A stretch of DNA of 64,000 nt from Eledone cirrhosa. Lineage: Eukaryota. Position numbers and translations under genes: made by a program. Of this stretch, positions 1 to 64,000 are shown one piece after another. Positions within the stretch are counted from its first letter, which is position 1, and every line of letters begins with the position of its first letter. The notes under the pieces are model-generated. The model was given only the letters and a program-made list of their open reading frames with translations, searched no databases and was not told the DNA's origin. The stretch covers positions 74,586,001 to 74,650,000 of the forward strand of contig OZ024741.1 in the NCBI GenBank assembly GCA_964016885.1, read 5' to 3'.

Positions 1-290
1 ATTGGATTACATGCCAGGTAAACCTTGTATAAAAGAAATATTTTTTAAATCGTACATATTAGTACTGTCCACATTTTGCAAAGATCATTGTCAATATAAT
101 GTTGGGATGGCAAACTACGTTGTACCTCTGAACAAAGGGGTGCACTATATCCATATATATATTGTAACAATCAGTTATCTATGGAGCTGAAAAAATGTGT
201 CATAAGTAACCATCACCCACCCAAGGTCCCTGGTTGAGGCCCAGTGGGATGTATGTGAATATACAGATATCCAAGGAAAATAATAATAAT

Positions 291-478
291 TGTTTCTACA
301 TTTTGGCACAAGGCCAGCAATTATCCTAGTACGTTACTGGTACTTTATTTTAACGACCCCATAAAGATGAAAGGAAGGTTAACATCGGTGGGATTTGAAC
401 TTAGACTGTAAAGGGACGTAACTCTATGCTGTAAAGCATGCCATCTGATCCTCTGCTGATACTGCCAATCCACCGCCT
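291..478 (-). mobile_element. tRNA-derived SINE (family S1, ~185 bp)
   Basis: Reverse complement of the element at 17947-18131: GGCGGTGGATTGGCAG head, GTTCAAATCC B-box, CCTTTCATC...AAAGTACCAGT core. Confidence 0.85.
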
Positions 479-739
479 TTGGCAAAGCATGGCGTCTGAT
501 GCTCTACAACAACAACAATAATAATATTTGAAAAATGCTTGAAACAAAGTAAGAACAGATATGAACAGTATGGAAAGACCTTAATAGGAGAAAGGAGAAA
601 CATGCTTCTCACCCTAGACCATGGGTTATGGTCTAATAGGAAGGGTATTTATACAGGCCACAACATCAATATCATGTAACAACAACAATAATAATATTTG
701 TTGAATGAAAGAGAAAAAGTCCTTAAAATTAGCCATGAG

Positions 740-1400
740 TAGAAAAGTTTACACAGACAGTTGTTCGAAACTACCGAAAGGCAATCAGACAAGAAGGTAT
801 TCCAGTGGCTAAAGAAAGAGACAGGAGACTTAATGTTAGCCGTGTAGAATCAAGCAATTACAAATAACAGAAAATGAAGACATCTAGATTTTGTGGTGAA
901 AGATAAGAGATAGGGGTGCATGTAATTTTTGAATGCAAAATGCCTACTGAAGAGGATTATAAAAAGTGGAGACATGATAAAGTTGCTACAATCTTATATT
1001 GGTAAATTTGCAAAATATTTGAATTTGAGCATGTGGAAAAGAGGTATGACCATAAACTAGAATATCTCCCAGAAAATAGACATCCAAAAAGTATTATGGT
1101 ATATGATGATTTATATAGATAAGGAAAAAGGACATTCAAGCCCAAATATTGTTACACTCAATAAAGAGGAAAGGGTGCATTGGTTAATCAATGATGCTAA
1201 CCTGTTTAATACAAGAATGATAGACAAACAACTGGAGAAAACAGAAAAATTAGCAGGACCTAAAATATGAAATGGAGAAAAGGTATAATTGTTGCAAAGC
1301 TGTTATCATTCCAACTGTAATTAGAGACTGTGGCAAGAAGTTTATATGGTTGGTTGCATATGTTGGATATTGAGGAAAATTCTCTGACACAACAGAGTCT
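740..1400 (+). pseudogene. Decayed 3' part of an RLE-type (R4/Dong-like) non-LTR retrotransposon
   Basis: Manual translation from 931 gives ECKMPTEEDYKKWRHDKVATILYW*ICKIFEFEHVEKRYDHKLE, matching the YKxRHDxVA..HW..CK..WYxH pattern after the zinc knuckle. Many stops. Confidence 0.7.
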
Positions 1401-2049
1401 GTTGTGAAGTTGTTATAATCCCAATTTTAATAGGAACTGTAAGAATAAAGGTAAGCAGTTTAAATGGTTGATTAAAGATGTTGGATAGTGAGGTGAATTT
1501 CCTGACTCTAGAGAAAGTTTATTTTATTTGGTACATTATCTAACAATTGAAAACTGTTGAAGTGCCTTTGATTGACCACTTGAGGCTAAACAATAATATG
1601 AACAACATTAGCATGAGCTAACAAGAGAGTTTCTACATATTTACTAGCATTGTGTGAAATAACTAAATCTCCTTCAAATTACACCCTACTATCTACAGAA
1701 AGTAAAGACACATTAGATAATGTAGTCATGGATATACAAAAAGATGGGATTATCACTGCTGGAATATCTTTGATCACAGTTATATCTGCTTGTTCGGTGC
1801 TGACCTAAGGCTAAATAACAATAATATAGTTGGCTTCAAGATGATGGAAATGAAAGCCAGGGTGTTGGTGAGAGGATAGGCGGTAGCAAAGCATGTCGTG
1901 GGGACACCCACAGCCTGCAAGGCAAACCCTTCCAATAAGTGAGAAAATAGCCTTCAAGTGTTTGTTGCAGTTATTATATAACAAAGAGATAGTAATATAA
2001 AAACGATGTCACATATCAAAGAAATAGTTAGACAATATATATTTATTCT

Positions 2050-3560
2050 CGGCAGAGCTGTTCTGCTAGAGAATGGGTTACAGGTGGTGGATGGCGTTAC
2101 AGCCACCAGTATGATTAGTTGTGATTTAATCAGGCTGCTGCTGGACAAATAAGCAGCCCCAGACCAACAGCAGTAAACTACTAGAGGAGATGGAGCAATG
2201 AGTGACACCTTTAGTTTCCAAGAAAACTCTCATGACCCAGAAATGTGGCTATGATGAGGTTAGTAGAGGCTGCCTCTAACAAGCCTAATCTTCACAGGTC
2301 TGAGGAAAGTACCAAATTCGTGACTGGTGCAAATGAGGCCACCAAAACGCTGCAATATGGCTAAACACAACAAAGGAGAACAAAGAACACATTAGGTAGA
2401 GGGGCCTGTTCAAAAAATATATTGTTGTTTCCACCCAATGCTGCAAAAAACTGGTGATGGGTCTGAGACTTGTCTTGAGAGGTGTGGGATGGACGCACAA
2501 AGATTGTGTAAACCAAGACCCCAAAGAGAGCAAACAATAAAAAATGGAACATCACAACCCATACTGGTTAGGAACAGGAACTAGTGGAGGAAGCTAGATG
2601 CTACTGGTTAGATATAGTCGGGGAAACCTCAACAAAGTTCTGTGGCTCTGGGACTGTAGATTTGGATGGAGGATAGAAATTTCACTATTCAGGTATGGTG
2701 CCAGAAATGATTGCATAGACAGGAGTGGGGCTACTCACAAGCCCCTGATTGTCAGAATGTGTTATGAACAGGATTCCAATAGGAGGGAGGATTTGCCTCT
2801 TCAAGCTTAGCTGAAAGATATGTCTCTGTGGGTAGGGCACCAGTTCATGCACCAACAAAGAGTCTGAATAAAGATACTTCTTTGATAAAGTCACTGGACC
2901 ATTAGATGTAGTTAAGACTGAGTCAAATATTCTAATGGTAGACTTCAATGCACATGTTAGCATTGACTACTTGTGATTGGAAGGAACAGTGATCCCAATC
3001 TAATTATGAATGGAAAGGCCTTAGACCTCTCTTCTAACAATGGTATCTCTATTATTAACACTTTCTTCCAGCACAAAGACATCCGTAAATAGATATGGTA
3101 TAAGGGGAATCAGAGACGAAGGTCAATAATTGATTTTGTTACTGTCTCTGATCACTTTGGTTCTGTGCTTGTTGTTCATGTTAAGAGAGGAACTGAGCTG
3201 TCAACTGATCACCATCTAGTTATCTGCAACTTGGGATTACCTAAAGCCAAGAGAGCTCATAAAACCTGCAGGTCCATGTCGACCTACAGGATAAAGTGGA
3301 AAACTTTGGTGGATTAGGAAGTCAGGACTAGGTATCAGGATACTATTACATCAAAATACAGAGAACTCACTGAACAAACTGAGGAGACTGAAATGGAATG
3401 GAGACTGTTTAAAACAGCAGTTTCTGCTCCTGCTGTTAAATACTGTCAGCAAAAGGGGCTTGGTGTGGACCAGATGGCAGGAGGACCCCTTGGTTCAATC
3501 AAGAAGTCAACGATGCCATCCAAGCAATAAAGGTCTACAAAGCTTGGCAACTAAAGGGTA
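2050..3560 (+). pseudogene. Decayed RTE-like LINE, 5' part (APE endonuclease)
   Basis: WNITT...EQELVEEA, DFNAHV, INTFFQHK and ELSTDHHLV motifs in broken frames; homologous to 54300-55075. Confidence 0.8.
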
Positions 3561-3866
3561 GGTGTCAGCAAGGGCATCTGGCTGTAAAACATGGAAACGT
3601 CAACATAAAAGTAATATATATATATATAAATGATGATAATATAGATGAATAGGATTCCAGTTCGATGCATAATATTCTACCAACAAAGAAGTCTGTTAAT
3701 TTATTAGGAATATATTCCATAGATGAATGATTAGTGGCCTCATCCTTCTTATCTTCCAATGACTGAAGTCATTAATCAGTGTGTAGACAGCTTTGGCACT
3801 GGCCATACCAAATGATGAAACAGATGGAATGGTAGTCAGTAAGTCAACTTAAAATACACTAACAAT

Positions 3867-3942
<76 letters not shown>

Positions 3943-4095
3943 CTTCATTATAAAAAAGGAAAATTACCTTTTCTCCCATCATTTGGCAAAGTGAATTTAT
4001 GAATAAATTTATCAATATCAATTACCATATTAGTGTCAGGAGTTTGTGGTAAACATTTTAGTTCAGAATTGGCTGCCTATATATAAATATATATA

Positions 4096-4697
4096 TGGTG
4101 GCTGCCAACTCGTTTTCGAGTACGGCCACTACTTTATATCCATGTAGGAGAACCCCTACCGATGCGCTGAACGAGTGTGACTTTTTAGTCCAGCCAGCGA
4201 CTTGAAAACTCTGGCACAAACACTACACTTGTGACAATTATTGACACATAGTGTACATGGTACCATGTGACGACAAGTGTAGAGAGATCTCCAGATACAA
4301 AGCAATGCCTGTGCCGTGAAGCTTTTATAGTGAGCAAAGACACTGCACAAAGCCAGTCCCACTCTCTTAACCAAGATGATATTTACCAAAAAGAAGAACA
4401 AGTCAACATCATTGGATACCATCAGGGTTGCAGGTGTTATATCAGTGTTTTCCTTCTCCTAGAATCCTGCCTTGACAAAGGCTAAGGGGTCATCTTTCCC
4501 GGTGATTTTGGATGGCCATTGACTCTTAAGAGCTCCTTTGCCCTTTGACAGGTTTTGTTTTTAGTCCTGCAGGATGTCCAAAGTCACCCTCCTCACCAAG
4601 AAACCTTGGTGGGGTTACCAGTTTAGTCACCAACGACCCGACCATGGCACAGGTTGTACTGGAATACATGTTACCAGTAGCACCAACTGGTGACCTA
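4096..4697 (-). mobile_element. Short internally deleted RTE/BovB derivative (5' UTR joined to C-terminal C2H2 finger and 3' end)
   Basis: ORF 4156-4422 ends HKCSVCARVFKSLAGLKSHTRSAH, an RTE-type terminal zinc finger. Upstream is a structured UTR with CTAGGAGAAGGAAAAC. Both ends abut (TA)n. Confidence 0.6.
4618..4673 (-). ncRNA. Decayed HDV-like ribozyme candidate
   Basis: Minus strand reads UAACAUG-UAUU-CCAGU-ACA-ACCUG-UGC-CAUGGUC-GG-GUCGUUGGUGA-CUAA-ACUGG, in the order P1, P2, P3/L3, P1', GG, P4, CUAA, P2'. P1 and P3 have mismatches and L3 is short. Confidence 0.4.
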
Positions 4698-4699
4698 AC

Positions 4700-5404
<705 letters not shown>

Positions 5405-6058
5405 TATGTAAAGTGGACATGTAGGCGCCACAGAAAAAAAGCACCCAGCACTCACTGTAAATGAGGTTGGTGTTAGGAAGGGCATCCAGCTGTAGAAATC
5501 AAGCCAGAATCAGTTCCCGTATGAGCAAGGCATGGTCAGCCGACCGGCTACTGCCCACAATAGGACAACCCGTCTAACCCATGCTATCGTGGAAGAACGG
5601 ACGTAAAATGATGATGATATGTGTGTGTATATATATATATATATGTGCATATATATATATGTGTGTGTATTTATATATGTGTGTGTATTTATATATGTGT
5701 GTGTATATATATATATATATATACACATATATATATATACACACACATATATATATATATACACACACATATATAAATACACACACATATATAAATACAC
5801 ACACATATATATATATGCACATATATATATATATATACACACACATATCATCATCATTTTACGTCCGTTCTTCCACGCTAGCATGGGTTAGACGGGTTGT
5901 CCTATTGTGGGCAGTAGCCGGTCGGCTGACCATGCCTTGCTCATACGGGAACTGATTCTGGCTTGATTTCTACAGCTGGATGCCCTTCCTAACACCAACC
6001 TCATTTACAGTGAGTGCTGGGTGCTTTTTTTCTGTGGCGCCTACATGTCCACTTTACA
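5405..6058. repeat. ~650-bp near-perfect palindrome (RTE 3' UTR plus flanking microsatellite mirrored)
   Basis: 5405-5617 is the reverse complement of 5848-6058, and most of the intervening TA/CA tract is mirrored too. Confidence 0.9.
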
Positions 6059-6728
6059 GTGTGGGCTGGGTGCTTTTTTGCCGTGACACCTCCACGAACA
6101 CTTTGCAGTGGGAGGGTGTGGGGCATATTGTCTATATGCTTCAGCTTCGGCTTCTACCCGTGGGGGGTAGGGTCTTCTGTATTACTGCGTGACGTCAGAG
6201 GTCACGGTCATGTGTCATCGCCTTTGAGAGGTGTAATTGGGTAAGATCGGCTTTTATCACCTCATCCCAGGTCTTCTTAGGTCTCCCCAATCCGCGACTT
6301 CCATCGACTTCTAGTGCTCTGCATCTTTTTATGCAGCTGTCATCCTTCATACACATCACATTTCCATACCAACACAACTACTTCTCCTGCACACAGCATT
6401 TGATTTCTCTTATACTCAGTCTCTCTCTCAATTTGTGTATGCTTTGCCGTTCGCATATATTACTATTACACATCCATAGGAGCATGCAGACTTCGTTTCT
6501 TTCTAATCTACAGAAGTCTTCCACAGACAGCACCCATGTCTCATTACCATGTAATATTGCTGTTCGTATACACATATCATACAGTCTGTCTTTCATTTTG
6601 AGGGAAAAGCCTTTTGCAGCTAGCAGTGGCAGTAACTCCCTGAACTTCTTCCATCCTGTTCTTACCCTAGTTATTGTACTTTCCGAACACCCACCTCCGC
6701 TGCTGATTCGGCCACCTAGGTAGCAGAT
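5848..6728 (-). mobile_element. 5'-truncated RTE LINE, subfamily A (3' ORF end, 3' UTR, (GAT)n tail)
   Basis: RLYDMCIRTAILHGNETW, WYGNVMCMKDDSCIKRCRALEVDG..GRPKKTW; tail GGACGTAAAATGATGATGA. Confidence 0.9.
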
Positions 6729-6729
6729 G

Positions 6730-8422
6730 TTTGGGACCAGCTATTGAGATTGACGAATATAGGGTACAAGAGGGATTTAAGGAAATGAAGAATAGTAAGG
6801 CTGCTGGACAGTCGGGGATATTTGCTGAGATGCTGAAGGCATCAGGAGAAGTAGGCACTAAACTGGTTGCATGCATCATCAATCTAGCTATATATGGTGG
6901 TGTCATACCCAAAGACTGGTGCAGCAGTATTCTCATAAATTGCTACAAAGGTAAAGGGGATGCTCTAGAGAGGAGCAATTATAGGGGCTTAAAGCTAATG
7001 GATCAGGTTATGAAAGTGGCAGAGAGAATATTAGCGCAACTGATTAGAGAAAGGGTAAAATTAGATGAGATGCAGTTTGGTTTTGTGCCTCAAGAAAGTA
7101 CAACAGATGCCCTCTTCTTAGTGAGGCAACTACAAGAGAAGTTCTTAGAGAAGAATAAGCCACTATACTTAGCTTTTGTTGACCTAGAGAAGGCCTTTGA
7201 TAGGGTACCCCGATCTGTCATCTGGTGGTCCCTAAGGAAACTAGGTGTAGAGGAATGGCTTGTGAGGACAGTGCAAACTATGTATAGGGGTACTATCAGT
7301 AAAGTGAGAGTAGGCATGGAGTTTAGTGAGGAATTCCAGATACAAGTAGGTGTACATCAGGGTTCAGTCCTCAGCCCGCTCTTGTTCATTATAGTCCTCC
7401 AAGCCATAACAGAGAAGTTTAAGACTGGATGCCCATGGGAACTTCTCTATGCTGATGATCTGATTCTTATAGCAGCATCAGTAGAGGAGCTAGAGAAGAA
7501 ATTCTGGCTATGGAAACAGCAGTTGAAATCAAGAGGACTGAGAGTGAACATAGCTAAGACAAACGTGTTGATAAGTAGGAGAGAGACTCTGATTCCATCA
7601 AGGAAATGGCCATGTTCGATCCATCAAGGAAATGGCCATGTTCGAAATGTAGGAAAGGAACTGGCATAAATTCCATAAAATGTACGCAATGCAGATCTTG
7701 TAGTGGGATAGCAGGCAAATTAACAGGTAGGGAAAACTAAGTATTCAGTAGATGTACAGGAAAAGTTGGCAGTAGTAATCACAGTGATAGACACATTTTT
7801 CCAATGCAGGTCGGTTCTATAGAAGTGGTTGATAGCTTCCGGTACCTAGGTGATCAGATTAGCATAGGAGGGGGTGTTCTGAGGCCATAGTATCTAGAAT
7901 AAGGACGGGTTGGAAGAAATTTAGGGAGCTGCTTCCTCTGTTGACAAAGAAGGGTTTCTCCCTGCATACGAAAGGACGGTTATATGATGGTAGTGAGACA
8001 TGGGCAGCAACTGCAGAGGATATGCAATGGCTGGAGAGAAATGATGCAAGTATGCCCCGTTGGATGTGCAATGTCAATGTGCGTGAACGGCCAAGCATAG
8101 ACGAGTTGAGAAAGAAACTGGGTATAAGAGGGATAAGTTGTGGTGTGCAGGAGAGAAGGCTGAGATGGTATGGACATGTGATGCGCATGGAGGTTGACCG
8201 CTGGGTAAAGAAGTGCCAAGAAATCCCAGTAGAAAGAAGACGCAGTAGAGGTAGACCACGAAAAACATGGGCGGAGGTGGTGAGAGCAGACCTCAGATCG
8301 CTGAAACTCACCAAGGAGATGACGAAGGACCGTGACAAGTGGAGAGATGGTGTGCTGAATAGGACCCGTCCAACTCTTGCAGGCAGGGAAAAGCGGACGT
8401 AAAATGATGATGATGATGATGA
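6730..8422 (+). mobile_element. 5'-truncated RTE LINE, subfamily B (RT pseudogene)
   Basis: ORF 6731-7669 has NYRGLKL, QFGF, AFVDLEKAFDRV, GVHQGSVLSPLLF and LLYADD. ORF 7941-8402 has RRLRWYGHV..GRPRKTW, followed by a (ATG)n tail. Confidence 0.95.
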
Positions 8423-8426
8423 TATA

Positions 8427-9080
8427 TGTCTCTCCATCCTCTCGGTCCATTCATTCATATATCCGTATCATCGCCCAGAATCCAATCTTTTGCTCTTTCT
8501 CAATGCTATTCAATAATTCCATTATTCGCTTATTACTGTTATATGCTTGTCCAATTATGCCCAAAATTCGAAGATTTTATTTAAACCCTCTCGTAAAATG
8601 CCCCATTTGTTTTTCTAAAATAACAATCTCGTTTGTTTAATTTTGGCCGAAAATTCTAGGATTTATAAAATGGCCTCCTTGTCCCTCTTAATATTCCCCC
8701 CCCCCCCAATATCGTATATGCGCCTGCTCGTTCACCCTTTCAATCACTCCCTTCTCTCACCAAATATAAATAAACCTGTTACAAGGTACGAATCTCAGAA
8801 TTTGTCAAGGCTTATTAATGCTCAGACCTGCTCGCTCTCCTGCGAAATGTAATGTAAAATGCCATTTTTTCTTGTCTCTCCATCCTCTTGGTCCATTCAT
8901 TCATATATCTGTATCATCACCCAGAATCTAATCTTTTGCTCTTTCTCAATGCTATTCTATAATTCTGTCTGGTTGTTCTAAATAATCTTCTTGTATTTTA
9001 AAATCCCATTATTCGCTTATTACTGTTATATGCTTGTCCAATTATGCCCCAAATTCGAAGATTTTATTTAAACGCTCTCG
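8427..9080 (+). repeat. Direct repeat (~170-205 bp, period ~447) upstream of the RTE ORF
   Basis: 8427-8593 recurs at 8874-9080 (TGTCTCTCCATCCTCT...TTCGAAGATTTTATTTAAAC), the second copy with an extra ~40 bp. Confidence 0.85.
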
Positions 9081-10474
9081 CTAACTACCCCATACCCCTC
9101 CCATCCGCCCCCACTCTCCACCATTATTATTTGGACCAATCATAACTCAGCGGCCTATGCTATCACTTCTCCTGGTTGCTTTTACGATATGATGGATGGA
9201 CTAATGAATTCTGGAGAGTCTGAAAAATCTGGACACTCAGTGACAATGCCAAAGATAAAGACAAATTCACCTCAAATTGCCGGACGAAAAGGCAAGGACT
9301 CCTCCTCTTTGTTTCGGCCGCGGATGGCCAACATAACCCCAACCACGCCCCCCTCACCGCGCCCCACCGTTCTCACCCACCAAACGCAATCCAAAACTTC
9401 AGAGTTGGTACCATGAATGTAGGCACCTTAAAAGGTCACTCTAACGAGGTTGTAGAAATGCTTGAACGTAAGGAGGTTGATGTTTGCTGTATCCAAGAGA
9501 CCAGGTGGAGGGGTGGGTCTGCTAGATTCATTGTGGGTAAAAAACAATGCTATAAGCTTTTCTGGGTGGAAAATGACAATGGGCTGGGTGGGGTAGAAAT
9601 CATGTTAGCAGAAAAATGGGTAGATAAGATAATAGACGTAAATAGAGTGAACGACAGAATAATTAAAATAAGACTTGTCCTAAATAGAACTACTGTGACA
9701 GTAATATCTGCATACGCGCCCCAATCCGGACTGCCTGGCGCTATAAAAGACAGATTCTATGAGACATTGCTGCTCACTACCTCCCAAATAACCGACAGTG
9801 ACTACATAATTATTGCTGCCGACCTAAATGGTCACGTTGGACAACATTGTTACGGCTATGACGGAATCCATGGAGGCTATGGGTTTGGTACTAGAAATGA
9901 GGAAGGCTCCAGAATCCTGGAATTCTGTGATGCAAATAACCTAACTATCTGTAACACTAACTTCAAAAAACGAGACAATCACTTGATCACCTATAGATCA
10001 GGGGAACACGCCAGTCAGATAGATTATATCCTTACCAGAAGACGTGATAGAGTGTCTGTTGTAAACACTAAATCCCTCCCCCATGAAGAATGCACTCCCA
10101 ACATAGACTCATAGTCAGCGACCTCATAGTCAGGACAAGACGTACTCGACAACAGAGGAGGACTATCCTCAGGAGAAAAATATGGAAGCTAAAGAACCCC
10201 ACAGCCAGTAATAAATTTAAAAGCATATTACTTGATGCTTTCGACAGTAAGGAAGAGCAATTAGAGTCGTACAATATAGAGGAACAGTGGGAATTCCTGA
10301 AAACTAACCTGCTGAAGGTGGCAGATGAAGTCTGTGGCTGGAGCAGGCCTATAGGCAGGAGGAGAGTAACGTGGTGGTGGAACAGTAAGGTGGAGGAGTC
10401 AATTAAGGCCAAAAAGCAGGCTTGGAAAGTATGGCGGGATGGGGGGAAGTAGAGAAGACTATCAAGTGGCCAGG

Positions 10475-10581
10475 AGGGAAGCTAGGAGACAAGTGTACTT
10501 CGCAAGAAGGGAAGCTAGGAGACAAGTGTACTTCGCAAGAAGGGAAGCTAGGAGACAAGTGTACTTCGCAAGAAGGGAAGC
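10475..10581 (+). repeat. Perfect 33-bp tandem triplication inside the RTE ORF
   Basis: AGGGAAGCTAGGAGACAAGTGTACTTCGCAAGA x3, translating as REARRQVYFAR x3. Confidence 0.97.
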
Positions 10582-12908
10582 AGAGGAAAGAAAGTTCAAA
10601 CATGTTCTACAACGCGAGGACCAAAAACGCGAGGTGTTCAGGATTGCTAGGCAATGCGTCAAGGAAAACCGTGATATTGTCGGGGAGAAGTGTGTCCTTA
10701 ATGATGATGGTGTACTTGCCATCACTGACGCTGATAAGAAGGTAGCTTGGAAGTGTCACTACGAAAGGCTACTAAATGAGGATAATAAATGGGAGAAAGA
10801 CAGTCTCCCCCACATCGACCCAATAGAGTGACCAGCAGTGCTACTTGAAGGTAGTATAATAAGTAAGGCAATCAAAGATATGAAGACGGGTAAGGCGGCT
10901 GGGCCTTCGGAAATAGTTGCTGAAATGCTGAAAGCATCTGGAACGGTGGGATACACTATGGTCACCCGGATAGTAAACCAAGTCATAAAAGGACTGGCGT
11001 TGCAGCATCATCATTAACTGCTACAAGGGTAAAGGAGATGCCCTAGATAGGGGTAACTATAGAGGCATTAAATTAATCGACCAGGTTATGAAGGTCACAG
11101 AAAAAGTAATAGCGCAACTAATCAGAGAACGAATTGATCTAGATGAAATGCAGTTCGGGTTTGTGTCAGGTAAAAGTACCACAGACGCTCTTTTCATTGT
11201 ACGACAACTACAGGAGAAGTACTTAGCTAAAAGTAAACCCCTATACTTAGCTTTTGTTGACTTGGAGAAAGTCTTTGACAGAGTCGCCTGCTCCATTATC
11301 TGGTGGGCTCTTAGAAAACTAGGTGTTGATGAATGGCTTACGAGATCTATACAAGCCATGTATAAAGAAACAGTCAGCAAGGTTAGAATTAACAACGAAT
11401 ATAGTGAAGAGTTTAGCGGAAAAGTTGGTGTTCATCAGGGCTCCGTTCTTAGCCCCCTACTATTTATTATTGCCCTTCAGGCTATAATAGAGGAGTTCAA
11501 GACCGGTTGCCCATGGGAACTCCTATACGCAGATGATCTAACGCTCATAGCTGAATCAATGGCTGAACTAGAGAAGAAATTCCAAACGTGGAAGCATGGC
11601 CTAGAATCAAAAGGCCTTAAAGTTAACTTGTCTAAGACCAAAGTTCTAGTTTGTAGGAAGGAAAATAAGGCACCGGTCCCATCTGGGAAATGCCCATGCT
11701 CAGTGTGCAGGAAAGGAGTAGGCAGAAACTCCATTTTATGTCCCAAATGCAAAGTATGGGTGCATAAAAGATGTAGTGGGATCACAGGTAAGCTAACTAA
11801 GAATATAGATTTTATATGTGGCCGGTGCTCTGGTGCAATAAATAGCAGCAAGTGCCCACAAAATACTAGCTCATTCCATTGCACAGATGGTTCTATAGAA
11901 ATAGTGGACAGCTTCCGTTACCTGGGTGACAAAATCAGCAGTGTGGGAGGGTGCTCTGAAAGTACAGTAGTTAGAGTCAGAACTGGATGAAAAAGTTCAG
12001 AGAGCTTATACCACTATTAGCCACTAAAGGGTTCTCCCTAAAAATAAAAGGCAGGCTGTATGATGCCTGCATACGAACAGCAATGTTACATGGCAGTGAG
12101 ACCTGGGCATTGTCTGCAGAGGATCTACGCAGACTGGAGAGGAACGAAGCTTGCATGCTCCGCTGGATGTGTAATAGTAATATACGTGAATGGCAAAGCA
12201 TAAACGAACTAAGGGAGAAATTAGGAATAAGAGGGATCAGATGTTGTTTACTCGAGAGAAGACCACGTTGGTACGGTCACGTGATGCGCATGAAAGTCGA
12301 CAGCTGTATAAAAAAGTGCAGGGCGATAAAAATAGACGGTAGCCACGGAGTAGGCAGACCCAGAAAAACCTGGGATGACTTGATAAATTCCGACCTCACA
12401 CACTTACACCTCTCCAAGACAATGTCACTGGACCAAGATCTTTGGCACTACACAGTAATACAGAAGACCTGCCTTGCCTAAGTACAAAGCAAAACCAACA
12501 AGTCAGTAGGCACATCTAACAAACATACACCCCTGTTCCACTACCCCCACCCCGTCCACACCACCCCCTTCAATGTGAAGTTATGTTGGTACCATAACAT
12601 CCAGTCTGAAACAAATGAGGTCGTGTAGGTGTCACGACAAAAAACACACAGTCCACGCTGTAATGTGGCCGTGTAGGTAACACGGTAAAAACCTCCCAGT
12701 CCACACTGTAAACGTGGTTGGTGTTAGGAAGGGCATCCAGCTGTAGAAAACCCGCCTGACAGTCCTATACGAGCAAGACAACCAATCTTGCCTCAAGTGG
12801 GACAATTCCCATCTAAACCCATGCTAGCATGGAAGATGGATGTTAAACGTTGACGATGATGATATATACATACATACACATATATATACATATATATATA
12901 TATATACA

Positions 12909-12990
<82 letters not shown>

Positions 12991-12995
12991 TATAC

Positions 12996-13037
<42 letters not shown>

Positions 13038-13047
13038 CAGTAATATA

Positions 13048-13554
13048 CAGTAATCCCCCGTTTATCGAGGGGGATACGTTCCAGAACCATCCGCGATAAA
13101 TGAAAATCCATGATATTGAGAGACCCTAAAGATAACCGTTGTTTCATAGTTTAAGCCTTAAAATACCTCTCCTACATGCTTTAAGTATATATAAACTCAT
13201 TAAAACACACCAGCCAGTAACGATCGTATAGAAACTACCACTAGTTACCAATGACGACCATTACCACCCATGTTAGCCGCTTAGTAATATACTGCACACC
13301 TTCCATCAGTCTATGAAGGGTTTGTAGTAGATTAGAGAAAAACACAATCAGTAAAACAGTAATGGAATGAACACTAAAACATTTTTTTATAGTTAAAGCC
13401 TTAAGATGCCCCTTCCCTTATGCTATACACTTCAATCACATCAAAACTTATTTAATAAGTTTAAATTTTAAACAGTTTTTATTCAGACGTACGTACCACG
13501 ATAAGAATATAGATATGTTCTAATGAAAAATCTGTGATGTAGTGAGGATTACTG
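13048..13554. mobile_element. pogo/Tigger-like MITE
   Basis: TA|CAGTAATCC...GGATTACTG terminal inverted repeats with Tigger-like subterminal sequence; no ORF. Confidence 0.7.
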
Positions 13555-14213
13555 TGATAGAAAATTAGAAACTATGGTAGGGAGACGTTTACGAGTGAGA
13601 CTTTCTTGACTTCCATCACACTCACACAAAGAACCCCACCTTACCGCCGTGGACAAATAACTGGCCTAAAAGCACCTGCTTTAGCCACACATTCAGTGTC
13701 CATTCTAAATGCCATTACTACCACCCTTAATGATGATTGTGGTTGTTATCCCTGATGCTATTACACTTTTCTATTACTAAAACAAACCTCTTTAAGTTTT
13801 GTCTTCTCTGTTATCCTTTCTGTCCATATTACATTTATCCATTAATTAATTTTTACTTCTAATTTTTTTCCTTTATTTTTATTTCTATTATCATTACCAC
13901 TATCATCATCATCATTATTATTCATCTTTTACCCTTTACCAGTACATTTCCTTATTTTCTATTTTTTATTTCTCATTTTATTGTTTTTGTTGTTCTTTTC
14001 ACCTTTTTACCTTTTATATTTTTTACTTTTATTACCTTATATATTATTTTACTTTTCAACTTTCTTTACCTTATATAATTTTTCCTTCACCCTTTAAATG
14101 TAAACCTACTGTTACTCCCTCCTCCACCCCCTAACAACCCATTAATAAGTGTATATAAAAGGATCCTGGGACCTCTGTCAAGAGTTTAGATGTGTCTTTG
14201 CACATATAAACTC

Positions 14214-14302
14214 GCATATCTGATGAGCTGTCGAAAAAGAGTCGGTCCCTGTCATTTTGATTGTACCTTGAGCTGATTGATATTAAAACAATTGTAATAT
14301 GC
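14214..14302 (+). ncRNA. Type I hammerhead-like motif with extended stem II (probably decayed)
   Basis: Stem I GCAUAU/AUAUGC, CUGAUGA, ~58-nt stem II domain (UGUCGA/UUGAUA base), AAAA in place of GAAA, palindromic ACAAUUGU stem III, GUA site, then AATAAA. Confidence 0.6.
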
Positions 14303-14606
14303 CAATAAAGTTTCTACATATGCTGCAACATTGATTTCACTTCTTCTTAACCTATTTACACTGTGTACTACAGCCACCTTAACTCTGGAATACAACCCAA
14401 ATAAGATGGACCACATAACAGCATTGAGTGCTTCGAATAGCATGCAGCCTATAACTGTATTTACCCACCTAACTATCATGTATCTATATATATATATGTA
14501 TATAAACACACACACAAATATATATAAATATATATACGTATACATATATAATTAGTGACAGGCATATCTACATATATATATGTATTTAATTATAGGTAAG
14601 CATAGC

Positions 14607-14659
<53 letters not shown>

Positions 14660-14736
14660 AGAGAGAGAAAGAGAGACAGATATATATATATAATAGCAGA
14701 AACATTGCCTTCTGATATGTTTTCTGCTAATATATA

Positions 14737-14985
14737 TGTTACCAGCTAAATGAGAAACCCATAATTATATAAAATACACAGGCATTATTCAGAATGCCTA
14801 AAACCTCATGTAAGGCATATAATATAATCTGTACACATTTCCTATGCATTTTGTAAATTATCTCATCAATGTATATAATCTCAGAATAAAATGTGTATTT
14901 AATAGCTTGCCTTGAAGTTTTAGGCATTCTGTAGAATGCCTGTGTATTCTATACAATATCCGAGTTTCACATGATGCTGGTAACA
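14737..14985. mobile_element. Foldback MITE with ~80-bp imperfect terminal inverted repeats
   Basis: TGTTACCAGC...AATACACAGGCATT..CAGAATGCCTAAAAC is mirrored by GTTTTAGGCATTCTG..AATGCCTGTGTATT...GCTGGTAACA. Confidence 0.75.
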
Positions 14986-15883
14986 TGTATAATATAAAGG
15001 TAATTTTGTGTATGTGTTTTTAAATGTATATATAATATATATTTGTGTGCATGTGTGTATATTCCAATGTAAGCATTGTGTATATTTCATATGTTTTAAA
15101 TCAGCATGTTATGAGAGGGAGGTAAGGAAACAAAAATAAATGCTATTTTATCTTCGTTGATGTAGTTGAACATTAGGACCTCAAGTGTATATTAATTAGT
15201 CTGTCTGTATGTGTTTGAAGGCATGTTTGAATATGTGTGTGTCTGGACATGTCTCTGCATGTGTGAATATGTCTGGACATGTGTCTGTATGTCTCTGTTT
15301 TGGAATATATGCCTGTGTGAGTTTGTGCATGTATGTGTTAAAAATAGTCTTGGAAGTTTGAAAAAAATTGTTCAAGTGTTAGCAAAAGCTAAGAGATTCT
15401 TTTCAAAGAAAACTTATATGAGAAGAGAAATCGATGAAACATTTTACTGGCTAGCAGTAGAAATCAATAATTTATTCATTAAGTATGAGGAAGATATTTT
15501 TTTTAAAACTTATATGTATATATATATATACATATCACTCTCTCTATTTATATACACACATGCACGCATGCATGCTATCATCATAATTTAACCCGCATTA
15601 GTCCAAGTTAGAATGGACTGGATGCATGTATAAGTGTATATATATATCGTAGGCTTCCTTCACACACGAATGAGCATGGTTTTGCACCTAGAATGTTCCC
15701 CGCTGAGGCACAAGCCTGGGCAAAGTGTGTTTGTGGAAGACCAGTAGTTGCACATGCAGGGTAGTCTCCCCTCTCCATGCACCCGATGTTGTCCAAGGTA
15801 AAGGCAATGGCTGATAGAACTTGGCACCAGTGACGTTGCAACTTATTTCTACAGCTGAGTGAACTTGAGCAATGTGAAATAAT

Positions 15884-16068
15884 TGTTTCTACTTTAGGCA
15901 CAAGGCCAGCAATTACCCAGTGCATTACTGGTACTTTATTTTATCGACCCCGTAAGGATGAAAGGCAAAGTCAACCTCGGCGGGATTTGAACTCAGATCG
16001 TAAAGGGACGTAAGTATGCTGGAAAGCATGGCGTCCGACCCTCTACTGATACAGCCAATCCACTGCCC
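15884..16068 (-). mobile_element. SINE S1 inserted into an older SINE, with 18-bp TSD
   Basis: TGAGCAATGTGAAATAAT at 15866-15883 and 16069-16086. The host repeat spans ~15650-16170. Confidence 0.93.
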
Positions 16069-16420
16069 TGAGCAATGTGAAATAATGCTCAAGAACAAGA
16101 TGCACCAGGATTTGAACTCACAAACTCATTGTTGTAAACCCAGCACTCTAACCACTAAGTCATATGGCTTCATATATATATATATATATATATATCCCAG
16201 TCCACACTGTAAAGTGGCCATTTTGGTGCCACGACAAAAAGTGCCCAGTGAACACTATAAATGTGGTTGGCATTAGTAAGGCCATCCAGACATAGAAACC
16301 AAGTCAGAAATGGTTCTATATGAGCAAGACAGTCATCTGATCTGATTAGTGTCACAGTGGGACAACTTGTCTAATACACACTCGTGTGGAAAATGGATAT
16401 TAAACAGTGATGATGATAAT

Positions 16421-17160
16421 TCATCATCATCATCATCATCACCGTTTTACGTCCGTTCTTCCACGCTAGCATGGGTTAGACGGGTTGTCCTGTTGTGGGC
16501 AGTGTCTGGTCGGCTGACCATGCCTTGCTCATACAGGAACTGATCTGGCTTGATTTCTACAGCTGGATGCCCTTCCTAACACCAACCTCATTTACAGTGA
16601 GTGCTGGGTGCTTTTTCGTGGCGCCTACACGTCCACTTTACAGTGTGGGCTGGGTGCTTTTTTGCCGTGGCACCTCCACGACCACCTTGCGGTGGGGGGG
16701 GGGGCATATTGTTTATATGCTTCAGCATGTACCCATGGGAGGTCGGGTACCCTGTATTACTGCGTGACGCCAGAAGTCACGGTCGTGTGTCATTGACTTT
16801 GAGAGGTGTAGTTGGGTAAGGTCGGCTTTTATCACCTCATCCCAAGTCATCTTGGGTCTCCCCACTCCGCGGTTTCCATCAACTTCTAGTGCTCTGCACC
16901 TTTTTATGCAGCTGTCATCCTTCATACGCATCACATGTCCATACCAGCGTAACCGCCTCTCCTGCACGCAGCATTTGATTCCTCTTATGCTCAGTCTCTC
17001 TCTCAATTCATTTATGCTTTGTCGTTCACGTATATTACTGTTACACATCCATCGGAGCATGCAGGCTTCGTTTCTCTCTAATCTACGTAGGTCTTCCACC
17101 TTCAGCGCCCAGGTCTCACTACCATGCAACATCGCTGTTCGGATACACGCATCATACAGT
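16421..17160 (-). mobile_element. RTE subfamily A 3' fragment
   Basis: ORF 16722-17132 MLHGSETW...RRLRWYGHVMRMKDDSC; 3' UTR closely matches 5848-6190 and 47501-47852. Confidence 0.93.
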
Positions 17161-17558
17161 CCATTATTATCATACAGTCCAATTATGAAGATATATAAAT
17201 TGTTACATACATATTTATATATGTATGCATATTTATAAATACAGCAAACATAACAGCAAGGGAGTGATTTAGTGCCTGCAGGTTAAGTGGTTGCTCCTGT
17301 TCTGTTGATTGTCATGGGATATAAAAATAATAGATTGAGGTACTCTATCAAAGGTCTTTTCTAGATCAATGAAAGCTAGGTATAGTGGCTTATTTCTGAC
17401 TAGGAACTTTTCTTGTAGTTGCCTCCCTAAAAAGAGGGCATCTGTAGTACTTTTCTCAGGCATGAAATCAAACTGCATCTCATCTAATTTGACTCTTTCT
17501 CTAATTAATTGTGCTATAACTCTTTCCATCACTTTCATCTCTTGGTCCATTAGTTTTA

Positions 17559-18227
17559 CTAGCAAAAAACCACCCTCGGATGGTTTTCTGCTAGCATGTG
17601 TAGTGTGCATATTGATATTATATATACGCAGGTATATACATCAAATAAAATTGTAATTGACAATATATAATACATAGAAATTGAACGAAGGCTGTGTTAC
17701 AGTCTTATTTAATCAGTAACGTAATCCATGATACATTAAAAAAGACGATATTATATATAAACTGCATTAGGAGAAAATTAGTGACAGAAAATTAGTATAT
17801 TTATTTAAGCGATGGCCAACCGGAAGTGTTGACATTTCAGAATTTTAAAGAAGTGAATCTTTAAATAAACAAAATATATTTAATCAACAGCCATGAAATT
17901 TAGTAGATAAATTATGTAATATTCATTCATTATTTATTCAAAGTAAGGGCGGTGGATTGGCAGTATCGGTAGAGGGTCGGCCGCCATGCTTTCCAGCATA
18001 GTTACGTCCCTTTACGATCTGAGTTCAAATCTCGCTGAGGTTGACTTTGCCTTTCATCCTTACGGGGTCGATAAAATAAAGTACCAGTAATGCTCTGGGT
18101 AATTGCTGGCCTTGTGCCTAAAGTAGAAACAATTATTTATTCAAAGTAATGCAACTTATTTTACTAATGGGAAAAAAAATGACAAACCGTACACAGTCCT
18201 GCACTCCTTACTTTATTATAGTTTAGA
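17559..18227 (-). mobile_element. Non-autonomous Helitron
   Basis: Minus strand begins TCTAAACTATAATAAAG and ends with hairpin AAAACCATCCGAGGGTGGTTTT then CTAG. It sits between A and T of the host RTE coding sequence with no TSD. Confidence 0.85.
17947..18131 (+). mobile_element. SINE S1, full length with 18-bp TSD
   Basis: A-box-like GGATTGGCAG..CGG, B-box GAGTTCAAATC; TSD ATTATTTATTCAAAGTAA at 17929-17946 and 18132-18149. Confidence 0.93.
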
Positions 18228-18972
18228 TTCCTCTATAGTTGCTCCTTTCTAGGGCATCACCTTTGTCTTTGTAGCAATTTATGATGATTACATTGCTGTA
18301 CCTGTCATTAGGTATGAGTCCATACTGTACTATCTGATTGACTATGTGGGTTACTAGTCCCCCTCCCCCCACCCAATGCTTTTAGTATCCCAGTAACTAT
18401 GTTTGATGATCCCACAGTTTTATCATTTTTCCTCTCTTTGATTGCTTCTTTGATCCCATAACTGTCAACTTCAATGGCTGGTCTTTCAGGTGAATAGGTT
18501 GGAGGTAATTTCTCTTCTTCCCATTTATTCTGTACATTCATCAGTCTCTCGTAATAAAATTTCTAAGCCTCTTTCTTTTGAGCATCAGTGGTGCTAAATG
18601 CTCTGGTATCATTTCTAACACACTTTTCCCCAACACTTGCAATGCAGAACACTTCCCGTCTCTGATCCTTACATCTTAGGTCATTCCTATCCAGTAAAGC
18701 TTGTATATATACGTTACTTCATTGTTTATAAAATTGGCAATTCAGAACTGATTAAAATCTAAACCAGTTCTGAATGGACAATGATATTGGTTTGATTTGT
18801 TTTAATTTGATTTAACTCAATTTGTTTTAAATTTATGTATTCTGAAATTCTTATTAACTGAGGTTATTTTATAGGATATCCCCCTTTGATCCATGCATGA
18901 CATAAAAATAATATCCCTGATTATAAAATATATATACAGTTGCACACTTATCTCCCTTTAACTACATATTAA

Positions 18973-19070
18973 TTGTTTCTACTTTAGGCACAAGGCCAGC
19001 AAATACCCAGTGCATTACTGGTACTTTATTTTATCGACCCTGTAAGGATGAAAGGCAAAGTCAACCTCAG
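18973..19070 (-). mobile_element. 5'-truncated SINE S1
   Basis: 3' half of S1; TTAACTACAT..TAAT flanks both sides. Confidence 0.85.
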
Positions 19071-19930
19071 CTTAACTACATGTTAATATTCACCAAAATA
19101 AAGTGATGTCAACATTACCCTGAAGAAGAGGATTCCGGAGGCTGAGTGTGTAAATATGTGGGGGTACGCACGCGTGTGTGGTGTTTATACGTATTGTGGA
19201 TGTAGGTGGTGTGTGGGAAAAAAAATGTTTGTGAGTGTATGTCCGTGGGTAAGTTCCTAAGGTAGTTCCGTAGAGGGTGTGGTGGGATGCCGGATATTTT
19301 CCTGGTGATGGAGTTGATTCGTGGGAGCGATGTCCAATGTGTGTAATCCATTGTTGGGTTGGTCGGAAGAGAGGAGATGTGGGGTGCGCGCGCAACAGGA
19401 AGTGGTCAGAAGGTCAAGGCAGGAGGAGGGTTGTGTGTCTGTGTGTGCGGAGAGGTGGTCAGAGGGTCAGGGCATAGCAGCAGTAGGGGAGAATGGCAGG
19501 TGGAGAAAGTCGGTGTGTCAGTGTGTGCGGAGGTGCGGTGGACAGGGGAGAGGACGGGTAGGTGTGAAAGGTGGAGTGGGGAGGGGGTCTGGCGGGGTGT
19601 GTGTATTAGTAGGGTGTTAGTGGGATGTGTGTGTGGAAGGGGTGTGGGTGGAGCGGGGAGAGGGAGAGAAAGGTGTGGGGTACGGTGGAGGGAGTGTAGT
19701 GTACTGGTGTGTGTGTGTGCGTGTTTGGATGAGTGTGTGTGTGGTGAAGGGGGTGTTAGTGGGTATATATATATATATATATTAGAAAGTGAGGTTTTTT
19801 TTTTTTTTTTTTTACAAAATGAAAAATAACCGAGGTGTCCTACACGAGTGAAAGTATAAAGAAAATAAGATGAAATCGAAAATGCAACTGGAGTCTTATT
19901 TAAAATAATATATATATATTTATTTGGTTC

Positions 19931-19966
19931 CTTTACCGGTTTCGCTGTTCTTCTGCTTTTCAAAAG
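19931..19966 (-). ncRNA. Minimal hammerhead, U3:A8 variant (inverted copy, one stem II mismatch)
   Basis: CUU-UUGAAAA-GCAG-AAGAA-CAGC-GAAA-CCGG-UA-AAG on the minus strand. Confidence 0.6.
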
Positions 19967-20146
19967 TAGAGTTGAGATGGAGGGTCTGTGGTTTTTTTCA
20001 CATCTGTGTGTGTGAGTGAGAGAGCATGTGTGTGTGTGTGCATGTGTCTGCAATGAAACAAGCTGAAACCACAGAGCTCTCATTCACAGACGCAAGCACA
20101 CACACACAAATGTGAGAAAAACCACAGACCCTCCATCTCAACTCTA

Positions 20147-20182
20147 CTTTTGAAAAGCAGAAGAACTGCGAAACCGGTAAAG
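20147..20182 (+). ncRNA. Minimal type I hammerhead ribozyme, U3:A8 core variant
   Basis: CUU-UUGAAAA-GCAG-AAGAA-CUGC-GAAA-CCGG-UA-AAG: perfect 4-bp stem II, palindromic ACCGGU stem III, GUA site, AATAAA just downstream. Confidence 0.75.
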
Positions 20183-20246
20183 GAATCAAATAAATATATA
20201 TATTTTTTAAAAAATAAGACTCCAGTTGCATTTTCGATTTCATCTT

Positions 20247-20313
<67 letters not shown>

Positions 20314-21322
20314 TGTGTGTGTGAGTAAGAGAGCATGTGTGTGTGTGTGTGCGTGCATGTGTCTGCAATGAAACAAGCTGAAACCACAGGGATCTCATTC
20401 ACAGACGCACACAAATATATATATTCAGTTGCATCTAAGTGTGACAGCCTCTCGAGCTTTTTTACACGATAAACGTACCCAGTATATGCTGTAAAGTAAT
20501 TGGTGATAGGAAGGGCAGCCAACCATAGAAAGCTTGCCAAACAATGGATAAGAGGACCCTTCAGTCATGTCAAACTTGTGCCTAGAAGTGTATCTATCTA
20601 CCTACTCAACTACCCTTCGCGAATCTGTTTACTTTTACTGTCTTGAGGGGTATTATCCCCAGTTTTATTCTACATATATTATAGTTAATATGAATTGGTT
20701 GCAAAAAACAAAAACTTCCTCTTAAAATATATTTATATACACACACAGACATATATATATATATGTATGCTTACACACTTACACAATATATACATGTAAA
20801 CTGAATAGAAATATTATTTGAAGGAAATCACATATTTCAAAGCAAGTAGCATCATCATTGTCATGAAACAAACATAAATGTATATATTTGTGTTGTTATT
20901 GTTGAGATTATCTGGGTCTAGTAGCATAATAATAACAGTATTCCGTGTTGAAAATAATATACACATACAAAACAACAACAACAAACAAACATGTTTGACA
21001 AAACAAATACACACCATCATTAGACATTAATCTGATTCTCCTAAAGAATATAGAACAAAAGACAGAAAGTGCAGTTAATGAGAAATAGATATTAATAGAC
21101 AATACATATATTAATGGAACAAAGCTAGTTATGTTTTACAAATATAAACTTATATCTGTTGTTGTATGGATCAATAAACAACAGTAGTAGAAAAACAGAA
21201 AAAACATTTAGTTGTTTTTTTGTTTATTATAATATTTTCTCTTAATTTTTATTTTGTTTGTTTGTGTTCCAGCTAATTACTTTATTTGATTAGAATATTT
21301 CTGCCTTTTAGTCTATTTTCAG

Positions 21323-21389
21323 AAAAAAAAATCTGACAACTTGGTGTGAGGCCCTGAAAGAAGACAGACAAACCAACAGAAAAGATGAA
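21323..21389 (+). CDS. Candidate internal exon of an unidentified host gene
   Basis: Pyrimidine-rich TTTTCAG acceptor and GAA|GTAAGT donor; one open frame (x)KKNLTTWCEALKEDRQTNRKDE in non-repeat sequence. Confidence 0.45.
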
Positions 21390-22089
21390 GTAAGTGTGGC
21401 TGAAGAGGAGACAGAGAGAGCAATAGCTATCAATAAGGTCATGGGTTGTAAAGAAAGGACTTTGACAATTAATGAATTAGCTGATTAATCAACTAGTTAA
21501 TGGATATTACTTGATGAATAATTGAATAATTGTTTCTAACATAGGCATTAGATCAGTAATTTACAGGTATTTTATTTTATCAACCCTAGAAGGATAAAAA
21601 AAAGCAAAGCTGATCTTGGCAGGATTTGATCTCAGAATATAAAGAGTTATAATTAATTACTACAAAGCATTTTATCTAATGTTCTAATGGTTCCACCAAT
21701 CCACTACTCTAGTTACATGATTAATAATAAAACTGAAGTAAAATTCAATCAGTCTGTGTTGGTGTTGGTGTGATTGACAGCATGACCTGATCAAAATAAT
21801 TAAAATATACTTAAGTCTATAAAATAGAAATCTACTTCAAAGTGGAAGGCTTCAGGCTTTCTTAGGGTTTCCTTTTCTCCAGCTTCCTTCCATTTGGAAA
21901 TTCAGGCACATTTTAACTCAACGATCATATATACGCCAGACATACCCATCTCTCATGCACACTACATTTGATGATTATTGTTTATAAATATGAGATTACA
22001 CACCCAAATAAGCATGCTGGATTCACTTCTTTCTAGCCTTTGCATATTTTCTACTTTTAATACCCATGTCCCACTACCATGTAGCACTG

Positions 22090-22129
<40 letters not shown>

Positions 22130-22136
<7 letters not shown>

Positions 22137-22838
22137 GAATATAAAATGAAAGTGCTTGTTTAAAAAAAAAGGAATTTATTAGGTATTGACATATGTTTCT
22201 GTAACAGACGGAATACCTATGTATCGCTGCTTGCGTAATCATATAATGTTAGCAAGTATTCGATAGCAAATGTATAATCAGTTGTCACTTCTTCAGAGAT
22301 TTTGGATAAATTGGAAAAAATCAGAAAAATTGAAGTATTTATATTAGTTGTAATAGAGCAAGAAGAGAGGGGATAGTATATGACAGATGGTAATTCAATT
22401 TACTGCTAAACAAGTATATAAAAGGTTTCAAATGACCAGCCCTGTCCATTGTTCAATTGGTCAAGTATAGATTAAAATAGGCACTCCCAAAAATTCTTAT
22501 TTAGATAAAATAAACCATTTACTCATTGTATTCTCATTAGAAACCCTTTATATACTTGTTTAGCAGTAAATTGAATTACCATCTGTCATATACTATCCCC
22601 TCTCTTCTTGCTCTATTACAACTAATATAAATACTTCAATTTTTCTGATTTTTTCCAATTTATCCAAAATCTCTGAAGAAGTGACAACTGATTATACATT
22701 TGCTATCGAATACTTGCTAACATTATATGATTATGCAAGCAGCGATACATAGGTATTCCTATTGTTACAGAAACATATGTCAATACCTAATAAATTCCTT
22801 TTTTTTAAAAAAAGCACTTTCATTTTATATTCATCTTT
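22130..22838. repeat. Long inverted repeat (~305-bp arms, ~97-bp spacer)
   Basis: 22130-22436 is the reverse complement of 22534-22838 with few mismatches; the left end abuts (TA)n. Confidence 0.95.
22673..22781 (+). ncRNA. Hammerhead-like motif with ~90-nt stem II (mirror copy at ~22184-22298, minus strand)
   Basis: CUGAAGA-A-GUGACAA...UUGUUAC-A-GAAA-CAUAUG-UC then AATAAA. Stem III is the palindrome ACAUAUGU; no convincing stem I. Confidence 0.45.
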
Positions 22839-22959
22839 TCTACATTTTCTCCGGAATATAATTTATACTTGTTGAGCAAACCTACACGTACGCTGTTCAT
22901 CTCTAACGTAACGATATATTATCACTACATTATTGATAACCTGAAATTTTATATATCGT

Positions 22960-23567
22960 TCAATTGACCTTTTTCTCAAAGAGAGAATGCCTTTGTTGTC
23001 AACAGAAGTAGTAGCTCCTTGGACTTTTTTCTATCCAGTCCTTTTCTAGTTACTACACTTTTAGAGCAACATCCTCTGCTGTGTATTAGATCACCTATGT
23101 AAGAGAAACTACCAACTACTTCCATAAAACTTTCTCTGAATTGGAAAAAAGGTTACTTTACTGGTGTTCATGCCACTTACTATCCCTGTGCATCTGTTAC
23201 ATACAAAGTCTTCCTGCAGTGTCAGCTTGTGAATCAATATTATAATAACAACAGTTTTTGTCCATCTGGCACACACGGACACTAGAATTTGAGAAAATCC
23301 TTCTAATATTTATAATTAGATATCATGAAATACAATTAAAAGTAAGATAAAAAGAAAAATATCTGTATAGGGAGGTGCTAAAAATAGTTTCATTCATATC
23401 AGAAGCAGTGTTCTCTGCCAATGGTGATGTTTCTTTCTTTGTGTATGTGCTTATATATATATATATCTCAATAAGGTTGGTGACAAATGAGTGATATACA
23501 CACATCACAACAAGTTGCTAAGCATGTGTTTTAAGCGTAAACACACATACATATATATGTGTGTGCC

Positions 23568-23605
<38 letters not shown>

Positions 23606-24140
23606 ATCATCATCATCATTTTATGTCCACTTTTCCCTGTTTGCAAGGGTTGGACAGGTCCTATTCAGCACACCATCTCTCTACTTGTTACGGTCTTTTG
23701 TCATCTCCTTGCTGAGTTTCAGCAATCTGAGGTCTGCTCTCACCACCTCCACCCACTGTTTTTTTTCTTACTACAGAAAATACTCTAATAATAACAGAGC
23801 ATATAAGCCCCTAGAATGACAAAAGTTACTAATTCAATTCAATTTCACATACACACACACATACAGATATATATATTTTTATATATATGCTGATGATCTA
23901 GTTCTCATAGCTGAGTCCATGTAAAAGTTAGAAGCAAAATTTCAAGCATGGAAGAAGAACCTAGAGCTGAAAGGCTTAAAAGTAAATTTAATGAAGGCGA
24001 AAGTCTTAATACGTTGGAAAGAAGATAGGAAAGTGATATGATCAGGAAAGTGGCATGCTCAATATGTCAGAAAAGGGTAGGTAGAAATTCCATAAGGTGC
24101 ACACAATGTAAAGTATGGATGCACCAGAGATGTAGTGGCA
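22960..24140. pseudogene. Several decayed RTE fragments
   Basis: Minus-strand fragments at ~22960-23250 and ~23605-23760; plus-strand YADDLVLIAES...GRNSIRCTQCKVW at ~23885-24140. Confidence 0.75.
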
Positions 24141-24184
24141 TTGCAGTTATTCTCAACTTCACTATTTTAAACCCCCCCCCCCAC

Positions 24185-24690
24185 TGAAGCGGTTGGCAAT
24201 AGGAAGGGCTTCCAACCATGGAGAGCTTGCCAAGCAATCAAACAAAGGGTCGGGAAGACCCTTCAGTCATGTCATGGACATGACAGCCTCCCAATGTTGG
24301 AGATCTACATGATAAACACATCTAGTACACGCTCTAAAGTGGTTGGTGATAGGAAGAGCATCCAAGTAGAAAACTTGCCAGACAAAGGGCATGACAACCT
24401 CCATAGTGTTGGTGATTTACAGGATAAATGCAACCAGTACACACTGTAAAGTGGTTGGTGATAGGAAAGGCATCCAGCCACAGAAAGCTTGCTAAAAAAA
24501 AGGATTAGGAGAATCCACAGTGTGTCAAAGGCAACCTCTCCTGAGCACTTGACGGAATGTGCGACCATACATAATTCCACAGGTCCCTGGCTTGCCTGGG
24601 AAATCAGTTGCTCCACTTCAGTATGGACTTGGTCTATATGGACCTGTCCAACCCTTGCTAGCAGGGAAAGTGGGTGTGAAAATGATGATG
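24185..24690 (+). repeat. Short element with three tandem TGGTGATAGGAAGGGCATCC-like modules and an RTE-type tail
   Basis: Module at ~24192, ~24340 and ~24452; ends in ACCTGTCCAACCCTTGC...ATGATGATG; related to 20440-20570. Confidence 0.65.
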
Positions 24691-25728
24691 TTGATGGTGG
24701 TGAAAAACCAAATGTTACTTATTCTGTCTGTAAAACAGCACATTATCTACTAGTATATTTCAAGGCAGCTACTACTTTGATGAAAATATCAACTATGCAA
24801 TAAATTTGATGTACTTTAACAACTTTTGTAGTCATTTTGTAATAGCATCTCTCAGATGTGTCAAACAGTGAATACCATTAAATACAACATTAAAATATCA
24901 TACATGAAGAGATAAAATATGATCACAAACCAATGAGGAAGACTCTACATGCACACTCTACCCACTAGAAATAACAACCAAACTTTCCTCATATCGCATC
25001 CTATCATTTTAACCATTTTCATACCAACACATTTGGAACCAGCCATGGTTCTTTGATACAAAACTCTCTATTTTAAAGTGTTCACATTTATATATAAATC
25101 CTTCCAGCAAAATATATATAGTCTTTCCATTGCTGAAACTATCTGCTGGTCACAACTGGCAGAAATGTCACCACATTTCTGGTGATAGGAGAGACAATAT
25201 TTGAACTCAGAACTCTTGGAACTGAAACAGATACCATAAAGTATCCAGTTCAAATATAATCATTCTACCAATCAACAAGTTTCTCCATTTTGCTCAATCC
25301 TCTACATTTTTCCTCACCAACCCTCTGGCTTTCATTTCTTTCTACATCAGCTTTCTTGGTCTTCCGGTTCCTTTACTCTGTTCCACATTTATTTCCATTA
25401 CTCCTCTCACCTAGTCACCACTGGCTCTATTCTTATCTGTAGTTCATTATTTGTCTTCCTTTGAATAAAACTAATGGATGAATAAGTGAGGCTTATGATA
25501 CACAAACACTTGCAAAGCAAAAAACAAGTCCCAATGAAGCTGAGTTTGTCACTAAAGTTCTATTGAAACTTTCTTTAAATTCAATACCTTTTGATTCTTA
25601 ATTGAAGCATTTTTCTTTTATTAACCCTTCTATTTCTTAACCTTCTCAAAATACTTTTGGCCCCTATGATACAAAACTGATAAATTTATCTAAAGAAACT
25701 TCTGTCATAATTTAATGTTCCAAACTAT

Positions 25729-26505
25729 AGGGTGCGGACGGTATTCATTCTCAATTTTCAACTGCTAATTGTACACATACTATTTTACTTTCATTGTCGG
25801 TTTTTCTTTGCTTGAAAACAATAACCAATTTTACATTCGCTTTTTGTAGAATAATTTGTGGAAGAGGCAATTTATGGAAAACACATGATCGACGATCTGA
25901 CATCATCACAATGCCAGAGTTTGTCTCTGAAGTCCTGAGATCATTAACAATGATCCCAGCAAGTCGATGTGTGCCATTGCAAAGGAGAAAGGTGTGGATG
26001 AAAATCTCATCAGGCTGGTGGTGCATGAGGACATTTGCTACTTTTCATAGAAGGGGAGGAAGGGACATGTTCTGTCCAAGGCAATGCAGGAAAAGAAACT
26101 CAAGTACACCAAGAAGCTGATCAATAAGTTGAAACGCTCACTGGAGCCAGACATGATGTGGTTCTTCTCTGATGAGAAGAACTTTTGCCAAGACCCAAAG
26201 ATCAGCTCCCAGAACAAGAGATGGTTTGCTGCTTCACCCAAGGATGTGCCCAGACTCATGCTGTCAGAGTGTCCAGCAACAATCATGGTCTTTGGTGTCA
26301 TCAGCAGTGAAGGTGATGTTATGCTACCTCACTTCTTCCCTGAGGGCCTCAGGCTGAACACGAATGGCTACATCCATGTTCTGAGCAAGCTGGTGAAGCC
26401 CTAGATTGATCTGATAGCTACAGGGAAGCTGTACATATGTCAGCAAGACCTGGCACCCTGCCACACAAGCCGGAAGACCCAGGCTTTTGGAGAACTTCTT
26501 CAACA
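25729..26505 (+). mobile_element. Tc1/mariner transposase pseudogene (maT/DD37D-like), 3'-truncated
   Basis: WFFSDEKNF..QNKRW..IMVFGVISSEG..YIHVL..VKP*...QQDLAPCHTSRKTQ; left end TA-TAGGGTG. The third catalytic residue is not present, so the family is inferred. Confidence 0.85.
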
Positions 26506-28479
26506 CAAGTTTTGCAAATATACCTCAAACTATAAAAACACTATGTTATTTTCCCCCCAGATAGTAATCTTGCAAATGAATACCATCTGCACCCTGTACA
26601 TCTTAAGAATGCTAAATCCATCCAAATTCTTGATTATTTTCAAAATTATTTCAAAATCATGGACAGTGCCTTCCAGTAGAAATATGATAACAAAAGTGTT
26701 GAAGTATTTATAATTATCTAAAAACTTTCCATTATAATTTTCTGTAAGAAACTTCATTATTCTCCAAATACCAGTTTAATAATGAGGAAGATAGATGTAT
26801 TAGTAAATCTCTCCAAATTCTTGATTATTTCCAAAGTCGATGACTTTTATGAGAAAAATGGTAACGAAAGGGTTAATGCTCTAACAACTTCCATAACATA
26901 ATTCCAATTTCTGTTCTGAAATCAATACGATATACATGTTTCTTTGAAATCAATAGGATATAAACATCTAATCGTGATGACAGTCCATAGAAATCAGCTG
27001 TTTCAATATGATATGGCACAGAGACTTTTCATGAATTTAATATTGAGTTGTACGTAATTGCATCTGAAATGTTGAAGCTCATCCAATCATATCCTTTTGT
27101 TGGTTGAACATGTTTTTCAGTAGCTTTATCTTTACTGTTCATTCACTGGACAATCAAGCACAGTTCTACATGCAACTTTATTACTTGATCGAATTTGAAG
27201 AATTGGCAGAGCGTTTGACAAGATTTCTTGTCTTATTTAGTTATAACCATTTACGTTCTGAATTAAAATCACCCTGCTATGGTCAAATTTATCTTTTGAA
27301 CTTCCAATGAAACCTCCAACAATACAAGTTGTTTTAGGTAATTTTTCATGCTAAAGCTGGGATTAAACTCGTGGGCCCTATGATAGGCTTTATACTCTGG
27401 GGGTCATGTTTTGCAGTCAGTTGTCCTTCCTGGTGCCAATGCCTTTAGTTGACTCTTACAACATGCAAGGATACAGTGTACCTTTTCTAAATAGAATACA
27501 CAGCATTTCCAGAGTTAATAAAATAGTACCAGTCAATATAATTTATTGTACCATCCCACCAAATTTCTGGCCTTATGCTTATGTAAGTAATTATTATTAT
27601 TTTAGTTATTAATAGTAAAGTAGTTGACAATAGAATGCAGTTCCCACATTTTAATATTATATGCTATTGGAAAGAATTCCAAATTTTATTTCTTAGGGAG
27701 AACTATTATCCTTCATTATATTAACCATTACATGGAATGGCTTGAGGTTCTATAATATGAAACTGTGTATGTAAGAAAGTTAAAGTGTTTACACCTTCCA
27801 TCATAATTTTATGTAAGAACCTTTGTTAAGTTAAGTTCCTAATAGCAGCTTTTAATAATGAGTACCTTATATTACTAAATGCCTCCAAATTATTGATTAT
27901 TTTTCAAAATTATTTGAACATTATAGATAGTGTTGTTTATAAGAAAATTAGTAATGAAAGGGTAAATGCAGTTCTATTTTAGCATCATACATTATCAGAA
28001 AAATTCCAAATTATATTTCTAAGGGAGAGTTATTATCCTTTGTTATATTAAAGTAAAGGCATATTGTAAGTAGGTGTTTCCAGAAGTGATTGACATTAAT
28101 TCCAGTTCTGTAATCAGTCAAGTGAAAGAAATTGGTAGCTGTATTGAAAGGGGCGGAAGAAAGAAGAGGAAAGTAACCGGAATAGTGCGACAAAGGAAGA
28201 AGTGGTTGAGACCACACTACACACGTGCACTTATATCCATACAAACACACATAAATTACATATATAGATACATACATATACATCTCATTTTTCCCTTTAA
28301 CAGTTCATAGCAACCATCAGTTAAATTTTAAATTTTGCTCAATGCTGTACCAAATGTGTTTTCTCTCTCATTAATTTCACTTCATCTCACCTTGCTCTTC
28401 CTTCTCCCTCATTGATGTGTCCATCCGTGAGTGTCCATCCATGAGTGTTTACATTTGTGTGTGTACCCTCGATTTTAAA

Positions 28480-28840
28480 ATTGGACTTGTTTGTGTAGTT
28501 AATAAATTTACTTTGCAACCAGGTTATTTTAGGTTCCTTCTCAATGCGTGGCACTTTGGGCAAGTGCCTTCTACTATAGCGTTAGACGGACTGATAGCTT
28601 GTGAGTGACATTCGGTAGACAGAAAATGAGCAAAAGCCTGCTGTGTGTATAAATATTTGTGTATGTGTCTAAGTACATTTACTGCTTATTTATTTCCCAA
28701 AACTTAGCAGTACCCCAAAGAGATCAATTAAGTATATAACTGACTTGAAAAGAAAAATACTAGTGTTGATAGGATTGACTAAATCCCATCAAGCCTGTGC
28801 CCTAACATGGACAGAGTCTAATGACAGAAACCACAAAAAT
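28480..28840 (+). mobile_element. Decayed tRNA-derived SINE (family S2)
   Basis: TTGCAACCA..GGTTC..TGCGTGGCACTTTGGGCAAGTG..CTACTATAGC. Related copies at ~41930-42410 (-), 46210-46610 (-), 49455-49610 (+) and 56460-56590 (-). Confidence 0.7.
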
Positions 28841-30049
28841 AACATATTGAATAATGTGGTTTTCAGTCAACTGTGCATAGTAACAGCTGGAAACGACTAA
28901 ACAACTGCTACTAAAAAACAACAACATAAATCAACAAGCAAGCTACTTATGGTCAGTTAAACTGCTCAAAATAATAACCAAATCTCCTTTAAATGATACA
29001 ACCTACTTTAACATTTTTGATACCCAAACTGCTCCTAGTTTTATGATACAAAATTGCTTATTTAAACAAAATTATTCAATAGATAGTGTATGGACTGTGT
29101 CTTTATCAAACATCATGGTGCATTGGATAACACATGCATCATGCAACTACCAAATGAATGTGGATATATCAGGACAATATGACAGGTTCATAATGACACA
29201 AGAAATAGCATCCACTATATCCGTCTATCAACTCAACAATTAAGGAGTAGCAAATTTCAAACAGAAAGTTATTTGTCATTAATATACTGCTATTTGATAA
29301 TGTTTGATTTTGTCTATTGAATACCTGTTTATATTTCCCAAAATCCCTGTGATGAAAGAATTTCTTAATTTATTGGGATAATTCATATTGTTTCTTAATT
29401 CGAGAAACTACAATTAAGGAGACAGTATAAGCAAAACCCTCTAATATTTGTTTGTCTAGCTTGTATTTTCCCCAATGGATGTTTTGGTATTAGTTAAACT
29501 ATGTTTTGAATGCTTCCCTTATTCTTTTCATTGAGATGTCCAAGTATGTGTATATATATAAGTATTTCAGACAAATAACTTTCTGTCTGAAATACTTATA
29601 TATATACACATACACTTTAAAGTGGTTATTTTTGTGCCATGATAAAAAGCACCCAGTCCACACTGTAAATGTGATTGACGTTAGGAAGGGCATCCAGCCA
29701 TAGAAACCAAGCCAGAAACAGTTCTGCATAGAAAAATGGACATTAAACAGTGATGATGATGACACAGACAATCAGACGGGGTAGGAAATCTTTGTCAGTT
29801 CTGATGAGTATCCCATAATACACTTATCAAAAAGATTGAACAGGACACAATGTATGACAAATTACAGGTTCAACTTCATTTTTTACCAGCTGAAATAAAG
29901 TGTCTTACTTAAAGACACAATGTGCTGCAGGAATCAAACTCATAATCTTCAGTTCCTGCAACTTCACAATATATATATCAATTTGTATTGGTGCTCTGAC
30001 ATTATGAATGTAAAACAACCCGTATATTATTAAATATACAATACGTACA

Positions 30050-30080
<31 letters not shown>

Positions 30081-31499
30081 ATTGCCAAAACACTATCTTT
30101 AAGATAGCATGTTAGTACTAGCAAGCAAATAACTGTATTTTTAAAATCAATGGAAAACACTGAAAAAGTTTTAAAGTTTGAAGAAAGAGCCTGTCTCCTA
30201 GCTAGACTATGTTTAACAGAATTAAGACTATTGTGTGCACATGAATAGCTAAAGCTTCAACACCAATGAGATGGCGATATTTCTTAGTTTATATACAATG
30301 TGGAAAGAATCACTACTGAGTTGTTTGTTGTGGATTTTAGCCACAGGCCATCCTTTATTGACCAGATCGAGCCACATCTCATAGATGTTCCATTTAAGCT
30401 TGTCAACTATTGACTATATATAAAAGCTATAATAGCAATTTAGACAGATCGAATCTATATGCAACCATATGAACCAATGAAGGAGTTCCCCAATGATCCC
30501 CTCTCTGACTTGCTAGAAGTAGCAATAACATCTCCCTCAATTCACACTCTCTACTATCTTAAATAAAGAAGAATACATTGGAAAAATGTGTTGCTGACAT
30601 AGAAAATGAGTGGGTAGTTATAATTGGAATGCTTTTGATTATATCAAAGAAATATTTACATCAACCTGCTAGAAATAGAAGTCAAGATGCTCAGATCACA
30701 TCTTAAAAAGCATAACAAGATAAATAATGTAGTTAAAGATACACTGTCTAAAAAATAGATGGGATGGTTATGGATGCTTTTTATTACATGTCTGTTCTAT
30801 CAGGAATGACCTGAAACCTAAGGGAAACAAATGAATACCTAAAATGCCACCATGAAAATACTAAATTCCATTTCTATCTGCCATCTAAGTTTGTTTGTTT
30901 TTTAAATTTTCATAAATATAACATTTTTTGTAAGAAGTGAATGAAAATCAGTTATATAAACTATCCCTCATGCTCTGTACCATTCCTAATTTTTAAATAT
31001 ATATATATAGAAGTTAAAATATGGACAGAAACTAGTAATGTAATCCATTGAAATATATCCAAAAAGAATAATCCTTGCTTTTTTGATTTCCAATGGAGAT
31101 TATGATAATAATAATTATTATTAGCAGAATCATTACTGCAGCAGAAAAAAATGCTTTGCAGTATTTGTTTTAAATCTTTATTTATCCTTCTGGGGTCGAT
31201 ACAAAAATGTACCAGTCAGGTAATGGGGAGACTGATGTAATTGAATTCAATTCAACACAAACAGTTGGCCATGTGCCTAAATTAGAAACCATTTATTATT
31301 ATAAAATAATCTAGAAACTATATAACTCAAAACACCATCATAATCAACATTTAATCAATAAAATTTAATTGCATATGACATTTAAAATTTTATTTTTTTT
31401 CTCAATATTTATTCTTCTTTATATAAAAATGATGAGAAAACTAATCCTATTTATATATCATTTGATACGCATACACATATTGTTAAAAGATGACAATTA

Positions 31500-31553
31500 T
31501 AGATACATACACACACACACACACATATATAAACACATACACACACATATATA

Positions 31554-31597
<44 letters not shown>

Positions 31598-31822
31598 TAC
31601 ATGCATATATATATATGCATACATACATATATACACATACATGCATATATATATATATATATACACATACATGCATATATATATATATATACACACATAC
31701 ATATACATGCATACATACATATATATGCATAAATACATACATACATACATAAATACATACATACATACATACATACATACATAAATAAATAAATAAATAA
31801 ATACATACATACATACATACAT
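31500..31822. repeat. Compound (CA)/(TA)/(ATAC)/(AAAT) microsatellite
   Basis: Directly visible; the PLE begins at its right edge. Confidence 0.97.
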
Positions 31823-34170
31823 AACCAACCGTCCTGATAACTTCGATGTCACGATGGGGTCCAGTGACTCAGCGCAAGCAACTGACCTGGTCGGGATATA
31901 CCTCCTACATAAGCTTAGGGAAGAAATACCGGCCCTACAAGGAGGTGTATATAGGGACGACGCCCTGTTTACCGTTAGGAACCATAGCCCCCGTAGGATA
32001 GAGGACCTTAACAAACATATACACAGGTTCTTTAAGTCATACGGCCTATCCGTAACTATGGACCTCAACCACAGGGTTGTCAACTTCCTGGACGTGACCC
32101 TGGAGTTGAGTACGGGCTTATACAAGCCATACCATAAGCCTCGAGAGTGCCTCTCTTATATTAATTATGCCTCCAACCACCCTAAGCAGACTCTCAACTC
32201 CATAGTCTATAGTATCTCACATAGAATCTCGAGGCTATCCGCCAATGAGGATATCTTCAACCAAGCGGCAGATTACTACAATAGGGCCCTGATAAGCGCC
32301 GGCTTTAACCGAGGAATTTCCTACATCCCTAACGCTAGCTCTAGAAACCACCCCCCTCATAAAACTAACGTTATAGTAAGCCATACCTATAACCGATCAC
32401 GCGGCGACCTCGTTGAAGTCGGATATAATAGAATAGATAACCGCACCAAAGATCACGTCCCCGGTGACGGTGAACACTGTAGATTATTCAAACTATTCCC
32501 CTATTACAAAACCAACAAAGGCGACGGCCTACTACCAACGCCTTCCAACCAGCATCTTCGTGTACATAAATATGGAAGAGGTAGAAAGAGTGCACCCGAG
32601 CATAAAGTGAAAGGGGCACCGAACGGGCGACTGCGCATTAACACACATAAGAGTGGTCACTTAGATGGAAAATCCCATAGCAAAAGTACAAGGACACGTA
32701 ATCGCCACCGTAACGTCCTATGGTTCCACCCCCCTACTCTCAGAGTGTGGCCTCCAACATACCCCGGATGTTCTTCGAAGCCTTAGAGAAGAACTTCCCG
32801 CCCAACCATAGGTATAGACAAATTCTTAATAGGAACAATATAAAAATATCCTTCTCTACTACTCCTAACCTAGCAGACATCATAGGAACAACGAACCACA
32901 GTAAGATCACCAAGACACAGACGCACCTACACCTGACAATAACTATATCGGCCTTAACAACTCCCTGGCAGCATCCAATAGTGTTGGCAACGGCATCCAC
33001 AGACGCAACCAGAATAACCGCAAAATGACTGGGGAACATGCAGAACATGACGTGCGGAATAACAATCGCACCACCCCGCGTGCTGTGGGTTGTAATTGTG
33101 CTAACGACAGCTGCGGTAGCGTAGGTAACAACGTAGGCAGCAACAATGATAGCCTTACCGTGGGAAATAGACGGGACCGCGACAGAAATTGCAACTGCCG
33201 CGACAGAGGACGCTGCCCCCTTAGAGGATACTGCTTGACTGATAGGGTTATATATAGATGCACTATTACTAGCCACAATAGCGTTAAACATTATATAGGC
33301 GCTACCTCCGGCCCGTTCAAAATTAGGTTTCGAACACATCTCCACTCTTTCACAAATAGAAAACTAAGGCACTCCACTTCGCTCGCGGACTACATCACAT
33401 CACTAAAGGACTTAAACATCAGCTTCTCCACGCACTGTGAGATTGTCGGCAGGGCTGCACCGTACAACTTCAAGAGGAAATGCGATCTTTGCCTCATGGA
33501 GCTCTACCACATCATAACTGCACCCCACGAGCTCATCAACAGCAGAGCTGAAACAGCGATAAGTTGTACACATCGCTTAAAAATATCCTTCTTCAGATGG
33601 GTTAAGGATGAAGAGTGAAATAGTACACCGGATCTCCCTGCAACAAGTCTTAACACCCCGGCGGGCAGGCGCTGCAAAATAACACCCAGGAAACAATCCT
33701 TGCATACCAGACCCAGCCTCAGACAAACGGATGCGGCAAAAAAAAAAAAAAACAAAAAAATTTGTCCGGGAAAGACTGCCCCTAACACCGGCCAGAGTTA
33801 CCTCCCTTGACCTGCTGCAAAATCAAAACAAGATATTTTTACGAGCAATGAACCTTGATGTGGATTTAACCCCAAAAACTCTTTCTGAGCAATATAAGGA
33901 ACACTTGTGATTATTTATGCCCTTGAGAAGTCCAACTGGGCGAAACGTACGTAGGTGATATTTTAAATAAACATGTTTTAACGGTCTATTCTCCGATTTT
34001 TTACTTTCCCACGTGCTTACGCTCTGCTAACTCTCTAGCCCACTAAATATTAACACTTCGAATATTTAATACTGCCGGCACTAGTATCGAGCACCTTTGG
34101 CATACGCTACTTGGCAAATAACTATATGTATCACCTATCCCCCCTTATTTTCTCTTTCTCGATACGTAAA
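31823..34170 (+). mobile_element. 5'-truncated Penelope-like element, Naiad-type (RT plus GIY-YIG), two frameshifts
   Basis: FDVTMGS..GVYRDD..VNFLDVT..SNHP in the RT, WFHPPYS..NRNNIKISFS in the linker, and CNCR..CPLRGYCL..VIY..YIG.T..FKIR..H..CDLCLME..LINSRAE..CTH in the endonuclease. Stop at 33618; 3' UTR contains a hammerhead. Confidence 0.92.
33921..33955 (+). ncRNA. Minimal hammerhead, U3:A8 variant, in the PLE 3' pLTR
   Basis: CC-UUGAGAA-GUCC-AACU-GGGC-GAAA-CGUACG-UA-GG with palindromic stem III ACGUACGU; AATAAA ~10 nt downstream. Confidence 0.72.
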
Positions 34171-34173
34171 TAC

Positions 34174-34212
<39 letters not shown>

Positions 34213-34311
34213 GCATAAATATATGCATAAATACATACGCATATATATATATATATATACACATGCATATATATATTGCATACATACATATATAAACATA
34301 CATGCATATAT

Positions 34312-34906
34312 ATATATGTAAGTATGTATGTATACGTACATACATATATGTATACAGACGTACAGTAGCATGCATATATATATATATATATACATACAGG
34401 TACACATACATATATGCACGTATCTGGCAGAAGGGTATACGGTGCTGATGATAGCAAACAATATATATATATATGCATGCTACTGTACGTCTGTATACAT
34501 ATATGTATGTACGTATACATACATACTTACATTTAAGTAAGTGCCGTACTAAGAGTGAGAAATGAAATTTCGTTTTCATTTTATTTCAACTTATCGTTTT
34601 CGGTATGCCTGACCGATTAAACTCACTCGATATGCAAATTAGGCTGCTCAGCCGTTAATTTTCATAAGGAAAGTATATACTTTCGAACGTTCAACTCTCT
34701 GGCAGAAGGGTATACGGTGCTGATGATAGCTAACAAACTTGAAACTAGTACATCGTTCCTGTGTCAGTGTTGAACAAAAAGGTGACGTGGTTGCCTTAAC
34801 AGGGTATGGCATAAATTCAGGCTGTTCAGTTTGTTTACAAACGAACAAAGCGGCGTTATAATAAGCGTCCGCTAAACTGATACGTGCATATATGTATGTG
34901 TACCTG

Positions 34907-34937
<31 letters not shown>

Positions 34938-35053
34938 GCATGCTACTGTACGTCTGTATACATATATGTATGTACGTATACATACATACTTACATTTAAG
35001 TAAGTGCCGTACTAAGAGTGAGAAATGAAATTTCGTTTCCATTTTATTTCAAC
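34312..35053. repeat. Complex local duplication/inversion around a hammerhead unit
   Basis: ~34318-34423 is the reverse complement of ~34879-34993; 34424-34455 equals 34700-34730; ~34465-34590 repeats directly at ~34930-35053. Confidence 0.85.
34715..34755 (+). ncRNA. Type I hammerhead-like motif (canonical core)
   Basis: Stem I CGGUG/CAUCG, CUGAUGA, weak stem II (AG/CU), GAAA, palindromic ACUAGU stem III, GUA site. Confidence 0.65.
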
Positions 35054-35063
35054 ATATATATAT

Positions 35064-35094
<31 letters not shown>

Positions 35095-35126
35095 AATATA
35101 TGCATACATACATATATAAACATACA

Positions 35127-35172
<46 letters not shown>

Positions 35173-35277
35173 TTAGAACCCTGTAACCATTAAGCTCTAA
35201 GTATAAAGTACAAATAAATACTGAGCCGATTAACAATATATAGTAAGAAACAGTAAACCGTGTGTCTAAAATTACAA

Positions 35278-35313
35278 GGGTTGAAAAACCACATATGCTT
35301 GAAATATTTAACC
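35278..35313 (+). ncRNA. Decayed U3:A8 hammerhead-like motif (inverted copy at ~35457-35493)
   Basis: GGG-UUGAAAA-ACCACAUAUGCUU-GAAA-UAUU-UA-ACC with palindromic AAAUAUUU. The segment ~35242-35332 is mirrored at ~35437-35530. Confidence 0.4.
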
Positions 35314-35645
35314 AAGAAACAGACAGGATGACAAAATGAAAATAAAAATAAAAATATATTATCATAATACAAACCGCCTCAATAACCATTATATCTCTCG
35401 GACAGATTATCCCTAATCTGTTTTGCCCTGAGTGTGTGTCATCCTGTCTGTTTCTTGGTTAAATATTTCAAGCATATGTGGTTTTTCAACCCTTGTAATT
35501 TTAGACACACGGTTTACTGTGTTTCTTACTATATATTATATATATATATATATAAATATATGCATACATACATATATAAACATACATGCATATATATATA
35601 TATGTATATACATATAAATATATGCATACATACATATATATATAT

Positions 35646-38600
35646 CATCATCATCATTTTACGTCTGCTTTTCCCTGCTTGCAAGGGTGGGACAGGTCTT
35701 ATTCAGCACAGCATCTCTCCACTCGTCACGGTCCCTCGTCATCTCCACCGTGAGCTTCAATGATCTGAGGTCTGTTCTCACCACCTCCGCCCATGTTTTT
35801 CGTGGTCAACCTCTACCACGTCTTCCTTCAACTGGCATTTCCTGACACTTCTTCACCCATCGGTCATCCTCCATGCGCATCACATGTCCATACCACCTCA
35901 GTCTCCTCTCCTGTACACTACATTCTATCCCTCTCAGACACAGTTTCTCTCTCAACACATTTATGCTGGGTCGTTCACGCACATTTACACTGGACATCCA
36001 ACGGAGCATGCTTGCTTCATTTCTCTCCAGCCATCGCATATCCTCTGCAGTTGCTGCCCATGTCTCACTACCATGCATCATCGCGCTCCTCACACAGGCA
36101 TCATACAACCGGCCTTTCGTACGCAGGGAGAAACCCTTCTTCGTCAACAGAGGAAGCAGCTCCCTAAACTTCTTCCAACCCGTCCTTATTCTAGATACTA
36201 TGGCCTCGGAACACCCTCCTCCCATGCTAATCTGATCTCCTAGGTACCGGAAGCTATCCACCACTTCTATAGCGCCCTCCTGCATTTGAAAAATGTGTCT
36301 ATCAATGCGACTTCTACTGTCTAATTTCTCTGTACATCTACTGCATACATATTACTCCCTACCTGTTAGTTTGCCTGCTATCCCGCTACATCTCTTGTGT
36401 ACCCAGGATCTGCATTGTGTACATTTTATAGAATTTATGCCAGTTCCTTTTCTGCATATCGAACATGGCCATTTCCCTGATGGAATCAGGGTTTTGTCCT
36501 CTTTTCTACTCATCAACACTTTTGTCTTAGCTAGGTTCACTCTCAGTCCTCTTCCTTCCAACTGCTGCTTCCATAGCCAGAATTTATTATCTAGCTCCTC
36601 TACTGATTCTGCTATAAGAACCAGATCGTCAGCATAGAGAAGTTCCCATGGACAGCCAGTCTTAAACTCCTCTGTTATGGCTTGGAGGACTATAATGAAC
36701 AAGAGCGGGCTGAGGACCGAACCCTGATGTACTCCTACTTGTATCTGGAATTCCTCACTAAACTCCATGCCTACTCTCACTTTACTGATAGTACCCCTAT
36801 ACATAGTTTGCACTGTCCTCACAAGCCATTCCTCTACACCTAGTTTCCTTAGGGACCACCGGATGACAGATCGGGGTACCATATCAAAGGCCTTCTCGAG
36901 GTCAACAAAGGCTAAGTATAGTGGCTTATTCTTCTCTAAGAACCTCTCTTGCAATTGTCTCACCAAGAAGAAGGCAGCTGTTGTACTCTTCCCAGGCACA
37001 AAACCAAACTGCATCTCATCTAGTTTGACCCTTTCTCTAATTAGTTGTGCTAATATCCTTTCTGCCACTTTCATAACCTGATCTATCAGTTTTATACCCC
37101 TATAATTGCTCCTCTCCAGAGCATCCCCTTTACCTTTGTAGCAATTTATGAGAATACTGCTGCACCAGTCTTTGGGTATGACACCACCATATATAGCCTG
37201 ATTGATGATGTGTGCAACCAGTTTACTGCCTACGTCCCCTGATGCTTTCAGCATCTCAGCAACTATTCCCGATGGTCCGGCAGCCTTACCATTTTTCATT
37301 TCCCTAATCGCCTCTTTGACCATATATTCGTCAATCTCAATAGCTGGTCCCTCTGTCGGATCTACCAAGGGTAATTTCTCTCTCTCCCATTTGTTCTCCA
37401 CATTCATCAGTCTCATAATGACATTTCCAGGCCTCCTTTTTCTGATCATTCGTGACACTAAGTACACCAGCATCATCCCGGACACACTTATCTCCAACAA
37501 CATCCTGATTTGCATTGACACATTGCCTTGCAATGTGGAACACCGCACGCCTCTGATCTTCCCGTCGCAGAACATTGGCAAACCTCCTACTCTCCGCCTC
37601 CCTGCGTGCTAAGTACACCTGACATCTAGCTTCTCTCTTAGTGGCTGTATATTCTTCCCTACTCCCACCCTTTTCCCAAGCCTTCCATGCTAGCCTTTTG
37701 TCTCTAATGGCCTTATCTACTGTGCTGTTCCACCACCAGGTCACTCTCTGTCTGGTTGGAGCTCTGCTCCAGCCACAAGTTTCATCAGTAGCCTGCAGCA
37801 AGTTGTCACGTAAGAAATTCCAGTTATTATCTATGTCATACGTCTCTAAATCGTCTTCTTTTTCATCATATACATCTTGAAGGGCTTTTCTAAATTTGTA
37901 TTTTAGTGAAAGTTCTTTTAGCTTCCAGACCTTTCTTCTCCACACCTTCCTATATGTCTCATTCCATCTCTTGCTTACTGAGATATCACTAACAACTAAC
38001 CTATGCTGTGGGGTACATTCTTCCCCAGGGTATGCCTTGGTATTAGACACTATCTGCCTGTCCCGCTGCCTAACTAGTAAGAAGTCAATCTGGCTTATGT
38101 GCTCACCAGATTTGTAGATTATTAGGTGATTGGCAGGTTTCTGGAAGTTTGTGTTGCAAATAGTCAATGTACCCGCATCACAAAATTCAAGAAGTCTCAC
38201 TCCTTCTTCATTTCTTGATCCGTAACCATCCTGGAGCTGTCCAACATGACCATTGAAGTCTCCTGCTAGCATAACGATGTCTCCGTCCTCTGTCATTGCG
38301 GTTGTTTGTAAAAGTTGCTCGTAAAAGCAGTCTTTCTCATCTTTGCCTAGGCCTGCTTGGGGAGCATAGGCCGAAATGATTGTCAGTAGTCTCCTGCCTA
38401 CAACCAATCTAAGCTTAATTATTCGATTACTAACTCAAACTACCTCTATTGTCTTATTGATCCATTTCTCAGCCAGGAAAATGCCTACTCCCCCTAACCC
38501 ATCATCCCTACCCAGAATAGCTTATAGCTAAGACGTTTGCCTACGACTAGTCTCGCAGAGGCACCTCTCCATCTCACCTCTTGCACGCAGCACACATCCA

Positions 38601-38700
38601 CCTGCCTTCTCTCCAGCATCTCCGCTATTTCAGCAGATCTACCTCTGAGAGTGCCAACATTAAGTGTTGCAACTCTGAGATGCGACATCTTCATATTTTG
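35646..38700 (-). mobile_element. Near full-length RTE LINE, subfamily B (APE, RT, PHD-like finger), frameshifted
   Basis: ORFs 38494-38694 (ATLNVGTL, VQEVRW), 37337-38407 (SAYAPQ, GDFNGHVG, SQIDFL), 36352-37581 (RT, YADD) and 35806-36285; (GAT)n tail at ~35646. Confidence 0.96.
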
Positions 38701-39026
38701 TTGTTGTTCCTATTTGTTGCTGTGCTGATAAGCGTTTTGGCATTGATACACTGGTTGGATGCCCTGTGTTAGGAATAACACCAGCGCCACTTTACAGCAT
38801 GGACTGGGTGCTTTTATTTGTGCCACTAGCATTAGAGAGGATTCTTACTAGACTCAAGGGCCCTCTCTACCCCTCCATTTTACAGCATGGTCATTAAAAA
38901 AAAAAAACAAAAAAAAACATTGGCACGACACACACACCAACACTCATGCATACACACCACAACCACACACACACCACTCACATACCAATACTCATTCATG
39001 TATACAAACACACACACCACTCACAA

Positions 39027-39058
<32 letters not shown>

Positions 39059-39103
39059 TACCGGCAGTACTGATACAAATTCAATACATATATATGTATA
39101 CAT

Positions 39104-39134
<31 letters not shown>

Positions 39135-39889
39135 GAGAGAGATCTGGTGAACATGCCAGCCAAATAGATTTCCTTCTCACCAAAAGACTGTTAGGAGCAC
39201 AAAGTCCCTCACCAGTGAAGAATGTACCTCCCAACATAATTTAATAGTTAGCATTCTTATAGTAAGGGCTAGAAGAATGTGACAATGGAAACCAACCTGC
39301 AGTTCTGGCCAGACTTGTCTCTCGGCGTGGAAGACCTGTTCAACCCATACAAGCATGGAACGATGGATGCTAAACGGTGATGATGATGATATATATATAT
39401 ATAAACTAACTTGGTGTTTAATACTATATCAGCTGAGTATCAGTTTGTCAATGTCCTTATACTGTGTCAGTTTGAAATATGTATGTGCCTATTAAAAGAA
39501 ATATAAAACTAAATAACAGAATTTATCTACTACTTGAAGGAAACCATTAGAGAAGTTGATGACTGTTCAATCCTAAACTGCTACTAATACATTTAGCTAT
39601 ATGTAGTGCTCTTAAAACTAAGATTTCTGGTCAGTGGACCCAGACTCAAGTGACTGCACTACTTAGAAAAATATTGGGACAATGCCATTAGTATTTTCAA
39701 GCATATTTTCTTGGTCTATATTACTAGAGGTAAATCATTAACGAATATTTTATGTCAGATCTTAACTGTGATCAATACATTATATACACTTAATGAAAGG
39801 CATATTGGACCCATTTAGAATATGTTTATGTATAATAAATACACATTTAGTTTCACTATGAGGATTTTAAGCTGTAATCAATATTTTAT

Positions 39890-40315
39890 ATACAATAAAG
39901 GGATTTACTCTTCCCCAAGCAAAAGGTAGATTGTATTATGCCTGCATGCAAAGGGTAGTGTTGCGAATGCAGATGATATGCTATAGTTGGAGAAAAATTA
40001 ATGGAGCTTGCTTTGTTGGATGTGTAATGGTTGTGTGCATGAACAACATGGCACACATGAGTTAAGAGAAAAAAATGAGTATAAAAGGAATCAGAACACA
40101 TGGGTATTGCACATTGCCAAGAGATTCCATAAGAAAAAAGTTGCAGGAGAAGACCAAGGAAAATCTGGGCAGAAGTAGTGAAAATTGATCTCGAAAAGCT
40201 GAATGTCACAGAAGAGATGGCAAGGGAATGTAAAATGTGGAGAAAAGCAGTGCTGGATAAGACCTGTGCAACCCATGCAAGCAAGGAAAAAGAGACATAA
40301 AAGATGATGATAATG
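39890..40315 (+). pseudogene. Decayed RTE 3' fragment
   Basis: RRRPRKIWAEVVKIDLEKLNVTEEM and an ACCCATGCAAGCAAGG...GATGATGA tail. Confidence 0.75.
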
Positions 40316-40437
40316 AAGCCACATACATGTTTACATATAATAAACATACATTTAGTTAGTCTTGCTGTGATCATATCACAGTTATCTTGGTACCAGTGAA
40401 AGATTGTTGTATATAAGTATTTCAGAATTATTAATAA

Positions 40438-41326
40438 CTAGCATTAAAGCCTGGCGTTGCTCGGGGTCATTAAGTTACCAAAGTTAGGTTGCACCACCCA
40501 TTTTATGGCAGCATTTTTTTGTCTGCCAGGCACTGGGTGAATGAATTGCAGACCTGGAAGCATGAGCTGCGCCAGCAGTGACAATTGTAGTTTCGCCTAT
40601 GGATATTATCTCTGTGCAAAAAAGTGTTGAAATTTATTGTTTCACAGTACTTGCGCAACACGCGCGTAGACGATGCCAGCCGAAAACAGAGCTGCGATGG
40701 AGTTGTTCTGCATGGTTGTCTGGGTGTTTTCTAAATTTAAGACAGTAGGGAGGGTTGTGATATGAGGGAGAGTTAGCTGTTGTTTCTAGCAGGTTTAGTG
40801 ACCTCATAGAGGATATGTGTTTTCTAAATTTAAGACAGTAGGGAGTGGTGTGATATGGGGGAGAGTTATCTGCTGTTTCTAACAGGTTTAGTGACCTCAT
40901 AGAAGATATGTTTTCTAAATTTAAGACAGTAGGGAGGGGTGTGATATGGGGGAGAGTTAGCTGCTGTTTCTAGCAGGTTTAGTAACCTCATAGAGGATAT
41001 GTGTTTTCTAAATTTAAGACAGTAGGGAGTGGTGTGAACGGACAGTATCAGCACCAAGCTTGGAAAGAGAATGTAGCAGAAAGTATGAAGTTGTATAGAT
41101 TCTGAATGGTAGTAGAAAGAGTTCAGCAGTTTAAATGAGAGAGAAAATCGTAAAATATTGAGTTTTATCTATTTTTTGCGTAATTGTGGGTGAAATTGAA
41201 AAAATTATCTGCGTCAAGACGCAATCGAAGCTATTTCAGATACTAAATTGTAAATTTCAATTGAAGAAATTCTATATCGTAGATTTCTATAACGAAGGAG
41301 CATGACCACACACTGAGCTTTATAGA
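40438..41326 (-). mobile_element. Non-autonomous Helitron (DINE-1-like ends) with ~3.4 copies of a 93-bp repeat
   Basis: Minus strand TCTATA... 5' end; 3' hairpin CCCGAGCAACGCCAGG then CTAG. Homologous to 51897-52812. Confidence 0.75.
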
Positions 41327-41570
41327 TTATGATTCCCTGATGCTGAGGTAACTGTGATTGTACAGGTTGCCAATAGACTGGGTTGATGCTCAAGCACAGC
41401 TACTGATCTATCGGGTGGGCTGGAGGCTTGTATTTCACTTACATGCATTCCTGCACAGTACTGAATGCTCAGATGGGCCAGAGGCCTGCATCATATTTAT
41501 ATATATCCTGCACACTACCAAGTGCATTTCATCAGAGCAATGGCACTAAGGAGGCTGTCATGGCTGTTTG

Positions 41571-41604
<34 letters not shown>

Positions 41605-43197
41605 ATATACATACACATATATAGCACACACACATATAAGTGTGTGTGCATATGTGTACATGTAGATAAAGTTGACAAATATGTTTTATTTTGCAAGACA
41701 TTTGAATTAAGAATGAAATGAGAATTTCAGCTGGAAATTAATAATAGATTTGAATATTTTATTGCTGCTGCCAGAGGATTTGCAGAAATATTTGCAGATG
41801 CAAAGAAATTTATTGGTTTTAGTTTAATGCTGCAGATTCCCAGGTTTGAAGCCATGCTAAACCTGCTATTCTATAGATTAAGTTTGATATTGATGATGAT
41901 AAATACTTTCAAGAGCTTTTATTCTCTGACTAATAATAGGCAATAGACTGCGGCCATACTGAGGCACCACCTCAAAGGGATGTGGTCAGTCATATCAGCC
42001 CCAGCATTTATTTTTCAAGTTTGGTACATATTTTATCAATCTCCATTTGTTGAATGTTATGTTACAAAACATAAACAAACAATAAACACAAACATAGACA
42101 CACGTTTATTCAGTTTAGAACAGGTACGCCATATCCCTGCATGTCATAAGAAGCAACTAAAAGGCTTGTTATCAAGAAAACATTGCCTCAAAAAGTTCCA
42201 ACCAACCCATGCCAGCATGAAAAAGTCAATGTAAAGATGATGATGATAATATACACATGATGAACTTTTGCAGGGATTCTGTCTTCCATAGTTCATTGAA
42301 AGCATTGGTCAGCCTAAAGCTATAGTAGAAGACGCTTAATCAAGGTGCCACACAGTGGGAGTGAATATGAAACCCTGTGATTGTGAAGTGAAATCCTTAA
42401 CATGTCTGTGCCTAAATTAGGGTGGGATTTTAAATGTTTTTATTTTTTTCTGAATCATGTCCAAATGATACCCATTGCCTTTTCAACATGCACAAAGCAG
42501 ATCTACAACTGAAACTGCCAAAAATGTTGTTACAATTTGGATCCCTTACAAAAGTATTTAGTTTCTATTTTCTGTTTATATGTGTGTCAAATGATATTTA
42601 TCTTCTCCCAACGTTAAAAAAAAAAAAAATCAATATCACAACCAATAAACTTCTGGCAAAATAACAAACTCACACACCAGATAAATCTTTTATTTTATTT
42701 TATCTTATAAGCAGTGAATTGGCAGAATCATTAAACTGTCAGATTAAATAACTCAGTATATGGTCTAGTTCACTACATACTGACTTTGAATCCTGCAATG
42801 GTCAACTTTGCCTTTTATCCTTTCCTGGGGATTGATAAATAAAATACCAGTCTAGTAGTGAGTTAGTAGATTGGCAGAATTGTTATAGTCAGATGGGATG
42901 CTTTATAATGTCTTTTCTGGCTTTCTGTACTCTGAGTTCAAATCTTGCCCCTTTTTAGTAGGAGTTGCTGCTGATAGATAATATCAACTATGCATACACC
43001 AATGGAAACACTGTTTCCTTGGTCTAATTTGATGAGTGGCTCCTTTCCTTTTTTGTTTTATTTTATTTAGTCCACACCATTTTTAAACTTTAGATTTCTT
43101 ATGAAAAAAAAAAATTGAGCAAAATCTATAATTCTTAGGACTGGGGTTAACTTTTGTTTTATTCAACAGAAATATTTTCTTTAGACAAATATTCCAT

Positions 43198-43620
43198 CAT
43201 CATCACCATTTTACATCCATTTTTCTATGCTTCTTCAGTACAGCTTTTCTCCACTTGTTACATTGTTTGTCATCTCTTTCTTTATTGTGTAACAAATTAA
43301 GATCAGCACTCAATATTTCTGGCAAGGTATTCCTTAGTCTTCCTCTTCTGCAGCTTCCTTCCAGTGTACAGTCTTGGCATTTCTTCACCCATCAATCCTC
43401 AATCCATGTGCATCATTTGACCATACAAGCACAATGCACACTACATCTGATTACTCTTATACTCAGTTTTTCTCTTAGCTCATCTCTGCTTTGTCATTCA
43501 TGCACACTATGAATCCAATGAATCCTTTTCAATTTGTCTCTCTCCAATCTTTGCATGTCCCCTGCATTCATTGCCCATGTTTTACTATAATGCAACATTG
43601 CAATGCAATTTCCCCTTCTA
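43198..43620 (-). pseudogene. Decayed RTE 3' fragment
   Basis: AMLHYSKTW, KKCQDCTLEGSCRRGRLRNT, ATGATG tail. Confidence 0.75.
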
Positions 43621-43699
43621 TCAGAGTCCACAGCACCTTCATTTTTAAGCTTTAAATTTTGTAATGAAAAGAAATTGAGCAATATCTGTAATTCCTATT

Positions 43700-43900
43700 A
43701 CAATTGGACAAAATGAATACATAAAGAAATTAGAAAAACTAGATGGAATATCAACAAGAGATATTAGAGAAATTAAACAACTAATAGGTCAACTAAATTG
43801 GTTAACCACACAAACTAAACCAGATTTGAGGCATCATTTAGTAAGTTAAGTTCTGTTCAAAACAGAAAATCATATAGTATATTTAACAAACTAGCAAAGA
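43700..43900 (+). pseudogene. Ty1/Copia-like RT relic
   Basis: Manual translation REIKQLIGQLNWLTTQTKPDL matches the Copia LIGxLxW..xTRPD motif. Confidence 0.6.
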
Positions 43901-44563
43901 AAACAAAGAAGCAAAATTGCTATTTGTTATTCCAGGAAATTAGGAAACCGCCCTCAATTAATATACATCATTTTAGCCTTTGTTTAATACAACATAAATA
44001 TTTTCTTCAAATAGACCATCCTATAAAAACAAAAAAACAAGCAGCTCTTGTCGAGAAAACTTTCATGGAACTACTGAAATTGTTTTTAAAAAGATTAAAT
44101 CTTTAAAAATCTATAAATATTTAATTATTGACAGATGTTAAACTCATTGATTTATTTCAGGAAGGATAAAAAGGAAGTGGAGTTCTTTACAATATTTCAT
44201 TTTGAGCTGTAACAGCCTGGTATTCACAGATGTGTATGTCCAACATGAACCACAATGTCTTAAATGCCTGGCATTCACAGAAAAGAAATTTATGCCCAAC
44301 ATGAGTCAAAATGTCAAAATTAGATAATTTCAGTGGCATCTTACATAGTTTTAAATAGTGCAATTTCGAAAATTTGAAAAGGCTGCAATTCTCAAAATTC
44401 CTGTTACACATTAAACCAGATCTCCTAATGTAAGGGTCAAATTGACATCAACAGGATTTAGATTCAGAGCACAGGGAGAGAGAGAAAATACTTTAAAGCT
44501 TTAATGACTTCGCCAATTTGCCTTTCCTAATAACTGAATGATGATGAAGATATCTATTTTCAG

Positions 44564-44641
44564 TTGTCACACACAACCAGTGGCATCACCCATCATCTTC
44601 TGAGTGATTAATATAGAAAAAGAAATGTTAAGTTGAATGAG
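44564..44641 (+). other. Candidate non-coding or UTR exon
   Basis: TATTTTCAG acceptor and GAG|GTAAGC donor; stops in all three frames. Confidence 0.25.
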
Positions 44642-44906
44642 GTAAGCAGGATTGTCTTAGAGTAAGACAAAAAACCTCTAGGGTATTGAGACAAGTATTT
44701 CTAGTTAAAACTCTTGACCTATTCATGACCATTTTCTAACAAGAAATATACTGCCTTTGCATTTTAATTATCACAATAATCAAGAATTATGAGAAGATTA
44801 TTTAAATAACTAACTTTCAGCTTAATAATAATTACTGGTATCAAATAATATTTGTTATGTAATAAGGAGATTTTTGTTCAAGTTTTCAATTAAAATTTGA
44901 ACACTT

Positions 44907-45160
44907 TAACCCTTTGATACCAACCTGCCTCTGGTTCTATGATACAAAACTATTAATTTTAAGTGTTTAGAAATATCTAAAAAAAAAACAAAAAAAAACT
45001 TCATAATTTTATGTAAGAATCTTTGTTATATTGTTTCAAACACCAACTTAGTAATAAGAAAGTTATATTACAAAATCTCAAAATTCTTGATTATTTTCAA
45101 AATCATTTGAAAATCATATGTAGTATATTTCATTAGAAATATGAAGGTGAACAAGGTTAA
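44907..45160. mobile_element. piggyBac-like MITE family (TTAA-CCC...GG-TTAA)
   Basis: TTAACCCTTTGATACC...AAGGTTAA with a shared core AAATTCTTGATTATTTTCAAAAT. Other copies at ~25621-26876 (interrupted by the mariner), 27721-27965, 53596-53845 and 59685-59959. Confidence 0.6.
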
Positions 45161-46757
45161 ATGAGATGTCGATTAATTATGTGTTATTATGTGATTTTAA
45201 ATGATTATGGAAATGTTTTTAAAACCAAGAATTTTCTTCTCAGTAACTGAAATATGGAAATTTGAAAAAACAAAGAAAAAATTAAAAGGGATTGCTGCTG
45301 TTATTTTTATACTGTGTGTATCCAGTTTAAGACAAGTATAATGCATCTTTGCCTTTCCTGACAGATGACGAAAAGCTTGGTACCAGGATGGGCATCCGGT
45401 TGTAAAGCATTACCTCAAAACATTGCTGTTTTAGCAAGGACAATAACCTTAAGATTCTTGTTGTATTAAAGAACTGCTCTGGAACCATCACAACCATTCT
45501 AATTGTTAGGTTTAATAAATGCTGGATCTTCCATCAGTTCAAATGAGGAGCATTTACCTGTTGAATCAATTCAGTATCCAACTTGTGGATTAACTTGTAA
45601 GTGGTCAAGTATTCCACAGACCTTTAATGTAATTCCCAAGTTGTATTAGCATGACACAATATGTGACAAGGTTGAACCTTTAAGTTAGTGATACAATCCA
45701 TTTGACAGATGTCTACACAGTTTCCATCTATTCAATTTCACTCACAAGACTTGGATCAACTTGAAACAATGATAAAAAAAAGATGTCCAAGATGCTATTC
45801 AGTGAGATCAACACTGGAAACTCATGATTCTGAAGAAAACTTCCAAACCTCTCAACCATACCTCCGTCCACAGAATCAATAAGCACCATAATATTGTCAA
45901 ATGCAATGTAAAGATGAGATTTAATTGAAAAATAAGTTGTAGTCCATATTCAGTCTCATTTTGAAGCTATTAATTTTTTAGATGACAAATTGGAAAGAAA
46001 ATATATTGGATCTGTATTTGAAGCAAGAACAGATAATGGATTGTATAAAAAAAAGTAAGATTTCTAATAAATATCTAAAATTAAAGATTGGTTATTGTTA
46101 AACAAAACAAATAATAAAGGTAATGTCTTCCAAGATATATTTTTCGGTAGATATTTAATGGATATTTTAAAATCGGTTTTATAACAACAATTTCACTTAG
46201 ATGGATTATTTTTTTTACTTTACTGTTTTCAGTCATTTGACTACAGCCATACTGGGACACCACCGTGAAGGGAAACAACCAGTCATATCAACCTCAATAC
46301 TTATTTTTTCAAGATTGGTACTTAATGTTATCAATCTCTTTTTGTCAAGCTGTTAAATTACAGGACATAAACAGTTAACATAAACACAGACACACATATG
46401 CATGTATGTGTGCACATATATAAAAATATGCATTTATATATATACATGATGGCCTTCCACACAGATTCTGTCTACCATATTTCACTCACAAGGCATTTGT
46501 CATCCTGAGGCTATAGTAGAAAACACATGCTCAAGGTGCCACACAGTGGGAGAGAACTCAAAACAGCATGGTTGCAAGCTGAACTCCTTAATCACGCAGT
46601 CATGCCTTCATCCATTTAATTCAATTTTATTTTATTATATTTTATTTTATTTTGTGCAAATCAACAGTAAGGAAGAAATTTGGGTATGATTGAAAAATAG
46701 CACAACTTATACTGAATGTAGCAATAAACGACTTTAAAGGCAGTTTATTATTTAGAA

Positions 46758-46940
46758 GTGGTGGATTGGCAGTATCGGTAGAGGGTCGGACGCCATGCTT
46801 TCCAGCATAGTTACGTCCCTTTACGATCTGAGTTCAAATCCCGCCGAGGTTGACTTTGCCTTTCATCCTTACGGGGTCGATAAAATAAAGTACCAGTAAT
46901 GCACTGGGTAATTGCTGGCTTTGTGCCTAAAGTAGAAACA
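46758..46940 (+). mobile_element. SINE S1 with TSD
   Basis: Nearly identical to 17947-18131; ATTATTTAGAA on both sides. Confidence 0.92.
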
Positions 46941-47428
46941 ATTATTTAGAAATTAGAAATATTCCTCATATTTCATAATTAATTTTCAATCAGTTAGTTA
47001 ATTATGTGACGTTAATAATCCTATTTTATTGGGAAAAAGAAAAATACATTAGAATTGATTAACTCTTGTCATTTTTTCATGAAAAATATTGCTTATGATT
47101 TTCAGTTAATGTTTTAATAATCAAGAATTTGAAGGGGTTTAATAATATAAGTAACTTTTTCATTATCGAGCTGGTGTTTGGGGCATAACTTAAAGGTTTT
47201 TTACACAATTATTATGGAAAGTTTTTAGTTAAATATAATTACTTCAAACCCTTCCTTTACCACATTTCACCTATATTGAAAGGATTCAGCTGATTATATT
47301 GAACCTAGTACTTATTTTCTTCAAGTCCAGTATTTCTTTATATCTTTTCTCATTGTTGAACTTTTAAGTTACTGGATATAAGAGGCAGCCACCTATGTAA
47401 ACACATACATATGAATGTGAGTGTATGA

Positions 47429-47481
<53 letters not shown>

Positions 47482-47500
47482 TATATATATATATATATAT

Positions 47501-47852
47501 GTCTGGCGTCACGCAGTAATACAGGGTACCCGACCTCCCATGGGTACATGCTGAAGCATATAAACAATATGCCCCCCCCCCCCACCGCAAGGTGGTCGTG
47601 GAGGTGCCACGGCAAAAAAGCACCCAGCCCACACTGTAAAGTGGACGTGTAGGCGCCACGAAAAAGCACCCAGCACTCACTGTAAATGAGGTTGGTGTTA
47701 GGAAGGGCATCCAGCTGTAGAAATCAAGCCAGATCAGTTCCTGTATGAGCAAGGCATGGTCAGCCGACCAGACACTGCCCACAACAGGACAACCCGTCTA
47801 ACCCATGCTAGCGTGGAAGAACGGACGTAAAACGGTGATGATGATGATGATG
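47501..47852 (+). mobile_element. RTE subfamily A 3' UTR fragment
   Basis: Near-identical reverse complement of 16421-16772, inserted in (TA)n. Confidence 0.92.
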
Positions 47853-47904
47853 ATATATATGAGAATAGAGTTGTGTAGTTAATACAAAGCATTGTGAGAT
47901 ATGA

Positions 47905-48730
47905 CAACTAATTTTGGCTTGGTTTCTATAGCTTGATGCCCTCCTAATGCCAACCACATTTATAGTGAGTACTGGGTGCTTTTTGTCATGTCACCATCAT
48001 GACAACTTGCGGGCTAGGCGTTTTTTGTTGTGTCACCATCGTGACCACTTTACAGTGGGGGATGGGGACTTCACAAGATGTATGCTTCAGCCTGTCCTCA
48101 TGGGAGGGGTGGAGGTGAGGGTGGTACATACTATATGTATGCTTCAGCTTCAGCCTGTGTCCTTGGGAAGGCAGGTCTTCTGTAATACTGTGTAATGCCA
48201 GAGATATCGGTCCTGTGCAATTGAGCAAGGTCAGCTTTTATCACCTCATCCCAAGTCTTCCTGGGTCTCCCCACTCCATATCTTCCCAAAACTTTGAGTG
48301 CTCTGCACCTTTTTATACAGCTGTCATCTTTGATATGCATCACATGTCCATAACAATGCAATCCCCTCTGCACACTGCATCTGATTACTCTTATGCCTTG
48401 TTTCTCTCGCTGTTCGTTTATGCTTTTGCTGTTCACATATATTACTATTACAAATCCATCGGAGCGTACAAGCTTCATTTCTTTCCAATCTTTGCACACA
48501 GTGCCCAGGTCTCACTAACATGCAACATTGCTGTTTGTATGCATGCATCATACAGTCTGCCTTTCATTTTGAGGAAAAAGCCTTTTGTAGCTAGCATTGG
48601 TAGTACCTCCCTGAACTTCTTCCCTCCCGTTCTCACTCTAGTTACTGTACTTTCCGAATAGCCCCCTCCGCTGCTAATTTGGTCATCCAGGTAGCAGAAG
48701 CTGTTTACTGCATCTACTGAACCTTCCCAG
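47905..48730 (-). pseudogene. RTE subfamily A 3' fragment (decayed)
   Basis: SFCYLDDQISSGGG..KGRLYDACIQTAMLH..YGHVMHIKDDSCIKRC. Confidence 0.88.
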
Positions 48731-49608
48731 AGTTTGATAGTGATATGCACACCCATATACACAAAAACAATTATGGCATGTTTCTGCAATTTCCATCGAC
48801 AAAGTTTCACTCTTAAGGAATTGGTCAACCCAAAGCTATAGTAGAAGACACTTGCCCAAGGTACCATGATGTATTTACATGTATTATGCTAAGAAACAAA
48901 GAGCTCAAAACAGCCAGTGATTATAAATGAAATGCCAGTGAAAGAATGAAAAGTCATCATATGATATCACATTATCTGTTGTTGTTGTACATTGTCATAT
49001 TGAAGCTTAAGGAAGAAATATTAAGAACTAGAGATCAATGACCCACAAAAGTAAGAAAACAAAACAAAACAACAAATGTATTGCTAGGATATTTTCATAA
49101 AACCATAATTTAACATGCAGATAATGAAGATGCCTGGACTAGAGATTAGGGAGCTGGGTTTATATTCATAATAATTATGTTTTTAATTAGTTCATGAGCA
49201 AAACATTTCATTTCCTGATCCTCTTGACATTTTAGCTGAAAATGAGTACCAGTAGCAGCTGGGATGGGGAGGGGGGGGGGATCATTCTGTTCAGGAGAAA
49301 GTTTTATATTATTGGTCATTTAACATGAATAAAACCATGATAAACTCCAACTTGATGAGCATCTAGGCTTGGGGAAGATTTTAACTTTTTATTTCTTATA
49401 GTAAATCTATGACTGCAAGCAAATCTTTATGAATACAATTATTTTTTATAGTCACAGGCATATCTGTGTGGTTAAGGAGTTCATTTTGGAACCATGTGAT
49501 TTTGGAGTTTATTCCCATTGTGAGGTAACCTGGGTGTCTTCCACTGCAAGTCCATGTTAACCGATTGTCTTGTAAAATTTGGTAGTCAGAAACTGCATGG
49601 AACCCCAT

Positions 49609-49652
<44 letters not shown>

Positions 49653-49653
<1 letters not shown>

Positions 49654-49978
49654 CATCATCATCATCATCATCAACGTTTAACGTCCGTGTTCCACGCTTG
49701 CATGGGTTTGGACGGGGGTAGTCCCACTTGAGGCAAGAGTGATTGTCTTGCTCGCATAGGACTGTCTGGCAGGTTTTCTACAGTTGGATGCCCTTCCTAA
49801 CACCAACCACATTTACAGTGTGGGTCTGGGAGGTTTTTACCGTGTTGCCTACACGGCCACATTACAGCGTGGATTGTGTGTTTTTTTGTCGTGACACCTA
49901 CACGATCTCATTTGTTTCGGCCTGGATGGCGCGGCACCAACATAACTTTACATAGAACGGGGTGGTGTGGATGGGGTG

Positions 49979-49980
<2 letters not shown>
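49653..49980 (-). mobile_element. RTE 3' UTR fragment
   Basis: Reverse complement closely matches 12545-12862. Confidence 0.85.
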
Positions 49981-50017
<37 letters not shown>

Positions 50018-50569
50018 GTATGTGTGAGTCAGTAGTTACATTACTGTTTGTTTATGTCTCACAACTTGGTAGTCTGACAGAAAAGAGATTGATCAAATAA
50101 ATACGAGACATGAAAAAGAAACACACAAAAAAAAAAAATACAAACGTATGCTCAACTAAATCCCTTCAAGGTAGTGCCTCAGCATGGCTACGGTCTAATG
50201 ACTGAAACAAGAAAAAGAATAAATATATATTTATTTCTCTCTCTCATGATATTTTTCAGTCATTGTCTGAAACTGACACTGTGTACATCAACACTCTATA
50301 CTATCTGAGATTAAAAGATTAATGGTATTGTTTTGGATGGCACCAGAAGAAAAAGAAGAAAATAAATATATATCTAGGTAAAGTGGAATGTCCGCTAAAA
50401 GAGTTACACCATCCTTCTATTTTAGGAAACATCAACAGAGAAGGAGAAAACATCAATGGAAAGAAAAAAGCTGAGATATGATATATTTTTATCAGTGAAT
50501 ATGTGCATGAATATATATATATATACATATACACACACATATCTATATATGTATGTGTGTAGAGATGAC

Positions 50570-51625
50570 ATGTTTTGCATGGTTGTGTGTGTTGGGAAGG
50601 ATTGTCAGACTTGGAGTGTTGTTGGTTCATTTGGTATGGGATCAATGAGCAGAAATGGGCTGCAACTTCTCTAATTGTGTACTCAACTAGAACTTGCTAT
50701 TATAAATATATTCTTCTGTTATAAGTTGATACATAAATGTTCATGGAATCACCCCAAGCAAACAAAAGGGATATATCATAGATTGTTATTTTTCGCAGGC
50801 ATGATATTCAAGATATAAGAAGCACTAGGGTTTGCTGAGGTGCCAATTGTGATACAGATCATTATCTTATAAGATAAATATTTGCCCTTCATATAAGGCC
50901 TATGGCTCACAAAAATTTACAAGTGATGACACCAATGCAAATTAACTGTTTTGCTTTGAAGGACTTGTCAAACTGTGAAGAAATGGAGAATACTATAGAT
51001 TTACCAGAGTTTGATGGAACATGGAAAGACTTTAAAGACAATATTTACTGTGTATCTTGTGAAATGTTAGGTGTTGTTACCAAAAAGAGAAGGGATTCGT
51101 TCCAGGAAAAGAATGATCAAATTAATGAGCACTAAAACGAGATGCAAGGGATCAAATTTTGAAAGCTAAAAAGTCATCTCAGAATTATAAATGTTTGGCA
51201 ACTTCTTTTAACAATACTAAGAGACAGGTACTGAGAAATAAGGACGACTGGTGGAGAGTTAAGTCATCAGAGGTTCAGGAAGCAGCAAATAGAAAGGATA
51301 CAAAGCTTATGAACAGTTTGATTGGAGAGATTTTGGGGCCTCAAGTGTCCAGTGTGGCATCTCTGATATCTAAAGATGGTAACATTCTTATAAGGGATTC
51401 TGATGGAATAATGAAGCATTGGGAAGAACACTATAGAGATCTGTTCCATCACCCAGCTGTGGTGGATGCTACTAGAATCAAGAATTTCCCCCTATTTGGC
51501 ATTACCGAAAAAGTGAATGATATTCTATCTATAGAGGAGTTTATTGTTGCAGGAAGTCAGTTAAATAAAGGTAAAGCTCCCATACCTATGGAAGTGCTGG
51601 TGTGTTGTGAAGATAGAATCAAGCA
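50570..51625 (+). pseudogene. Decayed BovB-type RTE (end of APE through linker)
   Basis: GSFGMGSMSRNGLQLL, CDTDHYL, WWRVKSSEVQEAA, HWEEHYRDLF, KGKAP. Confidence 0.75.
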
Positions 51626-51896
51626 GCTCTGATGAAACGGAAGCGTTTAAAATGACATTAACACAATTGCAAAATTCATCAGTTCGAACACTAAGCTTCC
51701 GTTTTGCTTCATTTCCATTTAAAAGCCTTTTAAAACAATATTTTTACTTGAAAACAAGTCTATTTAAAGACTACGTAAAACAAGCAAATATTTCGTAAAA
51801 AAAAGCAAAAATTATATAAGTTTATTTAAAATATATGTATCTGTAAATTTCGTTAGGCGTGCAGTCAGTTTTATATATATAGATGATAAACAATAA

Positions 51897-52812
51897 TATC
51901 CTCTATGAGGTCACTAAACCTGCTAGAAACAGCAGCTAACTCTCCCTCATATCACACCACTCCCTACTGTCTTAAATTTAGAAAACACATATCCTCTATG
52001 AGGTTACTAAACCTGCTAGAAACAGCAGCTAACTCTCCCTCATATCACACCACTCCCTACTGTCTTAAATTTAGAAAACACATATCCTCTATGAGGTTAC
52101 TAAACCTGCTAGAAACAGCAGCTAACTCTCCCCCATATCATACCCCTCCCTACTGTCTTAAATTTAGAAAACATATCCTCTATGAGGTCACTAAACCTGC
52201 TAGAAACAGCAGCTAACACTCCCCCATATCACACCCCTCTCTACTGTCTTAAATTTAGAAAACATATCTTCTATGAGGTCACTAAACCTGCTAGAAACAG
52301 CAGCTAACTCTCCCTCATATCACACCACTCCCTACTGTCTTAAATTTAGAAAACACATATCCTCTATGAGGTCACTAAACCTGCTAGAAACAGCAGCTAA
52401 CTCTCCCTCATATCACACCACTCCCTACTGTCTTAAATTTAGAAAACACATATCCTCTATGAGGTCACTAAACCTGCTAGAAACAACAGCTAACTCTCCC
52501 CCATATCACAACCCTCCCTACTGTCTTAAATTTAGAAAATACACAGACAACCATGCAGAACAACTCCATCGCAGCTCTGTTGTTCGGCTGGCATCGTCTA
52601 CTCGCGTGTTGCGCAAGTACTGTGAAACAATAAATTTCAACACTTTTTTGCACAGAGATAATATCCATAGGCGAAACTACAATTGTCACTGCTGGCGCAG
52701 CTCATGCTTCCAGGTCTGCAATTCATTCACCCAGTGCCTGGCAGACAAAAAAGTGCTGCAACCTAACTTTGGTAACTTAATGACCCCGAGCAACGCCGGG
52801 CTTTAATGCTAG
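51897..52812 (+). mobile_element. Helitron 3' part with seven tandem 93-bp units
   Basis: Units start at ~51897, 51990, 52083, 52174, 52265, 52358 and 52451; ends CCCGAGCAACGCCGGG-CTTTAATG-CTAG|T. Confidence 0.8.
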
Positions 52813-54299
52813 TATATAATATATATATAAATAATTTCAAAAGTACAGACAGGACTAAGGAAAAATATTTGTATTTCAAAAGAAGGTATTGATTATGCAA
52901 CCTAAAACCTGTATTAGATCATTCTGACTTAGAAACTAACCCACTACACATATTTGACATGGAAATCAAGCTAGTGGGAGCAAATAAAAATATGTAAAAC
53001 AAAATAATAAAATGAAAAGACCATATGAACACAGAGTTCAAAATAAGAGAGAGTAAAAAATAAATGTATATAGATTAATTTTAAACTCATCAGTAAGGGT
53101 GGGGGTGATTACGGCAGGAGCAATTTTAATCAACAAATCTATGAGTAACAACACATGAATTCAATGACACAAATGAAAAAGATTTTTCAACATAAAGATG
53201 TCTAGCATGAGATAATTAATAATGTAGTATTATTATATTGAAACAAAACAGATTGTTAATAATAATAATAATGATGCTGATGATGATAATAATAATAACA
53301 ACAACAATAATAGTAACAACAATAACAACAGCAAGAACAATAATACTTAAATAATAAATAATAAAATAAAGAATTTTTGAGAATAATAGATTCTTTGAAT
53401 TTTCTAAAGGTTATCTTGAAAGACATTTCTTTATTATATTTGCAGAAATGTAATCGTTATTACAAATTGAGAAAGATGTATAATTGTGTTTATGCAAGAA
53501 AACAAAAGCTAACCAGCTGTATATGTATTTACATTTTAAAAACAAAAATATTTGAATAAATGTGAATGTCATTTATTTATTTATTTTGTATGCTTTAACT
53601 CTTAATACCAAACCACTTAACATTGCCCCTGGTACTGTGATACAACATTGTGTATTTTATGTATTCATCTAAAAACTTACCATACTAATTTTATGTAAGA
53701 ACCTTTGTTACATTATGCTGCAAAACGCAACTTCATAATGAAAAAGTTATATTATTAAATCCCTCTAAATTCTTGATTATTTTCAAAATGATTAAAAATC
53801 CAAAGGCTTTGTCTTTCATTAGAAATATGCTAGCAGAAAGGTTAATCAGAGCTCTGCTTGATATGGGCTGACATGAAGCCATGAGAATCTTAATCAGTAG
53901 CTGAGCATATTCCACAAACACATGAACCCTTAACATAATTCTCAGGGAAACCTAGTGCAAAAAGGTTAGTCATTTGAATTATAGGTACAATCCATCGAAA
54001 TGGCTTCTGTCCAATAATTTTGTTCACAAAGCTTAGATCTCTGCAGAGTATAGTAAATTACACTTGTCCAAGATTCTGCACAGTGTGGCCAGACCTGGGA
54101 CTTAATGATTGCGAAGCCAACTTCTTAACCATTCAGTCAGGTTGCATCCATACAACATTGTTATATGATTATAATAACATTTAGTGTGTGATGGAAAAAA
54201 TAGTGTCTAGCAATAGGCAAGTTTTATTCATATTTCTAATTTAAATTTGCCAAATGTTGATCAAAATACAGGAATGTTAATATGTATGAATAATTATCA

Positions 54300-55075
54300 T
54301 TATATGGTTTGGATGGGTTGGATCTTTCCCTCTTCTTAGATGGTGAACAGTCGAAAGCTCAGCTACTCTCTTAACAAGAATATCCAGCACAGAATCGAAG
54401 AGATCAGAGACAATAACAAAATCATTTATTGATCTTTGTCACTGATTCCCCTTACACCATGTATATTTATGGATATCTGTGCTGGAAGGTGTTCATAATA
54501 GAGTTCATTGTTGGAACAAAAGTCTAATAAGGCCTCTCTATTCATATTTAGATCAGGATTGTCATTCCTTCTAACCACTTCTTTCCATGTCAGGCAGTCA
54601 GTGCCAACATGTGCATTGAAGTCTTCCATTAGGATACATGATTCAGTCTTAACTACATCTAAAGCTGCAGTGACTTCATCAAGGAAGGACCTGTATTCAG
54701 ATGCTTTGTTTAGTGCATAAACTTGTACCACCTAGAGACCTATCTTTCAGCTGAAGTTTCAAGAGGCAAATCCTCCCTCTTAATGGTATCCAGTCCATAA
54801 CACATTCTGACAGTGGGGGCTTGTGAGTATCACCACTCCCACCTGTGCAGTCATTTCTGGTGCTAAACCTGAATAGTGGAGTTTCCAGCCACCATCCAAA
54901 TATACAGTACTAGAGCCATGGAACTTTGTTGAAGAAACCCAAACTATATCTAGCTGGTTGCATTTAGCCTCCTCCCCTAGTTCCTGTTCCTTACCTCTAA
55001 GGGTTGTGATGTTCCAGATTCCAATTGCCAAGGGATCTCAGGATATGCAATCTTTGTGTGTCCATCCCATGCCTC
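54300..55075 (-). pseudogene. Decayed RTE-like APE fragment
   Basis: IGIWNITTLRGKEQEL.., VQVYA..EDFNAHVG; same family as 2050-3560. Confidence 0.82.
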
Positions 55076-56125
55076 CCATGGCACTAGTACTTCTTTACTG
55101 AGTGTACTGGGTGCATTTTATCATGACACTGACAGTATCTTGAATGTTAATATTTGCAAACAAAGTATGCAGGAGAGTAAATGATTTGTGTGAAATATTT
55201 CTAGAGAAAAACTAAAATTATTTGAAATATTTCTTTTTATTTAAAAAATAAGAATATTAATTAATTTTAAAACCCAGTAGTATTATTAAAGAAAAAAGCA
55301 AAAACAAGTTGGATAAAGTAGTTAGTTCTTAAATATACTTGTTTGAATAAGAGATGAGACATAGTCACAGCTGGAAAATATTGGAAATAGGCTTCCTACA
55401 ACTTTTTTATAAATTTATTTCCTCAGCGCTTCATAAGTTTGAATATTTTAGCTTCACACACGTTTGTTTATAATTATTAACATTGATTTTTGATTTAGGC
55501 AAAAGGCCAACAATTTGAAGAGAGAGGAAATTCAATTACATTGATCCAGTATATGACTGGTACTGTATTTTATCGACCTTGGAAGGAGGATAGGCAAACC
55601 TCAGCGGGATTTGAACTCAGAATGTAAAAGGCTATAACTAAATGCTGCAAAGCATTTTGTCCAATGCTCAAACAATTTTGCTAATCTACCACTCTCATTA
55701 TTAATAATATTAGTAGCATTTTTATTTTGTCTCCTGATGATGACGATGATGATGATACCAGCCTGCTTGAAACTGTCCTTGTTTTATTATATAAAACTGC
55801 CCATTTAAAAATATTTGTGCATAATAGTATGTATCCAGTTTAGAATAGGTAAACTGTATCCCAACATGTAAGAAGTGTCAGGAAGGGGATCTGGCTAAAA
55901 ATATTTCCTCAAAAAGTCCTGTCCAACTCATGCCTGCATGAATAGTCAATTTAAAAACCACAGTGATGATAAAGTTTTTAAATCTAAATCATCATCAAAA
56001 TATTTATCTTTTTATGTTTATTTTTCCATGTTTGCATGGCTTGGGTGAGATCCATTTCTAGCAGGTTTTCTACAGCTGCATGCCTTTCCTAACATCAACT
56101 TATAACTTATTGGTATACTGCTGGC

Positions 56126-56292
56126 CAGTGTCGGATTTAAGACAAATGAGGCCCAGTGCTAGTTAAGTTATGAGGCCCTGAATATTTGAAAAATTGATTG
56201 TCAAAATTTTTTGGGGCAGGAAGATGGGCCCCTCCCTTATCAACGGCCCCTGTGTTTAAGCATACCTAAGCACAATGGTAAATCTGGCACTG
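56126..56292. mobile_element. hAT-like MITE (167 bp)
   Basis: TIRs CAGTGTCGGATTTA / TAAATCTGGCACTG; 8-bp TSD CTGCTGGC / TTGCTGGC. Confidence 0.8.
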
Positions 56293-58575
56293 TTGCTGGC
56301 ACTCATCAAACTGTTATACTGCAGGATGTATTGTTTATAGGAACATAAACAACTAGCACTGCCTGCAGGTGTTAAGCAGTGTCAATATATTGGCAGTAAC
56401 TTTCTCACACACACACACAACACACATATATATATACATATACAGACAGAAATAAGGCAGACTTTATATAGTTTCTGTCAACTAATGTCACACACAGATG
56501 TTGGTCAGCTTGAGGCTATAGTTGAAGACACTTGCAAAATGTGTCACATAGTAGCTCAGATTTCAATAGTACATGCTAGTGAAATGACTCTATACCTACA
56601 CAGCCATGCCTGAACCTATTGTTTAATAAATATCAATGAATTAATAAATTAACATTTTTAGAAACGGAAATTTTACAAAATTTAAGAAAATGTTTAACTG
56701 AATAGAGACATGCATCATCAACATCACTGTTTAACAACTTATTTTTCATGATTTCATGGGTTAGACAGGTTGTCATGTACTGAGGATTTACTAGTCAGAT
56801 GGCTAGGTTTTGCCCATATACTTCATTTTTGGTTTGGTTTCTATAGGTGGATGCTATTCCTAATGTCAACAGCAGGTACTGAGAGCATTTTATTGTGACT
56901 CTGACATTACTAATTTACAGGGTGGACTAGGAGAATTTTGTCATGGCACCAGCACTATCACCTTGCAGTGCTAAGTGATTCTTATCTTGGAATCTTCACT
57001 ACTACTTTAGACAGTAGGTTAGGTGCATTTTTTTGTATACTGAAACAAAATATTTGGAGTAAATAAAAAAAATAAAAACAAAGGAAAGTTCAAATCCACC
57101 CATATCGCTACTGCCACTATTTCTTAACATAACTTAATAAAAATTTTAAACTAAGATGATTTGTTTTTTTAAGAAGATTAAACAACTTTAAAAAAAATTA
57201 TCAACTTTATATTTTACAGATGAAAGATTATTCAATATTTACATTCATACTACATTGTTTAATGTAAATACTGAATGAAAAAATTGTTTCTACTGTAAAG
57301 ATGTGGTTAATAGACCGAAAAATTATAATCTTATTATTTAATCAGCAAATAATACTTTAAACATGTCTAAAGATTTTACAAATTTACAATTAAAAGAAAA
57401 TTTTATGTATTGATATATTCTCTACATTTACAGGTTTTCTTTCAGAAAAACATCTAGATTATAATGAGGTTAACATTCCTTTCATTTTTTATTCTTTTAC
57501 AGGTTTTAGACATTAGGCTGTGGCCATGCTAAGGCAGCCCAGTAAATATTTTTACATGTCTGCTACTCATTTTGTCAATCTCTTTTCAATGAACTGCTTT
57601 GTTATGGAATATATACGAAAAATAAACACAAAACACACACACATATAAGATGGGCTTTCATACATTTCTTGTCAAACAAATTTCACTGCCATGACAATGG
57701 CCAACTTGAAAATTAAATCTCTCTCTCTTCATGGCCAACTCCATGACTCAATGCTAATTCTCCCACTGTGTGATCACTGAATCTTATGGCAAACAGCATA
57801 TAGTTTTCCAAACCCATAGCCCTCTATATCCACACTTCCATCACTGCTTTTTCCATCTGGTTGAGGACAGAACAAGTGCCCTAATGTTTTAAGGGGGTAG
57901 TGCTGTAAAATGGTTGTCATTAAGAAAAGCATCTGGCCATAGAATCCACCCTAAAATGGAACATATGAGCAAGACATGGTCATCTGACCTCTCTAGTCTC
58001 AGAGAATGGACAACCGGCTGAACCTAAAAATGTATGTAAAGTAGACATAAAACAGTGATGATGATACAGTTGCAATGGAACTGCAGCATCAGTGACCATG
58101 TCGCAAACAGTGAGATGAAAATTTCAATGGCAAGGAATATATGATAACTGTAGAGTAAAGTTGTATTTTGTGTGGTTTAGAATGGCTAAAATCTAATTGC
58201 TTTAGTTTTAACACGACTTCAGATCAAGTCACTTGCAATAAAAGTTCAATTCTGAATATATATGTGTGTGTGTGTGGGGGGGGGGGGGGGCGTACGCGTG
58301 TGTGTGTATGTGCATGAATATATATATATATATAAAGGATGGATAAAATGACCTGAAGCACTTTGGAGTAATTGTAACCCAGCTGTCTGGTATACGTCAG
58401 ATGTGAGCGTCATTCTCACAGGCATCTCTATCAATATTTTACCATCTGCAGGGGTTTATTTACCCAACTTATTTAACTATTATATGGTGTAGCAGCTTTT
58501 GCAAGCTAACATGCTTTCAATATATATATATATACATATATATGAACATTTATACATATAAACAAATACATATAT

Positions 58576-58639
58576 AAAAACAGATATACTTATATATACA
58601 CTTATACACATATGTGTATATATAAGTATATCTGTTTTT
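58576..58639. repeat. Perfect 26-bp inverted repeat with 12-nt spacer
   Basis: AAAAACAGATATACTTATATATACAC ... GTGTATATATAAGTATATCTGTTTTT. Confidence 0.9.
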
Positions 58640-59753
58640 GTCCTTCTCTCACTATATACATATATATATATATATAATTATACACATGTATACTCATACA
58701 CATACATATCTATAAATAAAACAAGATAATGTTAATTGATCTAAGAAGGTGAAGTACCAAACTCTCAAGAATTTCAGTCAAAAGTTCATATTGACTTCCT
58801 TGATTTAATAGAGGTGGTAGTAGTAGTAGTAGTAGAAGTAGTTGGCAGTGGTGGTTGTGGAAGTAGTAGTAGTAACAGCAGCAGCAGTTAGCTTGCTGAG
58901 GTTGATGGTGCTGGAGTAGTTTTTGTGATGTTAAAAATAAAAACAACAGTAGTTACAATGTTGTACTACTACCACCACCACCACCACTATGGAATAAATT
59001 TACCAATTTAGAAAGAAGAGTACAAGTTATTTGAATTGAGTACTAATTATGTATTCCAAATACTTATTTCAATAAACTTCATCATTGGCTCTATTCCTAT
59101 TGTTTGTCTTCTCTTTCAGCAATAATCAACTCATCCATCAAACCATTCTCATTTCCCTTCTTTCAAGCCTTCTCTGCATTTCCCCATTCACTACCTATGT
59201 CTTGCTCCCATAAATCATGGCACTTTTCACACATGCAGCATAAACTTTTCCTTTCAATTTCAGTGACACCTTTCTTTTCATTAGCATGCCACTCAATCAC
59301 AGGAACTTCTTCCATGCACATCTTGCTCCCATAAATAATGGCACTTCTCACACATGCAACATATCCCATTTCCCTTCAGTTTCAACAGCGCTCCCCTCAT
59401 TAGCATGCTCTCAGTTCCTGGAATTTCTTCCTTGCACATCTCATTACAGTTAGTGTCAACAAGTCCAATCCACCTGCTACATTATGTTCCTTGGATAACA
59501 AAAGAATGTCAATTGAACAGTAAAATGCATTTTGTCCAGTGAGTTGCTGATTCTTTTTTATTAAGTTAACACAAGATCAGCAATTTGTAGATATGAGAGG
59601 TAATTTTTGGGTACCAACCAATAAAAAATTGCTTTTCACTCCTACCAGACAAAAACACTCATTTGAAAGGGTTCCCATTTAAATTAACACCTTCTAGCAT
59701 AATTTTATATAAGAGCCATTTGTTATGTTATGTTGCAATTATTATCTTAATAA

Positions 59754-59900
59754 TTGTTTCTACTTTTGGCACAAGGCCAGCAATTACCCAGTACATTACT
59801 GGTACTTTATTTTATCGACCCCTGTAAGGATGAAAGGCAAAGTTAACCTCGGCGGGATTTGAACTCAGAATGATAAGGGCCGTAACTCTATGCGTCAAAG
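59754..59900 (-). mobile_element. SINE S1 (5'-truncated) inside a piggyBac-like MITE
   Basis: S1 core; CTTAATAAT on both sides. Confidence 0.85.
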
Positions 59901-60149
59901 CTTAATAATGAAATAATTTTACAAATGTTTCATTAAAAATATGATCATAAAAGGGTTAATCTGCCACTTGGATTAACACCATCCCCAACACCTGACCCTC
60001 TGGTGCTTTTAATGGAGTTCTCTCTGTTGTAAGTATTTCAACCAGGACGCTGATAAGATTTTAGGATATGTTCCTCCCACCCTTTCTCTTGTCTTGGAGG
60101 CCATGAAAAGCATCACCATGTAAAAGACCACTTGAACAGCATTATAATT

Positions 60150-60766
60150 CTCGTTATATCAAACCAACAGTTAAATATTCACAATCATCGATGGTCTGGG
60201 GATCAATAAGCATAAAGAGATGAGCTATACAGGCCATAATTCAAGCAGGAAAGACTGTAAATGCAAACATGTATTTGGAAATCATACAAGTAAAAGTCTC
60301 ATTATGGATGGAGAGGCATGGTTGCAAGATATATCAAGATGATGCTCCTTACCATAGGGGAAAAAAATCATTAACCAATTTTTTTGAGAATCTGATATTG
60401 AAGTGCTGGTACCTTGGCTAGGTTTAAGTCCTGACTTAAACCTAATCGAAAACTGTTGGAAATTGATGAAAGACAAAGTTGCCAAGCTAAATCTCAGCCC
60501 AATTACTGATTTACACCAAAAAATTCTAACTGTATGGACACAACACATTACTTCTCAATATTGTGCCTCTTTGGTGGAATCAATGCCTCGCAGAATTGCT
60601 GCTAAAGATCATCAAACAAAGTACTAATTTGGAATAGACAATTTGCAGCATAATGCTTTGTGTTGTATGTACTAGTATACTATTTTTATCTAATAATTGT
60701 ATCTTGTTCATTATTAACCTAACCTAATAAATTATTGGGGTGGTTTCTGAATTATGCAAAACACTG
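60150..60766 (+). mobile_element. Tc1-like transposon, 3' relic
   Basis: WLGLSPDLNLIENCW..LVESMPRRI, the Tc1 SPDLNPIE motif; ends CACTG|TA. Confidence 0.85.
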
Positions 60767-60791
60767 TACATATTCTTTTTGTTATATTTTT

Positions 60792-60857
60792 ACATGAAAA
60801 GAACATTAATGATGGTACAGGACAATTCCTGTACCATCATTAATGTTCTTTTCATGT
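60792..60857. repeat. Perfect 31-bp hairpin with 4-nt loop
   Basis: ACATGAAAAGAACATTAATGATGGTACAGGA-CAAT-TCCTGTACCATCATTAATGTTCTTTTCATGT. Confidence 0.95.
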
Positions 60858-60888
60858 GAACCCTTAATGTGGTTAATAAAGAAATAAT

Positions 60889-61077
60889 TGTTTCTACTTT
60901 TGGCACAAGGCCAGCAATTATCCCAGTGTATTACTGGTACTTTATTTTATTGACTCCGTAAGGATAAAAGGCAAAGTTAACCTTGGCGGGATTTGAACTC
61001 AGACCATAAAGGCCCGTAACTCTTTGCTGCAAAGCATGGCATCCGACCTTCTACCGATACTGCCAATCCACCGCCCT
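60889..61077 (-). mobile_element. SINE S1 with TSD, head-to-head with an older S1-like copy (61094-61280, +)
   Basis: GTTAATAA(A/C)GAAATAAT flanks; more S1-like pieces at ~61410-61470, 61826-61965 and 63123-63230. Confidence 0.9.
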
Positions 61078-62349
61078 GTTAATAACGAAATAATGGTGGA
61101 TTGGCAGTGTCAGATACCATGCTTTACAGCATAGAGTTACAGCCCTTTAGATTCTGATTTCAAATCCTGCCAAAGTTTGCTTTTCATCTTTACGGGCCCA
61201 ATAAAATAATGTACTAGTAATGCACTGGGGTCAATTTAATTGACTTCCCCTCATCCAAAAATTGTTGGCCTTATGTCACCATTATTATCATTTCATATAT
61301 GTAAAGCCAACGATAAGAAACACGAAGTTAAAACTTGTAGCATTTATTTTGAGAATGAACATTGAAGAACAAGCTAGATAACAAAACTGTTATCTGTGTC
61401 CCTGTATTTGTCCTCTGAATTCAAATTCCACTGAGATCAACTTTGCCTTTCAGGTTCAATAAATAAAGTACCATTTTATGGGGTGGTAGATAGCCAAGAC
61501 TGTTAAAGAGATGGAGATGCTGTACAACATCTAGTCCAGTTGTGTGTTTAAGTTCTGTGTCCTGCTAGGAGTTGCAACTGGAAGTTAGTATCAGCAATGG
61601 ATAAACCAATGGAAATATAGTTTCCTTGCTATCATCTGATGCTCCACTTCTTTTTCTATTTATTTTTTGTTTGATAATTACTTTATTATTTGCCACACCT
61701 CAAAGACATTGTGGATGGCACAAGAACAAGATACAATAGAAGTTAACATGTAAAAATGAAGACAGCAAAAGAGTAGCACTTCACTCTCCAGCCTCATCTT
61801 TTCTAAGTGAAATGTATAATGATTAATACTTTAGGCACAAGGTCAGCAATTTTTGAGGTAAGGGGAAAGTCAATTATATCAACCTCAGTATTTATCTGGT
61901 ACCTTATTTTAATGATCCTCTGAAGGATAAATAGCAAAGTTAACCTCAATGGAAATTGAACTCTGTACACACTAGCAGGATTAAAAGTGGCAATGTATTT
62001 TGTTTTATGCTCTAGTGTTTCTTCCAATCTAAATAATAATAATAATAATAATGATTTCTACTATATGCACAAGGGCAGCAATTTTGGGGGAGGGGAAAGT
62101 CGATTAAATTGACCCCGTAAGGATAAAAGGCAAATAGATTCCTTCATACAGTGTTCCCACTGATTTCCCCACAGAGATAGGTAGGGGCAATGGAATAATT
62201 TGATTAAGGGCTTATTATTATTGATGGTTTGCACAGCATGTAAATATAGATAGTTACTGGATCTTATACTTCCTGTCAAGCCTCAACAGGAACTTTGAGG
62301 TCTATTTGTTTAAGATACTTTCTTAGTTTTACTGGTATCAAACCCAAAT

Positions 62350-62900
62350 CTCTAATGACAACGGGAATAAGCTTGATGTTTGGTGATATTGATCACAATG
62401 ATGCTATTTTCATCTTCAAGTCAGTACATTTTGTTATTTTTTTCAATTGTTTTTAAAGGCATCTTGTTTCTTGGGTCGGTAGCATTATAATCAGATATTC
62501 ACACCTATTTTTGAGCATAACTACAATATTTAGGTCTGTTGTATTCAAGTTTGCACTCTGTTTGGATAGTGATGTTCCATAGTATCTTGGTTTTATCAGT
62601 CATCAAGCACATTTTCTGGGATATGCTGGTACCACATACTGAATGGCTGATATCTATATGCTTAGTACATTGACCAGGAAAGTTACATTGAGATCTTATG
62701 TCTTCTTTTATACTCTTTTTGAGATAACATTTTCAAGCGTTCATTATGTAGATGAAACTTTATGTATTAATTTGACATAAATGACACTTCACACTTTCAC
62801 CAAGATATTTCCTTTTAACGACTGACAGAGTATGCAAAGCTTAATCTTGGGAGATCAGCAGTGTTTCAGTCTCCCTTTATATATCAGTTCAGGTGACCCA
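62350..62900 (-). pseudogene. Decayed R4/Dong-like RLE domain
   Basis: Minus strand gives KEYKRRH, WYQH and KTKILWNITIQTECKLEYNRP, matching the ILWD..IQT....NRPD RLE motif. Confidence 0.65.
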
Positions 62901-64000
62901 ATCTCAAGATGTTTCAGTCATTAATTCAGACATCTGTCATTCAAATTGACTATGTATTGTTTTTCCAACTACTGCTTTTCTTTTGTCATGAGTGACATTA
63001 TGTACACTATGGATTTTTGAAAATATTTAAATCTAACTTTTACCGTACTTTTCCTTGGAGGGCATCCAAAAAGAAACATTTTTATATCTCATTTCTGAAA
63101 TTGGGATATTTTAAAAAATAGAGTTTCTACTTTTGGCACAAGGCCAGCGATTCCCCCAGTGCACCACTGGTACTTTATTTTATCGACCTCGTAAGGATGA
63201 AAGGCAAAGTTAACCTCGAGGAGAATTTGAATGGTCAGCAAATTGGTCAAAATCTTGACTTACCTAATTTGGCCAAACGAATAATTAGTCATATTTGTGA
63301 TGTCGTAATTTTTGAAACTGAGATGGTAATCATCTTTAAATTAAACAAATTAATTGTTGTCCATGGGATAGCAGTTGCCTTTTTTTTCAGGTTCTTGAAA
63401 AGTGAAACACTTATTTGGCAATTTTTAAAATATATATGTGATGCCTATTTTGTTACATGTAACAAACAGTCAATTTTGTGACGTGAGCATAAGCTTCTCA
63501 TGAGTCCTCAGAATTAGCTAAATCCAAAATTACAAGACACTGGGACTTGAGTTTTGCCATATTTGTAGTAGGTACATAACTAAATAAATCCTGAAATTTT
63601 GGGACATGATACCGTTTCAATGAAGTTTTAATAGTCTATTAAAAAAGGCTATAAACAATTAAATTACAGTGATTAAAGGCCATTGCAAGTTTTTCATGTA
63701 TTTTCAGACATGGCTATAGTGTGATCTATTATCTGTAGGGGGTTCAGTTTTGATACACTGGTACAGGGTATAACACTGAATCCTCTCTGTAATTTTAGAG
63801 CTTTACAATATATTTAATAGGTATCCTTGTAGAGATTTGTAGAAGAGGAGACATGCACAGTTTAACCACAAGTTCCTAGGCATAAAAGTTAACCAGAATG
63901 TTACTAACAATCCTGTTACAAAGTTTTAGCAATATTTATCAATAAAATTATTCCATTTTATTTAATTATTAATGAAACTTGCTCAGAATTGCATGTAGGC

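What the first reader, a model, noticed from the sequence alone, without database searches (positions are those of the whole stretch)
19931..20182. U3:A8 core hammerhead (UUGAAAA) as a convergently duplicated inverted pair
Seen: an intact minimal fold at 20147-20182 and its mirror at 19931-19966, which has one stem II mismatch, within an A-B-A(inv)-B unit. Known: C3-G8 is a Watson-Crick pair in the active hammerhead and U3-A8 is the compensatory variant, which searches for CUGANGA miss. Inference: this is a genuine variant ribozyme, and a transcript of either strand would carry one ribozyme plus a long dsRNA stem.
Basis: partly seen in the sequence, partly recalled or inferred. Interest (0 to 1): 0.72.

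Follow-up and report, generated by a model that had tools for sequence, protein, structure and literature searches.

The report
Hammerhead in back-to-back Penelope fragments
Both arms of an ordinary back-to-back fragment of a Penelope-type jumping gene carry a predicted self-cutting RNA motif with an already described variant core, the same motif occurs over 10,000 times in this genome, and in this mirror arrangement it is predicted to be locked in a long hairpin and inactive.

Summary
The motif is real: a minimal type I hammerhead with a U3-A8 core at 20147-20182 (+) and a mirror at 19931-19966 (-) with one stem II mismatch. It is not special to this locus. The 36-mer has 10,578 matches genome-wide and lies in the pLTR of a young, intact Penelope-like element (RT + GIY-YIG). 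Sister U3-A8 families show compensatory changes in stems I and II, so the fold is under selection. The two copies point apart, not together. One arm has the 68-nt tail and the other lacks it, as in 29 of 37 pairs: the known Penelope insertion footprint. B is unique host flank DNA copied into the junction. In a read-through transcript the ribozyme is predicted to be buried in the hairpin. Cervera and de la Pena 2014 already report U3-A8 min-HHRs and opposite-strand pairs. New but modest: copies starting at the cleavage site are 2-3.5 times enriched, a hint of cleavage in vivo. The scan earlier noted similar two-armed ends for retrozymes of this genome, but not this sequence.

The parts
19764..19775 (.). 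(TA)n target tract at the 3' end of the left arm
   Evidence: sequence; arm end mapped
19776..20006 (-). Left arm: 5'-truncated pLTR copy from the putative transcription start to the long (tailed) end, positions 264-483 of reference locus L037
   Evidence: blastn, 88% to the L037 reference
19776..19854 (-). Penelope 'tail' (68 nt in the reference, homopolymer run expanded here), present on this arm only
   Evidence: of 121 arms, 33 end exactly at reference position 415 and 51 at 483/484
19931..19966 (-). Minimal type I hammerhead, U3-A8 core, with a private U11.3-to-A change at 19946 that breaks stem II; predicted cut after 19934
   Evidence: the minority letter at this column (A in 2 of 104 arms)
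20007..20109 (+). Spacer B1: copy of unique host flank DNA captured between the two 5' ends, with short shared letters at both joints
   Evidence: a 29-mer of B occurs at only 2 places in G000, both here; alignment
20107..20253 (+). Right arm: tail-less pLTR copy, reference positions about 264-410, with no promoter and no ORF
   Evidence: 95-96% to the L037 reference; 95-99% to the 40 best-scoring genomic copies
20147..20182 (+). Minimal type I hammerhead, U3-A8 core, 3-bp stem I, palindromic stem III; predicted cut after 20179
20254..20314 (.). (CT)n(TA)n(GA)n microsatellite at the 3' end of the right arm
   Evidence: sequence
20315..20416 (+). B2: flank copy of B, inferred to be the original

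Best explanation
This is a promoterless, ORF-less insertion fragment of a young Penelope-like retrotransposon whose pLTR carries a minimal U3-A8 hammerhead motif, and the back-to-back pair likely arose as a by-product of one insertion event, with each ribozyme predicted to be inactive here. Shown: the parent is pLTR-ORF1-RT/GIY-YIG-pLTR, with two hammerheads in direct orientation 4.7-5.0 kb apart; arms end at two fixed sites 68 nt apart, both ending in TATA-like letters joined to (TA)n. Inferred mechanism: the endonuclease nicked both strands of a (TA)n tract. RT primed one cDNA from the long site and one from the short site, both ran to the 5' end of uncleaved RNA, and the two ends were joined by microhomology, here through about 100 nt copied from the right flank (B). 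In the parent RNA the motif would fold only as a dimer through ACCGGU and likely cleaves a small fraction of molecules; most insertions come from uncleaved RNA.
For: Parent: 756-aa ORF with RVT_1 and GIY-YIG matches upstream of the motif. 4 of 5 fetched full-length copies have both ORFs open and all 5 have two direct hammerheads. Copies: 10,578 matches, control 0; 99 of the first 100 read UUGAAAA. Among those 100, 20 divergent pairs and 1 convergent adjacency lie within 5 kb. Of 37 divergent pairs, 29 are long+short, 3 ORF-continuing+short, 4 long+other and 1 short+short. Arms of a pair share the subfamily marker in 22 of 22 cases; in 8 pairs the short arm and in 8 the long arm reaches more than 20 nt further 5', so neither arm is always a fold-back copy of the other. 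Window arms differ by 5 substitutions in about 150 nt and the B copies by 3 in about 90, which fits one age. Fold: 345 matches to other U3-A8 motifs, control 2. In 24 distinct motifs, stem II pairs 2 and 3 hold in 24 of 24 with compensatory types (shifted by one: 0-10 of 24), stem I pairs 1-3 hold in 22, 24 and 19 of 24, and N7 varies. Literature.
Against: No cleavage or RNA evidence. The empty pre-insertion site was not seen, so one event is inferred; two successive insertions with a long target duplication of B remain possible. The window's arms disagree at one common polymorphic site (2 of 26 pairs do). For the window's older subfamily the double hammerhead (-15.5 kcal/mol) is not the predicted minimum (-19.1); it is for the young subfamily with a 4-bp stem I. 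The 24 motifs are a few related families, so the independent compensatory events are few, and the first G-C pair was fixed by my pattern. The RVT_1 score (28.8) is just under Pfam's cut-off (29.6).
Confidence: 0.88

Rival explanations
1. One reading: the inverted pair is a working unit, and a transcript of either strand yields an active ribozyme beside a dsRNA stem.
For: The plus-strand motif is intact; read-through transcription is possible.
Against: The ribozyme is inside the stem, and the antisense arm is made first: MFE -299 kcal/mol, P(stem II) 0.0 on both strands. Neither arm includes the upstream TATA/CCAAT-like region. The left copy has a broken stem II. Such pairs are routine (20 among 100 listed matches).
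Confidence: 0.04
2. Two separate insertions: the right arm inserted first with a long target duplication of B, and the left arm later entered the duplicated (TA)n.
For: B flanks the right arm on both sides; B is unique host DNA; the arms differ at one polymorphic site; a 104-nt host-derived spacer is unusual among 37 pairs, most of which have gaps of 15 nt or less.
Against: The long+short, divergent, same-subfamily layout is that of 29 of 37 pairs; similar divergence of arms and B copies; at about 3.5 matches per Mb a second hit at the same spot is unlikely.
Confidence: 0.1
3. The motif is a conserved but non-cleaving structure, and the excess of 5' ends at the cleavage site is RT stalling at the base of the ACCGGU duplex.
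For: Most arms extend through the intact motif (51 of 104 start at the putative start site and 35 further upstream; a sample biased towards motif-bearing arms). PLE min-HHRs cleave weakly in vitro (PMC4209133). Cleavage is not needed for PAc insertion in vitro and no reads ended at the site (PMC11167929). A stall 3' of stem III would give nearly the same end.
Against: Catalytic letters stay fixed while N7, stems and loops vary; H17 is A, U or C, but G was excluded by my pattern. The PAc hammerhead cleaves with protein. U3-A8 constructs were active in vitro according to PMC3088659.
Confidence: 0.3

Closest known systems
Minimal type I hammerheads in pLTRs of metazoan PLEs, including the U3-A8 variant of Schistosoma mansoni Cercyon (Cervera and de la Pena 2014, PMC4209133; parts 1-2 of 4 read, supplements not seen)
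   Same: pLTR location, palindromic 15.2-16.2 region, dimer-dependent fold, U3-A8 core (about 1,300 hits there), opposite-strand pairs 100-700 bp apart, G10.1-C11.1.
   Different: Here stem II is 4 bp rather than 7-8, stem I is 3-4 bp rather than 4-5, there is no extra base between 9 and 10.1, stem III has a CG insert (like the D. virilis type), and the copies are very uniform and about 8 times more numerous.
Neptune/Nematis-type EN+ Penelope-like elements (Craig et al. 2021, PMC8557442, passages; Arkhipova et al. 2013, PMC3846280, passages)
   Same: C-terminal GIY-YIG, CX4CXXC linker motif, (TA)n targets, inverted 5'-truncated copy, tail at one end only, optional ORF1 separated by a frameshift.
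   Different: The tail is 68 nt, against 30-40 nt described. Clade not placed by phylogeny.
PAc (Poseidon of Anolis; Frangieh et al. 2024, PMC11167929; parts 1-2 of 4 read)
   Same: Two RT start sites that bracket the tail, both strands nicked and extended, AT-rich targets, uncleaved RNA as main template.
   Different: PAc has a C3-G8 core overlapping the ORF start and start sites not homologous to the target. Here the motif is about 170 nt upstream of ORF1 and both ends carry TATA-like letters that match the (TA)n target.
Natural U3-A8 hammerheads (Perreault et al. 2011, PMC3088659, passages)
   Same: Same core covariation, reported in several natural examples and as active in vitro.
   Different: The passage read does not tie them to PLEs.
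Metazoan non-LTR retrozymes (Li et al. 2026, bioRxiv 10.64898/2026.07.22.740005, part 1 of 5; Cervera and de la Pena 2020, PMC7229834, search listing only)
   Same: Type I hammerhead of PLE origin.
   Different: Retrozymes are non-coding tandem arrays; this is a truncated piece of an autonomous element, not in tandem.

Membership tests
Type I minimal hammerhead | Core Y3 U4 G5 A6 N7 R8 A9 / G12 A13 A14 A15.1 / U16.1 H17 with a 3-8 Watson-Crick pair | tested here: met
   U3-A8; N7 varies across families
Type I minimal hammerhead | Stems I and II supported by compensatory change | tested here: met
   24 distinct motifs from a few related families; shifted registers mostly pair worse (stem I pair 4 does not discriminate)
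Type I minimal hammerhead | Palindromic stem III that closes only in a dimer | tested here: met
   ACCGGU pairs between molecules in cofold; 19 of 24 motifs palindromic, but the pattern favoured this
Type I minimal hammerhead | Self-cleavage after H17 | not testable with these tools
   only indirect: 84 vs 39 and 24, and 47 vs 14 and 3, junction counts
Type I minimal hammerhead | Fold attainable in a transcript of this locus | tested here: not met
   predicted P(stem II) 0.0 on both strands
EN+ Penelope-like element (parent) | RT followed by GIY-YIG endonuclease | tested here: met
   (GIY-YIG above cut-off, RVT_1 0.8 bits below)
EN+ Penelope-like element (parent) | Direct pLTRs from partial tandems, inverted truncated copy, tail at one end | tested here: met
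   (L208 has all three repeats)
Neptune/Nematis clades | CX2-5CxxC linker before the EN; (TA)n targeting | tested here: met
   CX4CXXC in the ORF; definition from PMC8557442
Neptune clade | RT phylogeny | not tested
   no named reference proteins fetched
Non-LTR retrozyme | Non-coding tandem units each with a hammerhead | tested here: not met
   only 2 same-strand neighbours within 5 kb among 100 matches; coding parent

The most novel reading that the evidence does not exclude
The hammerhead's ACCGGU palindrome works mainly as an RNA-RNA kissing site that loads two copies of the element RNA on a dimeric RT, so that both nicked strands of the target are primed, one at each end of the tail. That would explain Penelope's head-to-head pairs with overlapping arms, and the excess of copies that begin at the cut site would be a genomic record of dimer-triggered cleavage in vivo.
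Probability: 0.12. Interest if true: 0.7.

Novelty: new member of a known kind. Interest (0 to 1): 0.25.

Why it matters
The locus itself is an ordinary fossil. The family is useful: a young, intact element with more than 10,000 near-identical U3-A8 motifs gives enough junctions to ask whether PLE minimal hammerheads cleave in vivo, which the papers read leave open (PMC4209133 has no in vivo evidence; PMC11167929 found no reads ending at the site). It also lets one test how two-armed insertions form, and warns that the obvious C3-G8 rescue mutant may misfold.

Tried and rejected
Rfam scan: no hammerhead among the 150 listed of 257 matches, only microsatellite-driven miRNA-type hits. Sequencing runs: no RNA holder listed. 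Laying four runs of contigs did not bridge the B-arm junctions because repeats were skipped, so it says nothing on the assembly or an empty allele; a second organism had only 8 contigs on the stretch. Search for a C3-G8 sister of this family: the first 100 rows of each search were dominated by two tandem retrozymes, so none was identified. Core versus flank variation within the family, 0 of 258 against 8 of 1191, is too small to read. ORF1 has no Pfam match at E 0.1. A pure fold-back origin of the short arm was rejected because it reaches further 5' than the long arm in 8 pairs. B as a second repeat family was rejected. An assembly duplication is unlikely because arms and B copies differ. The 2017 RNA Biology paper on small PLE hammerheads cleaving as dimers (recalled) is not held; it and the 2014 supplements may already list this or a related family. 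A search for hammerhead + octopus + Penelope listed 4 papers, none describing this family by title or abstract; 'U3-A8' + hammerhead found only PMC4209133.

Full report
Observation. The plus strand at 20147-20182 reads as a minimal type I hammerhead: 3-bp stem I, core UUGAAAA, 4-bp stem II, GAAA, palindromic ACCGGU and A17 at 20179. The minus strand at 19931-19966 is the same except for an A.A mismatch in stem II. My own scan found no compact fold in 30 shuffles. The arms are 94% complementary and B is duplicated. The copies point away from each other, so 'convergent' is wrong. Rfam listed no hammerhead among 150 shown of 257 matches.

It is a high-copy repeat. A 131-nt query gave 641 candidates, 40 scored, at 95-100% identity. 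The 36-mer with positions 3, 7 and 8 left free has 10,578 matches (control 0); 99 of the 100 listed read UUGAAAA. Among these 100, 20 neighbouring pairs within 5 kb are divergent, 1 convergent and 2 same-strand.

The parent. Sequence upstream of several copies led to a 756-aa ORF with RVT_1 (28.8 bits, cut-off 29.6) and GIY-YIG (27.6, cut-off 22.6) and a CX4CXXC linker. A query from its 5' part gave 1,776 candidates; the 40 scored are about 100% identical, so the family is young. In locus L037 the order is: CCAAT/TATA-like region (read by eye), putative start at 264, hammerhead 304-339, short end 415, long end 483, ATG at 505, a 400-aa ORF1, then the RT-EN frame in -1 with U UUU UUA in register. 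Of five full-length copies fetched, all have two direct hammerheads 4.7-5.0 kb apart and four have both ORFs open; L208 also has an inverted tail-less pLTR. The linker and (TA)n targets fit Neptune/Nematis as defined in PMC8557442 (passages); I did no phylogeny. That the host is a cephalopod is my recall and the wording of earlier notes, not a result.

The inverted pair is the usual insertion footprint. After dropping 14 duplicate loci, 121 arms remained from loci L001-L094 and the window; 33 end exactly at 415 and 51 at 483/484, then (TA)n. Of 37 divergent pairs, 29 join a long and a short arm, as the window does; 3 join a short arm to an ORF-continuing copy. Arms within a pair differ by 2.5% on average against 4.9% between loci and share the main subfamily marker in 22 of 22 pairs; at a second site 24 of 26 agree, and the window is one of the two exceptions. 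Either arm can reach further 5' (8 and 8 pairs), which points to two separate cDNA syntheses. This matches the inverted copy and one-sided tail described for PLEs (PMC8557442, PMC3846280; passages) and the two RT start sites and two-strand priming shown for PAc (PMC11167929, parts 1-2 of 4). What is unusual here is the spacer. B occurs only twice in the genome, so it is host flank DNA copied into the junction. Arms and B copies have diverged about equally, which fits a single event; two events are not excluded.

Is the fold real? Excluding this family's stem II, the U3-A8 pattern still has 345 matches (control 2). Three of 30 such loci hold RT or EN sequence 39-57% identical to the parent. Across 24 distinct motifs (29 of the 30 loci plus the window and L037; L180 dropped as a mutated member of the main family) stem II pairs 2 and 3 hold in 24 of 24 with A-U, C-G, U-G and U-A, A-U types, stem I pairs 1-3 in 22, 24 and 19 of 24, and N7 is U, C or A. 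These are a few related families, so the independent events are few, but the pattern is that of a conserved hammerhead. U3-A8 is therefore a trait of several PLE families here, beside canonical C3-G8 tandem retrozymes.

Does it work here? Folding 19760-20300 gives -299 kcal/mol, with the core paired to the antisense arm at 0.995 or more and stem II at probability 0.0 on both strands. The arms lack the upstream promoter-like region. The pair is thus predicted to silence the ribozyme. For an isolated dimer, the double hammerhead is the predicted minimum for the young subfamily (4-bp stem I) but not for the window's version (-15.5 against -19.1).

Indirect sign of cleavage. Genome-wide, sequence starting right after A17 with three mismatched letters upstream occurs 84 times, against 39 and 24 for control starts 3 and 10 nt upstream. 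TAT-joined starts number 47 at the cut site, against 14 and 3 at two upstream AA sites with the same microhomology (binomial p 3e-5 for 47 vs 14, treating rows as independent, which some are not). Of 20 of the 84 inspected by eye, 15 are true 5' junctions and 5 are internal indels or duplications. Longer control patterns lose some matches to mutation. The excess is under 1% of copies, and RT stalling at the base of stem III would give nearly the same end. I put in vivo cleavage of a minor fraction at about 0.55.

Comparison with what is known. PMC4209133 (parts 1-2 of 4; supplements not seen) reports min-HHRs in pLTRs, a U3-A8 variant with about 1,300 hits in S. mansoni, dual motifs on opposite strands 100-700 bp apart, and weak dimer-dependent cleavage. 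PMC3088659 (passages) reports natural U3-A8 covariation. Both headline features are published; I did not find this family described, but could not see one relevant paper.

Earlier scan notes, read after my reading was fixed, describe two-armed ends for retrozymes of this genome; no look-alike of this sequence was listed. They are unchecked and are not used as support.

Verdict. Real motif, ordinary context: a new member of a known kind. Interest 0.25.

Noticed in passing
L037:505-1707 and L037:1637-1644; L205-L208: The parent has a 400-aa ORF1 (no Pfam match) overlapping the RT-EN frame in -1, with U UUU UUA in register and a weak hairpin (-8.7 kcal/mol) downstream; a likely programmed -1 frameshift. 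PMC8557442 Fig. 1 legend says ORF1 can be separated by a frameshift in PLEs.
   Followed up: partly
window 22124-22845: 312-bp, 97% inverted repeat beside a (TA)n tract, whose arm end resembles this element's short end; probably another head-to-head PLE-type insertion.
   Followed up: no
window 34720-34750 (+): A canonical C3-G8 minimal hammerhead-like motif of another family.
   Followed up: no
window 31854-32615 (+): Distant RT fragment, 22% identical to the parent RT, E 3.5e-5.
   Followed up: no
window 18034-18135 and 18970-19071; 21527-21599: Copies of a short interspersed repeat in opposite orientations; recalled as a common cephalopod repeat.
   Followed up: no
L095-L124 and L145-L174: Two tandem C3-G8 retrozyme-like families, units of about 466 and 310 bp; the patterns gave 9,559 and 18,996 matches in all, not all from these families. 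Arrays are often divergent two-armed.
   Followed up: partly
L139/L140 and L135/L136: Pairs in which both arms begin exactly at the predicted cut site; in L139/L140 a retrozyme piece lies between them.
   Followed up: partly
L009, L003, L016 upstream of the hammerhead: The parent's 3' UTR holds about 150-bp tandem repeats with CACGTG and CCAAT-like boxes in variable number, upstream of the putative promoter.
   Followed up: no
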